Assembly (NCBI GenBank): GCA_965208325.1
Contig: OZ242326.1
Coordinates: 1,312,001 to 1,376,000 of the forward strand
Origin: Candidatus Poribacteria bacterium
Lineage (GTDB): Bacteria; Poribacteria; WGA-4E; PCPOR2b
Reading direction: 5' to 3'
DNA length: 64,000 bases
Both the position numbers and the translations under genes were made by a program. Within the stretch, counting starts at the first letter, position 1. The number at the start of each line of letters is the position of its first letter. Shown here one piece after another: positions 1 to 64,000 of this stretch. The notes below the pieces were generated by a model. It was not told the DNA's origin. It saw only the letters and a program-made list of their open reading frames with translations, and searched no databases.

Positions 1-1
1 T

Positions 2-898
2 TTAGAGATTCCAGCGAACTGGGAGTTGAGTGGATTATCTGGTGACGAGAAAAAAGGGTACTTGCGGTTAGACGATGAAACGACGCCGCGTCTAGAGTTA
101 AAGTGGTCTGAATCGAAGCAGAAGAAACCGGATCTGCATCGCGTCCTAGACGAATATTTCAAACTAATCCGCAAGAATTTTAGGCGTACAGAGGCTAAAC
201 TTCATATCCAGCGGAATGTCAATCTCATCAAAGATGAATCCTTCCTTGACGGTAAAGAGGCAGTGTTCTTTAGTTGGAAGGGAAGTTACCGAGCAAATGG
301 TATAATCTGCCACTGCCACACGTGCAAACGAATCACAATTGTCCAGGTAATGGGACACCTAAAGGAAAATCTTCGCACCACATCCGTACGTATCTTGAGT
401 TCGCTTCACGATCATCCGGCTGGACCGACGCCCCTGTGGACCGCATACCAACTCAACGTTGAAGTGCCACGCCGATACCGTCTCGAAAAACATCAGTTCC
501 TGTCCGGATATCTATTAATGTCTTTCGTTGATGGCAGCCGCAAACTTTCAATTGAAAGATATGGGCTAGCGGATATTACTCTCAAAGAGAGCGATTTGGA
601 GTCTTGGTTTCGAGCCAAGTATACCAAGGCTATTCGAGGATATGGCTTCGAAATGGAATCTATACAATCCGACGATGGAGATGAGAGGTTTAGGTGCATT
701 GGTGAACGTACACGTCTGACCGATCACATACCCTTTGCACCTGTATTGATTATTGACAAAATATTGCGGCGGCAAACCTTTGCCGCTCACATTCGGCATT
801 GCTACAAGTCCAATCGCATCTATGTTTTACAAGCGGTCGCCAAGCGCGATGCAGCTAAGACGGTGGAGGGGGTTGCAGCAAGCATTCGATGTCACTAG
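2..898 (+). CDS. Conserved-looking hypothetical protein, 5' end outside the window (CxCxxC motif and a HCxxS motif near the C-terminus)
   Basis: Frame is open from base 2 (LEIPANWELSG...) to TAG at 898; tightly packed with the next two genes. Confidence 0.7.
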   Translation, partial: LEIPANWELSGLSGDEKKGYLRLDDETTPRLELKWSESKQKKPDLHRVLDEYFKLIRKNFRRTEAKLHIQRNVNLIKDESFLDGKEAVFFSWKGSYRANGIICHCHTCKRITIVQVMGHLKENLRTTSVRILSSLHDHPAGPTPLWTAYQLNVEVPRRYRLEKHQFLSGYLLMSFVDGSRKLSIERYGLADITLKESDLESWFRAKYTKAIRGYGFEMESIQSDDGDERFRCIGERTRLTDHIPFAPVLIIDKILRRQTFAAHIRHCYKSNRIYVLQAVAKRDAAKTVEGVAASIRCH

Positions 899-917
899 AG
901 AATAGTATTGAACGCAA

Positions 918-1337
918 ATGATTAATACCATTCTTTACAAACTCAGATTAAAAAAACGTCCAGATTCGGAATTTGACCGAGAGCGTATCTTAAACGCATT
1001 ACCGCTTCGAAACCAGTTAATCAAATGGGAAGTTGATGACAAAGAGGAGGTTTCACTTGTTATTCCCCAGCAACAGAAACTATGGATTCGGATAGCTTCC
1101 AAGATTTTTTCCTTGCCTAACAAACGTGTAATTGTTTTGGATGATGTCGGGTCATTTGTATGGCGTCTATGCGATGGGAATAACTCGATTAGCCAAATTG
1201 CCAAACACCTTAGTGCACAATACCGCATGACACGGAAAGAAGCGGAAACGTCGCTGTTCACGTTTATGCGGCAGTTGGGCAAACGAAATATTATTGGATT
1301 TGCCGTTTCCAAAAAAGCAAAAGGAGGGGAGAAATAG
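918..1337 (+). CDS. PqqD-family / RiPP-recognition-element-like protein
   Basis: LDDVGSFVWRLCDGNNSISQI is the typical PqqD-family signature; C-terminal winged-helix-like segment. Confidence 0.8.
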   Translation: MINTILYKLRLKKRPDSEFDRERILNALPLRNQLIKWEVDDKEEVSLVIPQQQKLWIRIASKIFSLPNKRVIVLDDVGSFVWRLCDGNNSISQIAKHLSAQYRMTRKEAETSLFTFMRQLGKRNIIGFAVSKKAKGGEK

Positions 1338-2153
1338 ATGGCAGAAGCCCAAGCAATAGATGCAAATAGTGGTGATGTTCCTGCCGAAACTACTGAGCGA
1401 GCAACACGGCAGTTGCCGAAGGAAAACACCGTGCGCGTCAGGAACTTAATTAAAAGATATGAGATGGGTACGAGTATCGTCGGTGCACTACAAGGCGTTA
1501 ATTTCGAAATTCGCCGAGGCGAATACATATCCATTATTGGCCCCTCTGGTAGCGGCAAATCCACGCTTTTTAACATGATTGGGGGACTGGATAAACCGAC
1601 GGAAGGCAGGGTGTATATTGATGAGGTGGATATTGCGCAGTTAGACGCATATGAGCTTGCATGGCTTCGTTGCCGTAAGATCGGTTACATATTCCAATCG
1701 TTCAATTTAATTCCTGTGATGACTGCCTTGGAAAATGTCTCCCTACCGATGATATTTGGCGGTATGACCGCCGATGACAGCCGCCAAAAAGGAGCGGACC
1801 TGCTTACGCTTGTGGGGTTAGGCGATCGCATACAGCATAAACCACTTGAACTCTCCGGTGGACAGCAACAACGCGTTGCCGTTGCGCGCTCCCTTGCCAA
1901 CGATCCGGCAATTGTGCTTGCGGACGAGCCGACAGGCAATCTTGATACCCATACGGGCCTAGAGATAATTGCCCTTCTGAAACAGTTGAACGAAGAAAAT
2001 GGTGTGACAATCATTACTGCTACTCATGATACAAAGATGCTTGACGTATCGGACCGCATTTTCTATATGGCTGACGGAAAAGTCGAGAAGATTGAGACCC
2101 GCGACGAAATTGATTTGCAGGTCGGTCGGCTGGACGGTCAGGAAGTTGGGTAG
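1338..2153 (+). CDS. ABC transporter ATP-binding protein (LolD/MacB type)
   Basis: Walker [18 protein letters not shown] signature, Walker B/D-loop [11 protein letters not shown]-loop ATHD; abuts the PqqD gene. Confidence 0.95.
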
Positions 2154-2983
2154 GTTTTGTGTTATCACCAAATGTTGGTGTACAACTGCTTTAAGTAAGC
2201 TCACACAGTGTTACGGGCACAAGCATGGCGCAAATTCTGACGAAAACATTATCACAGGTTTTACTCATTGTCCATTTTTAATCCACGAACTATTTTCCCT
2301 TCCCTATTTCAATTTCACAAGCCGTTAACCATTTTTCATTTTCCCTCCAATTATTCGTCCTGATTTACCTTACACCGTAAGCGAAGAGAATTGCCTGCAA
2401 ATTGAGTTGAATACCTGCCGGTCTCACTTGAGATGTTCTTCTCTCCTTGCCGATAAATGGTATAATGAGCAAAAATCTAGTAGCATGACAAATCGCATAT
2501 CTTAGCGTATGATTGAATAATAGGCGACGAGGCGACATTTTGACGTTTGAATTGTAACATTCGGTGAAATTTCTATCGCGCTCCTTATTCGGTCGCTCGA
2601 TCCCACGATGGGGCTTTTGATGTATGGGCAATTGACGCTTCAATTTACCTTTCGCACTTCTATTCCTTTGCCTTAACAGCTTGTAAAAAAGCTGATGGCG
2701 AAAAATTTTTTGGTCACTTGGGATCCAAATCATAGGAGATTGAGGACTCTTTACACCAAAAATTTCCCCACAAAGACGGATTCGGACTTTTCAAACAAGT
2801 TGCATAAGAAGCCAGTTCTTCGACCACAAATATCGATTGCATTTCAGGCATGAATTGTGAGATAATGTCCAATAGGACTGCCTTGAATATTTTTTTTACA
2901 GGGGTTACCCGTTAGCAAGAATTCTGAATTCAATTCTGGAATATACGGCTTATACTTAGAAAACCAAATGGAGGAAATTTACG

Positions 2984-4405
2984 ATGAGAATGCACATTGG
3001 CGGAGAGTGGGTTGATAGACCACAGAAGATAGATGTGTTGAACCCTTTTGACAACTCGGTTGTCGACACGATTCCGAAATCAAACCTCAACGATGTTGAA
3101 AATGCGATTGAAACTGCAGTGCGCGGCGCAAAAGCCATGGCGAAGCTGACCGGCTACGAGCGATACGAAATTCTTCACAAAGCCTCAGAACTGATGGCGG
3201 AACGCGCGGAAGATTTGGGCCGCACGATTACATTAGAAGAAGGCAAGATTATCGGTGAAGGGCGAATGGAAGCTAGCCGTGCTGCGGAGATTATCGCACT
3301 TTCGGCTGAAGAAGCTAAACGGCTTGGCGGTGAGGTTGTTCCGCTAGAAGGTGCACCGGGTGCTCACGGCAAGTTCGGATTTACTGTGCGCGTACCTTGC
3401 GGCGTCGTTGTAGGTATAAGTCCATTCAACTTTCCGCTTCACCTTGTCTGTCATAAAGTCGGACCTGCATTGGCAGCAGGAAACGCTATTATCGTCAAAC
3501 CCGCTACTGATACACCGCTGTCGGCACTTAAGCTAGTTGAGATTCTATTGGAGGCTGGCGCACCGCCAGAAGCGATTCAGTGTTTGACAGGCCAGGGCGG
3601 AGATATTGGAGATGCGTTATGCGCTGATCGACGCGTCCGAAAGATTACCTTCACTGGCAGCCGTGATATTGGCGAACATATTTGCCACGTTGCTGGGCTA
3701 AAGCGGGTGACAATGGAGTTAGGTTCAAACTCGCCGCTCATTGTTATGCCTGATGCGGATCCGGAGAAGGTCGCCAAAGCGGCGGCGGCATCCGGATTCT
3801 CAAATGCCGGTCAGGTCTGCATCTCGACACAGCGAGTTATCGCTCACGAGAAGATTTACGGAGACTTTCTGGATGCCTTTAAAACGACAGTTGAGGAAAT
3901 CACTACTGGAGATCCGCTTGATGAGCCTACACGGATGGGACCGATGATTCGCGAGTCCGATGCAATCCGAGTGGATCAATGGGTCGAGGAAGCTCTCGGT
4001 GACGGCGCTGAACTGATTGCAGGTGGGGGAAGGAACGGTCAAATTTATAATCCCACAGTCGTCGCGAACGTTAAACCGGAGATGAAAATTTCCTGCGATG
4101 AAATTTTTGGACCGGTTGTTGGCGTAACCCCCGCAGAAAACATCGATGATGCCATTGCGTTAGCCAACGACACGAACTATGGGTTGAGTGCGGCGATTTG
4201 CACCCAAAACATTGACTGGGCGATGAAATTCGTGCGAGAGGTAGAGTCGGGTAACCTGATGGTTAATTGGGGAACCCAGTGGAGGGCCGACTTGATGCCT
4301 TATGGAGGGCTAAAAGAGAGCGGCATGGGTAAAGAGGGACCCAAGTACGCCGTGGAAGAAATGACCGAGCTGAAAATGGCAATCTTCCATTTGAGCGACG
4401 CGTAG
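2984..4405 (+). CDS. NAD(P)-dependent aldehyde dehydrogenase
   Basis: PFNFP, FTGS, MELGSN (catalytic Glu), AGQVCIS (catalytic Cys), EIFGP, PYGGLKESG; SD GGAGG upstream. Confidence 0.95.
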   Translation: MRMHIGGEWVDRPQKIDVLNPFDNSVVDTIPKSNLNDVENAIETAVRGAKAMAKLTGYERYEILHKASELMAERAEDLGRTITLEEGKIIGEGRMEASRAAEIIALSAEEAKRLGGEVVPLEGAPGAHGKFGFTVRVPCGVVVGISPFNFPLHLVCHKVGPALAAGNAIIVKPATDTPLSALKLVEILLEAGAPPEAIQCLTGQGGDIGDALCADRRVRKITFTGSRDIGEHICHVAGLKRVTMELGSNSPLIVMPDADPEKVAKAAAASGFSNAGQVCISTQRVIAHEKIYGDFLDAFKTTVEEITTGDPLDEPTRMGPMIRESDAIRVDQWVEEALGDGAELIAGGGRNGQIYNPTVVANVKPEMKISCDEIFGPVVGVTPAENIDDAIALANDTNYGLSAAICTQNIDWAMKFVREVESGNLMVNWGTQWRADLMPYGGLKESGMGKEGPKYAVEEMTELKMAIFHLSDA

Positions 4406-4601
4406 ACGGCTCATATACGACCTGTTTAAACCTTAAGGAACATTCCGATTTTACGCTTCCAGTCCGGGATGTGAATGATTATGCTGGTTCATCCTTTAAC
4501 TTTGAACCTGATGCTTTAGGATGTCGTTTGTGACGTATTCCAATAGCTAGGAACAATCCCGAAAAATTCCCACTTACTTCGAGATAGGTTTATTTTTTGC
4601 T

Positions 4602-6905
4602 ATGACAAAAGCGCATTTTGTCTGTACGTTATGGATTGCAATTTTGTGCACTGCTCGCGGCGGGTTTGCCGATTTTCTGGTTCTCGGGGATACCGTCTTA
4701 AAAGAGTCCATCGTTACAGTGGCGGATAGCTTACCCGCGCAACCGCCGACATTCGAAATACGACGCTCATTGCACACAAATCTTTCCGCGCCGTCCAATT
4801 TCGTCGCACTACCCGCGGTCTCCGACGAAACCCAATCTACGACTAGAACTGAAACGTTAGATGAGTCGCGCAAAGAAAAATTGCCCGGTACGACCCTATC
4901 TCCTAAATCCAAATCAACACTCCCTTATGGTTTTATTTCAAATTCAGATGAAAAGCAGATTGCGAAGTTAGTTTCCAATGCCGCTTCCATACCCGGCTAT
5001 CCCGATGCCAATGCGGTCGTCCTATGGGAAGCAGAGATATTGGAAATCTGTGACGATGCGAGTTCTGTTTACTCCACACGCCGCGTTGTAAAGATTCACA
5101 ACGAGGGAGGATTCAAATTCGGCGGGATTAGTATCCCCTATACGCGCGGAAATGACAATATCACCATTCATCATGCACGAAGCATAACGCCCGACGGCCA
5201 GGTGACTGAACTGGATCAGCGCAAAATTGTTAAAGATATTCCTCCGCCAAGTGCAGTCGAACGCGGGTTGTTTGTTGACGCTCGGTTAATGCACTTCACA
5301 ATTCCCGAATTGTCCAATGGCTGCGTCATTGACTATGCTTATTCATCCAAAACCTTAGGCCACATCATGCAAGGCGAATTCTGGCGCCAGATTTATTACC
5401 AAACATCCGCACCGGTACAGTATTTCCGCTTCACAGTGAATCTGCCCAAAAATAAACCGTTCTATTACCAGACTAGCGGCCCGTTAATTGAACCGGTGAT
5501 TACGGAAGGCAACTATACGCGCACTTTCACATTTGAAGTGCGCGATGTGCCTGCGTTACGTCGCGAGGAATTCATGCCAGCCATCGAAGACGTCGCATAC
5601 AATATCAGCATCTCATCGATCGAATCGTGGGAGGAATTGGTCAAATGGTATGCGTCGCTCATCCAGGATCAAGATTTAATCTCGCCAGAAATTCAGGCGA
5701 CCACAAAAGCACTGCTAAAGGGGGCTTGGACTCGAAAGGAAAAGATTAAGCGGCTTTACGAATATGTGACCGCGAACATCAATTACGTTGGAATCGAACT
5801 TGGGATTTGGGCGATTAAACCCCATCCGGCGCCCATGATTCTCAAAGAAAAATATGGCGATTGCAAAGACAAAACGACATTGCTTAGTACTATGCTGGCT
5901 GCTACAGGGATTAGGTCGTATCCAGCGTTGATTTCAGCTGGCGCCTCTCGCAGTATCGTGCGAGAGATTCCGTCGCTCGCTTACTTTAATCACATGATTC
6001 TCGCGGTTGAGGAGAAAAACGGCGCAGATTTCATCTGGTTAGACTCGACTGTGGAAACATGTGCATTTGGTGATTTCCCTGCAAGCAATCAAGACCGATG
6101 GGCACTCATTCTTAATCCCGATTACCTCATGAAAGTCCCTTCTACACAGTCACAGCGACTTGCCAAGGTAAATCAGGGCAGTTTCAAGCATAAGAAAGAA
6201 AAACATGATACGAATGAAGGGATGACTAATCGTTTATTTCGTTTTGCAAAGAGTCCAACCCCTCCGCCAGAGCAGAATTTAAAGCGTACCGTCACTCACA
6301 TTCACGTCGAAAGCGATCTCTCGGTAAAATCAACACAGGAAATCATTGTAACAGGGGATTTCAACACGACACTCCGACATAAGTTGAGACATCTTCACGC
6401 CGATGAGCGAGCGAAGTTCTTGCACGAACATATGGAACTTGACAACCGCGCCACATTAACCTCTTTTGAGATTTCTGAATTGGATGCGATGCATGAGCAA
6501 CTGAAGATTACACTAGCATGGCACTGCACGGATTACCTATTTGCCATTGGACGCCAATTTCTTCTAAAACTACCACTTGTCAAAAACCCTTACGAATCCC
6601 TTCTGGGTGAGGAGCACCGCACGTATCCAGTCGTCATCGGAAGAACACTCACCTTGGAGGACGAAGTAACCGTTAATTTAGCATCACCCTTCGTAGGAGA
6701 TTCTGTTCCAGAAAATCGAGTGTTTCACAACAGCATTGGATCCGTGGAGATAAACTACACAAAGTCCAAGCGAAAACTGTCAATGAATCAAATTCTGCGC
6801 TTGCAAAAACCGAAAGTTGAAGTCGACCAGGTGCCAGCACTGAAAGAACTCGTCAGACTCGCTTCGAACAAGGGAACGAAATATTTAGTGTTGGTGCAAC
6901 CGTAA
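4602..6905 (+). CDS. Exported DUF3857 + transglutaminase-like domain protein
   Basis: N-terminal signal-like stretch; YPDANAVVL DUF3857-type start; GDCKD...FNH...WLD Cys-His-Asp triad. Confidence 0.85.
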   Translation: MTKAHFVCTLWIAILCTARGGFADFLVLGDTVLKESIVTVADSLPAQPPTFEIRRSLHTNLSAPSNFVALPAVSDETQSTTRTETLDESRKEKLPGTTLSPKSKSTLPYGFISNSDEKQIAKLVSNAASIPGYPDANAVVLWEAEILEICDDASSVYSTRRVVKIHNEGGFKFGGISIPYTRGNDNITIHHARSITPDGQVTELDQRKIVKDIPPPSAVERGLFVDARLMHFTIPELSNGCVIDYAYSSKTLGHIMQGEFWRQIYYQTSAPVQYFRFTVNLPKNKPFYYQTSGPLIEPVITEGNYTRTFTFEVRDVPALRREEFMPAIEDVAYNISISSIESWEELVKWYASLIQDQDLISPEIQATTKALLKGAWTRKEKIKRLYEYVTANINYVGIELGIWAIKPHPAPMILKEKYGDCKDKTTLLSTMLAATGIRSYPALISAGASRSIVREIPSLAYFNHMILAVEEKNGADFIWLDSTVETCAFGDFPASNQDRWALILNPDYLMKVPSTQSQRLAKVNQGSFKHKKEKHDTNEGMTNRLFRFAKSPTPPPEQNLKRTVTHIHVESDLSVKSTQEIIVTGDFNTTLRHKLRHLHADERAKFLHEHMELDNRATLTSFEISELDAMHEQLKITLAWHCTDYLFAIGRQFLLKLPLVKNPYESLLGEEHRTYPVVIGRTLTLEDEVTVNLASPFVGDSVPENRVFHNSIGSVEINYTKSKRKLSMNQILRLQKPKVEVDQVPALKELVRLASNKGTKYLVLVQP

Positions 6906-6944
6906 AAGCGAGAGAAAGGCATTGATTTCAATTAAAAAAACAGT

Positions 6945-7376
6945 ATGAATATTGAAGAACATGCGTGGATTCAGGCGATTGCGCTCTGGGTCAAAGCCCA
7001 TTTGATTGGGATTGTTGTTCTGTCCGCAATAACCCTGATTTTAAGTATGCTCAGCATCTTGGCCTTAGTCATTTACCTGCCGTCAGATTATTTTACCCGT
7101 GAAAAACATGTCAGCATCGTATCAAACCGATTTCTGCGGATCTTATTGCGAATACTGAAAAACATATTCGGCGTAATTGCACTGCTAATTGGATTTGTGA
7201 TGTTAATTGGTCCAGGACAAGGATTGCTCACTATCCTAGTCGGCGTAATTCTCTGCGATTTTCCTCGCAAGCGACGAGTCGAGCGCAAACTGATAGGGCG
7301 TCCGGCGTTGCTTAACGCAGCCAACAAATTTCGGGCGCGGTACAAACGTCCGCCCATTTTGTTAAATGATGAGTGA
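6945..7376 (+). CDS. PGPGW-like putative membrane protein
   Basis: LPSDYF, KNIFG...GPGQGLLTIL...DFPRKR pattern; 2-3 hydrophobic helices. Confidence 0.75.
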   Translation: MNIEEHAWIQAIALWVKAHLIGIVVLSAITLILSMLSILALVIYLPSDYFTREKHVSIVSNRFLRILLRILKNIFGVIALLIGFVMLIGPGQGLLTILVGVILCDFPRKRRVERKLIGRPALLNAANKFRARYKRPPILLNDE

Positions 7377-7469
7377 TACAACCTAAGCAGTCGAAATAAG
7401 CGGCCCCGCCGAGTCGTCCCCACCGCAACTTCCTTCCAACGGTTTTGGATTTAAACATCATTTTTCACC

Positions 7470-7515
7470 AAAAAAAAGCACCCTGGAAATACATCACAGT
7501 ATTTTCCTAGGGTGC
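7470..7515 (-). terminator. Intrinsic terminator of the EF-G gene
   Basis: Hairpin GCACCCT(A)GGAAA(A)TAC / GTATTTCCAGGGTGC followed by T8 on the minus strand. Confidence 0.75.
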
Positions 7516-7547
7516 CTTCTACTGTTACTGTCTAGACTCGCTACAGC

Positions 7548-9629
7548 CTACTCTTCAGCCTCCGATTTGGCTTGGTCTATGATCTTTTGGGCTATCTCGT
7601 CGGGCGTCTCTTCGTAACGTGAAAATTCCATTGTGAAGCTACCCCGTGCACTCGTTATGGATTTCAGATCGATGGAATAGCGGAACATTTCCGCGAGGGG
7701 AACTTGCGCCTGAATGACCTGGCGCCTGCCCGACTGCTCCACGCCCATCACGCGGCCGCGCTTACTATTGAGATCGCCGATGACATCCCCCATGAATTGA
7801 TCGGGAACTGATATGGTCACGTCCATGATTGGTTCGAGCATCACTGGCCTTGCTTGGTTAGCTGCCTCTCTGAACGCGAACGATCCAGCGATTTGGAAGG
7901 CGAGGTCTGACGAATCAACTGGATGGTGTTTCCCGTCGAAGAGATCGACCTGGAAGTCAACCACGGGATACCCCGCTAGTATTCCCTGCGCCATGGATTC
8001 GCGTATGCCTTTTTCTACCGCAGGAATAAAATTTCTCGGAATGGATCCCCCCACGATGTTGTTGACAAATTCAAAACCGGCGCCTCGTTCGAGCGGTGCG
8101 ATATTTATCCAGACATCTCCAAATTGCCCGCGTCCGCCCGACTGGCGTTTGTAACGCCCCTGGACACTAGCTACTCGGCTCCGAATTGTCTCCTTATAAG
8201 GGACTTTGGGAACATCTACAGTGGTTTCAAGCCCGAATTTGTCCTTCATTCGAGCGCGGATGACACTAATATGTACCTCCCCTAATCCAGAGACTAGTAA
8301 CTGTTTGGTCGTTTCATTCCTCTCAATTTGAAACGCTGGATCTTCTTCTGACATACGGTTGAGTGTAGTTGTTAACTTCTCGTCATCTCCTTCGCGTGCA
8401 GGATGGATAGCAAAAGAAATAACAGATTTGGGAAATTCAATTCCGGGGAGTTGAATTGTTTGACCGACTTCGCAGAGCGTGTCGCCTGTCTGCGTCAGCG
8501 CGAGCTTTGGAACGGCGCCGAAATCGCCTGCGCCAATTTGTGCGGTGTTAGTCAGCTCCTTCCCATTCATATATGAAATTTTTCCGATTCGTTCGTTTTT
8601 GTCTTGTCCCACGTTGAATGCTTGAGAATCGCCCTTAAGAACTCCGGAATAGACTCGAAATAGGCTTAGACGTCCAGCAAATGGGTCAGCCAGTGTTTTG
8701 AAAACTACTACCGACATGGGCGAGTCGACGGAAGGTTCACGTTCCATCTCTCCGTCTATGCTTACCACCGGTTTTGCCTCGATTGGCGATGGGAAGCAGT
8801 TTATCAAAGTATCCATCAACGGTTGTATACCGATGTTGTTGATTGCGGAACCGCAGAGTACCGGGATGAATTGAGTAGCCCGAATTCCTGTACGCAATCC
8901 TGCGCGAATTTCTTCTTCAGTTAACTCACCTTCAAAGAACTTTTCAATGAGCGCATCATCGTTCTCCGCGGCGGCTTCAACAAGTTGTTCGCGAGACTCT
9001 TCCGCTTGCCCTTGTAGGTCTTCCGGAATTTCGGCTTTGGATACGATCTTGTTCCCGTCTGGTTTTGTGAACGCCCCCATTTTAACTAAATCCACGACAC
9101 CTGTGAAGTTATCTTCTTTGCCAATCGGCGCCTGGAGCGGAGTGGTGTTGGCTTCCAGTACCTCGCCGGTACTCGCCAAGGCGTTTTCAAAACTCGCGTT
9201 CTCCTTATCCATTTTATTGACAAAAACCAGCCTTGGTAGTTCGTATTTGTCCGCGATTTCCCATACTTTCTCAGTTCCACCTTCGACTCCGGTAGTTGCA
9301 TCGATCACCACGACCACGGCATCAACGATCCGAAGTACACTATTAAGATCGCCGTAAAAATCTTCTGCACCGGGGGTATCAAAGAGATTGAATTTGTGTC
9401 CTCTCCATTCGGCAATACACACAGAACAGTTAATTGTCGTTTTGCGTGCAATTTCGTCCGGGGCGTAATCGGCAACTGTATTTCCATCATCTACTTGCCC
9501 CATTCGCTCAACCGCGCCTCCGTTATAAAGAATTGCTTCAATTAGGGAAGTCTTCCCCGCGCCGGAGTGCGAAATAACCCCGATATTGCGAATCTGTTCT
9601 GTTTTGTATTCATTCATATTCTTGGACAT
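7548..9629 (-). CDS. fusA: Elongation factor G paralogue (EF-G2-like)
   Basis: Full five-domain EF-G length; G motifs SHSGAGKT, DTPG, NKMD; QSGGRGQFG, VDSSDLAF; not in an rpsL-rpsG-tuf operon. Confidence 0.92.
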   Translation of the reverse strand: MSKNMNEYKTEQIRNIGVISHSGAGKTSLIEAILYNGGAVERMGQVDDGNTVADYAPDEIARKTTINCSVCIAEWRGHKFNLFDTPGAEDFYGDLNSVLRIVDAVVVVIDATTGVEGGTEKVWEIADKYELPRLVFVNKMDKENASFENALASTGEVLEANTTPLQAPIGKEDNFTGVVDLVKMGAFTKPDGNKIVSKAEIPEDLQGQAEESREQLVEAAAENDDALIEKFFEGELTEEEIRAGLRTGIRATQFIPVLCGSAINNIGIQPLMDTLINCFPSPIEAKPVVSIDGEMEREPSVDSPMSVVVFKTLADPFAGRLSLFRVYSGVLKGDSQAFNVGQDKNERIGKISYMNGKELTNTAQIGAGDFGAVPKLALTQTGDTLCEVGQTIQLPGIEFPKSVISFAIHPAREGDDEKLTTTLNRMSEEDPAFQIERNETTKQLLVSGLGEVHISVIRARMKDKFGLETTVDVPKVPYKETIRSRVASVQGRYKRQSGGRGQFGDVWINIAPLERGAGFEFVNNIVGGSIPRNFIPAVEKGIRESMAQGILAGYPVVDFQVDLFDGKHHPVDSSDLAFQIAGSFAFREAANQARPVMLEPIMDVTISVPDQFMGDVIGDLNSKRGRVMGVEQSGRRQVIQAQVPLAEMFRYSIDLKSITSARGSFTMEFSRYEETPDEIAQKIIDQAKSEAEE

Positions 9630-9664
9630 ATCTCCTTATCAGTGGATTAACCTCACAGCGACGG

Positions 9665-9693
9665 ATTTTAGCACACGACTATAATAATTGCAA
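9665..9693 (-). promoter_or_regulatory. Sigma70-type promoter for the EF-G gene
   Basis: TTGCAA-N17-TAAAAT with a TG extended -10 on the minus strand. Confidence 0.55.
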
Positions 9694-9783
9694 GTAAAAA
9701 CCTCGGCTCTATAGTCAATCCGGCAGCGCCAATATAACTCGCTACGGTTGAGAATTCATGGGGGAAATTGTGGCGTAAGCGCC

Positions 9784-9846
9784 AAAAAAAAAGAGCACAG
9801 CAGGAGGAGGTCTACCTTATTGATTAAGACCAACTCCGCTGTGCTC
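9784..9846 (-). terminator. Long hairpin plus T9: terminator or 3' end of a small RNA downstream of the TonB receptor
   Basis: GAGCACAGC/GCTGTGCTC, GGAG/CTCC and GGTCT/AGACC stems, then 9 T on the minus strand. Confidence 0.75.
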
Positions 9847-10092
9847 CCAATGAACACGCTAGCGGTAGTCAAAGATTATGCTACATCGAACCATAGGCGG
9901 TTGTCGATTGTCGCAGCCGCCACACGGTAAATGAGTTAACGCCAAGCACGTTGAAAATTAGATTGGAGTTATTTAACGAGATTGGGTTGAATCGAACCGA
10001 CGAGAGACACCGGATGCCACCGTTGAATTTCGCGGTTCGATTCCGCTTGGGGCCCACCAATAAAGTGACGCCCAACTACATTACAGACTACA

Positions 10093-12789
10093 TTAGAAAC
10101 TGTAACCGACTTTGGCATACCAATACGCACCGTTGAATCCGAACGGACTGAATTGACCGTATTGGTTACCGATATTTCCGGATTTCGGATTTTCGTCGGG
10201 ATACTCGTTGAGGAGGTTCTGGACACCGATAGTCAGGATTAAACCGGAAGCTGCTATGTAGCTTGATTCCACGTCGAAAAGCACTTTGCCGGTGTACGTC
10301 TCATCATCTTCAGAATCATACCAGTCTCCAAAATAACTGCCGCGGCCAAGCACGCTCCATTGGCTGGTTACGGATTGTGTTAAAGTAAGACTTGCGCGTT
10401 GTTTGGGGAGGTTCTCTTCCAGTTCTTTTATCCGAAGCTCATCAAGCGTCTTCGGGTTGAATTTGGTAACCTCCGTCACTGTTCGGTTATAAACGGCAGT
10501 GACATCACCTTTTGCCACTGGCACCGTGAGAACAACATCTACACCGTTGGTCGTTGTATCGAAGTCATTGGTAAAGAACCGAAACTCCTGTAGCCCGGCT
10601 GCACTAGTTACACCTTCCGCGAGCAACTGTGCCCTTTGTTCATCAGTTAGTAGGTTATCTTTGGACAAGGCTAGGCGATCCGTCATCCGAATATCAAACA
10701 GGTCTACGGTGAGATTTATGTCCCTAACCTCAAACGTGAAACCACCGGTGAAATTCTTTGACTTTTCCGGATCAAGCGAGTTGTCTTCCTCCCCAGTTAC
10801 GACTGCAACAGCAGGGTTGGTTGAAGGGATAGTGCCGTTATTGACCAAATCGTTCTTTTCAAAATTAAACTCGGTCGTAATGTTGAAGGCGTTCTGTTGC
10901 CCAGGCGTCGGCGCCCTAAATCCGGTGCTGTAACTGCCGCGGAATTTCAGAACCATCTCGTCATTGGCGAGCATACCAGCGTCTTCAAGGAAATCCGTAA
11001 TGCCGATATTGGTGGCAACTTTGTAATTGAGCGTCTGTCCAAAGTCTTCAAAATCTTCACCGCGCACTGCAAGGCCGACCAACCAGTGCTTATGCGGCCT
11101 GACTTCGCTTTCCAGATAGGCGGCGTAGTTGGCGCGGTCCCATTCGCCCGCGGCAATTTGGCTGAATCCGGAAAACCCGTTAGTGGCGGGCTGGTAACCC
11201 TGGCCCGTCAAAGGACCGATTTGATACGATTCTCTTTGACCTTCTACAATCTCAAAGCCTTCGTTTCGATATTCTAAACCGGAGGCGAGGAACAGCCGCT
11301 CACTGAGTTCGTGCGTCACATCGAAGTTGAGGTTATAGTCGGTCTGGATGTAGTCACCCGGATCAAATTCCGTGGGCGTCGCCGGACCGAGAGAGGCATT
11401 CACGGTATTGAAGATAAAGAAATCGGCATGATGCCGTCCAAAGTAGCCGCTCAAATCCCAACCCAGTCCTGAGTTTAACACAGACTCCAGCGCGGTGCCT
11501 TGAACCCCAACGAGAACGGAACTATCCACTGTATTTGCCCCGAATCTCGGTGTGAATCCTCCCGGAAACCACTCTCTGTACGAGAACAAATTCGGGTCAT
11601 CAACGACTTCTTGCCACTGCGCTGGATCTGCCGGGACGCCATTTGCAATTGCTGTACGCTCTTCTGCGTTGGTAGCAACGGTTTTACCGGTCTCAGGGTG
11701 AGCTAACAGTATGTCGTCATCCTCTTTCGCCGTTCCTTCCGGCAAACCTTCCAAATTCGCAACGAGCAAGTAAAATTCGTCCGGATCTCCGTCCTCGTTT
11801 GTGTCGACGTTGCGGCCAAACACTCCACTGCGTGTGTTAGGATTTCGGAAATAGAACCCGCCTTCCACGCTTTTGCTGGCGTAGTTTGCGTGCCCGTAGA
11901 ACTTGATGTTATCCGTAAGGGTGCTTCCATAGTTGGCGAAGAATTTGATATCATCCTCCACTATGGGTTGGCCCCAAATTTGGGCGGGATCCCTCACGCT
12001 GAAATTACCAGCAGAAACAAGTGCTTTGGCATCATCGCGTTGTACCGAGCGGATAGTCGGGTCTGAACCACCATATTCTAAGCTGAGGTTTGCCCAAGTA
12101 TCCTCGCTCCCCAGACCGATATTGCCGGCGACTGCGTATTGGCGGCCATCCCCATACCGATAAATGCCCGGCTTGAATTCAAAAGAACCGCCCTGATGGC
12201 TGTCCTTGAGTTGGAAATTCATCACACCTGCGATGGCATCGGATCCGTATTGCGCGGAGGCGCCATCTCGAAGTACCTCTACCTGTCTCAGCGCAATCGC
12301 CGGGATAGCAGACAGGTCAGGTCCTTGCGCGCCATCGGCCAACCCGTTTCCTAACCAGTGAATCACAGCCGCGCGATGACGCCGTTTATTGTTGACCAAC
12401 ACCAAGGTGTGGTCGGGCGCCAATCCTCGTAAATTCGCAGGCCGAACCACCGTCCCTGCGTCGCTAATCGGTTGAATGTTGACGTTGAATGAAGGCACCA
12501 AGTTTCTAAACATGTCTTGTAAATCAGTGATGCCTTGCTTAGCGAGATCATCGCCACGAATGGTGTCAATCGGTACAGCAGATTCAATGACGGAACGGGG
12601 ACGCGCCCTTGACCCGACGACTACCTGTTCTTCGAGCTCAATGACCGCTGCGCCTGATTCCATATCTGATGACATGTCATCTTCAGTTGAGTCTTCCTGT
12701 GCTAGGGACACCGGTAATCCGCTCACCAAAAGCAGTGCCGCAATCCCTAAGGCTATGGTAAAGGTTCTAAAACTCAGCTCTTGTTTCAT
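10093..12789 (-). CDS. TonB-dependent outer-membrane receptor
   Basis: Signal peptide, TonB-box-like EQVVVGSR, plug motifs LRGL..DHTLVLVN and VEVLRDGASAQYGSDAIAGV, C-terminal aromatic YSF. Confidence 0.95.
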   Translation of the reverse strand: MKQELSFRTFTIALGIAALLLVSGLPVSLAQEDSTEDDMSSDMESGAAVIELEEQVVVGSRARPRSVIESAVPIDTIRGDDLAKQGITDLQDMFRNLVPSFNVNIQPISDAGTVVRPANLRGLAPDHTLVLVNNKRRHRAAVIHWLGNGLADGAQGPDLSAIPAIALRQVEVLRDGASAQYGSDAIAGVMNFQLKDSHQGGSFEFKPGIYRYGDGRQYAVAGNIGLGSEDTWANLSLEYGGSDPTIRSVQRDDAKALVSAGNFSVRDPAQIWGQPIVEDDIKFFANYGSTLTDNIKFYGHANYASKSVEGGFYFRNPNTRSGVFGRNVDTNEDGDPDEFYLLVANLEGLPEGTAKEDDDILLAHPETGKTVATNAEERTAIANGVPADPAQWQEVVDDPNLFSYREWFPGGFTPRFGANTVDSSVLVGVQGTALESVLNSGLGWDLSGYFGRHHADFFIFNTVNASLGPATPTEFDPGDYIQTDYNLNFDVTHELSERLFLASGLEYRNEGFEIVEGQRESYQIGPLTGQGYQPATNGFSGFSQIAAGEWDRANYAAYLESEVRPHKHWLVGLAVRGEDFEDFGQTLNYKVATNIGITDFLEDAGMLANDEMVLKFRGSYSTGFRAPTPGQQNAFNITTEFNFEKNDLVNNGTIPSTNPAVAVVTGEEDNSLDPEKSKNFTGGFTFEVRDINLTVDLFDIRMTDRLALSKDNLLTDEQRAQLLAEGVTSAAGLQEFRFFTNDFDTTTNGVDVVLTVPVAKGDVTAVYNRTVTEVTKFNPKTLDELRIKELEENLPKQRASLTLTQSVTSQWSVLGRGSYFGDWYDSEDDETYTGKVLFDVESSYIAASGLILTIGVQNLLNEYPDENPKSGNIGNQYGQFSPFGFNGAYWYAKVGYSF

Positions 12790-12903
12790 GATAAGGGAAA
12801 TCCTCCTTACGTTTAGAAGCGTGTTTCCGTTTAAGTGAAAATGCGGCCGCCACCTCGGCGACCTTGAGTTATCCGTATCAGTGTTGACGAAACTCTCCTG
12901 CGG

Positions 12904-12932
12904 ATTATAAGAAAACTATGCCATATGGTCAA
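12904..12932 (-). promoter_or_regulatory. Sigma70-type promoter for the TonB receptor
   Basis: TTGACC-N17-TATAAT on the minus strand, about 110 nt before the ATG; SD AAGGAGG. Confidence 0.7.
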
Positions 12933-13087
12933 TTGTATTCATCCAAGAGTCGAATCAAAAAATTTTGGACTTTTCTCATTGGAATCACCAACAATTGTAG
13001 CATATAAATAAACTACATTTAACAAAAATGTAAACCGTAAATTCGGTATCTGGAAAAAAGACGTGGGCAAACGCCCTAGCTGTCGGT

Positions 13088-13906
13088 TCATTTTGCTTTG
13101 AGCGTGCCCCATGTTACGGCGAGTTTACCATTCGGAGAAACGGCAAGCACATCGCCTAATCCGCTCTCAAAAATAGTCTCGATTTCATCGGCAGTTAAGG
13201 CGACACTAAAGACCACAAGTTGGTCAATGTCGCCGTTGAAGAATTCAGTCGGACCGTTATCTATTCTAGCACCGATACCTAATGTGTCAACCGTTGTATT
13301 CTCATTATGCAATCTAGACCAATACTTGAAGGGGCCGTCAATCTTTGAACTCGCTTTTTCTTCACCGTTTGCGTAAAGCCTTACTTCGTCCTTCCAGTCG
13401 ACGGAGAATGCGACATGAATCCAATCGCCCAACGGCACATCATCAACGGGGATTAACAAACATCCCGCGGGGTTGACATCGCAGTTGGGGACGTTACGCT
13501 CCATCCTCAATTCAAGTCCTCCGTTACCTGCGAGTTCGCCGAGAAAGTATCCGCCCCATCGCCAGCAATTATAGATTCGCTGCCATCCCGACCGCACTTT
13601 AACCCTAACCCACACGGAGACGGAAAAATTTTGCGGATCATTGAATTTGAACGGCTCGGGATCGACTTTCATAAAACTTTTGCCGTCAAAACTCATGGCT
13701 TTTTTGAATTTGCCGTCTACCAATTTCGGGTCGCCATTAAGTTCACCGTTATGCCCGCCCACGGAGTCTTGCGCGCCGTCGCCCTGATCGAAATCCCACC
13801 GAGAAACAACGTCATCTAATGCAATCTGAGAATACGAGAGAACGCTGAACATCAGTCCCATGAAGATTATGCTAGATACGCAGAATCCTTTCGAGGTTGT
13901 TTTCAT
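13088..13906 (-). CDS. Exported LamG/ConA-like jelly-roll protein with Poribacteria-type C-terminal tail
   Basis: Signal peptide from MKTTSK (GGAG SD); WDFD..G..DSVG, GKFKKAMSFDG, WIHVAF, FNGDIDQL, ALTADEI; ends AVSPNGKLAVTWGTLKAK. Confidence 0.88.
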   Translation of the reverse strand: MKTTSKGFCVSSIIFMGLMFSVLSYSQIALDDVVSRWDFDQGDGAQDSVGGHNGELNGDPKLVDGKFKKAMSFDGKSFMKVDPEPFKFNDPQNFSVSVWVRVKVRSGWQRIYNCWRWGGYFLGELAGNGGLELRMERNVPNCDVNPAGCLLIPVDDVPLGDWIHVAFSVDWKDEVRLYANGEEKASSKIDGPFKYWSRLHNENTTVDTLGIGARIDNGPTEFFNGDIDQLVVFSVALTADEIETIFESGLGDVLAVSPNGKLAVTWGTLKAK

Positions 13907-14253
13907 TTCGATATGTCTCCACATTTGCCCGTAAACCGTGAGATTTGAATGCGCAATTTCAATATAGACCAGTCTTGATGAATTTGTCAATCATTATAAC
14001 ACATATTGAAAAAAAAGCAAATATAAGGTATCGGGTTTCCAATTAAAATGTACCTAGCGGGCAGTCACATATAATTAGAAAACCTGACAGCCCATTTTCA
14101 CCGCTGTCTGATTTGTTACTTCTAGCGGATGCGGGTAGCCGCACCAAGGTAACTGCCGCGAACCAACTTTCTCTTCCTATTTCACTGTAAATTGTATCAA
14201 AGTCTTCCATAAAGATCTCCCATTGCAATTCAGCAACATTTTCCACAAATGAA

Positions 14254-14282
14254 TTGCCTTAATGCTCCGTTTTGGTTATAAT
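14254..14282 (+). promoter_or_regulatory. Sigma70-type promoter for radC
   Basis: TTGCCT-N17-TATAAT; supports the start at 14358 rather than 14262. Confidence 0.55.
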
Positions 14283-14357
14283 CTGATAAATCCATTATTA
14301 CAAAGTGGACTCATCGCAGAATACAACACAACTTCTTACTTAATTTGGAGCCGAAAA

Positions 14358-15056
14358 ATGGAATCTACACACGATGGGGGTCGAAATACGGACTTCGCCG
14401 ATGATGAACACCCGCTGGACGAGCTTTATAAGTATGACCCGCACGTATTGAAAACATCGCAACTTATCGCGCTTATCATTCGTACAGGAACAAATGACGC
14501 TTCGGCAGTTCAACTTGCTGAACAGTTGCTGGAGAAGTACAACGGCAACCTGAAAGACATGGCTATGGCTAACGTGGAAGAAATCAAAAAGGGTATCATA
14601 GGTTTAGGAAAGACTAAAGCCGCTCACATTGTCGCTGCACTCGAACTAGGTAGGCGTTTGGCTAAATATCTGGAAGAAAAGCCGCAAATTTCCGCTCCCG
14701 CAGACGTTGCACGAATCTTAATGCCGTCTCTACGCGATCTCAAGCAAGAAGTGTTGCATGTGCTCTGTCTTGATACGAAAAACAACGTGACCAACCAACG
14801 TCAAATTTTTGAAGGCAGCTTAAACGTAAACATCATTCACCCTCGCGAAGTGTTTCGCTTCGCAATTGAGGAGGCATCCGCATCAATAATCCTTGTTCAC
14901 AATCATCCATCGGGCGATCCATCGCCAAGCAAAGAAGACATTCGAGCGACAAAACAGTTAATCGAAGCCGGGAATTGCATTCAGATCCCGGTGCTGGATC
15001 ATATAATCATCGGGGATGGCAGCTACGTTAGCCTAAAGGAGGAAGGATTGATTTGA
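14358..15056 (+). CDS. radC: RadC family (HhH + JAB/MPN domain) protein
   Basis: GLGKTKAAHIVAALELGRR, HPREVF, HNHPSGDPSPSKED, LDHIIIG. Confidence 0.93.
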   Translation: MESTHDGGRNTDFADDEHPLDELYKYDPHVLKTSQLIALIIRTGTNDASAVQLAEQLLEKYNGNLKDMAMANVEEIKKGIIGLGKTKAAHIVAALELGRRLAKYLEEKPQISAPADVARILMPSLRDLKQEVLHVLCLDTKNNVTNQRQIFEGSLNVNIIHPREVFRFAIEEASASIILVHNHPSGDPSPSKEDIRATKQLIEAGNCIQIPVLDHIIIGDGSYVSLKEEGLI

Positions 15057-15177
15057 ACCATCCAATGCAGTGCGGTTTTTGACACGCCTATTTATGCTGC
15101 ACGCTTTCGCGCGACATCGACAAATGGGAATGTAATTTACCTCTGTGCATCGCGTAAAACCGTAATGGTCCAAACCC

Positions 15178-16857
15178 TTATCCGGTCACCGCTCCATTTG
15201 AAGCTGAAGATACGAGTTTCGCGTATTTTGCCATAACGCCGCGGTTATAGCGTGAAGTTGGTAAGTTCCAGGAGCTAAGCCGCTCTTGGATTTCGTCATC
15301 TGAGAGTACGACATCGAGACGGCGGCTTTCTACATCAATAGAAACGACATCGCCGTCGCAAAGCACAGCAATGGGTCCTCCGCGCGCGGCTTCTGGGGCA
15401 ACGTGTCCTATCATTAGACCGTGCGTAGCTCCTGAAAACCTTCCATCTGTTAAGAGCGCAACCGAATCGCCAAGTCCGGCGCCAACGATTGCCGCAGTCA
15501 CACCGAGCATTTCCCGCATTCCAGGTCCGCCTGCGGGGCCTTCGTAGCGGATGACTATTACATCTCCCGGGTTGATTTCGCCGCCCTTAATCTGTGCAAA
15601 CGCAGTTTCTTCGCAGTCAAACACTCGCACGGGTCCTGTGTGCGTCAGCCGCTCATTTCCCGCAACTTTGAGGACACTCCCGTCCGGTGCTAAATTTCCC
15701 TTGAGCACGACAAGCCCTCCCGTTGCCTTAATGGGCGCTGAAATAGGGCGTACAACTTCCTGTCCTGCAGCTTCATCTGCGGTAGACGCCTCTTCGCCGA
15801 TGGTTTTTCCAGTCACGGTCAATTCGTCCGCATGGAGGAGTCCTGCATCGAGCAGCCGTTTGGCTACGAGTTGGATACCTCCGGCGAAATGGAGATCCGC
15901 CGCGACAAAACGCCCGCCCGGCTGAAGATCTGCATAGAGCGGGGTGCGTAGATTTATCTCTTGAAAATCATCAAGCGATAATGGAATATTGGCTTCGTGC
16001 GCGATAGCGAGTAAGTGAAGAACACCATTGGTGGATCCGCCTGTCGTCGCAATTGAGGCAATGGCGTTTTCAATTGACCGCCGTGTGATGATTTGATTAG
16101 GCCTTATATCGTTGGCTAACATTTCCATCACCAACTGACCTGCTTGAAAAGCGACCTTATCTTTATTAGCATCTACCGCCGGGACACTCCCGCTTCCCAT
16201 CGGCGCCATACCTAAAATCTCAATAGCTGTTGCCATGGTATTTGCGGTGTATTGCCCCCCGCATGCACCGGGGCCTGGGCATCCTTTACTCGTAAGTTCA
16301 TCGAGTTCGTCAATCGTAATCTTGCCGACTGCATAAGTACCGACTGCCTCGAAGACATCCTTGATGGTGACATCTCGGTCCTGAAACCGACCCGGCATGA
16401 TTGAACCGCCGTAAAGCATCAGCGACGGAATGTCAAGACGAGCGAGCGCCATGGTTGTACCGGGAACAGTTTTGTCGCAACCCGAAAGGGCAACCACCGC
16501 GTCGAACATATTCCCCCGAGCGACGAGTTCAATCGAGTCAGCAATAATTTCGCGGCTGATGAGCGAAGTTTTCATCCCCTCAGTTCCCATCGTAATTCCG
16601 TCAGAAATACTTACCGTATTGAACTCAAGCGGCGTTCCACCGGCTGTGCGAATCCCTGCTTTGACTTTTGCCGCGAGCCGGCGGAGGTGATAGTTGCACG
16701 GCCCGATTTCAATCCATGTATTGGCAACACCGACAAGCGGCCGGCCCAAATCCTCAAGCGATAGTCCTCCGTCGCTAAACATGAGCATCGCTCGAGCCGC
16801 CGCACGATCTGGACCATCTGTGATGGCGTAGCTTCGGGGTTTAAGCTTGTTTGCCAT
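15178..16857 (-). CDS. ilvD: Dihydroxy-acid dehydratase
   Basis: [47 protein letters not shown]; start MANKL after a GGAGG SD. Confidence 0.95.
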
Positions 16858-17187
16858 GCCTAAAATTTCCTCCATACTGTCTGTAAAAGTCGATCAATCA
16901 TAACAAATCTTTACGAATTTGCCTGTATCGACAATAACCAACGGACCAGCCGATTTTCCTAGACCCATTGACCGTTCCTGTCCGTTGACATCGTATCTGA
17001 ACTGCAATGAATCTTAAGCGCACGGGCACCAGTGGTATGCGTCCCTAGTAGCATGAGACTGGCAGGCAACACGGCGTGTTGCGGCGAATTTTGAGCCAAT
17101 GGCTTCACGTCCATGTCACTCGGCAAGCTCCACACTTAAGCGCTATGAAATACCGCACGCTTGGACTTTGAATGAAAACCACGTGGT

Positions 17188-19539
17188 TTATTTCATCCCG
17201 ATCCAAGAGCCGATAACATGTCCGTATTTCGCAATTAACCCGGCGAACACCACTGATACCATGGACATTAACTTAATGAGGATGTTGAGCGACGGGCCTG
17301 ACGTGTCCTTGAACGGATCGCCGACCGTATCCCCGACGACCGTCGCTTTGTGCGGTTCGGACCCCTTACCGCCGTGTGCGCCCTGCTCGATGTACTTTTT
17401 CGCGTTGTCCCAAGCACCGCCGGCATTTGCCATCATTACGGCAAGCACGAAGCCGGTTGCCAGTCCTCCAGCAAGCAAACCAAGCACGCCAGCTACGCCG
17501 AAGATTAATCCAACAGCCACCGGAACGATTATGGCTATCATCGAAGGAAGCACCATTTCTCTCTGTGCGCCAACGGTTGAGATTCCCACACACCGGGCGT
17601 AATCCGGTTTTTCCTCGCGTTTCATGATACCGGGCCGTTCTTGGAATTGACGTCGAACCTCTTGCACCATCGCCCCCGCAGCGCGTCCGACAGCTTTCAT
17701 CGTCAACGCGCAGAAAAAGAAGGCCATCACGGCACCGATGAACAATCCGATTAAGACCTGTGGATTCATTAGGGTAACATCATAATAAGACATGAACTGG
17801 GATATGGATACCTTTGCCGTATCAACCATACCCACTCCAGGGATATCTAATTGATGCTTGTCCGCAAGATGGATCAACCCATACCGAATCTCTTCAAGAT
17901 AAGCGGCGAGCAGCGCGAGAGCGGTCAAAGCGGCGGATCCGATCGCGAATCCCTTGCCAGTTGCCGCGGTCGTGTTGCCGAGGGAGTCAAGCTGATCTGT
18001 ACGTTGCCGAACGCTCGGATCGAGCTCCGACATCTCCGCATTGCCGCCGGCGTTATCTGCAATCGGTCCGTACGCATCCGTCGCCAGCGTTATGCCGAGT
18101 GTTGCGAGCATTCCCACGGCGGCAATACCAACGCCATAGAGTCCCATCAGCGTATCGGTTGCCCCTCCCGGCAGATAGAAACTGACGGCGACAGCCGCGA
18201 TAATTGTGATCACTGGGATGGCGGTCGACTGCATGCCAACGGCGATACCCTCAATGATAACGGTTGCCGGACCGGTCTGGGCTTGATCCGCTATGCCTCG
18301 CGTCGGTTTATAATCGTGAGACGTGAAGACCTCTGTCACTTTTCCAATAATTAGGCCAGCCAACAGCCCTGCCACAATTGCGCCCCAAATCTGCCACTTG
18401 TTCGGGAAGTCGAGGTATAGCAGCACAGGAATCGAAAGAATTGCAATGCCAATCGCGCTCCCGTTGATACCGAGATTGAGCGAACCCATCAACTGCTTCA
18501 TCGTTGCGCCTTCTCGGGTGCGCACCATGTAAATCCCTAAAATCGAGAGAATTACACCAATGCCCGCAATTATCATCGGCGCAGAGAGGTATTTCAGTTG
18601 CAACGCAATGTTGGTATGGTCTTTCGCGGCAACAGCAGCGACGCCGAGCGCGGCAGTCGCTAGAATGGAACCAGCGTAAGATTCATAGAGATCGGCGCCC
18701 ATGCCCGCAACGTCACCTACGTTGTCTCCGACGTTGTCAGCGATAGCTGCCGGGTTGCGGGGATCATCTTCGGGAATCCCCGCTTCAACTTTCCCCACCA
18801 GATCGGCGCCCACATCAGCCGCCTTTGTGTAAATGCCGCCGCCAACGCGTGCAAAGAGCGCCTGTGTGGATGCGCCCATACCGAAACTCAACATGATTAC
18901 GGTGATTTCGGGAAGCGGGTTTTCAGCCAAAAACCCTGGGAAAATCTTTGGAAAAAGATAGTATAGAATCAGGAACCAGCCAGCAATATCCAGTAGTGCG
19001 AATCCAACTACCACTAGCCCCATTACTGCACCCGCACGAAAAGATATCCGCAGCCCCGCGTTTAGCCCTTCCATTGCGGCGCTGGTTGTACGAGCCGATG
19101 CGTTGGTTGCGGTCTTCATACCCAAAAATCCGCAAAGTCCAGAGAAAAAGCCTCCTGTCAGAAACGCGAAGGGAATGACCTGGTTCTGCGCTTTGAGGAC
19201 AAAAGCCATGAACAGAAAAATTGCGCACAATACGGCAAATACAATGGCGACGACCTTGTATTGCTGCCTCAAATAAGCCATTGCGCCTTCACGAACAGCT
19301 TGCGCAATATCACGCATCACATCCGTGCCTTCGTTCTGCCGCATGACGGATTTGTAGAAAAAATAAGCGAACCCCAAAGCGAACAGCGAGCCAACTGGGG
19401 CGATCCACCATGCGGAAGGCACGGCTGGCAGCGATTCTGTTTGGGCAAGAGCAGAATTTGTAATGCCAAACAACAAACCCATTAGTATCAAATGTCCGCG
19501 ACTCCGCCTACGGAGCCGATTATCAATTGTTTTAGTCAT
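17188..19539 (-). CDS. hppA: Membrane-bound K+-dependent cation-pumping pyrophosphatase (Na+ or Na+,H+ type)
   Basis: DVGADLVGKVE, EDDPRN, DNVGDNVGD, GNTTAA, GDTVGDPFKD. Confidence 0.95.
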   Translation of the reverse strand: MTKTIDNRLRRRSRGHLILMGLLFGITNSALAQTESLPAVPSAWWIAPVGSLFALGFAYFFYKSVMRQNEGTDVMRDIAQAVREGAMAYLRQQYKVVAIVFAVLCAIFLFMAFVLKAQNQVIPFAFLTGGFFSGLCGFLGMKTATNASARTTSAAMEGLNAGLRISFRAGAVMGLVVVGFALLDIAGWFLILYYLFPKIFPGFLAENPLPEITVIMLSFGMGASTQALFARVGGGIYTKAADVGADLVGKVEAGIPEDDPRNPAAIADNVGDNVGDVAGMGADLYESYAGSILATAALGVAAVAAKDHTNIALQLKYLSAPMIIAGIGVILSILGIYMVRTREGATMKQLMGSLNLGINGSAIGIAILSIPVLLYLDFPNKWQIWGAIVAGLLAGLIIGKVTEVFTSHDYKPTRGIADQAQTGPATVIIEGIAVGMQSTAIPVITIIAAVAVSFYLPGGATDTLMGLYGVGIAAVGMLATLGITLATDAYGPIADNAGGNAEMSELDPSVRQRTDQLDSLGNTTAATGKGFAIGSAALTALALLAAYLEEIRYGLIHLADKHQLDIPGVGMVDTAKVSISQFMSYYDVTLMNPQVLIGLFIGAVMAFFFCALTMKAVGRAAGAMVQEVRRQFQERPGIMKREEKPDYARCVGISTVGAQREMVLPSMIAIIVPVAVGLIFGVAGVLGLLAGGLATGFVLAVMMANAGGAWDNAKKYIEQGAHGGKGSEPHKATVVGDTVGDPFKDTSGPSLNILIKLMSMVSVVFAGLIAKYGHVIGSWIGMK

Positions 19540-19680
19540 AAAATTCCTCCTAATGAGAATTGAAAGTATACATCAGTCAATTGCAAAAAGCCGCGACGTT
19601 CAACGACATTATTTTCCTTTTCTTGTCTGTTTCGGTAAACTTTTGGAGCTATTGCTTCAAAAATCTTACGCCGAATTGAT

Positions 19681-21045
19681 TCACAATTCATGAATATCAA
19701 TCCCAAGCTCCGAAAGTGCTGCGCCAACGAGATAAATCGAACCCGTGATGCAAATTAAATCTGACGGGGTTGAAACTGATAGAGCAAACTGAATGGCTTC
19801 GCCCACACAATTCTCAGACCGAATCTCCGGATTAAAATCCGACCATACTTTAACCACTTCCCCAGCAGGCATTACGCGGGGGTTATCAAATGCCTGCGTG
19901 GCGATGATGATGTCCGCGATTGGGCATAAGATTCTTCCGATTGCGCGGATATCCTTATCTTTCATCAAACCGGCGATAAGGATTAAACGTTCATATCGAA
20001 TTACTTCCTGAATCGTCTCGCACAACGCCGCGGCTGAAGTCGGCGAATGCGCACCGTCCAGCAGAATTAACGGCGCCTCGTCAGAAGCTTTGTTTTGTGT
20101 GATCGAAACAACTTGCACTCGCCCGGGCACTCGAACGGCTTCCAATCCATCGTAGACACATCCTTTAGGAACAAAATGCCCTTCACTCTTGATTCGTTCA
20201 ACGCAGGCAAGCGCAGTAGCAGCGTTTTCCGCTTGGTGCTTACCAAGGAGCGGCAGAAACAAATTTGGATAAGACTCGGTAGGCGTATTTACTTCTAACG
20301 TCTGACCACGTATGCTCCAAGAGTGACGCTTAAAACTAATGTCATGTCCGACCCGATCAATTCCCGCGTACCGTGCCGCAGCAACGGATTCAAAGACGGT
20401 TTCGGATTCAGGCTCTTGGGGCGCTAAAACAAGCGGACGACCGTGTTTAATAATCTCGGCTTTTTCTTTGGCGATAGCTTCGAGCGTATCGCCCAGTATT
20501 GCCGTATGTTCAAGGCTCACGGGCGTGATTACTGTAACGAGCGGCTGCAAAACGTTCGTCGCATCTAGGCGCCCACCGAGTCCTACCTCAATAACCGCGA
20601 AATCAACCGCATTGTCGGCAAAATAGCAGAAGGCAAGCGCTGTATAGATTTCAAAAAATGAAACCGCCCCAACTGCGTTCATTTCTGCGACAGCTTCAAT
20701 TGCGGGTTTCATTTTATTGAGGTAATCAGCGAACTCGTCCTTTGAAATCAGCTTGGCGTCTACACAACAACGCTCGCGGGGAGTTATAAAGTGGGGTGAC
20801 GTAAATGCCCCGGTTTTGTATCCCGCATGGGTGAGAATTGACGCAATGATTGCCGCTGTAGACCCCTTCCCTTTACTGCCGCCGATATGGATAACCTTTA
20901 GTTTGCGATGGGGATTTCCGAGCAGATTCAACAGGTGGGAGATGCGGTTGAGGTTATAAAGCCGCGCTTGCCTTGAGAAATCGGGACTTTTCTCATAATT
21001 TATGAAACTGTTAATATAGGCAAGAGCCGATTCATAATTCAGCAT
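19681..21045 (-). CDS. folC: Bifunctional folylpolyglutamate synthase / dihydrofolate synthase
   Basis: HIGGSKGKGST, FTSPH, EVGLGGRLDATN, LDGAH, TGSIYLVG. Confidence 0.93.
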   Translation of the reverse strand: MLNYESALAYINSFINYEKSPDFSRQARLYNLNRISHLLNLLGNPHRKLKVIHIGGSKGKGSTAAIIASILTHAGYKTGAFTSPHFITPRERCCVDAKLISKDEFADYLNKMKPAIEAVAEMNAVGAVSFFEIYTALAFCYFADNAVDFAVIEVGLGGRLDATNVLQPLVTVITPVSLEHTAILGDTLEAIAKEKAEIIKHGRPLVLAPQEPESETVFESVAAARYAGIDRVGHDISFKRHSWSIRGQTLEVNTPTESYPNLFLPLLGKHQAENAATALACVERIKSEGHFVPKGCVYDGLEAVRVPGRVQVVSITQNKASDEAPLILLDGAHSPTSAAALCETIQEVIRYERLILIAGLMKDKDIRAIGRILCPIADIIIATQAFDNPRVMPAGEVVKVWSDFNPEIRSENCVGEAIQFALSVSTPSDLICITGSIYLVGAALSELGIDIHEL

Positions 21046-21206
21046 TAAATTTAGTCGACGTTATAAGGGACGAAATAGTCCTCAGCGGCGGGTAAAACTA
21101 CCGATCAATCAACCGACTAGCGAACACGATAGGCTATCCATTAGGGTTAAGACTAACGCCCTCCTTTTTCAGCCGGTTGATGATTCTGTTGATGTTTGCG
21201 CAAGAT

Positions 21207-22469
21207 TCAAGACCATAAATTGAGGTCTTCATAGATGGGAAACTGCTCGCACAATTCCCGGACTTTTTCTCTAATGCGGTTTTTAACCGTGGTGCTTTTC
21301 CGTTCTCGAAGTGCTTCGCCAATGAAATCGCCTATCAATTGCATTTCCGGCTCTTTCATTCCGCGTACCGTCACCATTGGGGTACCAAGGCGAATACCGC
21401 TAGTGGTGACCGGTGAGCGTTTATCGAACGGTATTGTATTTTTGTTGACGACAATTCCCGCGTCCTCAAGGTGATTTGCGGTTTGACGACCACTCAGTTT
21501 TTCAAAGGTGGCAGTTAGATCGACTATCATCAAATGGTTATCAGTACCACCGCTCACCAAGCGAAACTCATTCTCAATGAGGCGTTGAGCTAACGCTTTC
21601 GCGTTCTTTACAACTTGTTTTTGGTACGCCTTGAATGTTGGTTCCATGGCCTCCTTGAAGCCGACGGCTTTAGCAGCGATTGTATGCATGAAGGGACCGC
21701 CCTGCAAACCGGGCATTACGGCACGGTCAATGGCTTCGGCAAACTCATTGCGGCACATGATGATTGCGCCGCGGGGGCCGCGCAAGGTTTTGTGAGTGGT
21801 TGTAGTGATGAAGTCGGAATAAGGGACTGGATCCGGATGGAGATCGGCTGCGATTAGCCCAGCAATATGCGCAATATCTGCCAAAAGATAGGCATCAACG
21901 GAATCAGCGATTTCTTGCCATTGGGCAAAATCAAACCATCGCGGATAGGCGCTCGCACCCACAATTATCAGCTTTGGACGATGTTTTTCTGCGAGCGCTG
22001 CAATACCGTTCATATTAATTCGCCCGGACTCTTTATCAACGCCATAAGGAACAACATTATAATACCTACCGGAGAAATTCTGCGGGAGACCGTGACTGAG
22101 GTGGCCGCCGTGATCGAGTTTCATTGCCAGGATGGTATCTCCCGGCTCAAGCAGCGCATGGTACACTGCCATGTTCGCTTGCGTTCCTGCGTGCGCTTGG
22201 ACATTTACATGCGCCGCACCAAATAGCCGCTTGGCGCGTTCAATGGCGAGCGTCTCAATCAGATCTATAAACTCGCAGCCGTTGTAATATCGGTCGCCGG
22301 GGTAGCCTTCGGCATACTTGTTGGCAAGAACACTACTCTGCATCTGCATAACCGCTTGGCTGGCGTAATTTTCCGAAGGAATCAGCGTTAAGCAGTTTTG
22401 CTGACGATGCAAATCCCGGCGCATGATATCAACAATCTGTGGATCGAATTCACTTAGTGGTTTGTTCAT
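21207..22469 (-). CDS. glyA: Serine hydroxymethyltransferase
   Basis: [31 protein letters not shown] (PLP Lys). Confidence 0.97.
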
Positions 22470-22563
22470 TGTGAAAGCATTCTCAACGGAATGATTGGGA
22501 TTTCAACCTCGTGTGCGGTTGGTAAGGATAGGCGCTGGCATGTTGGTTGGAAATCTGTGCGGT

Positions 22564-23820
22564 CTAATTAATTAACTTGAGCGCTTTTTCTATGGTGGCT
22601 TTGAGGCTCTCATCGCCGGACTGTTCTACAAGTTCCAACGCAGTGTTCAAATCTTGCTTGGCTGCCCAGGTGCGGCCGACTATGACCTTTACGGCACCCC
22701 GATTGTTGTATGCCTCGGCATAGTCGGGTTTCAACCTGATTGCCTCGTCATAATCGGAAATAGCCGCGAAGTGTTTGCCTAATTTATATTTCGCAATTCC
22801 CCTGCTGTTGAATGCCTCGGCATATTTCGGTTTCAGCCGGATTGCCATATCGTAATCTACAATGGCGGCGGCGTGATTCCCCGATCTACCCTTGGTAACG
22901 CCTCGATTATGGTATGCCTCAGTGTAATCAGGTTTTAGTAAGATTGCCGTGTTATAATCGGCGATGCCAGCGAAGAATTTTCCCAATCTACCCTTAGCCA
23001 TTCCCCGATTGTTATACGCCTCGGCATAACCGGGATTCAGTCGGATTGCCTCCGTATAGGCAACAATGGCTTCACTATAGTTTCCAAGCGTGTGGTACAC
23101 ATCGCCTCGAATAAAATACGTCTCAGCGGAAATGGATCCGCGCGGCAGAGGTTTCGCAGGCTCAGACTGCTCAATCAGTGCTTTAAGATAGTTTGACGGA
23201 ATGGCAAAATTCAGATTCTGCCCGCCTTCTATAGTCATGAAAGAAACACCGATGACTTCACCCTTTGTGTTTAAGACGGGACCGCCGCTGCTACCCGGTG
23301 AAATCGGTGCGGTCATCTGAATCCGTTTCTGGGTAAACCGTTCACTGAAGTTGCTTATGATACCATTTGAAAACGTGCCCTCCGGCCCGCTCGGGTTGCC
23401 CGCGACATAAACCGTTTCGCCAATTTTGACTGAATCGCTGTCACCGAGCTGAAGCGGATTGACGCCAAATGCGGTGACCTTTAAGAGAGCGAGGTCGTTG
23501 CTTTTGTCGGCGGCAAAGACGCCTTCGATGGTGTATCTCGTGTATGTTCCGGCCTGTTTTGCGCTGCCCCTCGCCACTCCCTCAATAACATGGAAGTTGG
23601 TAGCGATGCGGTTCTCTCCGACGAAGAAGCCGCTGCCGGTTGCGAGGGTTCTGCCATTCCTATCGTCCATCTTTAAATGCACCGTGGCAGCTATGGCTTT
23701 TTTGGCAATCTCCTCTTCGGCTTGTGCAATTGACGCAGCTAAAAGACAGAAAGAAAGAAGCCCCAAAGTTGCGAAACGCAGGGACGCTAATCTCGGAATT
23801 CTCATAATCGTGTCCATCAT
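22564..23820 (-). CDS. Exported trypsin-like serine protease with C-terminal TPR repeats
   Basis: GSGFF, ATNFHV (His), NDLAL (Asp), PGSSGGP (Ser); about five 34-aa TPRs of the AIRLKPDYAEAYNNRG type. Confidence 0.9.
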   Translation of the reverse strand: MMDTIMRIPRLASLRFATLGLLSFCLLAASIAQAEEEIAKKAIAATVHLKMDDRNGRTLATGSGFFVGENRIATNFHVIEGVARGSAKQAGTYTRYTIEGVFAADKSNDLALLKVTAFGVNPLQLGDSDSVKIGETVYVAGNPSGPEGTFSNGIISNFSERFTQKRIQMTAPISPGSSGGPVLNTKGEVIGVSFMTIEGGQNLNFAIPSNYLKALIEQSEPAKPLPRGSISAETYFIRGDVYHTLGNYSEAIVAYTEAIRLNPGYAEAYNNRGMAKGRLGKFFAGIADYNTAILLKPDYTEAYHNRGVTKGRSGNHAAAIVDYDMAIRLKPKYAEAFNSRGIAKYKLGKHFAAISDYDEAIRLKPDYAEAYNNRGAVKVIVGRTWAAKQDLNTALELVEQSGDESLKATIEKALKLIN

Positions 23821-23937
23821 CGTCAGTTAGTTGATAGTTATGATTTAAAGAATTCGTATGGCTGGTAATGTTACGAATGTCAGATTGTAACACAGATACC
23901 CGCCAGTTTCAAGAGAAATATCTATTCAGAGCAGCGG

Positions 23938-25587
23938 CTATCGGCGACGGGCGATTGCGCTTATCAGTTGGTTCAACTCTCCAATTTTGAGGAGTTTTGC
24001 GAGACAAACTAAAACAACAACACCTATCCCAATTGGGACAAACACGCCGAATGCCCTTGCGAAGAGGTTGGCGATCCCGATCCATTCCTCAATCCATACG
24101 TTCGTTGTCCAGCAAATGAAGCCCATCGCTGTAGATACCGCCACGGTTTTTGCAAGCATTCTCCATATCCCGCGCAGTCCCAATCCGCCGGTTCTGCGAC
24201 GCAAGGCGAAGAGAAGAATCATGCAGTTCAAAGTGATTGTGCAGGATGTTGATAGCGCTAGGGAGCGGTGTCCGAAATGGAACTGAAAAATAAGGAGATA
24301 GTTCAGCACAATATTGAGTGCGACGGCACAAAGACTCACCACGGCTGGCGTGCGTGTGTCCTTGAAGGCATAAAAGCCATCGGATGCAATCTTGACTATT
24401 GAGAAACCGCACAATCCATAGGCATAGCAAAACAGTGCACCGGCGGTCTCGCTTGTGTCCATCGCACCAGTTTTTCCCCATTCAAATACAAGGCGGCATA
24501 TCGGCTCATTCAACACCATCAATCCAATCGAGGCCGGCAGCGTCAACAACAATATTAGCCGCAGGGCGTAAGAAAAAGATTCACGGAATTTTTCTACTTC
24601 GCCGCGCGCAATTAATTTGGAAAGGTTCGGCAGCGCAGCGGTAGAAATCGCTACGCCAAAAATTCCGATTGGCAGGTGCATCAGTCGAAATGCTCGAATA
24701 ATCCACGTCATCCAGCCTTTGCCTTCCGATGCGAAAATTGAGTTTACGAACAGATTCACCTGCAGCGCAGCAACGCCCAGAATCATAGGCAAAATCAATC
24801 GGACTACCTGTTTCACCCGCTCATCACGAAAGCTGATGGTAAGCCGATAACGAAACCCGCACCGCCGCATTAACGGAACTTGAATTATGAATTGCAGCGC
24901 GCCGCCCACGAGCACACCGAATGCCATGCCTGTCACAGGGTGAAGTCCCATGCGGGGGAGTGTATAATACCCCCAAACACCTATTACAATCGATCCGAGA
25001 TTAAAGAACAGCGACGCGCAGGCGGGAACGCCGAATTTCCCCATACTGTTAAGTAACCCCATGGCAACCGCCGCGAGTGAAACCAAGATGAGGAAGGGGA
25101 ACATAATTCGAGCGAGATAAACCGTTAAATCTCGTTTGCTGCTCATTCCGGCGTGTTCTGAAGGGTCTAGATCCACATCTTGAAAGCCCTTGCCGACGAA
25201 CAGTAAATCCACAATAGGCGGTGCGGCGAGCACACAAATCAGCGTGATCGCCATGAGGACAATTGCGGTGATATTGAAAATTCGGCTGGCTAGCCGCCAT
25301 GCGGCTTCTTGTCCGTCTTCTACCTCAGTCGCCGTGAACGCGGCAATAAATGCCTTGCTCAATACGCCTTCGCCGAACAGATCCCGCATTAGGTTTGGGA
25401 TGCGGAAAGCGGCGTAGAACGCGTCGGCACTGGTCGCTGAAACAAAAAAATAAGCAATCACCTGCTCTCGCACAAGTCCTAGCAGGCGCGACGCCATCAC
25501 GGCGATGCTAACGATTCCCGCCGAACGCGTTATGCTTTTATCATCCTCTCCGTCCAGAGAAGACTCATGATGGTTTTCGTTTGTCAT
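23938..25587 (-). CDS. murJ: Lipid II flippase MurJ
   Basis: SRLLGLVRE, AFRIPNLMRDLFGEG, RLMHLPIGIFG; about 14 TM segments. Confidence 0.93.
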   Translation of the reverse strand: MTNENHHESSLDGEDDKSITRSAGIVSIAVMASRLLGLVREQVIAYFFVSATSADAFYAAFRIPNLMRDLFGEGVLSKAFIAAFTATEVEDGQEAAWRLASRIFNITAIVLMAITLICVLAAPPIVDLLFVGKGFQDVDLDPSEHAGMSSKRDLTVYLARIMFPFLILVSLAAVAMGLLNSMGKFGVPACASLFFNLGSIVIGVWGYYTLPRMGLHPVTGMAFGVLVGGALQFIIQVPLMRRCGFRYRLTISFRDERVKQVVRLILPMILGVAALQVNLFVNSIFASEGKGWMTWIIRAFRLMHLPIGIFGVAISTAALPNLSKLIARGEVEKFRESFSYALRLILLLTLPASIGLMVLNEPICRLVFEWGKTGAMDTSETAGALFCYAYGLCGFSIVKIASDGFYAFKDTRTPAVVSLCAVALNIVLNYLLIFQFHFGHRSLALSTSCTITLNCMILLFALRRRTGGLGLRGIWRMLAKTVAVSTAMGFICWTTNVWIEEWIGIANLFARAFGVFVPIGIGVVVLVCLAKLLKIGELNQLISAIARRR

Positions 25588-25695
25588 TTCGCCAATTGTG
25601 GGGTACACTCTATGCGATTAGAACCATAATTCTCAATATATGACAATGCCTCTATGGCGACAGTGGTGCATTTTCCGGAAAAGAGAGAATTGACG

Positions 25696-26076
25696 ATGCC
25701 GCGCAAGCGATATTTTACCGTAGAAGAAGCTAACCAACTGATTCCGAAGTTAGAACAATACATCGGATCGCTAAAGTCGCTTCGCCTGGAGCTAGAGGCG
25801 GTTGGGGCAATTTTGACTCCCCTGTTTGAGATTGTCCACTACAACGGCGGACATCCCAAAACACCGAAGTTTATCCAAGCCGTTTCCCAATTCCACGAAA
25901 TTGTCGAACGCATACATTCGCACGGCTGCCTGTTAAAGGGTTTAGATGAAGGTTTAATTGACTTTCCGCACTTGCGGATGGGCAGGGAAGTCTACCTCTG
26001 CTGGAAGTCAGGGGAGAAAGAAATTCGCTACTGGCACGATCTTGAGGCTGGTGCGGCAGGACGACAACCGCTTTAG
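25696..26076 (+). CDS. DUF2203-family protein
   Basis: YFTVEEANQLIP...KGLDEGLIDFP...VYLCWKSGE...YWH...G.AGR. Confidence 0.85.
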   Translation: MPRKRYFTVEEANQLIPKLEQYIGSLKSLRLELEAVGAILTPLFEIVHYNGGHPKTPKFIQAVSQFHEIVERIHSHGCLLKGLDEGLIDFPHLRMGREVYLCWKSGEKEIRYWHDLEAGAAGRQPL

Positions 26077-26251
26077 CATGAAGCATGCAAAGTTTAACAC
26101 AATGCCGTTTGGCATGTATCTTCTTAACTCAAAGGAAGCATGCGACAGCTAACATCTAGAATGAGGCTTGGGGTTGCGTTCGGACGCCAGTGTTCCTCCC
26201 CAAATGTCTTACCTATTTGGACACTGAGGACATTTCTTAATATACCGCTTT

Positions 26252-26884
26252 TTACGGAGACATCCGTTCAATTCGCCAATCACCATTCGGTTGGCGGGTG
26301 TATCGAAGGCGGTCGTGCAGCCGGTTCGGGCGGCCGCTCCAAAACTCAATCATGTTGGGTGACAAACAGTAGCCACCCCAATTTGACGGCAGCGGAATTT
26401 CCTTGCCCTGAAATTGTTCGGCTAACTGTTGGAACTGCTCTTCCAGTACGTTACGGCCGGGGATGATTTGGCTTTGTCTTGAGGCTAACGCAGCCAACCG
26501 GCTTCCGACAGGCCGGTTCCGAAAATATTCGTTGGAGGCTTCACGAGAGACCTTTCTAACCCGTCCAGTGATACGCACCTGCCGATCCAGTTCACGCCAA
26601 TAAAAAACGAGCGCTGCAGTCGGGTTTTCTGCTAGTTCCCGCCCTTTTTGGCTTCCGTAGTCCGTATAAAAAACAAAGCCCTGCTCATCGCGTCCCCGAA
26701 GCAGCACAGTCCGTGCCGAAGGTACACCGTCCTTTGTTGCCGTTGCAAGAGTCATTGCATCCGGCAAATCAATTTTTGCGTCAATTGCCTCTTGAAACCA
26801 CACCTCGAACTGATTAAAAGGATTCGCATCAATGTCTCGCTCGTCCAATCCGGCATCGGTATATTCCCTGCGAAGTTCAGACAT
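26252..26884 (-). CDS. pdxH: Pyridoxine/pyridoxamine 5'-phosphate oxidase
   Basis: LRREY, AMTLAT, RQVRITG, WGGY, EFWSGRPNRLHDR, RMSP. Confidence 0.95.
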   Translation of the reverse strand: MSELRREYTDAGLDERDIDANPFNQFEVWFQEAIDAKIDLPDAMTLATATKDGVPSARTVLLRGRDEQGFVFYTDYGSQKGRELAENPTAALVFYWRELDRQVRITGRVRKVSREASNEYFRNRPVGSRLAALASRQSQIIPGRNVLEEQFQQLAEQFQGKEIPLPSNWGGYCLSPNMIEFWSGRPNRLHDRLRYTRQPNGDWRIERMSP

Positions 26885-26906
26885 GCCCTAAGAGATTTCC
26901 TTGCGG

Positions 26907-27686
26907 CTAACACTTTTTAAATACTAACAGATCAAACGCTTCGACCACCGGCGATGGCTCTATTTCATTTTCCGCAGCCGCTTTCATCGCAAGCAACCCC
27001 GTTTGAAACTCCTCATCGGAAATGAACTCAAATGTTGACATCGATCTCGTCTTGATACGTTGGTAGTACGCGTGAAGGCTGCCGTTCATTTGCTGCTCGA
27101 TGCGTACCAGATCGACCTTCTCAAAACCGCTGGCGGCAAAAGACGCTTCAACCCCGTCAACACTCGGCAAATTCCGGTTATCTACTGCCCAAGCGCTAGG
27201 GAAAAATTCGTGGTATTTGGCTTTAACCAGCCTACCCCTAAATCCGTTTCGGATAAACACGAGACCGTTCGGTTTTAGCACACGATACAGCTCCCGGCAG
27301 CCGAGTGCTATGTCATCAAGGTGGTGGATTGCCATTGATAGAAATGCGAAGTCGCACTGTTGTTCGTCTACGGGTATGCGTTCAGCCTTTCCCTTAATAT
27401 ACGAAACCCTTTGATCCGTATTACTTTCTTCAGCGATTCTCCGCATCTTGTCCGACGGTTCGACTCCAATGACGCATGCATGAAAGTACTTTGCTAGGTG
27501 GGGTGCAAATCGACCGGTACCTGATCCAAGATCGAGAACGGTACCACCTTTCGGATTAGGAAGATACTTCGCGATTACGTCCATCCAGCGGCGGATTGTT
27601 TCATCTGAAAGCACACGCCCCCGCTGATAGTTCTTGTAAAGCTCCCGATCATAATCTACTTTTTCCATGCGGTTTCCAGGGTTCAC
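26907..27686 (-). CDS. Class I SAM-dependent methyltransferase
   Basis: VLDLGSGTG, GVEPS, RVLKPNG; GTG start overlaps the upstream stop (alternative ATG at 27668). Confidence 0.88.
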   Translation of the reverse strand: MNPGNRMEKVDYDRELYKNYQRGRVLSDETIRRWMDVIAKYLPNPKGGTVLDLGSGTGRFAPHLAKYFHACVIGVEPSDKMRRIAEESNTDQRVSYIKGKAERIPVDEQQCDFAFLSMAIHHLDDIALGCRELYRVLKPNGLVFIRNGFRGRLVKAKYHEFFPSAWAVDNRNLPSVDGVEASFAASGFEKVDLVRIEQQMNGSLHAYYQRIKTRSMSTFEFISDEEFQTGLLAMKAAAENEIEPSPVVEAFDLLVFKKC

Positions 27687-28768
27687 GAGTCCTGTTGAAT
27701 TTCCTCAATAATAGCATCTGTCATTTCGACAGTGCCAACCGTCTTCAACCCCGGCTGTTGGATATCGACAGTGCGGAATCCCTTGTCAATGGCACGGTCA
27801 ACGGCGTTTTCAACCACCGCAGCCTCATTGTTGAGATTGAAAGTGTGACGAAGCAGCAGCGCCGCGCTGAGGATGGCAGCGATTGGATTGGCGATGCCAT
27901 TTCCTGCGATGTCCGGCGCCGTGCCGTGGATTGGTTCATATAATCCCTGAATTGAATGCCCGTAGCTTGCCGAGGGACACATTCCGAGTGAACCCACCAA
28001 TGCGCCGGCTTCATCAGAGAGAATATCTCCGAATATGTTCCCGGTCACGATAACGTCAAATTGACTCGGATTTTGAATGATGAAATATGCGCACGCGTCA
28101 ATTAGTATATGCTCGATTTCCACATCAGGAAAATCGAGGCTGACTTTGGCTGCCACCTCACGCCACAGCCTTGAACTTTCAAGCATGTTCTCTTTCGTCA
28201 CGGAGGTCAGCTTTTTAGATCGCTTTCTCGCCAAATCAAAGCTGGCACGCACCACACGATCGACTTCTCTGGTCGAGTAAGACATGGTATTGAACCCGCG
28301 TTCCCCATCGGGTTCCGTCACGAATCCTCTCGGTTCGCCGTAGTAAATGCCGCCAGCCAACTCGCGGATGACGATAAAATCCAAGCCTTCGCCGATAAGG
28401 TCTGCCTTAACGGGTAAAACGGGAGCGAGCGCTTGCCTACCCCGAATCGGGCGGAGGTTCACAAAGAGATCCAGCTCTTTGCGAATGGCGGCTACGGCTC
28501 GTTCGGGGCGTTCTTCACTGGGCACATCATCCCAACTAGGCCCGCCCGCGGCGCCGAATAGGATTGCATCGGACAACTTGCAAAGATCCAACGTTTTGGG
28601 CGGCAAAGCCGTCCCCATCTGATCAATAGCGCAACCGCCGATTAGGGCGTATTCGTATTCAAAGCGATGTCCATATTTCTCTTGAATTGCGTTTAACACT
28701 CGAACTGCTTCGGTGGTTACCTCTTGTCCGATTCCGTCTCCGGGCAACACACTAATTTTTGCGTCCAT
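27683..28768 (-). CDS. leuB: 3-isopropylmalate dehydrogenase family enzyme
   Basis: LPGDGIG.EV, NLRP, IRE..GGIYYG, NIFGDILSDE, YEPIHGTAPDIAG. Confidence 0.85.
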   Translation of the reverse strand: MDAKISVLPGDGIGQEVTTEAVRVLNAIQEKYGHRFEYEYALIGGCAIDQMGTALPPKTLDLCKLSDAILFGAAGGPSWDDVPSEERPERAVAAIRKELDLFVNLRPIRGRQALAPVLPVKADLIGEGLDFIVIRELAGGIYYGEPRGFVTEPDGERGFNTMSYSTREVDRVVRASFDLARKRSKKLTSVTKENMLESSRLWREVAAKVSLDFPDVEIEHILIDACAYFIIQNPSQFDVIVTGNIFGDILSDEAGALVGSLGMCPSASYGHSIQGLYEPIHGTAPDIAGNGIANPIAAILSAALLLRHTFNLNNEAAVVENAVDRAIDKGFRTVDIQQPGLKTVGTVEMTDAIIEEIQQDS

Positions 28769-28868
28769 TTATTCTCCATAACATTTTATTTTATTGATAA
28801 AGCCTCAATAGCTTGGATTTTTGGGAAGGTGTATTTATTGAATAGCCCCGGATCAATGCGGCCATTCA

Positions 28869-29987
28869 TTACAATTTAAGATAACTCAAGGCGGTCACAA
28901 GAATATAGGCGGCAATGAGGATGACGCCGAAGGGCCGCTTCAACTTGTCTCCCGATGCAAATATCCCAACCCGAAAAACGACCAAAATGAACAACATTAG
29001 CGGGAAAAGGAGTTTGAAGAAGTGCGGCGGTGCTTCTAATCCGCCGCTTGTCACTGCCGCAGCCGCGCCAGCGACAAAAAGAACGTTGAGGATGTCGGCG
29101 CCGATGACGTTTCCAACGGCGAGCCCTCCGTGTCCCCTGCGTGCAGCGGTGACGGCGGTAACGAACTCAGGAAGCGAGGTACCGAACGCCACCAATGTCG
29201 CGGCAATGATACTTTCGGGGACATTTACTCTTTCGGCGACAATCTTGACAGCCGGAATCAGCACCGATGACGCGCCAACTACCAATATGATGCCGACCAA
29301 CAATTTAATGCCGACCAGAAAGGTATTGGCAGAACTGTCTTCGTGGAGATGTTCTTCCGGTGCGCCGCCAGCATCGCGTGACCAGCGAATAGACTGCCAC
29401 ATGTACACAACGAGCAACACAAGAAAGACAAATCCCATGAACCGGGGGAGCCGGCCTCCGGTTTCAAAAGTTTCATTCAATGAACCAAAAGGGAGACAGG
29501 CAATTACCAGCAAAAACCCTGCTCCCAATTGGATCCAACCCTGACGATTGACAATTTTTCGATTGAGCGGCAGCGGTGCAATCAGTGCGGCAGTGCCTAG
29601 AATGAGTCCGGTATCGCAAATGATTGAACCGACAGCGTTCCCGAGCGCGATATCCGGATCGCCCTGAATAGCGGCGAATACGGAAACTGCAGCTTCAGGC
29701 GTTGTTGTCCCAAGGCTGACAATCGTCGCACCGATAAGCGTTTGCGGGACGCCCCACCGCGTTGAAAGGGTGACGGCTTGCGCCACCAGCATATCTGCAC
29801 CTTTCCCAAGGAGATAAAGCGTGACTGCGATAATGACAAACAGCCAGACGATGTGGAGATTGCCAATCTTGGATTCAATCCAACCTTCGATTCCGTGAGC
29901 CTCATGAGTTTCCGCAGGGTCCCCATGTGCGATTAGACTGAAGAAGAGGAGTGCAATGATTAAAACGCCGATTGATTTTCGTGTCAT
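28869..29987 (-). CDS. Calcium/sodium antiporter (CaCA, YrbG-like)
   Basis: Two alpha repeats GTTTPE...GNAVGS and GTSLPE...GNVIGA. Confidence 0.9.
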   Translation of the reverse strand: MTRKSIGVLIIALLFFSLIAHGDPAETHEAHGIEGWIESKIGNLHIVWLFVIIAVTLYLLGKGADMLVAQAVTLSTRWGVPQTLIGATIVSLGTTTPEAAVSVFAAIQGDPDIALGNAVGSIICDTGLILGTAALIAPLPLNRKIVNRQGWIQLGAGFLLVIACLPFGSLNETFETGGRLPRFMGFVFLVLLVVYMWQSIRWSRDAGGAPEEHLHEDSSANTFLVGIKLLVGIILVVGASSVLIPAVKIVAERVNVPESIIAATLVAFGTSLPEFVTAVTAARRGHGGLAVGNVIGADILNVLFVAGAAAAVTSGGLEAPPHFFKLLFPLMLFILVVFRVGIFASGDKLKRPFGVILIAAYILVTALSYLKL

Positions 29988-29993
29988 ATTATG

Positions 29994-31472
29994 TCAGTTG
30001 GCAGTCTGAATATAGTTGATTGCCCGATCCAACCTTTCAACCACTTTCTCCCTGCCTAGCAGGGCGATAATGTCAAACAATCCCGGACCGCCGGAAACGC
30101 CGGTGAGGGCGATTCTTAACGGCTGCATCCCGCGAATTCGTTTGATTTTCTTTTCGTCAAGGTAATACCACATTGCAGTTTCGATGTTTTCCATCTCAAA
30201 CACTTCGATTGACTTTAAGACCTCACGCAAACCTTGCAGAATTGCGGCAGGGCCGCCTTTCCACCACTTCTTGATTGCCCGCGGGTCATAGTCAAAGTTG
30301 TCCGTGAAGAAGTAGCCGTAGTCGGCAATATCCGCCAAAGTTGTCATTCGATCCCCAACCGACTCGACAATCTTCTCTAACCGAGCTTGGCAATCTTTCG
30401 TTACGTCGGTTTCCAACAACCCGCTCTTCCGCAGAAAAGGGAGAACCGCATTGGTCCGCTCAGTCAAGTCAAGGTTCATAATGTACGTTTTATTCAGCCA
30501 TTGGAGTTTGTTAATGTCGAAGACACCCTCACTTCTCCCGATTCGCTCGACGTTGAATTTCTCAACCAGTTCGTCCAGAGAGAATATTTCCGATTTGTCG
30601 TCGTAAGACCAGCCCAGCCGAACGAGGAAGTTTATCATTGCCTCCGGCAAATAACCATCTTCGCGGTATTTTCCCACAGCAACCAAATCTCCGTGGCGCC
30701 GTTTACTGAGTTTTTCACCTTTGCTGCTTCCAAGCACCAGCGGCAAGTGCGCAAAAACCGGCAATTCAAATCCGAGGGCGCGACAGATTAAGATTTGTTT
30801 CGGGGTATTGGATAGGTGATCTTTACCGCGAATAACATGGGAAATCCCCATCTCGTGGTCATCAATTGCCGACGTGAAATTATACAAAGGATAACCGTTG
30901 GATTTGACAATAATGAAGTCATCGAGGGCATCGGCTTCAAATGTAACATCGCCTTGAACCAAATCGCGCACGATTATTGCGCTGTCCGATATTTTTAGCC
31001 TAACCGTCGGTTTTCGACCAGCTGCGTTTAGCCTGCTTCGATCCTGCTCTGTCAAGTGTCTACATATTCCAGCATAGTGAGGCTGACGTCCTTCAGCGAA
31101 GGCGTTTTCGCGCATCTGCTTCAATTCGTCAGCGGTGCAATAGCAACAATAAGCATCACCACTGTCAAGCAACATATGTACGTATTCTTGATAGAGGTTT
31201 TGGCGTTCGGATTGGATATACGACCCACAATCCCCGCCCGCAATGGGACCTTCGTCCCAAGTGAGTCCCAGCCATTCTAACAACTCATAGATTGACCGCG
31301 TGGATTCGTCCGTAGATCTGGATTCATCAGTATCGTCAATTCGGAGGATAAATTTTCCGCCAAAATGTCTTGCAAAAAGCCAGTTAAATAGCGCGGTGCG
31401 CGCTCCCCCGATGTGGAGGGATCCGGTTGGAGACGGTGCGAAGCGGACTCTAACCGGTTTATCCGATACCAT
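29994..31472 (-). CDS. gltX: Glutamate--tRNA ligase
   Basis: RFAPSPTG.LHIGG, LRIDDTD, HVIRGKDH, KLSKR, anticodon-domain PLRIALTG. Confidence 0.95.
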   Translation of the reverse strand: MVSDKPVRVRFAPSPTGSLHIGGARTALFNWLFARHFGGKFILRIDDTDESRSTDESTRSIYELLEWLGLTWDEGPIAGGDCGSYIQSERQNLYQEYVHMLLDSGDAYCCYCTADELKQMRENAFAEGRQPHYAGICRHLTEQDRSRLNAAGRKPTVRLKISDSAIIVRDLVQGDVTFEADALDDFIIVKSNGYPLYNFTSAIDDHEMGISHVIRGKDHLSNTPKQILICRALGFELPVFAHLPLVLGSSKGEKLSKRRHGDLVAVGKYREDGYLPEAMINFLVRLGWSYDDKSEIFSLDELVEKFNVERIGRSEGVFDINKLQWLNKTYIMNLDLTERTNAVLPFLRKSGLLETDVTKDCQARLEKIVESVGDRMTTLADIADYGYFFTDNFDYDPRAIKKWWKGGPAAILQGLREVLKSIEVFEMENIETAMWYYLDEKKIKRIRGMQPLRIALTGVSGGPGLFDIIALLGREKVVERLDRAINYIQTAN

Positions 31473-31555
31473 TCTAATTTTTACCCCCGCTTTGAAAACA
31501 ATCTCGACGTGTATTGCATTGAAAATTGATACACTTTAGGGTATTTTAGCCAAGT

Positions 31556-32398
31556 TTAGAGTGAAGCAAATTCAACCGAATCAAGTGTCAACTCTTGCGT
31601 CAGATAGCCTGCCGTAATCTCCGCTGAATGTTCAAAGATAAGCAACCAGTTTTCCTGCCGGGCCTGCTTGAGCATTCGTTCCTTGGTCTCCATCGTAGTC
31701 ATCGGAAACAGATCGTAACCCATGACATAGTGAGTTTTTAGGTGCGACGGCGTGGGAACTAGATCAGCAAGAAAACAGGCAATTTTACCTTCAGACCGCA
31801 CGACCACGACCTGATGATTTTTCGTGTGGCCTGGCGCGGACTGCACTGACACGCCGGGCGCTATCTCTTGGTCATGAGACGTAAGCACCACCTGCCCGCG
31901 CTTTATGAGCGGTTCCCAAGTGTACGGGAGATAACTGGGTTTGCTACGCGGGTCCGGCTGCTCGGCGTATGCAAGTTCGCCCCGATTGATGTAATATTCA
32001 GCGTTGGAAAATGTCGGTTTCAGTTCTCCGCTGCTATCCTTGAAACAGTTCCCGCCGGAGTGGTCGAAATGCATGTGTGTGAGAATGACTTTGGTGACAT
32101 CCGCCGCTTTTACATCCACGCCTTCAAGGCATTTTACCAGATCGGTCTGTGACCTGTCCAAGTCGTAAAGAGAGGCGAATTTATCGTCGTAAATCGACCC
32201 CATGCCCGTGTCGACCAAGATGGTGTCCGCCGCATATCGGATTAGCAGGCAATTTAGCCCAAGTAGAATTCGATTTCGATCGTCTGACGGATTGTCTTTT
32301 TCCCATATTACTTTCGGGATGATGCCGAACATGGCGCCGCCATCCAAACGAAATGTGCCGGCGTTAATAACAGACAACTCAAATTCACCAAACTTCAT
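31556..32398 (-). CDS. MBL-fold metallo-hydrolase (YtnP-like)
   Basis: FRLDGGAMFGIIPK, THMHFDH, PGHT, MGYD. Confidence 0.9.
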   Translation of the reverse strand: MKFGEFELSVINAGTFRLDGGAMFGIIPKVIWEKDNPSDDRNRILLGLNCLLIRYAADTILVDTGMGSIYDDKFASLYDLDRSQTDLVKCLEGVDVKAADVTKVILTHMHFDHSGGNCFKDSSGELKPTFSNAEYYINRGELAYAEQPDPRSKPSYLPYTWEPLIKRGQVVLTSHDQEIAPGVSVQSAPGHTKNHQVVVVRSEGKIACFLADLVPTPSHLKTHYVMGYDLFPMTTMETKERMLKQARQENWLLIFEHSAEITAGYLTQELTLDSVEFASL

Positions 32399-32482
32399 AA
32401 CAAATTCTCAGAGGACAATTTCCAGTACCAAATACGCCGGATACTTATCCATTTCCGGCTGGTAACTCACGTATGTCTCGAC

Positions 32483-33682
32483 CTAAATCTGATGGATATC
32501 CAATTCCGTCAAGGGTACATAATATGGTTTCGGAAGATCGCCGAAAATTGGGCGGAAATATCCGATGCCAGCGCGTGAAATCTGGAGGTTTTCCGTATCG
32601 TAAAACCGGAGATCAATATTACGGGGGATGACCTTGCCGGCATCGTCAAATTTTATGATCTCATCTAAAGGGAATAACTTTGGTTGAAGCCCGACTTCGG
32701 TGCGGGTAATGGCTGCGACATGGTTGGCTTGCCCTTTGGCAAATGCATCTACCGCTAACCATCCCGCTCTGACGGCGGAATCCCGATCTATCTGTATCGG
32801 CGCCCCGCACCGCTGCAGATGTGCGAGAATGAGATGACGAAAGCTTGAAACCGGAATTGCGGGTGAAAGGCGCCTTTTCATGGCGGCGGCGATAAGTTCT
32901 GAACAGCCGCCAGGTGTGGTATGGCCGAATGCGTCAATTTCTTCCTGAGAACTAATCATCAATTCGCCCTTCCGGTTTCTAATCCCTTCGGCAATTACTA
33001 CGACAACGTTGCCTTTCTCCGCATACTTTTTTTCGATTGCCGCGGCAAGCCGATCAGCGTCGTAACGCACCTCTGGAACGACAATCAGATCTGCGTTTCC
33101 ATAAGCGGCTGAAAGCGTTAGCCAACCCGCATCGCGCCCCATGGTTTCAACAAAGAAAATTCTGTCATGCGAATATGCAGTTGTGCGTAGATCGCGTACA
33201 CAATTTATTAGGCGGCTGGCGGCTGTCGGGAATCCGAGGCAGAAGTAGTTGACAATCTGCGAATAATCGATAGAGTCCCCGTTGGGTGCATTAAGGCCGA
33301 CATCGTTATCTATGGTTTTTGCGACGAATGTCGTCGTGAAAATCTCCGACAGCGCAGCACCAATGCTTAACGTATCATCGCCGCCGATTGGGATAAGTCC
33401 ATCAATGCGAAATTTTCGGAGATTGTCGATAGCCTCATCCATTTTGTTTTCGGCGATGAGATTGGTACGCGAACTTTTGAGCAGCGTGCCGCCTTGGTTT
33501 TCGTCAATTAAATCGGGAGTGAGCGTAAAATAAGATCCGCCATTGAGAACACCGCGCCATCCCTTCATAAACCCGATTAATTCAAAACCGAGTTCTTCTG
33601 CCTTGAGCGCCACGCCTTCAAGTGTAGCGTTCAGCGCACTCGTATCTCCACCGCCAGTTAAAACACCAATGCGCTTAGCCAT
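32483..33682 (-). CDS. pfkA: 6-phosphofructokinase family, PPi-type signature
   Basis: LTGGGD, GGTLLKSSR, GGDDT, KTIDND, ETMGR.AGW, VIAEG. Confidence 0.88.
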   Translation of the reverse strand: MAKRIGVLTGGGDTSALNATLEGVALKAEELGFELIGFMKGWRGVLNGGSYFTLTPDLIDENQGGTLLKSSRTNLIAENKMDEAIDNLRKFRIDGLIPIGGDDTLSIGAALSEIFTTTFVAKTIDNDVGLNAPNGDSIDYSQIVNYFCLGFPTAASRLINCVRDLRTTAYSHDRIFFVETMGRDAGWLTLSAAYGNADLIVVPEVRYDADRLAAAIEKKYAEKGNVVVVIAEGIRNRKGELMISSQEEIDAFGHTTPGGCSELIAAAMKRRLSPAIPVSSFRHLILAHLQRCGAPIQIDRDSAVRAGWLAVDAFAKGQANHVAAITRTEVGLQPKLFPLDEIIKFDDAGKVIPRNIDLRFYDTENLQISRAGIGYFRPIFGDLPKPYYVPLTELDIHQI

Positions 33683-33726
33683 TTTAACTCCTTTACATGG
33701 TATATCCCAAACACACGATATCCCGC

Positions 33727-34221
33727 TTACCAGAAATACTGCTCTGTTTTCTCTCGTTTTACGTGGTAAACGCGGCTAATCTCAGCAATGCCGCCGAGAC
33801 AGTACTTTTCGGGAGCGCTCGGATGGTTTGCCGGGATACAAACTTTGTAGGAATCGGCGCGTAGTTGATAAACGCCGCCCCAAGGCGTCTCGGGGAGGGA
33901 TTCAAGCAAACTCGCGCGCCAACCCTCAATCCCCGGATCAGCGATAAGGTCGTCCAATGCCTTGGGGTATTCATTGGTATGTCTGTGGTACTTTTGGATG
34001 GCGATCGAAATCTCTTCGACATGCCCGTCCGCTTGGCTGACTTTGCGGTATTGCAGCCACGGGGGCAGGGCGAGCGCCGCGATGAGCAATGTTAACCCGA
34101 TTAAGATGAGCAACTGAACGCGCGTCATTCCCGTTGCGTCAATATCATGAAATGATTTAAAGGTATCGGAGTTGGCATCATTGGCCGAATTCGGTATTTT
34201 AAAGAAGGTTTTGTAAGGCAT
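33727..34221 (-). CDS. Type II secretion pseudopilin GspG-like protein
   Basis: G|MTRVQLL prepilin-like junction plus hydrophobic helix; YP..LDDL..DPG..GW, TPWG..Y. Confidence 0.6.
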   Translation of the reverse strand: MPYKTFFKIPNSANDANSDTFKSFHDIDATGMTRVQLLILIGLTLLIAALALPPWLQYRKVSQADGHVEEISIAIQKYHRHTNEYPKALDDLIADPGIEGWRASLLESLPETPWGGVYQLRADSYKVCIPANHPSAPEKYCLGGIAEISRVYHVKREKTEQYFW

Positions 34222-34304
34222 ATGAACTTCTAGTGATTTTCAACGGTATTTATTGTACATGGCAAATTGAAATTCTGCTTCAACGCAATCTATTCAGTTA
34301 ACGC

Positions 34305-34730
34305 CTATCTTGTGACAATCAGATAAACGCCGCACCAGACGAGAAACATGCCAACGACGTATCGGACGGTGAGCGGTTCGCCAAGCAGCACTAAACCAGC
34401 TAAACTCGCTAACACCAACCCTCCAAGCCGAATAACCGGCGCGCCCACAGAAATTGGCGCCCCTGCGCTGAACGTGGCGTATAGCCCCAAGGTAACGGCG
34501 CTAAATGCGACGCCCACGCCCAAAGCCGCCAAGACACCTGATGTTTGAGCGTGTTGCGGTACGCCGCGAGCCCACTGCCACGCAACCCAGACTATCCCCG
34601 TGAGGAAAGTACAACTCCCGTACAGCAACAATCCTAAGCTATTCGAAAGTCTGCCTGCCGCGAGTTTTACGAAAAAGTCAGCGCTTGCCAGCGCCAAAGC
34701 GGTAATGAGTGCATAGTGGATCCAGCCCAT
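34305..34730 (-). CDS. EamA/DMT-family small membrane transporter
   Basis: Five hydrophobic helices; LLGEPLT...VG motif. Confidence 0.75.
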   Translation of the reverse strand: MGWIHYALITALALASADFFVKLAAGRLSNSLGLLLYGSCTFLTGIVWVAWQWARGVPQHAQTSGVLAALGVGVAFSAVTLGLYATFSAGAPISVGAPVIRLGGLVLASLAGLVLLGEPLTVRYVVGMFLVWCGVYLIVTR

Positions 34731-34814
34731 GATTTGAGCGCATCTCCAAATTTCTCGGTCTGCTCTAGTTTGGGTGCCGGAGAGGTTGACAATCATGTAC
34801 TATAGCACCCAAAT

Positions 34815-35579
34815 TTACCATGCTCCAATACCGCCGAGCAGCAGCTTGCGTACTGACGAACCTTCTTCACGCAATCGCGCCACACGAGGACCGCCAAAGG
34901 GTTCGCGTGACTTCATCCAAGCGTTTTGATAGCACATTAGACAGACGCGGCGCCTTTCCGATGATTTGTTCTCCGCACCCCGGTGCCAAGTCCATCCGTC
35001 AAACATCACCGCTTGACCGGGTTTTGCGAGCACAAATTTCTCGTCAGGCAACTGCACACTTCCACCTGGCGGCCGAAATGGCGCCCTGTTGCTCCCGGGC
35101 ACAATAACGATTGGACCGTTATCCATGGTGATTTCGTCGAGATAGTATCCGCAGTTGATATGGCCCGGCGGCTGGCTACCGTACGGTGCTAAAGCGGGCT
35201 CCATGGGCCATGGATTGTCACGATGCCAATTCTGGTCGGGGGCACCGGGATCGGTCACTCTTCCGGTTGCACTGTGAAGTTGAACGCAACTCCCCAATAG
35301 TGCGCGCATGCGGTTGAAAACGGGCGGGTTATCAAGCAGAAAACTAAAACGATCGTCCTCTTCCAGAAGCTCGCCAATGAACTGATCTTGGCGGCGTTCA
35401 AAACTTTCGTCTAGGGCTAGGCGCAACGACTCGACCTGTTCCATGGAGATTGCGTTTTCCACGATGAGGTAGCCCCAATTCAGGAAAAAAGCAACATCGC
35501 GTTCCAGACTCGGATCCGCGTCACGGTGGCTCTCGTGAATTTCCCACTGATCCGGGATAATTGAGCGATTATCGGCCAA
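34815..35579 (-). CDS. Phytanoyl-CoA dioxygenase (PhyH) family Fe/2OG oxygenase
   Basis: GYLIVE, WHRD (HxD), YLDE..MDNG..VPGS, WHRG..N.S..RR; TTG start after GGAGGG. Confidence 0.88.
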   Translation of the reverse strand: MADNRSIIPDQWEIHESHRDADPSLERDVAFFLNWGYLIVENAISMEQVESLRLALDESFERRQDQFIGELLEEDDRFSFLLDNPPVFNRMRALLGSCVQLHSATGRVTDPGAPDQNWHRDNPWPMEPALAPYGSQPPGHINCGYYLDEITMDNGPIVIVPGSNRAPFRPPGGSVQLPDEKFVLAKPGQAVMFDGWTWHRGAENKSSERRRVCLMCYQNAWMKSREPFGGPRVARLREEGSSVRKLLLGGIGAW

Positions 35580-35707
35580 AACACCACCCTCCAAATATTC
35601 TGATTGAAGCGCTGAACCGCCGCTTCAAATGGCAACAGGGACTACTGGTTTCCGGCGGGGCAACTGGGAAACTATTAGCGGATAGCCGTTCGATAAAATC
35701 GAACACC

Positions 35708-36661
35708 TCAACTCTGCCTGACCAGTTTCTGGAGCGAACGCAATTCTCTCGGAGGATCCATGCGGCTGCCGTAGTCGCTCCAAGACACCTCAGCGACGTA
35801 GATGTCTCCTTTAGAGTCGGCGGCAATGCCGTGAGGCGAATAAAACCTGCCCGGCTCATCGCCGTAGGAAAGGTCGCCCACCCTTGCCAGAACGTTCCCT
35901 TTGAGGTCTAGCACAGAGACTCGAGGTCCAAGGCGCTTTCCGGCGACGTTTGTTTGGATACCCCCATAGTATTCGCCGACGTAGACTAACTGGTCGCTCC
36001 GATGGTCTACATGAATGCAGGCTGCCCTCGACAAGTTGACCCACTGCGCCTCATACTTCCCGTTGGAATCAAACACTTGGATTCGGTGGTTTTCGCGATC
36101 AGCAACGTAGACCCAGCCCTCTTTGTCCGTCACGATGTTATGCACAATATTGAACTGGCCCGGATCGGTACCGGACTCACCCCAGGAAAACAGCAGGCGT
36201 CCGTCGGGCGAAAATTTGTGAACGCGGGCATTTGCATACCCATCGGCAACATACAGGTCGCCGGTTTGGGAATCTACAGCGAGGTGCGTCGGTTCGTTGA
36301 AGGGGATGCCGCTCATCGCCGGGGAGTGCTGGTTTTCAGCACCGAGGGTCATCAGGAGTTTTCCGTCGGGTGTAAATTTTCGAACGGTATGATCGAAGTT
36401 GTCCACGCAATAAACCGAATCGTCGGGCCCTATGGTGACACCGTGCGGATTAGTGAAAATTCCGTCTCCCCAAGTTCGCACCACATTTCCACCTGGATCG
36501 AAGACAATCATCGGGTGCGTCCCCCGGTTAAACACATAGACGTTGTCCTTCGAGTCCACAGCGACAGCCGTGGCTTCTTTGTACGTCCAATCCTCCGGCA
36601 TATTGCCCCAGTTTTTGCCTGAGACTTCGTACGTAAAACTCCCGCTACCCAAACTGACCAT
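35708..36661 (-). CDS. NHL-repeat beta-propeller (peptidyl-alpha-hydroxyglycine lyase-like)
   Basis: Repeats FTNPHG, FNEPTH, DGYANARV, FNIVH, VADRENHRIQVFD, FYSPHG. Confidence 0.88.
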   Translation of the reverse strand: MVSLGSGSFTYEVSGKNWGNMPEDWTYKEATAVAVDSKDNVYVFNRGTHPMIVFDPGGNVVRTWGDGIFTNPHGVTIGPDDSVYCVDNFDHTVRKFTPDGKLLMTLGAENQHSPAMSGIPFNEPTHLAVDSQTGDLYVADGYANARVHKFSPDGRLLFSWGESGTDPGQFNIVHNIVTDKEGWVYVADRENHRIQVFDSNGKYEAQWVNLSRAACIHVDHRSDQLVYVGEYYGGIQTNVAGKRLGPRVSVLDLKGNVLARVGDLSYGDEPGRFYSPHGIAADSKGDIYVAEVSWSDYGSRMDPPRELRSLQKLVRQS

Positions 36662-36747
36662 ATGTTACCTCCGCGATGAAGAATGCTTCGATTATTTTAC
36701 AGCGTGCCACCGCTTGTGAGTCCTAAATTTGTGCTATTTTTCCGACC

Positions 36748-38076
36748 TTAGCCGACGAGCCATATATACCGCGCTACAAAAAGCACTGCGAACAGATAAA
36801 TCAGCCAGTGCACCTGCCGACCACGGCCGCTGACGAGTTTTAACAACGCATGCGAGATAAACCCGAATGCAATGCCTTCCGTGATGCTTATGGTTAGGGG
36901 CATCATCAACAGTGTCAGAAAGGCGGGGATGGATTCGGTGAAATCGTCCCAATCTATAGACACCACATTCTTCAGCATCAGACATCCGATGATAATTAGC
37001 GCCGGCGCGACCACCGGATACAGAATTGTATTTTCTCCAATTGCGTGTCCAGCCCCTACCATCTTTATTAGCGGGTTGAAAAACAGCGCGAACAGCATTA
37101 GAATTGCAGTAACGACGTTGGTTAAGCCGGTTCGTCCGCCGGCTGAAATCCCTGACGCACTCTCAATATAACTGGTGACGGTAGATGTACCGAGAAGCGC
37201 ACCGGTGCTGGTGGCGACCGCATCGGAAAACAGGGCGCGCCGCGCCCTCGGCAGCTTTCCATCAACCATTAAACCGGCTTGCTCGCCGACGCCGACCAGC
37301 GTTCCGACGGTATCGAAGAGATCCAAGAAGATAAAGATGAAGATTATAGCTATAAGCTCAGGATTCACGAAAATGTTGGGAATCTGGAGCTTGAAGAAGG
37401 TCGGCGCAATTGAAGGCGGTGCCGAAACAACGCCCTCGAACTTCACCTGCCCCGCAATGAGCCCGACAACAGACGTAGCCAGAATACCTATCAAGATAGC
37501 GCCGCCGACATTGCGAGCGAATAGAATCGCAACCACGACTAGTCCGAACAGCGACAACATCACGGGCGCCGATTTCAGGTTTCCGAGCGTGACATAGGTC
37601 GCCGGGTGGTCGACGATAAGCCCTGCCCACTCCAAACCCACAAGTGCAATCAATAACCCAATCCCAGCGGGAATGGCGTTCCTTAACGAAACCGGCAGAA
37701 CCCCCATCACCTTTTCGCGCAACCCGACAAAGGAGAGCAGGACAAACAACGCTCCCGCAATGAAAACTGCGCCGAGCGCTTGTTGCCACGCCACACCGAG
37801 CGTAAGACAAACCGTGTAGGTGAAATAGAAGTTATGTCCCATGCCCGGTGCGAGCGCAATGGGATAGTTGGCGAGGAATGCCATCAATAGCATCGCCAGC
37901 GCGCTGGTAATGCACGTCGCCGCCATCACGGCGCCGGAATCCATTCCCGCGGCTGAAAGCACTGCGGGTTGGACGAAAATAATGTACGAAAGTGTCATGA
38001 ACGTCGTACAGCCCGCAACAATTTCGCGTTTGACAGTCGTCCCGGATTCTTGTAACCGAAACAATCTTTCAAGCAT
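36748..38076 (-). CDS. NCS2/AzgA-family purine permease
   Basis: REIVAG.TTFMT.SYI, ALAPGMG, FDTVGT, YIESASGI..GGRTG, GIAFGFI. Confidence 0.93.
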   Translation of the reverse strand: MLERLFRLQESGTTVKREIVAGCTTFMTLSYIIFVQPAVLSAAGMDSGAVMAATCITSALAMLLMAFLANYPIALAPGMGHNFYFTYTVCLTLGVAWQQALGAVFIAGALFVLLSFVGLREKVMGVLPVSLRNAIPAGIGLLIALVGLEWAGLIVDHPATYVTLGNLKSAPVMLSLFGLVVVAILFARNVGGAILIGILATSVVGLIAGQVKFEGVVSAPPSIAPTFFKLQIPNIFVNPELIAIIFIFIFLDLFDTVGTLVGVGEQAGLMVDGKLPRARRALFSDAVATSTGALLGTSTVTSYIESASGISAGGRTGLTNVVTAILMLFALFFNPLIKMVGAGHAIGENTILYPVVAPALIIIGCLMLKNVVSIDWDDFTESIPAFLTLLMMPLTISITEGIAFGFISHALLKLVSGRGRQVHWLIYLFAVLFVARYIWLVG

Positions 38077-38356
38077 GCATCACCTTTTTAAATAGAATTC
38101 ATCTGACAGTGTAGAAATCTCCAAAATAGATTCGTTTTGAATTCCCTAAATTGTATTCGATTAAAATTTAGATTGCAAGCGTTAATTTACAGGTGTAAAT
38201 CCGGTAAAAAAACACGGTGACTGTAGGTCGGGTACATAGGTGTTTCTAAGCGGAGAAAACCACGGCACAAAAGCTACGGGATGTCTATGATTTCATTTGA
38301 TGATTGAGGATGGCAACGAAACGGAAATTGGCGATTTACCGGTGATCCGGTGTTGG

Positions 38357-38436
38357 TGGTTACCTTTTATGGAATTGCACCGGCCCGCTTGTGGTGCGGG
38401 TTCATTGAAATCGTAAGGTAACCAAAAGGTAACCAA
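38357..38436. repeat. 11-bp tandem direct repeat AAGGTAACCAA x2 (38415-38436) plus an inverted copy (38357-38368)
   Basis: Read directly; a further AGGTAACC lies at 38991 inside the next ORF. Confidence 0.6.
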
Positions 38437-38751
38437 GAAAAAAGATCTTTACGTCTTTCGATCGGATTGTTATGCTAATCATTTAGCAGTCATTATAGTA
38501 GAGATTTACGACTTTCACAGGCGGTGAATCGAATACAATGTTAAGGCAATCGAGAGGCGAACAGGTGAAGCATTTCACGGAAAAAGCTGGAGTTCAGGGA
38601 TTTTCAATTTATTGGTTTTTGGGTATGATTAAGCGTGCGAGTAGGGAACGATCAACCTAACGAATGGTGAGGGCGAAATCGTTCGCTCGCGATAGTTTTG
38701 GTGTCCGTGAAGACCAATTACAAATAATTTGTGCCAAGCAGACTTTTTTGT

Positions 38752-38780
38752 TTGACATTCGGCATTAGGTTGCGTATAAT
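38752..38780 (+). promoter_or_regulatory. Perfect sigma70 consensus promoter
   Basis: TTGACA (38752-57), 17-nt spacer, TATAAT (38775-80); TTGAA-CAA-TTCAA palindrome at 38783-38795. Confidence 0.85.
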
Positions 38781-38820
38781 AATTGAACAATTCAAATATG
38801 CGAGGGAGCGGCATCCGCGG

Positions 38821-38858
38821 GGGAGCGACATCCGCGAGGTGTCTCTCCCTTTTTTTTT
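38821..38858 (+). terminator. Intrinsic terminator inside the leader of the TerS-like gene
   Basis: GGGAGCGACATC-CGCGA-GGTGTCTCTCCC hairpin followed by T9. Confidence 0.75.
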
Positions 38859-38884
38859 GCTGTTAAAATTAGGAGGGTAAAGCA

Positions 38885-39319
38885 ATGGAAAATGGACGAT
38901 TGCCGGGGGAGACGGTGCTGGCGTACACCTATTTTGAGATGTATCGTGATGCGGGGGATGAGCGCTCGTTAGATGCGCTGAGCGGCCAAGAGGTAACCGG
39001 GAAAAGAAGGTCGGTTTCGATGATTAAGAAGTGGTCGGTGCAATATGATTGGGGCGATCGCGTTGCGGCATTCGATGCATCGGTAGCACGGCGCGCTGCA
39101 GACGCATTATTAAGGCGCCGGGCGTCTGAAATCGAAGCGTTTATTGAAACGGATATGAAAATTGCGTCGCGGGTTCAGGCGTTGTGCCTCAATCAACTTC
39201 AAGCGCTGGAAACCGAAACGGATATTGGCGAACTACGCCAACTGGTATTAACTTACAGAGAGGCGCGGCTATGGATGATGGAGCTCACGGGCGCGCTAGA
39301 GGAGGACATACAGCAATGA
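38885..39319 (+). CDS. Phage terminase-small-subunit-like HTH protein
   Basis: RLPGET..AY.YF..YRD.G.ERSL...KKWSVQYDW.DRV.AFD resembles phage TerS-like N-termini; SD AGGAGG. Confidence 0.6.
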   Translation: MENGRLPGETVLAYTYFEMYRDAGDERSLDALSGQEVTGKRRSVSMIKKWSVQYDWGDRVAAFDASVARRAADALLRRRASEIEAFIETDMKIASRVQALCLNQLQALETETDIGELRQLVLTYREARLWMMELTGALEEDIQQ

Positions 39320-40311
39320 GAAAGCGAAAGAAGTTTCATGAGGTGCGCTACCCGCAAAAAAGGGTATCGAATGGCCGAAATGCGGATACAGCGCCGTCCG
39401 GAACACCAACAGCGGAAACAAAAGACATCGAAGCCGGGTCAATGCCGCCGTGGGAGGATGCGGACACAACAGCATCCGACGCGGAAGAGTTCCGGACTTT
39501 GAGGATTAATGGTATCAATGCTCCGGACCGCGCCGATGTGATAGAAGTTGAAAACGGAAGGAAGTATTTTGACGGAAGTTGGATTGGACGCAAGATTGAC
39601 GATAATATAATCATCCTGACGGATATTGAGACGGGCTTTTTCAGGGAGTGTGTGGAGGCTGACAAAGGCGGCGGTTGGTATGGTAATTCTAACAGCCTTG
39701 ATTTAGAGAAATATGGGTTGGGGCCGCATGATAGAATTAGAACAGAGCACATTCCGCAGGTCGAGGAGGCGGAACGGGAAGACCTCCTTGTGAGGTTGAT
39801 ATATCGGAAAGCGTATCACCGCGCGACAGCTCACATCGCGGAATTCGGTAAATCCACCGAGATTTTAGTTCAGGAGTGTTGGTTTAAGTGTTATCTCCCC
39901 TGGCCTTGCCTTGAGAGGGACATTCCGCGTTCGGTTGAAGTTGCCAATAATATACTGCAAGAATTAGAACCGGAGGTTAACGAGCAGGTTAAAATAGTGC
40001 AACCTAAAATCAAAGCAGAGATGAAACTCAGGAAGGCGTCCGGGGAATATGACCTCACCGATTTGTTACTTGTACCGGATGGGGTCCCACAATGGACGAT
40101 GCTACCGAAGCCTTCCAACCGCGACGAGTTAAACGAGTTAGAGGCGTTTTATGAAGAAGATCGGGCGGCGGACCGCCGCGTCAAGGAGAAACAGGATGCG
40201 CGTGATCAGGGAAAGATAGGACCGATGGGGTCGTATAGCTTTCATGACGTGTGGGATAGAGAGACTACCTTGGAAGACTTACAGAAACGGGTGGCAGCAA
40301 GAGGATGGTAG
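39316..40311 (+). CDS. Hypothetical protein (331 aa), translationally coupled to the TerS-like gene
   Basis: ATGA overlap with the upstream stop and SD GGAGGA; long open frame; no recognisable motif. Confidence 0.7.
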   Translation: MRKRKKFHEVRYPQKRVSNGRNADTAPSGTPTAETKDIEAGSMPPWEDADTTASDAEEFRTLRINGINAPDRADVIEVENGRKYFDGSWIGRKIDDNIIILTDIETGFFRECVEADKGGGWYGNSNSLDLEKYGLGPHDRIRTEHIPQVEEAEREDLLVRLIYRKAYHRATAHIAEFGKSTEILVQECWFKCYLPWPCLERDIPRSVEVANNILQELEPEVNEQVKIVQPKIKAEMKLRKASGEYDLTDLLLVPDGVPQWTMLPKPSNRDELNELEAFYEEDRAADRRVKEKQDARDQGKIGPMGSYSFHDVWDRETTLEDLQKRVAARGW

Positions 40312-40363
40312 GTTTTTGGAGGATGGGCAAAACGGAGAAAATAGTAGATTCGACAAGTGCCGA

Positions 40364-42078
40364 GATTCGGAGATCGCTCCTACGGGAGGTTGGATTCCAG
40401 AATGCCAGCGGTAGGATTTGATGTCTGAACCGGGATTCGTGTGATTAAATGATGGGTTATGATTAAGGGCGCGCATAATTCTTCCGTGTTGGTACGGAAG
40501 GCGATTGGCTGTCGCTGAAGCTGCTGTGGGTTGGGTAGAGCAGATTTATACTAGAATTGCCCAGTCAAAAAATTTCAATGCCAACCTAACCGCATTCAAC
40601 AGTCAACGAGTGTAACGAAACCCGATGCTTTTTAAATATCTAGAGGTTTCAAAAGCGTTGGGTTTCGCTACACCAATATTGTGAAGGTCATCATAGGGAA
40701 TTTGGACAACGATCGGGTAAAGTAACGGTGTTGGCGTTATCCGCTCTACCCAACCTACAAAAACTGAATGCATCGTCGGGAATCGGAATTCCCTCCTCCC
40801 AGACTTCACCTTCCCATTGGAGCGATCTCCGAATCGCAACTCATAACTACGGTAAACCACACCCCTCAATTCCCCTTTATAAATGGCGGTTCATGCCAGA
40901 GTGATTTTACCTGTCGCCCCGCTGGGGCTTGTGAAATTTTTTTTACTCGTGTGCTATACACCTGTCGCGCCGCTGGCGCTTTTGCAACTGGGGTTGGGTT
41001 CACCATGACACGGCAGCTCTCCGGTTGATTTGCGCTGCGAAATCAGCCAAATACCTCAAAAGCGTTGGGTTTCGCTACGCCAATATTGTGAAGGTCATCG
41101 TAGGGAATTTGGACAACGATTGGGCAAAGTGACGGTGTTGGCGTTATCCGCTCTACCCAACCTACAAAAACTACAAGAACTGAATGAATCGTCGGGAATC
41201 GGAATTCCCTCCTACCAGAACTCATCTCCTCGTTGGGACGATCTCCATACCGCTACTCACAACTACGGTATACCACACCCCTCAAATCCCCCTTATAGCG
41301 ATGGATTCATTCCAGAGTGATTTACCTGTCGCCCCGCTGGCGCTTTTGCAACTGGGGTTGGGTTCACCATGACACGGCAGCTCTCCGGTTGATTTGCGCT
41401 GCGAAATCAGCCAAATACCTTAAAAACGTTGGGTTTCGCCATGCCAATATTGTGAAGGTCATCGTAGGGAAATTGGACAACGATTGGGCAAAGTGACGGT
41501 GTTGGCGTTATCCGCTCTACCCAACCTACAAGAGTGGAAGCGGTCGCGATTCGGAGATCGCTCCTACAAGGGATTGAATTCTAGAATGCCGGCGATAGGA
41601 TTTGATGTCTGAACTGTGATTGGTGTGATTAAATGATGGGCTATGATTAAGGGAGCATAAAAGCAGTCGGTGCGAGCGGGGAAGGCGATTGGCTGTCGCT
41701 TAAGCTGCTGTAGGTTGGGTAGAGCGGATTCATACTTGAATTGACCAGTCAAAAAACCTCAATGCCAACCAACCGCATCCAACAGCCAACGAGTGTAACG
41801 AAACCCGACGCTTTTCTAAAATCTAGAGGTTTCAAAAGCGTTGGGTTTCGCTATGCCAATATTGTGAAGATCATCGTAAGGGAATTGGACAACGATTGGG
41901 TGAAGCGACGGTGTTGGCGTTATCCGCTCTACCCAACCTACAAGAGTGGAAGCGGTCGCGATTCGGAGATCGCTCCTACAAGGGATTGAATTCTAGAATG
42001 CCGGCGGTAGGATTGATGTCTGAATTGTGATTCGTGTGATTTAATGATGGGCTATGATTACCTGCTCTACCCAACCTA
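40364..42078. repeat. Modular array of REP/REPIN-like elements
   Basis: 108-bp module at 40651, 41058, 41422 and 41834; GATTCGGAGATCGCTCCTAC at 40364, 41548 and 41960; ~395-bp and ~350-400-bp internal duplications. Confidence 0.92.
41709..41942. mobile_element. REPIN/MITE-like element with 21-bp terminal inverted repeats (degenerate copy at 40526-40758)
   Basis: TGTAGGTTGGGTAGAGCGGAT ... ATCCGCTCTACCCAACCTACA, with an inner inverted pair CGAAACCCGACGCTTTT / AAAAGCGTTGGGTTTCG. Confidence 0.7.
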
Positions 42079-42130
42079 AAAAGACTGCACTCTCGTGAAT
42101 CTAACGCCTGGCTACACGTCCTCTCATCAA

Positions 42131-43324
42131 TCACGCCGATCTTTTTGCCCGTGTGGATTCAATAAGAAAGTAAAGGCTATAGAGAAAATTCGGGAATTTG
42201 TATTCTCCCCGATTCTGGGTAGTAGTAAGCGCACCGAGCTGTCTCATGCGTTTAAGAAAAGAGTCAAGGACATTTAATTCGCCGTTCGACAATCCTAAGT
42301 TATCGATTATCTCTTTTCGTGTAAAAAGTAGCCTGCGTTTGTCCGCCAGTTTTCGCAGAATAGAGCGGTATGTGTCATTTTGAATGCCGCGAAAAATTTG
42401 CGGTTCTATCCATTTTGTCCCAACAACATCGGCGGCATCGAATATGCCATCACTTACCGCTTCTTCGTCAAGTTCCAAAGTCGGCGCAGCGCGCCATATA
42501 GCATGACCAATTTCATGCGCCAATACGGGATGCCCGCCCGTAAAAGATACAAGCCTATTTAATTGCTCGGTTTCAATTCTGGCTTTAGTGGAATCGAATG
42601 CGCGTTCGTAAAACTCTCTAGCCTCTGCATCCGACCAGCGAGAAATATCAACAATGTCAAAAATGCGGGCTATGGAAGGATTATTCGCAATCATCTCTTG
42701 GCGTCTCTCCTCTAATCCGACTATAAAAATACAAAGAGGAATGGGGCTTTTCGCGAGCGCAAATTTGTCCACTGTGCTCTTTAACCAATGCGCGAATTGT
42801 GTGGACGAGGCGAGACCGTTAATGTCGTCCAAAATAAGCAGCAGCCCTTTCGCGTGCCGATTTAGCGCTTCCAACAAACCCGTCATGTTTGTTACAAAAT
42901 GCTCGGTAATTGATGATATTTCATCATCCCCTAAATTTAACTCCAGCGAGAGACCGAAAGCGCCTACCTTCTTGATTTTATTGTCAACGAAATTACGGAT
43001 TGTCTGATGCCAGGGGGTTTTTATGCTTTCGTTAACCAACTCATTGAGTATCTTTTTCATCATCTCATCTAACGCATTAACGCCACCAAGTAAAGTATGG
43101 CACCCAACGATATTGTGTTCGCGGTCCGATAGTATTCGCACTACATCAGCAATTGAACTTTTACCGATACCGCGTTCACCGCTAATAAATGCAATTTTTA
43201 ACCGCGCTTGACCCGCACTTGCTTGCGCCAGCCCGCGCAAATGTTCAATTTCCCCGTTGCGGCCAACAAAAAACTCGAACGGTACTGGCACTCCCGGACT
43301 GAATGGGCTTGACTCAATATCCAC
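42131..43324 (-). CDS. Stand-alone STAND/AAA_16-like P-loop ATPase with C-terminal winged helix
   Basis: SPFSPG.P...FVGR..EI, Walker A GERGIGKSS, Walker B LLLILDD, TGGHP; GTG start after GGAGG (alternative ATG at 43375). Confidence 0.85.
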   Translation of the reverse strand: MDIESSPFSPGVPVPFEFFVGRNGEIEHLRGLAQASAGQARLKIAFISGERGIGKSSIADVVRILSDREHNIVGCHTLLGGVNALDEMMKKILNELVNESIKTPWHQTIRNFVDNKIKKVGAFGLSLELNLGDDEISSITEHFVTNMTGLLEALNRHAKGLLLILDDINGLASSTQFAHWLKSTVDKFALAKSPIPLCIFIVGLEERRQEMIANNPSIARIFDIVDISRWSDAEAREFYERAFDSTKARIETEQLNRLVSFTGGHPVLAHEIGHAIWRAAPTLELDEEAVSDGIFDAADVVGTKWIEPQIFRGIQNDTYRSILRKLADKRRLLFTRKEIIDNLGLSNGELNVLDSFLKRMRQLGALTTTQNRGEYKFPNFLYSLYFLIESTRAKRSA

Positions 43325-43560
43325 GTGAAATACCTCCGTTAAATCCCGATCCTGCAGATGCCAAACTCTCACCATTTTCTACATGCAATTGCCACCCGGC
43401 AATCGTAAATTCTATCATAGACGTTGCTAGTCTACAAGGTTGAATGTACTCCCAATGTTGAAACATTCATGATTGTCCATTAGAGTGTAAGGGCGGGGTG
43501 AATTTGGTTCACAGAGAGGGCTATAGGAAAACTACCGCCCTCCCTATTCGGTCGGTTGAT

Positions 43561-43790
43561 CGTTGGGTTTGGCTATGCCAACACTGTGAAGGTCATCGTA
43601 GGGAAATTGGACAACGATTGGGTGAAGTGACGGTGTTGGTGTTATCCGCTCTACCCAACCTACAAGAGTGGAAGCGGCCGCGATTCGGAGATCGCTCTTA
43701 CAGGGGGTTGTGTGGTTATATTAGATAGGAGGGAATTTCGATTCCCGACGACGGGTTCAGTTCTGGTAAGTTGGGTAGCGCGGATTCATC
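43561..43790. repeat. Second cluster of the same REP modules
   Basis: 103 bp of the 108-bp module (43561-43663), GATTCGGAGATCGCTCTTAC (43682-43701), inverted TAGGAGGGAATTTCGATTCCC and GTTGGGTAGCGCGGAT. Confidence 0.88.
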
Positions 43791-43821
43791 CAAAAATCGC
43801 AGGTTACAAAGAAACACCGTG

Positions 43822-44118
43822 TTAATCTTCGGTAAAGGATGTCGTTCGAGGCCGAACAACTTTATAGACAGTTTCACCGGGTTTGATAAAACCGAATCGC
43901 CGTACGAGGCGCTCTTGGTCGAGTTCGTCGGTCTGGAGTTTTTCGACTCTCGTTCTCAGGCGATCCCTTTTCAATTCAAGCGCGCTCAACTCGTCTAAAT
44001 ACTCCTGTTTAATCTGACGCGCTTTCTGCCAATTCTGATATTCACCGACGAACCGATAAGCACTGATGATTAAGACGGGAAATGTGATGATTAACAGCCA
44101 AGATTGAAGAAATCGCAT
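43822..44118 (-). CDS. ftsB: Septum formation initiator (FtsB/DivIC family)
   Basis: Single TM helix, coiled coil, ERLVRRFGFIKPGETVY motif. Confidence 0.75.
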   Translation of the reverse strand: MRFLQSWLLIITFPVLIISAYRFVGEYQNWQKARQIKQEYLDELSALELKRDRLRTRVEKLQTDELDQERLVRRFGFIKPGETVYKVVRPRTTSFTED

Positions 44119-44132
44119 GAGGATGGTTTAGA

Positions 44133-44258
44133 ATAATGAGTAATGCGTAATGCGTAATGAGTAATGCGTAATGAGTAAGGGGTAATAAGTAAGGGGTAAT
44201 AAGTAAGGGGTAATAAGTAAGGGGTAATGAGTAAGGGGTAATGAGTAAGGGGTAATGA
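44133..44258. repeat. Heptamer tandem repeat, 18 units of GTAA(TGA/TGC/GGG/TAA)
   Basis: Exact 7-bp period over 126 bp filling the map-ftsB gap. Confidence 0.97.
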
Positions 44259-44264
44259 TCGTGG

Positions 44265-45062
44265 TTAGTGAGAATTTGATCCCCAGAGGTCATGATTATC
44301 TGTAAGAATTTCCGGGCCTTCGGGGAGAATTGCGACGGTATGTTCGAATAGCGCAGAAATGCGCCGATCGGCCGTGACTGCTGTCCAGCCATCTTCGAGC
44401 GTTTCAGATTCGTGTGTACCTGCATTGGTCATGGCTTCGATGGCGAGGACTGTACCGGGCCTTAATCGAACGCCTCTGCCGGGTTCTCCGTAATTGGGAA
44501 CCTGAGGCTCCTCGTGTAAATTTCGCCCAATCCCGTGACCAACAAAATCTCGAACTACTGAGAATCCGTGACTTTCCACATGGGTTTGCAATGCGGAACA
44601 GGCGTCGCCGAGCCGACTTCCCGGCTTTGCGGCGTCAATTGCTTTATAGAGTGCGTTTTTGGAGACTTCCAGTAGACTTTGCGCTTCCGGTTCAATGTCT
44701 CCGACAGGAAACGTGTACGCATTATCCCCATGAAATCCATTGAGATAGACTGCGGTGTCAATTCCAATAATGTCGCCCTCTTTTAGAATACAGTCCTTCC
44801 TTGGAATGCCATGAACAATTTCCTCGTTAATTGAAACGCAAATGGTCGCTGGATATGGCGGGTGATGCGGAAGTTGATACCCCAAAAACGATGAAATACC
44901 GCCAAGTTTCTTAATGGCTTCCCGGGAGATTTGATCCAATTCGTAAGTTGAAATACCGGGACTTACAGCTTCTCCGATTGTTTGAAGCACAATCGACGCG
45001 GCTTTTCCGCTGCGCCGCATTGTCTCGATTTCAGACCGGGACTTAATTCTGACTTTATTCAT
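44265..45062 (-). CDS. map: Type I methionine aminopeptidase
   Basis: CVSINEEIVHGIP, GFHGD, VGHGIG..LHEEP, AIEAM, FEHT. Confidence 0.96.
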   Translation of the reverse strand: MNKVRIKSRSEIETMRRSGKAASIVLQTIGEAVSPGISTYELDQISREAIKKLGGISSFLGYQLPHHPPYPATICVSINEEIVHGIPRKDCILKEGDIIGIDTAVYLNGFHGDNAYTFPVGDIEPEAQSLLEVSKNALYKAIDAAKPGSRLGDACSALQTHVESHGFSVVRDFVGHGIGRNLHEEPQVPNYGEPGRGVRLRPGTVLAIEAMTNAGTHESETLEDGWTAVTADRRISALFEHTVAILPEGPEILTDNHDLWGSNSH

Positions 45063-45173
45063 TTGACGCTATTCCCAAATAAATCTCAAAAATAGTAATC
45101 CTTCACGCCGAGCACATGGCGCCAAATCTACGGTATGATATAACGATTGATTCCGCAAAAGGGATTCAGTAAG

Positions 45174-46562
45174 CTAAGCAACAATCTCACCACGCAAAGT
45201 GTGCGCAGTCGCGGAATTGATATTCACCTGCACAATATCGCCAATTTTTGAATTTTCTTTCGGAAACACAACTGTTTTGAAGCTGTCAGATCTACCGTGG
45301 TATTCATCTGCGTTGCGGCGAGACTGTCCTTCGACCAACACATTCGTGTTGCAGCCAACCAACTCCTGATTTATCTCAAGCGAAATTTTCTCTTGCAACG
45401 AAATAATCTCCCGCAATCGCCTTCCCTTTACCGTGCCGCTCACATCGTCATCTAACGACTTGTAGGCAAGCGTACCTTCACGAGGCGAGTATTTGAACAT
45501 GAATGCGGAATCGAATCGGATTTCATCCATGAGGCGGTAGGTTTCCATGAAATCGTGCTCGGTCTCGCCGCAAAAGCCGACGATAATATCAGTTGAAATC
45601 GCGAGATTCGGAATGCGGCGGCGCATATTCGCCACAAGCTCGCGGTAGGCTTCGGCCGTGTATGTCCGCCGCATGGCTTTAAGCGTTTTCGTTGAACCGG
45701 ATTGCAGTGGAAGATGTATTTGTTTACAGACTTTATCGCCGCCTGCAATGGCTTCAATCATGCCGTCTGTTGCGTCACTTGGATGCGGCGATGTAAATCG
45801 TATGCGTTCGATGCCTTCTATATCGTTAATTGCAAAGAGCAAATCTCCAAAATCGTGCGCTCCATCGTGGTAGGAGTTCACCGTCTGGCCGAGGAGGACA
45901 ACCTCTTTAAACCCGTCATCAACTAACCGCTTAACCTCACTGACTAACAGCTTTGCAGGAACACTGCGTTCGCGGCCGCGCACGAACGGCACAATGCAAA
46001 AGGTGCACATCTTGTCACAGCCTCGTTGCACGGTCAACCACGCCCGTATTCCGTCCTTACGAATTGGCGCGATGTCGGCGTAGTCTTCGTCTTGGTCGAG
46101 TTTCAAATTTACAAACGCATCACCTGCCGCCACTGAGCGGAGCGCCGCGGGAAGGCTGCGATAGGCGTCGGGACCTAGGACCAGATCCAAGTATGGCGCG
46201 GCGTCAAGTATTTTTGAGCGGGTATGCTGCGCCATGCAACCGCAGACACCCAGAATAAGGTTGGGTTGCAGCCGCTTCCGATGATTGAGTTGTTTGAGGC
46301 GATTGAGTACCTTGGTTTCGGCATTTTCGCGTATGGCACAGGTGTTGAGGAGTACTACATCAGCGTCCTCTAACCCATCGGCAGTTTCGTAACCGTTTTG
46401 CACCAAGATACCAGCCAGCAACTCGCTGTCGCTCACATTCATCTGACACCCATACGTCTCTATGTAGACACGTCTTGAGGCGTGTAGTTGAATCCCCGAT
46501 TCGACTGCCGGCGCAGCTTTGTATATTGGAAGTTGGGATTGAATTGGGATTTTGGAATTCAC
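45174..46562 (-). CDS. miaB: tRNA-2-methylthio-N6-dimethylallyladenosine synthase
   Basis: TYGCQMNVSDSE, NTCAIRENAE, GCMAQ, GCDKMCTFC radical SAM motif, C-terminal TRAM domain. Confidence 0.95.
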   Translation of the reverse strand: MNSKIPIQSQLPIYKAAPAVESGIQLHASRRVYIETYGCQMNVSDSELLAGILVQNGYETADGLEDADVVLLNTCAIRENAETKVLNRLKQLNHRKRLQPNLILGVCGCMAQHTRSKILDAAPYLDLVLGPDAYRSLPAALRSVAAGDAFVNLKLDQDEDYADIAPIRKDGIRAWLTVQRGCDKMCTFCIVPFVRGRERSVPAKLLVSEVKRLVDDGFKEVVLLGQTVNSYHDGAHDFGDLLFAINDIEGIERIRFTSPHPSDATDGMIEAIAGGDKVCKQIHLPLQSGSTKTLKAMRRTYTAEAYRELVANMRRRIPNLAISTDIIVGFCGETEHDFMETYRLMDEIRFDSAFMFKYSPREGTLAYKSLDDDVSGTVKGRRLREIISLQEKISLEINQELVGCNTNVLVEGQSRRNADEYHGRSDSFKTVVFPKENSKIGDIVQVNINSATAHTLRGEIVA

Positions 46563-46943
46563 GGTTTAATCCTGTTCGACACGACCTAAACCACAGTAGG
46601 CGGTGCGCTATCTGGATGCATCTCACCGAGTGATATTATACTCATGACAGCAGGCTTTATGCAAGCGAAATTACGAGTTTCCTGTTATGATTCAATCTAC
46701 CCCGCAGCATGGAATTTGAAGCGCAGGCAGATGCGGTTAATGGAATTTGCAGAAGTCAGATTTTGGTGTATAATATCTCTTCAAAGACCCATTTTGCCGT
46801 AACATAAGCATTTCGTCATTGCGGAGCAGACGGTGTAGCATCTGCAGCTTTCCTAAAAAGATGGTCGAGCAAAGGTTTGCCTGAAATCAATTTGCCGCCG
46901 CCCGTTGATACGAAAAACTACGGATTTATTTAAGGAGCAATTA

Positions 46944-47996
46944 ATGCCAATATTTACGCAAGAACAGTTGAATCGGATTTCTACCGAGATTTTTGAAGCA
47001 GCGTCGGTGCCGCCGGAAGAAGCGCAAATTATCAGTGAACTGCTTGTTGACGCGAACCTAGTGGGACATGACTCGCACGGCGTAATTCGTATTCCGCAGT
47101 ATATCAAGCGGCTCAGGAATGGTGATATCCAGCCGGGCGCGCCGATGGAGATTGAACGCGAGTCTCCATCACATGCCGTAATTAACGGCAACTGGGGGTT
47201 TGGACAAGTTATCGCCACAAAGGCGATGTCGCTCGCAATCCGCAAAGCGCAATCCAGTGTCATAAGCGCCGTAAGCATTTACGACTGTAACCACATCGGA
47301 CGACTTGCCAGCTATACCATGATGGCGGCGGACCAGGGACTGATTGGTATAACAATGTTGAATGCCGGCGGCGCGGCGTTATCGGTGGCTGCGTACGGCG
47401 GCATCGATAGACGACTTGGCACAAACCCAATTTCTGTCGCGGTGCCGGCTGGAGATGCGGATTCGATTGTTTTAGATATCACTAGCAGCGTTGTGGCACA
47501 GGGGAAGATTGATGTTGCTGTTAACCGCGGCGATTCTGTTCCGCTTGGTTGGCTGATTGACGGCACAGGCGAGCCAACAACAGATCCTCGCGATTTCGAC
47601 AGTCCGTCTCCCGGTTCGATACTGCCGCTCGGCGGCTTGGCGGGACACAAGGGATTCGGGCTAGGTTTGATCATTGACGTGTTAGCAGGTACACTGTCCG
47701 GCAGCGGCTGCAGCGGTTCAAATAATACCCGGGTCTGCAACGCCACGTTGATGATTGTCATTGACATCGCTAAGTTTATTCCACTCGAAGATTACGACCG
47801 CCATATAGATAAACTTGTGACGTTCATGAAATGTTCACAATTAGCCCCAGGTTTTGATGAAGTGTTGATGCCCGGTGAAATCGAGTCGCGCCAGAAGCAG
47901 CAGCGTTTGAGTGAAGGGATACCGGTCGATGACGAAACATGGCGCCAGATTCAGGAAACGGCGGCAAATGTCGGCATATCGCAACTCAATTATTGA
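46944..47996 (+). CDS. Ldh_2-family (malate/L-lactate/sulfolactate-type) oxidoreductase
   Basis: GHDSHG, HIGRL, GTNPI, LPLGG..GHKGFGL, PGE.E; SD AAGGAG. Confidence 0.92.
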   Translation: MPIFTQEQLNRISTEIFEAASVPPEEAQIISELLVDANLVGHDSHGVIRIPQYIKRLRNGDIQPGAPMEIERESPSHAVINGNWGFGQVIATKAMSLAIRKAQSSVISAVSIYDCNHIGRLASYTMMAADQGLIGITMLNAGGAALSVAAYGGIDRRLGTNPISVAVPAGDADSIVLDITSSVVAQGKIDVAVNRGDSVPLGWLIDGTGEPTTDPRDFDSPSPGSILPLGGLAGHKGFGLGLIIDVLAGTLSGSGCSGSNNTRVCNATLMIVIDIAKFIPLEDYDRHIDKLVTFMKCSQLAPGFDEVLMPGEIESRQKQQRLSEGIPVDDETWRQIQETAANVGISQLNY

Positions 47997-48131
47997 TTTG
48001 GAATAAAGGCGGACGAATTACTTATATGAGGACTATTATCAAGCCCTTATTGACGCGGCTCCACTCACGGTAATGCGGATTCGGCCAAATACCAAGAATT
48101 TGACGTAGAATCGTTCCAAAGGAATACGAAC

Positions 48132-49028
48132 ATGGAAAAGCATGGCGACTTCAAATCTGGTTACGTCTCCATTATAGGCGAACCGAATGTCGGGAAATCA
48201 ACCCTGTTGAACGCGGTGATGGGAGAAAAATTAGCCATCGTCACGCCCAAGCCGCAGACGACCCGCAATCGAATCACGGGCATTGTCACCACAGATGAAT
48301 ATCAGATTGTATTTCTGGATACGCCCGGTATACTCAAGCCAAAATACCGCCTTCATAACCGTATGTTGGACGCAGCATACAGTGCACTCAAAGACGCCGA
48401 TCTTACGCTGTATTTGGTTGACGTACACCATATATCCACGCCCGCCGCGGAACAAATTCTCGCCGCGATAAGGAAAAATGGGCAGAAATCGATTTTAGTG
48501 ATAAACAAGATAGATTTGGCGCCAAAGCAGGCGCTGTTGCCAATTATCGAAACGTATAAAAAAGAGCCTCTGTTCGCGGAGATTGTCCCGATTTCCGCGA
48601 AGACTAGGGACGGCGTTGGACAACTTCTGCGGCTTATCGTTAAATTCCTTCCTGAAGGGCAACTCTATTTCCCCGCCGACCAAATAAGCGATTTGCCGGA
48701 GCGATTCTTTGCGGCGGAAACGATACGAGAAAAGATACTCCTTAAAACCCAGCAAGAAATTCCTTACGCTTCAAGCGTCGCCATCACAGAATTCAATCAA
48801 CGGGCAAATGGGACAATTTTCATTAGTGCTACGATTTATTCCGAACGGCCATCCCAAAAGCGAATATTGATTGGGAAAGGAGGGGAAATGATTAAAATCA
48901 TTGGGCAACTAGCGCGAATTGAAATACAAAAATTCTTGAATGCTTCGGTATTTCTGGACTTGCATGTTTCGGTCAAGAAAAACTGGCGGCAAGATGAAAA
49001 GAAACTCAGAGATATGGGATATTCGTAA
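48132..49028 (+). CDS. era: GTPase Era
   Basis: GEPNVGKSTL, KPQTTR, DTPG, NKID, KH domain IGKGG. Confidence 0.96.
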   Translation: MEKHGDFKSGYVSIIGEPNVGKSTLLNAVMGEKLAIVTPKPQTTRNRITGIVTTDEYQIVFLDTPGILKPKYRLHNRMLDAAYSALKDADLTLYLVDVHHISTPAAEQILAAIRKNGQKSILVINKIDLAPKQALLPIIETYKKEPLFAEIVPISAKTRDGVGQLLRLIVKFLPEGQLYFPADQISDLPERFFAAETIREKILLKTQQEIPYASSVAITEFNQRANGTIFISATIYSERPSQKRILIGKGGEMIKIIGQLARIEIQKFLNASVFLDLHVSVKKNWRQDEKKLRDMGYS

Positions 49029-49136
49029 TAAATTTTACCCCAAATTATTTAAACGAGTTTGAGGAATAGCGCGGTTTCCCGTTGCCAATCATTCAAAATC
49101 TTGAAATCAGCGGTGAAAAATAAGCACAAAAAATGC

Positions 49137-49165
49137 TTGATCCGATTTTGATTTTTTGCTAGACT
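49137..49165 (+). promoter_or_regulatory. Candidate promoter of the dnaA-like gene
   Basis: TTGATC-N17-TAGACT with a TG extended -10. Confidence 0.45.
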
Positions 49166-49263
49166 ATCATCCATATCTGGGTACGTGTCCGTTTTGAAAT
49201 ATCATAATTATAGCCTTAGACATCACCAGCATTACTTTAGCAATATCCATCCCTTGATACCAA

Positions 49264-50418
49264 ATGAAGACAGTAATGACTTCGGATAGAGTTAGCGGCG
49301 ATTCACCCGACTCATCCGACCCATCCGCACCGCACCAGCCGCCCGAATATCCATCGGCCGCCCCAACTTCAGCCGTACGCACACCTCACAATACAGGATT
49401 GAATCAGGCATTAACTTTCGATCGATTTGTGGTAGGTGAAAGCAACCAGAAGGCTTACGAAGCTGCGCTCGCTTTGACCGACCAAACCGCCCAGGTAGAC
49501 AAGTTAATTGTCCACGGCGGCGTTGGACTTGGCAAAACCCATTTGCTGCACGCCATCGGGAACCACTTTCGACAAAAAAATCTGAATCATACCATGTACT
49601 GCCCATCCGCTGAAAAATACGTGGGCGAATGGATTCAGTCGATAGCAAGTCCGCAGAAATCAAATATGTTACGACAGCGGTACCACACCATTGATTTGTT
49701 ATTGATTGACGACATTCACTTTTTATCCAAGCACTCGAAAATTCAGGCGGAGTTTTTTCATTTACTCAACCACTTGAGCCAGCAAAACCAGCGAATTGTC
49801 TGTACGTGCGATCGACTGCCCCGGTTTCTCAAAGACCACTTAGCGTCTTCAAATGTCCTCAATAACGGCTTAATCGTTGAAATTTCTCCTCCCGAGTTCG
49901 ACTTGCGGGTGTCGATTCTAAAGCGGAAGTTACGGGAACGGAATTGGGGACCTGTTCCTTCAAGGGTGCTAGATTATTTAGCCAAGCATCTGACACAACA
50001 CGTTCGCCAGCTCGAAGGCGCGTTGAATCGCCTCATGGCGGAAGCCGGTTTGGGATCGAAATTGGATCTTGAGATAGCACGCCGCGTCTTGGAGAAGCGG
50101 TCCAACTTGAGTGTTTCGGGCGCAATCACGCTTGAAACGATTCAAGAAGCAGTGGCTCGATACTTTAATCTTACGCTATCCGATTTATGTTCCCGAAAGC
50201 GTGCACGACGATTCGTGCTTCCGCGTCAAGTCGGGATGTACCTTGCCCGCGAGCTAACCGAGCTTTCCCATTCGCAAATCAGCCTAGGTTTTGGCCAAAG
50301 CCATCATACTACTGTTATCCGGAGTTGCCAGCGAATCAATTCACTTCTCCAGGGAGATTTAGTTCTCAGCCAGTCCATTGAATCGTTGAAAACAGAACTA
50401 ACGCAACCCCAAAATTGA
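49264..50418 (+). CDS. dnaA: DnaA-like protein (domains III and IV; no domain I)
   Basis: LN...TFDRFVVGESN, GGVGLGKTHL, LLIDDI, VRQLEGAL, PRQVGMYLARELT, HTTV. Confidence 0.85.
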   Translation: MKTVMTSDRVSGDSPDSSDPSAPHQPPEYPSAAPTSAVRTPHNTGLNQALTFDRFVVGESNQKAYEAALALTDQTAQVDKLIVHGGVGLGKTHLLHAIGNHFRQKNLNHTMYCPSAEKYVGEWIQSIASPQKSNMLRQRYHTIDLLLIDDIHFLSKHSKIQAEFFHLLNHLSQQNQRIVCTCDRLPRFLKDHLASSNVLNNGLIVEISPPEFDLRVSILKRKLRERNWGPVPSRVLDYLAKHLTQHVRQLEGALNRLMAEAGLGSKLDLEIARRVLEKRSNLSVSGAITLETIQEAVARYFNLTLSDLCSRKRARRFVLPRQVGMYLARELTELSHSQISLGFGQSHHTTVIRSCQRINSLLQGDLVLSQSIESLKTELTQPQN

Positions 50419-50482
50419 ACAGATTCTTACCGTTTACGATGCTCCGGAGAATCGTGGAAAGATTCAACCTCCACACTTACCA

Positions 50483-50762
50483 AGGCGTGTTGACATTTGT
50501 GTAAAGCTGCCTGTAATCGTAGGGGATGAACCGATTGAATAGCGAGGGCGATAGTGTTTATCAGGCCACCTCGCCCATTGACCAACGCGGGCAGGGAACT
50601 TCCAACCATACAGGTTGAGTCGATTTTGGTCGAACAACCTACAGCAGTCCGAAATCGTATCTGATTGTGAAAAAAGGGTTGGGGAACCCAACCCGTACGA
50701 AGGGTCATGTGTCTGCGCACCGTTCTTGATTGTCCGGTTGCGATGAAATGTCAACAGAACCT
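50483..50762. mobile_element. MITE-like element with IS5-like ends carrying REP hairpins
   Basis: TGTTGACATTT (50488-98) / AAATGTCAACA (50746-56) inverted; internal GTAG/GTAC-ended palindromes. Confidence 0.55.
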
Positions 50763-50825
50763 AACGTTTGCCGATAAATCAGCTGGATGTATCTTGCTTA
50801 TCTCCAATCCTCCTCTCAAACCAAA

Positions 50826-50858
50826 GGGGCAGGCTAAAAACCTGCCCCTACTTTTTTG
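50826..50858 (+). terminator. REP-like hairpin followed by a T-run (probable terminator)
   Basis: GGGGCAGG-CTAAAAA-CCTGCCCC-TAC-TTTTTT. Confidence 0.6.
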
Positions 50859-50970
50859 ATTATCACTGATTGACATCTTCAGGCGAAATGGTGTATCATT
50901 TGCCCGTCACCAAGCCGTATTCGATTATGATCACATCATTGAACTTTTTCTTACGGAATGGAATTGAACA

Positions 50971-51531
50971 ATGGGCACGGGCGTTCACGCATCTGATGAG
51001 ACGGACGGCATTAAGTCAAAGGCAAAGTATTGCCTGAAATGCGCAGGTCGGCTTGAGGACAGAATCATAGAAGACAAAGCGCGCCGAGCATGTACGGCAT
51101 GTGATTTTGTATTCTACCAAGACCCGAAGCCTGTCGCGGGCGTCCTTGCGGTGCGAGACGGAAATTTGTTACTGGTACAACGCGGCAATGAACCGAAGCG
51201 CGGCCGGTGGAGTTTTCCGACAGGTTACATTGATGTTGGTGACTCTCCCGAAGAAACGGCAATCCGGGAGGCAAAGGAAGAGGCAAATGTTGACGTACAA
51301 CTCAATAGCTTACTCGGGGTTTATTCCGACAAGCGGCGCACTGTCGTTCTTGTCATCTATACCGGTACGATTGGTGCCGGCAACCCAGCGGCTGGTGCAG
51401 AGGCATTAGACGCGCGGTTATTTGATCTTCAAGATTTGCCGATACTAGCATTCGACCACGACTACGACATATTGACGGATTTGTTTTCAAAAACTCAAGA
51501 GCATAATAGAACAGAAATGGTGACGCGTTAA
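50971..51531 (+). CDS. NUDIX hydrolase with N-terminal Zn ribbon
   Basis: CLKC...CTAC; Nudix box G...GDSPEETAIREAKEE; LAFDH. Confidence 0.92.
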   Translation: MGTGVHASDETDGIKSKAKYCLKCAGRLEDRIIEDKARRACTACDFVFYQDPKPVAGVLAVRDGNLLLVQRGNEPKRGRWSFPTGYIDVGDSPEETAIREAKEEANVDVQLNSLLGVYSDKRRTVVLVIYTGTIGAGNPAAGAEALDARLFDLQDLPILAFDHDYDILTDLFSKTQEHNRTEMVTR

Positions 51532-51628
51532 ATAAACTCTTCGAGAGGCAACAAGAATACGGCGCCATCGCCATTGAATTGAAACACGAGGCGTCCCAAA
51601 TCCCTAATTTCGCGCATAGGGAGGATAC

Positions 51629-52990
51629 ATGGCACATTCAATTCTGGAACGGTATCAGAAGGAATTTTCAAAAGACAGAGAATTAGCGCAACGTGCAAAC
51701 CACACTTTTCCGGACGGTGTTACGCATGACAGCCGGTTTGTAGATCCGTTCCCGGTCTACATCGACCACGCGCAAGGGTCGAAGAAATGGGGAGTTGACG
51801 GAAAGGAATTTATCGATTATTGGGCGGGACACGGCGCGCTATTGTGGGGACACAATCATCCCGACATTGTCGCGGCAGTCACCCAACAGATGCAACGGGG
51901 TACGCATTATGGGGCTAGCCATCTGCTCGAACTGGAGTGGGCGAGTTTAGTGATGGAGTTGATTCCCTCTGCAGAACGTGTTCGATTCGTCAGTTCCGGA
52001 ACAGAGGCGACCCTGATGGCGATTCGACTTGCGCGCACTTTTACCGGCAAGAGCAAGCTGTTGAAATTTGCGGGACATTTCCACGGCTGGCACGATGCCG
52101 TTATATTGGCGGCAAATCCGCCTTTTGAGGCGCGAGTTGCAGGAATTCCGCAAGGCGTCCTTGATACAACGGTGATTTGTCCACCGAATGATATTGACGC
52201 AGTCGAGGACTGTTTGCGAAGTGATTCAGATATCGCTTGTGTCATTCTGGAGCCGACCGGCGGCTCCTTCGGCGCAATTCCAACAGGCGCAGAATTTCTT
52301 CAACAGTTACGCGCGCTGACCCGTGATTACGGTGTGCTGTTAATCTTTGACGAAGTGATTACCGGTTTTCGGGTTGCTCCTGGCGGTGCTCAACAGTGTT
52401 ATAATATCACACCGGATTTGACAACGCTCGCGAAGATTTTAGCTGGCGGTCTGCCCGGCGGTGCGGTTGTTGGAAAGCGGGAGATTATTAATCTTATCTC
52501 AATTAAAGAAGAAAGGATTACAAAGCGCGGCAAGAAAATGCCCCATCCGGGCACCTTTAACGCCAATCCGCTTTCTGCGTCGGCAGGCACCGCCATGCTG
52601 AAAGCCGCTCGGACGGGCGTCCCGCAAAAACAGGTTAACCGCACCGCGGCGACGTTAAGGAGTGGCTTGAACGATGTTATCGACCAGCACCGCCTTGATT
52701 GGGCAGTTTACGGCGAGTTTTCAGAAATCAGGTTTCTCGCCGGACACGGCGTTCGTGAAATGCGTACTGCAGATTTCAAACCTAGCGAGTGGGATTACCG
52801 CACTCTTAAAGAGGGCGGCAATCAAGTATTACTCATGAACCTGCGATGCGGTCTGCTGCTCAACGGGGTTGACATTGCCGAATCGGGAGGCATGACAATG
52901 GTATCCCACACAGAATCAGACATACAAAAAACGTGCACAGCGTTCAATCAGACCGTTGAATGGATGAAGGCAGACGGGCTTTTGGATTAA
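51629..52990 (+). CDS. Class III PLP aminotransferase (glutamate-1-semialdehyde aminomutase-like)
   Basis: SSGTEAT, GHFHGWHD, FDEVITGFR, LAKILAGGLP, GTFNANP. Confidence 0.9.
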   Translation: MAHSILERYQKEFSKDRELAQRANHTFPDGVTHDSRFVDPFPVYIDHAQGSKKWGVDGKEFIDYWAGHGALLWGHNHPDIVAAVTQQMQRGTHYGASHLLELEWASLVMELIPSAERVRFVSSGTEATLMAIRLARTFTGKSKLLKFAGHFHGWHDAVILAANPPFEARVAGIPQGVLDTTVICPPNDIDAVEDCLRSDSDIACVILEPTGGSFGAIPTGAEFLQQLRALTRDYGVLLIFDEVITGFRVAPGGAQQCYNITPDLTTLAKILAGGLPGGAVVGKREIINLISIKEERITKRGKKMPHPGTFNANPLSASAGTAMLKAARTGVPQKQVNRTAATLRSGLNDVIDQHRLDWAVYGEFSEIRFLAGHGVREMRTADFKPSEWDYRTLKEGGNQVLLMNLRCGLLLNGVDIAESGGMTMVSHTESDIQKTCTAFNQTVEWMKADGLLD

Positions 52991-53067
52991 GATTGCAGAT
53001 ATTGAGGCCTGGCTGCTTATGGAGGTCTCCAATTGCAATTGACCAGTGCAAAAATTAGGAGATTTAG

Positions 53068-54708
53068 ATGAAAGGAATTGATGCAGTTGCAAAAGTATTG
53101 AAAATTGAAGGCGTTGAATATCTGTTCTGTTTTCCGGCGAACACGCTCATCGACGCTTCGGCTAAGATTGGGATTCGACCGATTATGGCGCGTACGGAGC
53201 GAACCCTAATCAACATGGCGGACGGATTTAGCCGCATATCCAACGGCGAACGCATCGGCGTTGCCGTGGTACAGCGAGGGCCGGGAAGCGAAAACGCTTT
53301 CGGCGGGGTAGCGCAAGCGTACTCTGATTCCGTTCCCATTTTGGTGCTTCCCGGCGGACTCAGCCGACGGAGTCTCGGCATTCCCACCAATTTTGAGGCG
53401 GTAAGGAATTATACGGGCGTGACCAAGTGGGTCGCCCAAGTAAATGTTGCGGACCGCATACCGGAAATGATGCGGCGGGCGTTCAGTTTGCTACGAATGG
53501 GACACCCGGGACCTGTGATGCTTGAAACGCTTCAAGATGTAGAGGATGAGGAAATTGACGATGATTTCGCCTACACACCCCCGAAGCCCGTCAAACCCGC
53601 CGGAGATTTACAGGATATTGAAGGAGCGGTCAAAGCGCTACTGGCTGCGGAGCACCCTATGCTGCATGTAGGGCAGGGCGCCCTCTACGCAGACGCGTCG
53701 GAAGAGTTGATGAAATTCGCTGAAATGTTACAGGTGCCGGTGATGACAACGATGGCAGGGAAGAGTGTGTTTCCGGAAAATCATCCCTTGTCAATCGGCG
53801 CGAGCGGCTACAGCGGCACGGGTATGGTCAAGCACTTTTTGAATAAAGCCGATCTCGTATTTGGGATTGGGTGCAGCTTTTCAAAGTCCATTATGGCAAC
53901 ACCGATTCCTAGCGGCAAGGTGCTGGTTCAGAATTCAATCGATGAACTCGACATTAACAAGGATTACGCTGTCGACCACGCCATTCTCGGCGACTCCAGG
54001 ATTGTGTTGAATCAACTTATCGAAGAAGCAAAAAAACAACTGGGAGACGAGGCGCCGCGGGATAGAAAAGAGGTCGTAGATGAGATTAAAACGGTGAAGG
54101 CAAATTGGTTGTCAGAGTGGATGCCGAAGCTAACGTCGGACGAAATTCCAATCAATCCGTATCGCGTCATCTGGGACTTAATGCACGCTGTGGATAGAAC
54201 ACAGTCGATCGCCACGCATGATTCCGGAAATCCACGGGATCAGATGCTCCCCTTTTACGAGACGATTGCCCCGCGCAGCTACATTGGTTGGGGGAAATCC
54301 ACACAGTTGGGATACGGGTTGGGGTTAACAATGGGCGCAAAACTAGCGGCACCAGAAAAACTTGCCCTCAATGTCATGGGCGATGCGGCGTTTGGCATGG
54401 CCGGGCTGGATTTTGAAACTGCGGCACGAGAACGCATTCCTGTCCTTACAATTCTCCTCAACAACTCTGCACTCGGCGGCTATGAGAAACACATGCCGGT
54501 GGCGACAGAACGCTACGGCACGAAATTCCTCACCGGGGACTATGCGAAGGTGGCGGAAGGCTTAGGCGGCTATAGTGAAAAGGTAGAAAGCCCAGCCGAA
54601 ATAATCCCGGCTATCCATCGCTGCCAGAAAGCGCTGGAAGATGGCAAACCCGCCCTACTCGAAATAATTACGTGTGAAGAAGGCATCGTGTTTTCGAGAG
54701 GTTTTTGA
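53068..54708 (+). CDS. Thiamine-diphosphate-dependent enzyme (acetolactate-synthase-like fold)
   Basis: GPGSEN, PGPV, ThDP motif GDAAFG...LNN. Confidence 0.9.
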   Translation: MKGIDAVAKVLKIEGVEYLFCFPANTLIDASAKIGIRPIMARTERTLINMADGFSRISNGERIGVAVVQRGPGSENAFGGVAQAYSDSVPILVLPGGLSRRSLGIPTNFEAVRNYTGVTKWVAQVNVADRIPEMMRRAFSLLRMGHPGPVMLETLQDVEDEEIDDDFAYTPPKPVKPAGDLQDIEGAVKALLAAEHPMLHVGQGALYADASEELMKFAEMLQVPVMTTMAGKSVFPENHPLSIGASGYSGTGMVKHFLNKADLVFGIGCSFSKSIMATPIPSGKVLVQNSIDELDINKDYAVDHAILGDSRIVLNQLIEEAKKQLGDEAPRDRKEVVDEIKTVKANWLSEWMPKLTSDEIPINPYRVIWDLMHAVDRTQSIATHDSGNPRDQMLPFYETIAPRSYIGWGKSTQLGYGLGLTMGAKLAAPEKLALNVMGDAAFGMAGLDFETAARERIPVLTILLNNSALGGYEKHMPVATERYGTKFLTGDYAKVAEGLGGYSEKVESPAEIIPAIHRCQKALEDGKPALLEIITCEEGIVFSRGF

Positions 54709-54801
54709 AGCCCAGTGGCGGAAACAGGTCTTGCGCTCAAACCCCAAAAAAAACCGGATTAGGGTTATTAGTCTTTGGTTGACTCACAGCCTGAACCGAC
54801 T

Positions 54802-55527
54802 ATGTTGACATCCCAAACCCCTCCCGAGGCGAGTCCGCCATCAGCACTCGTGCGCCTAGATTGCTTGAGCAAAGTTTACAAAGAAGGCAACCTGCGCCGA
54901 ACAGTTATAGATGAGTTGAGCGGCGCATTATACGAAGGCGAGTTTGTCTGCCTTTTGGGGAAATCAGGCAGTGGGAAAAGCACGTTACTAAACCTTATCT
55001 CCGGAATTGATACCCCCAGCAGCGGACATGTATTCATACGGCATGGCAATCGTGAAATCGCCATCACCGGACTGACCGAATACCAGCGAACCCGCTTCCG
55101 ACGTTGCCACATCGGCATTGTTTTCCAGTTTTTTAACCTCATTCCAACGCTCACCACGTTTGAAAATGTAAAATTACCGCTAGAACTTGCCGGCCTAACC
55201 GCACGCAACGCACTCGCCCGTGCGCGCGCTCTGCTTAAGCAAGTTGGGTTAGGGGACCGCCTCAATACCTATCCAGACAAGCTGAGCGGCGGGGAACAAC
55301 AGCGGGTAGCGATTGCGCGTGCTCTCATTCATAATCCTCTGCTGCTGCTAGCCGATGAACCGACGGGGAATCTAGACGCAGAATCCAGCGAAACCGTTCT
55401 ATCTCTATTGCTTGAGATGAGTGTCAAAGCAAATAAGATGTTGTTGATTGCCACGCATGCGCCTGAAATAGCGCAGCGCGCAGACCGGGTTTTACATATT
55501 CAAAACGGAAAGCTCGTGGGCGATTAA
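54802..55527 (+). CDS. ABC transporter ATP-binding protein (LolD type)
   Basis: [30 protein letters not shown]. Confidence 0.93.
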
Positions 55528-55604
55528 AATTGGAGAACACCCCACCCAAATCTTTGAAGCACGAACTCTTCCTCGGCGTAAGGCGGAATAGATAAGAAAC
55601 TTGG

Positions 55605-55737
55605 TAGGTTCTGTTGACATTTGGAAAATTGAATCAATCTTTGCGCCGCGTGTTTTTGGGCAGACACAGGACCTGCCCCTACATAATCCTTGTAGGGACA
55701 ACCCTTGTGGTTGCTCTTTTAAGTCAGACACATCCTC
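55605..55737. repeat. IS5-like end plus tail-to-tail REP doublet between ABC ATPase and permease
   Basis: TAGGTTCTGTTGACATTT (55605-22) is the exact reverse complement of 50746-50763; GGGCAGACACAGGACCTGCCCCTAC and GTAGGGACAACCCTTGTGGTTG. Confidence 0.6.
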
Positions 55738-55861
55738 CGATTTGGGTTTTTGGCGAATCAAACGGTCGTATGTTGCATTAGCGACACCAATATGATAATA
55801 CGCCCTAATTACTGCAAAAGGGAAAGGGACAGCATACATCGCAATTTCCACAAGTTGACTG

Positions 55862-58594
55862 ATGGAAATCGACAGAAAAAGACGCCGTATTGGAATCGTT
55901 GACACGTTGTTCCACTTGGCACTGGGACACGCTTGGCGGCGCCCTCTCCAGAGTGCTTTTCTCATCATCGGAGTTGCATTGGGGGTAGGGATAATTGTTG
56001 CAATGGATCTCGCCAACAATGCGGCGAATCGCGCTTTCACCCTGAGCACGGAAGCTGTAGCCGGTAAAGCCACTCATCGGATAGTCGGCGGGCCTAACGG
56101 TCTGAACGAGGAGGTTTATGTTGGGCTGCGGCGCCAGTTGGGCTATCGGCTTAGTGCACCGGCCGTAACAGCATACGTCACAGTCGACGAATTGGATGCG
56201 CAACCGATGCAACTGTTTGGGGTGGACAGTTTTGCCGAATCTCCATTTCGAAGTTATCTGGTCGATGAGCATATCGGTTTTGGAGACACTGAAACGCTCA
56301 AGGCTTTTGTGACTCAACCGCGAACGGTTTTGATGAGCGCGGAAACCGCTCTCCGATACAATTTGGTAAAAGGGGACAAACTCCATGTGCAAGTTGGCAG
56401 CCGGAATGCTGCGGTGGAGATTATCGGTCTGCTACGTCCAGCGGAGGAACGAAGTCGGCGTGCCCTGGACGGCCTGCTAATTGCGGACATTGCGACTGCG
56501 CAAGAAGTTTTGGGCAAGATTGGCATGCTGGATCGAATTGACCTAATTGTCCCTGACGGCGATGCAGGCGCAGCAATTCTCAAAAAAATCGCCGCAATCC
56601 TCCCGCCCGGCGCCCGTATTGAGAGACCCGATGCACGCAGCGAGTCGGTCTCGGAAATGACCTCCGCATTCCAACTAAATCTCACCGCTCTCAGTCTACT
56701 GGCGTTGCTGGTTGGCGTATTCCTGATTTATAATACCGTCGCCATCAGTGTCGTCCAGCGCCGCCCTGTTTTGGGCAGTCTGCGTGCTTTGGGCATGACT
56801 CGAGGCGAGATTTTCACGATTGTTCTGATTGAGGCGGGTGTGCTTAGCATTATTGGAACTTTAATAGGCATCGGATTAGGGATACTCTTGAGCCGCGGCG
56901 CCGTGCAACTGGTTACACAGACGCTCAACGACATCTTTTTTGTAGTCACTGTACGTCAGATTGATGTCCCGCTGCACACGCTGGTCAAAGGTGTTGTGAG
57001 CGGTATTGGCGCGGCATTAACAGCGGCGATGCTGCCAGCTTACGAGGCGTCCCGTGTACCCCCCGCTGGAGCTATACGCCGCAGCAACATTGAAGAACGG
57101 ACTTCCGCCGTTTTGCCTTGGGTCTGCGGGGCAGGGGTAGGCGTGCTACTGTTGGGCGTGTTTCTGCTCATTCCAGAATGGGATTTGAGTGTTACGCTTG
57201 CCGGCGTATTTGCCGTAATTATCGGCATCGCACTACTTGCACCGATAATGACCTTAGGGCTGATGCGTGTCATCGAATTCGTTAACCGTGCGATAGTTTC
57301 AATTCGACTTCCCGACACAACGAAAACCACAACGCCTCGCATTGCCTTACCGGATACCAATTGCGGTGAAGGCGATTTACCCAAGCCGAACCCCAATACA
57401 CAACCCATCAATTTCGAGTCCTTGAAGGAATCGCGTTTTGCGTTTCATGCCCTGGTGCGTATGGCGACCCGAAACATTAAACGTTCGCTAAGCCGCACCT
57501 CAGTCGCCATTGGCGCGTTGATGGTCGCGGTCAGCACGATAATTGGCGTAAGCGTGATGATTAGCAGTTTCCGCTTGACAGTAGATCGGTGGCTGACAGA
57601 TTTGCTGCAGGCAGATATTTTTGTTTCTCCGCCGGCGTTAGGCCGTACGGCAGCGCCGCTTGATCCCGCGGCGGCAAAGAAGTTGGCATCGTTCCCCGGT
57701 GTGGCTCAATTTGCAACGAGCCGCGTTGTGGACGTACACACGAGTGAATATGGCGTAATCCAACTGGTTGCAGTTAATATGGACATTGCCGGCGCCAAAC
57801 GACACTACAAAACCGCTATGGGGAATCATGAGGCTACATGGCATGCGCTGGAAGGCGGAGGACTTATTGTGAACGAGCCGATGGCGAATCGGTTTGATTT
57901 GGGTGTGGGCGATAAAATTACATTGTTCACGGATTACGGCGAACAGCGATTCCCAATTGTGGCTGTAGACTTTGATTTTGATGTTCAACACCGGGTGTTA
58001 ATGTACGATTCCATCTACCGCAAATTTTGGACGGATACCCACCTATCCTCTGTAGCGCTCTTTGTTGAACCCGATGTCGAAATTGATGCCAAGATTGATG
58101 CTTTGAGAAAGACGTTTTCCGGCAGCCTTAACTTGACGATTCAATCTAACCGCCGGCTTCGAGAAAACAGCCTTGCAATTTTCGATCGAGCATTCAGCAC
58201 AACGGCAGCATTGCAAATGCTTGCCACGGTGGTGGCATTTATTGGTGTTCTCAGCACGTTGATGAGTCTGCAACTTGAGCGCAGCCGAGAAATCGGCACA
58301 TTGCGAGCCATCGGCATGACACGGCAACAACTGTGGAAATTGACCTTTTTCGAAACAGGACTGATCGGAGGCAGTGCGGGGCTGATTGCTATACCGACGG
58401 GGATTCTTTTGAGCGTGATTCTTATCTATGTTATCAACCTCCGTTCGTTTGGCTGGACGCTTCAGATGCAACTTCAGGCGGTACAATTCATACAGGCGTT
58501 CGCGGTTGCGGTAGCTGCCGCGCTGTTGGCAGGCATTTACCCGGCGTGGCGATTAGGAAGAACGCCGCCTGCTGATGCGTTACGTATGGAGTAA
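55862..58594 (+). CDS. FtsX/MacB-like ABC permease (duplicated architecture)
   Basis: Two MacB periplasmic + FtsX halves; RR..LG.LRALG and [16 protein letters not shown]. Confidence 0.92.
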
Positions 58595-58720
58595 TAACGC
58601 CAAATGCCCGTGTCCGAACCGCATGATGTCTAGCAAAAGTTAAGGCGCCATAAACGAACCGAAGGCAGCAACAGTCTAATCTTTGCAGAACACCGCTATT
58701 TATGCAACTTCGATGATTGC

Positions 58721-58750
58721 TTGACACCGTTAGAAAAAACGTGATAAAAT
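58721..58750 (+). promoter_or_regulatory. Sigma70-type promoter for the TPR gene
   Basis: TTGACA-N18-TAAAAT with a TG extended -10. Confidence 0.5.
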
Positions 58751-58817
58751 TCGTTGATTTTCATGCACATAATTTTATAGACAATAACAATCTCGCTTCA
58801 GTGTAGGAGTGAATACC

Positions 58818-60059
58818 ATGAAAAAATTCGTTATTCTCGAAATCGTCGTCATCATCACTTTTGTGATTGGAGTTTTCGTCGGGTATCTGTGGTTCAAACC
58901 GGACGAAAGTTATCAAAATTACTATAAACGAGCCGACGCGGCATGGACAGAAGCTGAGAAATTGAATACGCCGCCCGTTACACTGGACGACCCTGATGTG
59001 GACCGTATCCGGCAGGTCAGAGCCGCATATCGGACCGTTTTTGATGATTACCCTGATAGCCGTTGGGCGGATGATGCGATGTACCACATGGCAGCGGAGA
59101 TTGCACGAACTGATGAAGAGGCATTTGTTCTCTACCGGCGTCTCATTAACGACTATTCGCACAGCGAATGGGCAGATGACTCGTTATACCTAATCGCCAT
59201 GGGCTCGTATCGAACTGCGGAGAGCATTCGAACGGGAGGTAAGTCAGGTTCTGCAGACCTGCATTATGAACGCGCTTACGCGCTATTCTCTCAACTGATT
59301 CGAGATTATCCCGGCAGCACGCTTGTCGATGAATCCCGTCTGAATTTAGAATTGTGCCATTACGGAAAAGGCAACTTAGAGCTTGCACTCGAAGGGCTCC
59401 AAAGAATAATAGAGGACTTTAGAGATAATTACGATCTCTACATCAGGATTGAATATCGGATTGGGCACATATACACTGAAAAGCAAGATTACGACAAAGC
59501 CCGAAAATATTTCGAAAGAGTCGTGCTGTCCGCGCATACGGAATTGGCGCCGCTTGCGAAGTTTGGCATCGCTCAGACACAGTTTGCGGAAAAGAGGTTT
59601 GAGGACGCAATCAAGACATATCAGGATGTCATTGACTCCTACCCCGAATCAGATTCTGCGGAAGACGCCCATTTTTACATTGGTTGGGCTTTTGACAAGT
59701 TGGAAAAGTATGACGAAGCCATTATCCAGCTTGAGACCGCGATCGAGAAATATCCGCACAACGAGGCTACCCAGAACAACCAATTTTATGTGGCTCAGAT
59801 TTATTTCAAGAAGAATGATGCGGATGGGGCAATTCAGGCTTACCGGAAGGTTGCGGACAACTCTACTTTTGATTACGATGCGAGACGATCTGCACAATAT
59901 TGGATTGGTTGGATTTATGAAGAGACGGACGATGTGAATCAAGCTGTGGCGGAATATAAAAAACTGTTAAAGAACTTCTTAGAACCCCACCGCGTTGCAC
60001 GTCACCCATCGAATAACATCAGTGAGAACTACATTAAAGACCTGGAATCACGCGAGTAG
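58818..60059 (+). CDS. Membrane-anchored TPR protein (BamD/CpoB-like repeats)
   Basis: N-terminal TM helix; repeated YPxS..A.DA.Y/F TPR units. Confidence 0.88.
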   Translation: MKKFVILEIVVIITFVIGVFVGYLWFKPDESYQNYYKRADAAWTEAEKLNTPPVTLDDPDVDRIRQVRAAYRTVFDDYPDSRWADDAMYHMAAEIARTDEEAFVLYRRLINDYSHSEWADDSLYLIAMGSYRTAESIRTGGKSGSADLHYERAYALFSQLIRDYPGSTLVDESRLNLELCHYGKGNLELALEGLQRIIEDFRDNYDLYIRIEYRIGHIYTEKQDYDKARKYFERVVLSAHTELAPLAKFGIAQTQFAEKRFEDAIKTYQDVIDSYPESDSAEDAHFYIGWAFDKLEKYDEAIIQLETAIEKYPHNEATQNNQFYVAQIYFKKNDADGAIQAYRKVADNSTFDYDARRSAQYWIGWIYEETDDVNQAVAEYKKLLKNFLEPHRVARHPSNNISENYIKDLESRE

Positions 60060-60218
60060 TTGAATTCAAATACCTAGATACATCTTGACCTAGAATTGGA
60101 AAACTGATAAGATTGAAAACCGGTAGCGGATATAGTCAATGGAGACCACCTGAATTCATTGATTACCGACCGTGATGTCACTAGAAGCGAGCATACGAAA
60201 ACAGCTAAAGGGGGCGCT

Positions 60219-61805
60219 ATGCGAAAACTCCGAATCGGGATTATCGACCTTGTGACTAAAGGTCCGACGAAAGCATTGTGGGGGCGCGTAATGCACGCCA
60301 ATTTTGCCAGCATTATGCCGCAAGTCATCGGCGCATGGTGCGAAGAGGAAGGGCACGATGTCACACTTGTGTGCTATACCGGTTTTGAGAACTTAACGGA
60401 GGAGTTGCCGCAGGACGTTGATTTAGTCTTTATCGGCGCGTTCTCACAGGCTGGACAATTGGCGTATGCGTTAAGCAACCTGTTTCGGTCAAAAGGCGCT
60501 GTCACTGTACTCGGAGGGCCGCATGCTCGTTGCTACCCACAGGATGCACAAAAGTACTTCGACTACGTCCTCGGTTTCACGGATAAAGCACTGATACATG
60601 ATGTCCTGCGGGACTGTTCGCAACACCGACCTGTCGGCGTGCACATCGCAGCCAAGCAGCAGCCTAGAACGCTGCCGGGCGTCCGCGAACGATGGAAGTT
60701 TATCGAACAGACGCTGCACAAAGCCCCGCTCATCAAGATTGTACCTATGATTGGCAGCCTCGGTTGTCCCTACACCTGTAGTTTCTGCATTGATTCGGTC
60801 GTACCGTATCAGCAATTGAGTTTTGATGTCATCAAGGATGATTTGCGGTTCCTGATGCGGAAGTTTAGGCGGCCGCGCGTCGGTTGGCACGATCCTAACT
60901 TTGGCGTGCGGTTCAACGATTATATGGATGCCATAGAGGAAGCGGTGCCGCCCGACAGCATTGATTTCATCGCGGAGAGCAGTCTCGCTCTCTTGTCAGA
61001 GCCGCATTTGAAGCGGCTCAAATACAATGGATTCAAAGCTATCTTGCCCGGAATTGAGTCGTGGTACGATATGGGAAATAAGTCGAAGACCGGCAAAACG
61101 AAAGGCATTGACAAAGTCCGGCAGGTCTCGGATCATATAAATACCATGTTACGGTATATCCCTTACGTGCAAACGAACTTCGTGTTTGGCCTTGACGTTG
61201 ACGAAGGCGCGGAACCCTTTGAACTCACAAAGCGATTTTTAGATATGACGCCGGGCGCATTTCCCGCCTATTCGCTGATTTCGTCGTTTGGACAAGCTGC
61301 TCCGCTCAATCTCGAATACCAGCGCTCCGATCGTGTACTCCCGTTCCCATTTCACTTCTTGAACAATAACCACGCGATGAACGTCAAGCCGAAGCACTAT
61401 GTTTGGCCGGAATTTTATGATCAGGTGGTCAATGTGAGCAAGCATTCGTTTTCACGCCATGCAATAATCAACCGATATCGTGTGATTAAGGATACTATCC
61501 CGCGATGGCTGAACGTTGTCAGGGCTGTGTCTTCAGAAGGATTTGGCCGAATTAAGTATTTTACCGAGGTGCGCCAACGGCTAGACACAGATAAGCAGTT
61601 TCGATCCTATTTCGAAGGCGAGACTACCGAACTTCCACAATTCTATGTCGATCGCGTGCGCAGAGACCTTGGATCACTGTGGGAATGGCTTCCGGACGGA
61701 GGACTGCATCATGACCCCAACGCTTATCTCAAATCGGAGGATATTGCGGTTCAAACACCTTCTAAGGTCAGAGATGCAATTCAAGCACGCGCAACCGCTT
61801 CCTAG
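60219..61805 (+). CDS. Radical SAM protein with cobalamin-binding-like N-terminal domain
   Basis: VLGGPHA; CPYTCSFC (CxxxCxxC); PGIES; FVFGLD. Confidence 0.88.
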   Translation: MRKLRIGIIDLVTKGPTKALWGRVMHANFASIMPQVIGAWCEEEGHDVTLVCYTGFENLTEELPQDVDLVFIGAFSQAGQLAYALSNLFRSKGAVTVLGGPHARCYPQDAQKYFDYVLGFTDKALIHDVLRDCSQHRPVGVHIAAKQQPRTLPGVRERWKFIEQTLHKAPLIKIVPMIGSLGCPYTCSFCIDSVVPYQQLSFDVIKDDLRFLMRKFRRPRVGWHDPNFGVRFNDYMDAIEEAVPPDSIDFIAESSLALLSEPHLKRLKYNGFKAILPGIESWYDMGNKSKTGKTKGIDKVRQVSDHINTMLRYIPYVQTNFVFGLDVDEGAEPFELTKRFLDMTPGAFPAYSLISSFGQAAPLNLEYQRSDRVLPFPFHFLNNNHAMNVKPKHYVWPEFYDQVVNVSKHSFSRHAIINRYRVIKDTIPRWLNVVRAVSSEGFGRIKYFTEVRQRLDTDKQFRSYFEGETTELPQFYVDRVRRDLGSLWEWLPDGGLHHDPNAYLKSEDIAVQTPSKVRDAIQARATAS

Positions 61806-61931
61806 GGTATTAGCAGTGATGCCGCGGACCTTGAGCCAGCGTGAGTTAACACGCTAACCACGAAGCGGAGTTGTATGTTGTGAAGGCACGCCAATTACCG
61901 TACTGATGCAAGCATATGTGAATGCATCATA

Positions 61932-62999
61932 TCATCCCACCCATGCAGTCCGCGGGTTCATGATATTTGGGTCATCATCCAGGGTGAACTTTTCAGATTC
62001 GTTTGATGTCCAATCGTCATCACCGGCACCTTCAAGTTCAAACCCCGCGTCCTTTACCATCTGGTAAACTTTGTTTTTCTGATCCCCCCGCGTTACGAGA
62101 TAACCATCGACAAAAAGTGAGTTGGCTGGATACAGCGCGATCGACTGGAGTCCACGTAGATGCCCCTCACGACCGCCGCCGATGCGAATCTCGGCAGTTG
62201 GATTGACGAATCGGAACATACAGAGAATCCTCAAGCAGCGTTCCGGTGTCAATTGGTTGAAATCGTAGATTGGATTTCCGCCGATGGGGACTAGGAAATT
62301 GATTGGGATGGATGGGACCTTCATACGGCGAAGGGCATGAGCAACGTCCAGAATGTCTTCATCCGATTCGCCCATTCCAACTATCATACCGCTACAGGTT
62401 TGCAAACCCGCCTCTTTTGCCGCATTAAGCGTATCGACCCGATCTTGGTAGGTATGTGAACTGACAATGTTCGGCGTGTGTGATTCGCTCGTATTCAGGT
62501 TGTGATTGAGACGGTCCAACCCAGCCGCTTTGAGTATCTTCGCTTTCTCTAAATCAACAATTCCGGCAGAAAGACAGGTCTTAATTCCAACTTCATGACT
62601 GATGCGCTTGATAATATGAGCAAGTTGTTTGGTTCTTTTTTGGGTTGGCCCTCGTCCACTGGACACCATGCAGTAGCGGTAGACGCCGTTCTCTTTAGCA
62701 TCATGCGCCTCTTGAAGGATGTCATCTTCGTTTTTCATTGCGTACTGCTTTATTGGGGCTTTAGACACCTTAGATTGGCCGCAATACCCGCAATCTTCGG
62801 GACACAGACCATTTTGGATATTGTTGATTTTGTGAATTTTGACCTTTTTCCCGAATGCCGCCATACGCACATCGCCCGCGGCGGCGGCCATGCGTAAAAC
62901 ATCGACACGCGGATCCGCCAGCATCATTTCCGTGTCCATCCGTGGAAATTCAGCGCCGCGAAGTGCAGTTTGCGTCCATGCTTCATAGTCAATGCCCAT
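61932..62999 (-). CDS. bioB: Biotin synthase
   Basis: CPEDCGYC.QS, YCMV.SGRG, NHNLNTS, CSG.IVGMGE, IPINFL, GGRE. Confidence 0.95.
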   Translation of the reverse strand: MGIDYEAWTQTALRGAEFPRMDTEMMLADPRVDVLRMAAAAGDVRMAAFGKKVKIHKINNIQNGLCPEDCGYCGQSKVSKAPIKQYAMKNEDDILQEAHDAKENGVYRYCMVSSGRGPTQKRTKQLAHIIKRISHEVGIKTCLSAGIVDLEKAKILKAAGLDRLNHNLNTSESHTPNIVSSHTYQDRVDTLNAAKEAGLQTCSGMIVGMGESDEDILDVAHALRRMKVPSIPINFLVPIGGNPIYDFNQLTPERCLRILCMFRFVNPTAEIRIGGGREGHLRGLQSIALYPANSLFVDGYLVTRGDQKNKVYQMVKDAGFELEGAGDDDWTSNESEKFTLDDDPNIMNPRTAWVG

Positions 63000-63279
63000 A
63001 ACATAAGCCTCCTAACGCCGTCTGAAGTCAATGCGATTGGTAATTTTATCATGTATCTGAGAAGTGAGCAAGCGATAAAGGGAGTAATTCCTCAATCAAG
63101 CAGTTAGCCGAGTCAATTACGTATTGCGGATATGGAGTGGAACCGAACAGAAAATGGACAGCGACATCGGGCATTGCAGATTGACACCGAGAAAAAAATT
63201 GCCTGTCATTCAGTGTCATGCTAAAATATAATTTGCAAAAATGAATGTGACTTTAAAAGCACAACCGTTAATTTCTACC

Positions 63280-63747
63280 AACCTGTTTGAACAATACGTG
63301 TCAAAGCTAATTTAGGGCGTTTCAGGTGCTAATAACCGTTGGAACTTCTATCGCACGGCATTTTACTATCGCCTTCGCTATTCGCTCAATTGATTATATT
63401 CAGTCGCTTAATCCCGCCAAATACCTTACTCCAGCATGGGGCGGGGCAAGATGCCCCGCCTACAGGGTGGGGTGGCTAACGCGGGGCAAGATGCCCCGCC
63501 TACAGCGTGTGGCGGCTAACGCGGGGCAAGATGCCACGACTACAAGGTGTGGCGGCTAACGCGGGGCAAGATGCCACGACTACAAGGTGTGGCGGCTAAC
63601 GCGGGGCAAGATGCCACGACTACAAGGTGTGGTGGCGAACGCGGGGCAAAATGACCCGCCTACAGCGTGTGGCGGCGAACGTGAGGCAAGATGCCCCGCC
63701 TACATGGTGTGGCGTCGAACTGTATAAATGGAATTTTCAAACAGGTT
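63280..63747. mobile_element. MITE-like element with 12-bp terminal inverted repeats enclosing a REP tandem array
   Basis: AACCTGTTTGAA (63280-91) / TTCAAACAGGTT (63736-47). Confidence 0.55.
63441..63720. repeat. Seven 40-bp tandem units, each with a GTAG-type REP hairpin
   Basis: Unit GCGGGGCAAGATGCCCCGCCTACAGCGTGTGGCGGCTAAC with point variants; exact 40-bp period. Confidence 0.97.
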
Positions 63748-63811
63748 CTAAACGACACTGAAGCAGCACCACCGTATAGAAACCGCTCAACATTATCATC
63801 GGAGGAACTCA

Positions 63812-64000
63812 ATGTATAAAATTGGCTTAATTCCCGGCGACGGAATTGGTCCCGAAATTACGAGAGAAGCCATGAAGGTCGTCGGGGCAGCAGCCGAAAA
63901 AACAAACTTCCAGTACGAAACAGTCGAATACGATTTTGGCGGCGACCGCTATCTTGAGACGGGCGAAATCTTACCGGACTCTGCGCTAAATGAATTTCGA
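63812..64000 (+). CDS. leuB: Second 3-isopropylmalate dehydrogenase family gene (5' part; runs off the window)
   Basis: Translates to MYKIGLIPGDGIGPEITREAMKV...DFGGDRYLETGEILPDSAL; SD GGAGG; absent from the ORF track. Confidence 0.85.
   Translation, partial: MYKIGLIPGDGIGPEITREAMKVVGAAAEKTNFQYETVEYDFGGDRYLETGEILPDSALNEFR

Follow-up and report, generated by a model that had tools for sequence, protein, structure and literature searches.

A chromosomal gene pair of Candidatus Poribacteria combining a small-terminase homologue with variable partner proteins

The stretch of DNA analysed here (referred to as the window; 64,000 nt) comprises positions 1,312,001 to 1,376,000 of the forward strand of contig OZ242326.1, from the Candidatus Poribacteria bacterium assembly GCA_965208325.1 (own genome, G000), and belongs to the chromosome of a sponge symbiont. 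Sponge symbionts cannot be cultured, and their accessory biology is poorly known. On the plus strand, the window carries a pair of genes, gene 1 (38885–39319; 144 residues) and gene 2 (39316–40311; 331 residues), flanked on the minus strand by a permease gene (36748–38076) and a gene for an AAA_16 ATPase (42131–43375). The two frames overlap in an ATGA sequence formed by the start codon of gene 2 (ATG, 39316–39318) and the stop codon of gene 1 (TGA, 39317–39319). Each gene is preceded by a Shine-Dalgarno sequence, i.e. GGAGGG (38872–38877), located 7 nt ahead of the ATG of gene 1 at 38885, and GAGGAGGA (39299–39306), located 9 nt ahead of the ATG of gene 2 at 39316. The preliminary description of this locus had proposed an operon with an ATGA overlap, strong Shine-Dalgarno sequences and intact frames, oriented against the genes around it, and all these features were recovered; both frames are open and selected (see below). 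An additional in-frame ATG at 39271, 45 nt further upstream, is also open as a start of gene 2 and is used in some database entries (P0023, 346 aa); with this start, the overlap with gene 1 would be 49 nt, not 4.

Upstream of the pair lies a sigma-70-type promoter on the plus strand (38752–38780) that agrees with the consensus at all 12 positions (TTGACA, 17 nt, TATAAT). It is the only perfect site among five promoter-like matches in the region 38000–40700, at a scan threshold of 9 out of 12 positions for which shuffled sequence gave a mean of 3.9 matches. Sites of the type TTGACA/TTGACT-N17-TATACT/TATAAT are also present upstream of both copies of the pair in genome G003. Between the promoter and the Shine-Dalgarno sequence, the plus strand contains a leader hairpin with a run of nine T residues (38799–38857). 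The leader fold has a free energy of -37.1 kcal/mol (z = -3.16), with 2 of 200 shuffled sequences being equally stable, and a terminator scan indicates positions 38827–38843 plus tail within the leader. The hairpin with its T-run looks like a terminator or attenuator. Both G003 copies have it too, and it recurs at the 5' end of the derivatives described below. The sole match in an Rfam scan of 37500–44500 was to rox1, at chance level (E = 0.015, with a score well short of the gathering threshold). Gene 2 is translationally coupled to gene 1, and the strong promoter and the hairpin/U-run leader drive both genes.

The N-terminal part of the gene 1 product is an HTH-like domain, which is followed by long helices. 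Gene 1 matches the PHROGs family phrog_6299, annotated as 'terminase small subunit' (TerS), with E = 1e-16 over residues 5–114. A tblastn search of 50,697 phage records gave a single, weak match (40.7% identity over residues 5–58), in phage contig MT839647.1. The matching ORF in this contig overlaps a gene for the large terminase subunit (TerL; phrog_2, 2e-44) by 4 nt, which in turn precedes a portal gene, and itself has a weak match to NCBIfam TerS_not_xtmA (E = 1.6e-6, below the cut-off). Alignment of gene 1 with this ORF by hhalign gave a probability of 98.3% (E = 2e-14, 113 columns). The homology to TerS spans residues 3–120, i.e. the HTH-like domain and the start of the long helices, and the ESM-Atlas clusters nearest to gene 1 are viral. 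The resemblance to small-terminase HTH proteins that had been proposed for gene 1 is therefore present, and at the level of sequence we regard gene 1 as a bona fide homologue of phage small terminases.

In an AF2 monomer model of gene 1 (pLDDT 86.6), long helices extend from a small domain that resembles an HTH. Foldseek with this model retrieved no PDB entry at E <= 1e-3, with Sf6 gp1 in tenth place (E = 4.6), so that the suggested check of the fold is positive for the profile alignment to the phage TerS-like ORF but not for a significant match to a solved TerS structure. The best BFVD matches are uncharacterised Caudovirales proteins (E from 3e-3 to 7e-2), and a VIA wide fold search is dominated by generic helical hairpins (Z about 8). 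Searching PDB sequences with the gene 1 profile gave nothing below E = 0.8. A locus search with a single protein as query returned four Poribacteria loci, and no close relative was found in IMG/VR.

Gene 2 is an orphan. Its product has an N-terminal MRKRKKFHEVRYP motif, a variable linker that is probably disordered, and a conserved body in which GGGWYG and CWFKCYLPWxC stand out as invariant alignment columns. No family could be assigned in Pfam, PHROGs, PADLOC or NCBIfam (the best PHROG match has E = 0.009), and the ESM Atlas contained no usable match. Among 1.84 billion representatives there are only six matches, all of them members or fragments of its own family, and 19 close relatives could be collected. 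PDB sequence searches with profiles of gene 2 and of the c2 partner yielded no match better than E = 0.8, and an AF2 model built on 15 sequences was unusable (pLDDT 45). Pattern searches revealed no Walker A, CxxC or HNH-like motif; with neither an ATPase nor a nuclease pattern and no family, gene 2 is not a TerL, as had already been noted, and the pair does not represent a small terminase with its adjacent large terminase.

Homologues of gene 1 occur in 36 of 176 Poribacteria genomes, in 9 of 31 genera, with at most seven matches per genome, and the family is restricted to Poribacteria. Its distribution is patchy: within one genus the pair is lacking in G001 while it is present in G000, G002 and G003. 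At each of the 21 loci inspected, a partner ORF either comes after the TerS-like gene with an overlap or is fused to it, and the proposal to look for recurrence of the pair at other loci and in other genomes was thus answered positively. Fusion proteins are encoded at L036 (418 aa) and L041 (436 aa). The partner bodies represent unrelated families, with only 18 N-terminal columns in common in hhalign comparisons. Of the 19 unfused partners, 12 carry a basic N-terminal [FL][HG]xxRYP motif, which also occurs in one of the two fusions (regular-expression search) and in gene 2 (P0002). Four of the seven partners without the motif are orthologues of a single 125-aa family, and this version of the pair occupies one conserved neighbourhood in four g5 genomes. 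Unrelated bodies behind one N-terminal motif point to a putative adaptor-plus-effector design and not to a packaging enzyme. A possible role of the motif as a mimic of the TerL N-terminus was considered and dismissed, the motif being missing from the one phage TerL inspected. The family also includes old diverged paralogues, pseudogenes and deletion derivatives. Its loci lie in housekeeping or restriction-modification neighbourhoods; methyltransferase or restriction-type genes adjoin L024, L026, L034, L035 and L037, although genes of this type may be common throughout these genomes.

Both genes are under purifying selection, with omega values of 0.18–0.21 for gene 1 and 0.26–0.35 for gene 2, and neutral decay, for which a dN/dS analysis had been suggested, was not seen. 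The pair is kept at the syntenic site in G002, and paralogous copies are present in G003, with a dS of about 0.6 between the two G003 copies. Comparison of G000 with G002 at the syntenic site gives a dS of 0.96 for gene 2 versus 0.26 for gene 1, and the 92% identity of the flanking sequence stops about 55 nt into gene 2; the allele at this site has been swapped. The pair locus is also a synteny breakpoint. Homology with paralogues and with four derivative copies has a recurrent start at 38820–38821 and end at 40314–40335. The empty sites in G001 and G003 gave no clean element boundaries, since composite repeat blocks distinguish the intergenic regions from one another.

Upstream of the promoter, a non-coding derivative copy (38307–38676, plus strand) originates from the 5' part of a gene-1 paralogue. 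It contains a highly conserved core of about 100 nt with three GGTWACC motifs (38358, 38417 and 38428), and a fourth GGTWACC lies inside gene 1 at 38992; the GGTAACC repeats noticed earlier are thus real. A blastn search of the own genome identified five long and several short derivative copies, making up a small dispersed family with nine matches in G000, seven in G002, four in G003 and none in G001. A derivative-like remnant precedes the second G003 copy at a distance of about 690 nt. The derivatives are 75–84% alike, and most of those in G000 appear to have collinear counterparts in G002. All seven G000 copies that were translated have an identical in-frame stop and also a common frameshift, and one derivative is an internal-deletion form consisting of the 5' end, the core and the final 176 nt of gene 2. 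The core goes back to the 5' region of gene 1, and its columns are 83–95% conserved over 14 copies, compared with 50–80% in the flanks. It includes an invariant 11-bp inverted repeat, GGTTACCTTTT/AAAAGGTAACC, without covariation; RNAalifold on the 14 core copies gave invariant pairs with essentially no covariation, by which an RNA structure and a DNA site are not separable. Among the loci inspected, GGTWACC arrays were found only in those of genus g1.

The surroundings of the pair are free of phage functions. In agreement with the preliminary description, which had reported no integrase, portal or capsid gene, none of these was found among 42 ORFs of the window compared with Pfam, nor any tRNA by ARAGORN, and the recognisable genes among these ORFs are all housekeeping genes. 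Regulatory and replication domains of the satellite type were likewise absent from the 42 ORFs, and a repeat search found neither direct repeats flanking the unit nor terminal inverted repeats at 38821/40335. The 21 loci have 149 neighbouring proteins within a distance of 3.8 kb, and not one of these belonged to the PHROG categories head/packaging, tail, lysis or integration. Among 41 relatives, the TerL families PF03354 and PF03237 were found in none and one, respectively, HK97 capsid (PF05065) in three, and portal (PF04860) in one, while G000 was negative for all four; a cluster of capsid, portal and TerL genes elsewhere in G000, as would be characteristic of a gene transfer agent (GTA), was not found with these four families. 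PADLOC assigned no family to P0001, P0002 and six other partner types, and Pfam, NCBIfam and PADLOC revealed no known toxin, nuclease or defence domain in gene 2 or any partner. No description of such a module was found in the literature as far as its full text was searchable. Taken together, the gene pair is an intact, selected and self-contained two-gene module of the Poribacteria chromosome.

We propose, with a probability of roughly 40%, that a protein derived from TerS was recruited to serve as an oligomerising scaffold, which binds DNA and onto which interchangeable effectors dock, in a pair resembling toxin-antitoxin or defence systems. The HTH domain of gene 1 would bind the control region of its own operon, the conserved GGTWACC arrays, or both, and its helical part would dock the conserved N-terminal peptide of gene 2; only the motif and the fusions suggest that the two proteins bind each other. 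The docked effector would be held in check or delivered to DNA, much as in a type II toxin-antitoxin pair, or an abortive-infection/defence pair, whose effectors can be exchanged, and a TerS-like surface would be well suited to sensing, or competing with, the packaging machinery of an infecting phage. The patchy distribution, the multiple copies per genome and the methyltransferase or restriction-type genes next to some loci are in keeping with a conflict system. A more specific version, which seems unlikely, is a phage-independent modular conflict system. Its TerS hub, oligomeric and bound to DNA, would recognise the conserved GGTWACC arrays both upstream of its own gene and in the dispersed chromosomal copies, orphan effector bodies docked by the RYP peptide would be exchanged by recombination just behind the [FL][HG]xxRYP motif, and engagement of the hub by the packaging machinery of an infecting phage would release or activate the effector.

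The purifying selection on both genes, the housekeeping neighbours, the single conserved neighbourhood of the 125-aa-partner version in four g5 genomes and the failure to find toxin or defence domains would also fit an ordinary lineage-specific regulator pair, in which a TerS/MerR-like HTH factor is co-transcribed with a second protein and no conflict or mobility is involved. We consider this explanation unlikely too, since patchiness even inside a genus, multi-copy paralogues alongside pseudogenes and deletion derivatives, and unrelated partner bodies behind one motif with a swapped allele at a syntenic site argue against it; patchiness, multiple paralogues and swapped partners or alleles are what characterises accessory or selfish genes, as opposed to core regulators. 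Another alternative is an autonomous, or formerly autonomous, mobile element of about 1.5 kb (about 38821–40335), with gene 1 as DNA-binding subunit, gene 2 as a recombinase or transposase of a new kind, and the short copies as MITE-like non-autonomous derivatives. The recurrent ends of homology, the internal-deletion copy, the synteny breakpoint and the co-occurrence of derivatives with the pair in G000, G002 and G003 (both are absent from G001) speak for it, as do the stop and frameshift shared by the seven G000 derivatives, which imply that a non-coding template was multiplied. The arrangement of an HTH and coiled-coil orfA, an overlapping orfB and fused forms also recalls IS3-type elements. 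However, Pfam and NCBIfam identified no transposase or recombinase family in the pair and terminal inverted repeats are lacking. Most G000 derivatives are apparently collinear with G002 counterparts, and the copies within a genome are old, as judged from the G003 dS and the divergence of the derivatives, and therefore give no sign of recent transposition. Moreover, the putative catalytic partner is variable and the HTH protein conserved, the reverse of IS families, and altogether we regard a mobile element as quite improbable.

A similarly doubtful alternative retains a role in packaging, with the TerS homologue acting on pac-like GGTWACC arrays scattered over the chromosome, either diverting the large terminase of an infecting phage (decoy or interference) or promoting the packaging of host DNA (transduction or GTA-like transfer), each a minority possibility; the preliminary description had likewise suggested a packaging-interference decoy or a DNA-transfer module. 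In phages, the pac site often lies within the TerS gene itself, and lambda cosB includes three repeats to which TerS binds. The true homology of gene 1 to TerS, and a core that stems from the gene-1 5' region and has its three invariant GGTWACC motifs far better conserved over 14 copies than the flanks, speak for this alternative. The four packaging families are, however, missing from the genome, and its action would therefore depend on unknown infecting phages. No close relative was found in IMG/VR, the phage records gave one weak match, the arrays were seen only in g1 loci, and the variable partner and its docking motif, which is not found at the N-terminus of the phage TerL beside a phrog_6299 member, are left unexplained. 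The most improbable explanation by far is that the pair was left behind by a prophage or phage satellite and is decaying neutrally; the preliminary description had suggested a minimal satellite remnant. Gene 1 is indeed TerS-like and isolated, and pseudogenised fragments occur elsewhere in the genome, but intact frames with omega values of 0.2–0.35, conservation of the pair at the G002 syntenic site and in the G003 paralogous copies, and the recurrence of the two-gene design in 21 of 21 loci without phage genes contradict such decay, and integrase, att-like repeats and tRNA are all lacking. Homologues are not confined to prophages.

Small terminases are parts of the packaging machines of phages, satellites and GTAs. 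A selected TerS homologue that recurs in about one-fifth of the genomes of a phylum, when these genomes have hardly any terminase, portal or capsid genes, would clearly exemplify the recruitment of a packaging protein, and its new role would be cellular or conflict-related instead of packaging. The combination of hub, peptide motif and effector offers a concrete and testable design, and the partners would constitute a set of entirely uncharacterised candidate effector families in sponge symbionts. If the modular conflict system proved true, it would represent a new class of modules for defence or addiction, with a packaging protein as its basis; if the function is ordinary regulation, the value would be limited to the annotation of a lineage-specific family.

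In comparison with known systems, the pair resembles phage TerS genes (phrog_6299) in the homology over residues 3–120 and in being led by the TerS gene with the second gene overlapping by 4 nt. It differs in that gene 2 is not a TerL (no Walker A, no nuclease, no homologues beyond its own family), and in that the Poribacteria gene is chromosomal, multi-copy and restricted to this phylum, with no portal, capsid or prophage at the locus. TerS homologues outside complete phages are also known from satellites and their packaging-interference proteins (PICI/SaPI TerS, Ppi, cf-PICI Rpp). Satellites carry an integrase, regulation and replication modules and att flanks; the Poribacteria pair has none of these, and no helper-phage machinery is evident in the Poribacteria genomes. 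IS3-type elements encode an orfA with HTH and leucine zipper, an overlapping orfB and an orfAB fusion, and are similar in gene layout, fused forms and dispersed short derivatives, but the pair is without DDE/rve or other transposase domains, terminal inverted repeats and near-identical copies. In type II toxin-antitoxin systems of the Panacea/PanA concept, a promiscuous antitoxin domain is paired with unrelated toxins. A simple toxin-antitoxin model does not explain the conserved non-coding derivatives, and it would be unusual for toxin and antitoxin to form a stable fusion. The first component is here a TerS homologue, not a known antitoxin domain, and the partners share a docking-like N-terminal motif and are sometimes fused to it. 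The likeness to these systems nevertheless extends to the overlapping two-gene operon with a small, predicted DNA-binding protein first, to the conserved first component with unrelated second ones, and to the patchy, multi-copy distribution with decayed copies.

The TerS-like gene 1 (P0001; 144 residues, 38885-39319, plus strand) and its partner, gene 2 (P0002; 331 residues, 39316-40311, plus strand), are arranged as an operon in which the start codon of gene 2 (ATG) and the stop codon of gene 1 (TGA) overlap. Both genes are preceded by a Shine-Dalgarno sequence (GGAGGG, 7 nt 5' of the start of gene 1; GAGGAGGA, 9 nt 5' of that of gene 2). Upstream of gene 1, a perfect sigma-70 consensus promoter (TTGACA-17-TATAAT, 38752-38780, plus strand, score 12/12) is followed by a hairpin with a run of nine T (38799-38857, plus strand; -37.1 kcal/mol, z -3.2) and then by the Shine-Dalgarno sequence, so that the operon has its promoter ahead of a terminator-like leader. 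This arrangement of promoter, hairpin and Shine-Dalgarno sequence is kept in all three copies of genus g1, and hairpins with a T-run lie about 90–100 nt upstream of several copies in family f3.

The window (G000:C1:1312001-1376000) is part of a single-contig genome of 4.71 Mb, and the related loci are from complete MAG chromosomes of Candidatus Poribacteria. All 42 window ORFs scanned against Pfam are housekeeping (e.g. EF-G, ilvD, H+-PPase, MurJ, SHMT, GltX, PFK, Map, MiaB, Era and a DnaA-like protein) or unassigned; integrase, portal, capsid and terminase are absent from this set, and no tRNA genes were found in the window, confirming the preliminary description of an isolated pair without phage genes. 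The large terminase (PF03354, PF03237), HK97 capsid (PF05065) and portal (PF04860) families were not found in the host genome either; among 41 relatives they occur in zero, one (a genome without the module), three and one, respectively.

Gene 1 has no match in Pfam, NCBIfam or PADLOC, but residues 5-114 match the PHROGs family phrog_6299, 'terminase small subunit' (E 1e-16). A tblastn search of 50,697 phage records gave a single match, MT839647.1, in which a phrog_6299 member (E 1e-32) overlaps the large terminase gene (phrog_2, E 2e-44) by 4 nt, followed by the portal gene (phrog_12); judged from this gene order, it stands where a TerS gene canonically lies. A profile built from 36 relatives of gene 1 aligns with this phage protein over 113 columns (98.3% probability, E 2e-14), and the nearest ESM-Atlas clusters of gene 1 are mostly viral. 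The confident AF2 model (pLDDT 86.6) consists of a small helix-turn-helix-like domain (residues 11-53) followed by two long helices, the first of 55 residues. Structure searches with this model gave no significant match to solved TerS structures, and TerS membership is therefore based on sequence profiles, not on the fold; by these profiles gene 1 is a genuine homolog of TerS, as had been proposed.

Gene 2 contains no Walker A, CxxC or HNH-like pattern, in agreement with the earlier view that it lacks a Walker A or nuclease motif, and belongs to no family in Pfam, PHROGs, PADLOC or NCBIfam. A word-indexed search found 19 relatives, and among 1.84 billion representatives, searched exhaustively with an HMM, six matched, all of them family members or fragments; by these searches gene 2 is an orphan. 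The family alignment shows a conserved N-terminus (MRKRKKFHE[VL]RYP), a variable linker and a well-conserved body with the motifs LTDIETGFF, GGGWYG and CWFKCYLPWxCLxRD. Its AF2 model (pLDDT 45) is unusable.

Relatives of P0001 were found in 15 of the 41 close relatives (at most five matches per genome), with none in G001 of the same genus, and phylum-wide in 36 of 176 genomes and 9 of 31 genera (at most seven per genome). By family, the positive genomes number 11 of 28 (f1), 13 of 112 (f2), 10 of 11 (f3), 1 of 7 (f4) and 0 of 17 (f5-f11). At each of 21 loci surveyed over 17-20 kb, the TerS-like gene is fused to, or overlapped by, the next ORF. The partners fall into unrelated groups: P0002, a type of about 310 residues (eight loci), types of 295, 289/192, 248, 118 and 151 residues, and one of 125 residues in four syntenic g5 genomes, in addition to two fusions (418 and 436 residues). 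Alignment of the P0002 and ~310-residue families with hhalign is confined to the first 18 residues. This shared N-terminal peptide is a run of basic residues that leads into [FL][HG]xxRYP. It is present in 12 of the 19 unfused partners; one of the two fusions carries it where the two parts meet, and the other has a degenerate version.

Nei-Gojobori comparison of the G000, G002 and G003 copies gave omega values of 0.18–0.21 for gene 1 and 0.26–0.35 for gene 2; both genes are under purifying selection rather than decaying neutrally. In the closest relative, G002, the pair is present at the syntenic site, and identity is 92% over the flanks, gene 1 and the first ~55 nt of gene 2; the gene 2 body reaches only 78%. 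Between G000 and G002, dS at this site is 0.26 for gene 1 versus 0.96 for gene 2. This contrast and the drop in identity directly after the N-terminal motif indicate that recombination has exchanged the body of gene 2. The two G003 copies differ by a dS of about 0.64; paralogs within one genome are old.

The pair is flanked by genes for a xanthine/uracil-type permease (36748-38076, minus strand, Pfam) and an AAA_16/ATPase_2 NTPase of 414 residues (42131-43375, minus strand, Pfam), the latter with weak similarity to Orc1/Cdc6-like and TOMM kinase/cyclase NTPases. The G002 site lacks this repeat-flanked NTPase gene and the surrounding repeats (~40760-43561), and the gene is thus a separate insertion outside the pair. 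The two flanks are not contiguous in G001 and G003 but widely separated or inverted (25 kb and opposite orientations in G003); homology ends at ~38260 on the left side and restarts at ~43816 on the right, marking the locus as a synteny breakpoint. The segments 40361-42100 and 43480-43820 are genome-wide dispersed repeats, with a period of about 364–412 nt and up to ~34 genome copies per 100-nt bin; a GTAGGTTGGGTAGAGCGGAT-type motif recurs within them in both orientations. These repeats occupy the space from gene 2 to the AAA_16 gene and from the latter to ftsB. About 11 tandem heptamers (TAATGAG, TAATGCG, TAAGGGG, TAATAAG; 44120-44273) lie between ftsB/divIC and the methionine aminopeptidase gene.

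At 38307-38676 lies a non-coding sequence derived from the 5' portion of a gene-1 paralog. About seven such copies, 75–84% alike, are present in the host genome, and the family has nine matches in G000, seven in G002, four in G003 and none in G001. Full derivatives open with the same hairpin and T-run, Shine-Dalgarno sequence and ATGGAAAATGG as gene 1, and an in-frame stop is common to all seven translated copies. The second G003 copy has a comparable remnant ~690 nt upstream. In an internal-deletion form (G000:C1:3304652-3305064; L061/L003), the leader and 5' core are joined to the 3'-terminal 176 nt of gene 2; its protein is 72% identical to P0002 residues 278-331, and a collinear counterpart exists in G002 (3468778-3469211). 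Across 14 copies, a core of ~100 nt is 83–95% conserved (flanks 50–80%); it carries the GGTWACC motif three times, as well as an 11-bp inverted repeat that is invariant. Both the leader and the GGTAACC repeats, to which the preliminary description had drawn attention, recur. The core showed no covariation among the 14 copies, which leaves two readings side by side: it may fold as RNA or serve as a DNA site bound by a protein. In functional G003 genes two adjacent GGTAACC motifs are codons of GNxEVTGKK; their conservation in non-coding copies needs another explanation.

None of 149 neighbour proteins (at least 90 residues, within 3.8 kb of a gene-1 homolog) falls into the PHROG head/packaging, tail, lysis or integration categories. 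The neighbours are housekeeping proteins such as GlmS, NusA, RsmE, PepA, a DnaE-type polymerase and UvrA, and methyltransferase/restriction-type genes are found at five loci (L024, L026, L034, L035, L037). A DprA-like protein (~210–230 residues; PF02481; PADLOC PsyrA, E 6e-19) is encoded 1–2 kb downstream of the module at four of the eight loci with the ~310-residue partner (L026:12682-13308, L028:5584-6237, L030:10472-11170, L033:6017-6673). In two g11 genomes a DnaE-type polymerase III alpha paralog of ~1040 residues (L027:4250-7357, L029:9633-12779) and two small conserved ORFs lie immediately 5' of the module, and may form an error-prone polymerase cassette.

We propose, with a probability of roughly 40%, that the pair is an adaptor-plus-effector conflict module, toxin-antitoxin-like or defence-like, with a recruited small terminase as its basis. 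This best fit is based on the conserved first protein, the coupled and swappable second protein, the fusions, the patchy multi-copy spread, the pseudogenes and the restriction-modification neighbours. The first protein is conserved and of a predicted DNA-binding, coiled-coil type, and the second, translationally coupled to it, combines the common N-terminal peptide with interchangeable bodies; in the mechanism that we infer, the first would act as the adaptor and the second as the effector. The most probable of the rival readings, though unlikely, is a plain lineage-specific regulator pair.

Somewhat less probable still, and to the same degree, are two further readings: an old mobile element with MITE-like derivatives, or a role in packaging, as a decoy or in transfer, exerted at the GGTWACC arrays. 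Neutral decay is contradicted by the omega values of both genes and is very improbable. A decaying prophage or satellite remnant is rejected in view of selection, recurrence and the absence of phage genes, and the earlier suggestion of a minimal satellite remnant is not supported.

No entry for the module exists in PADLOC, Pfam or NCBIfam, and no description was found in full-text literature searches. By sequence, a TerS-family protein is found here in a new, phage-independent modular context. To our knowledge, stand-alone TerS genes have so far been confined to satellites or GTAs; the present TerS is without the defining features of either.
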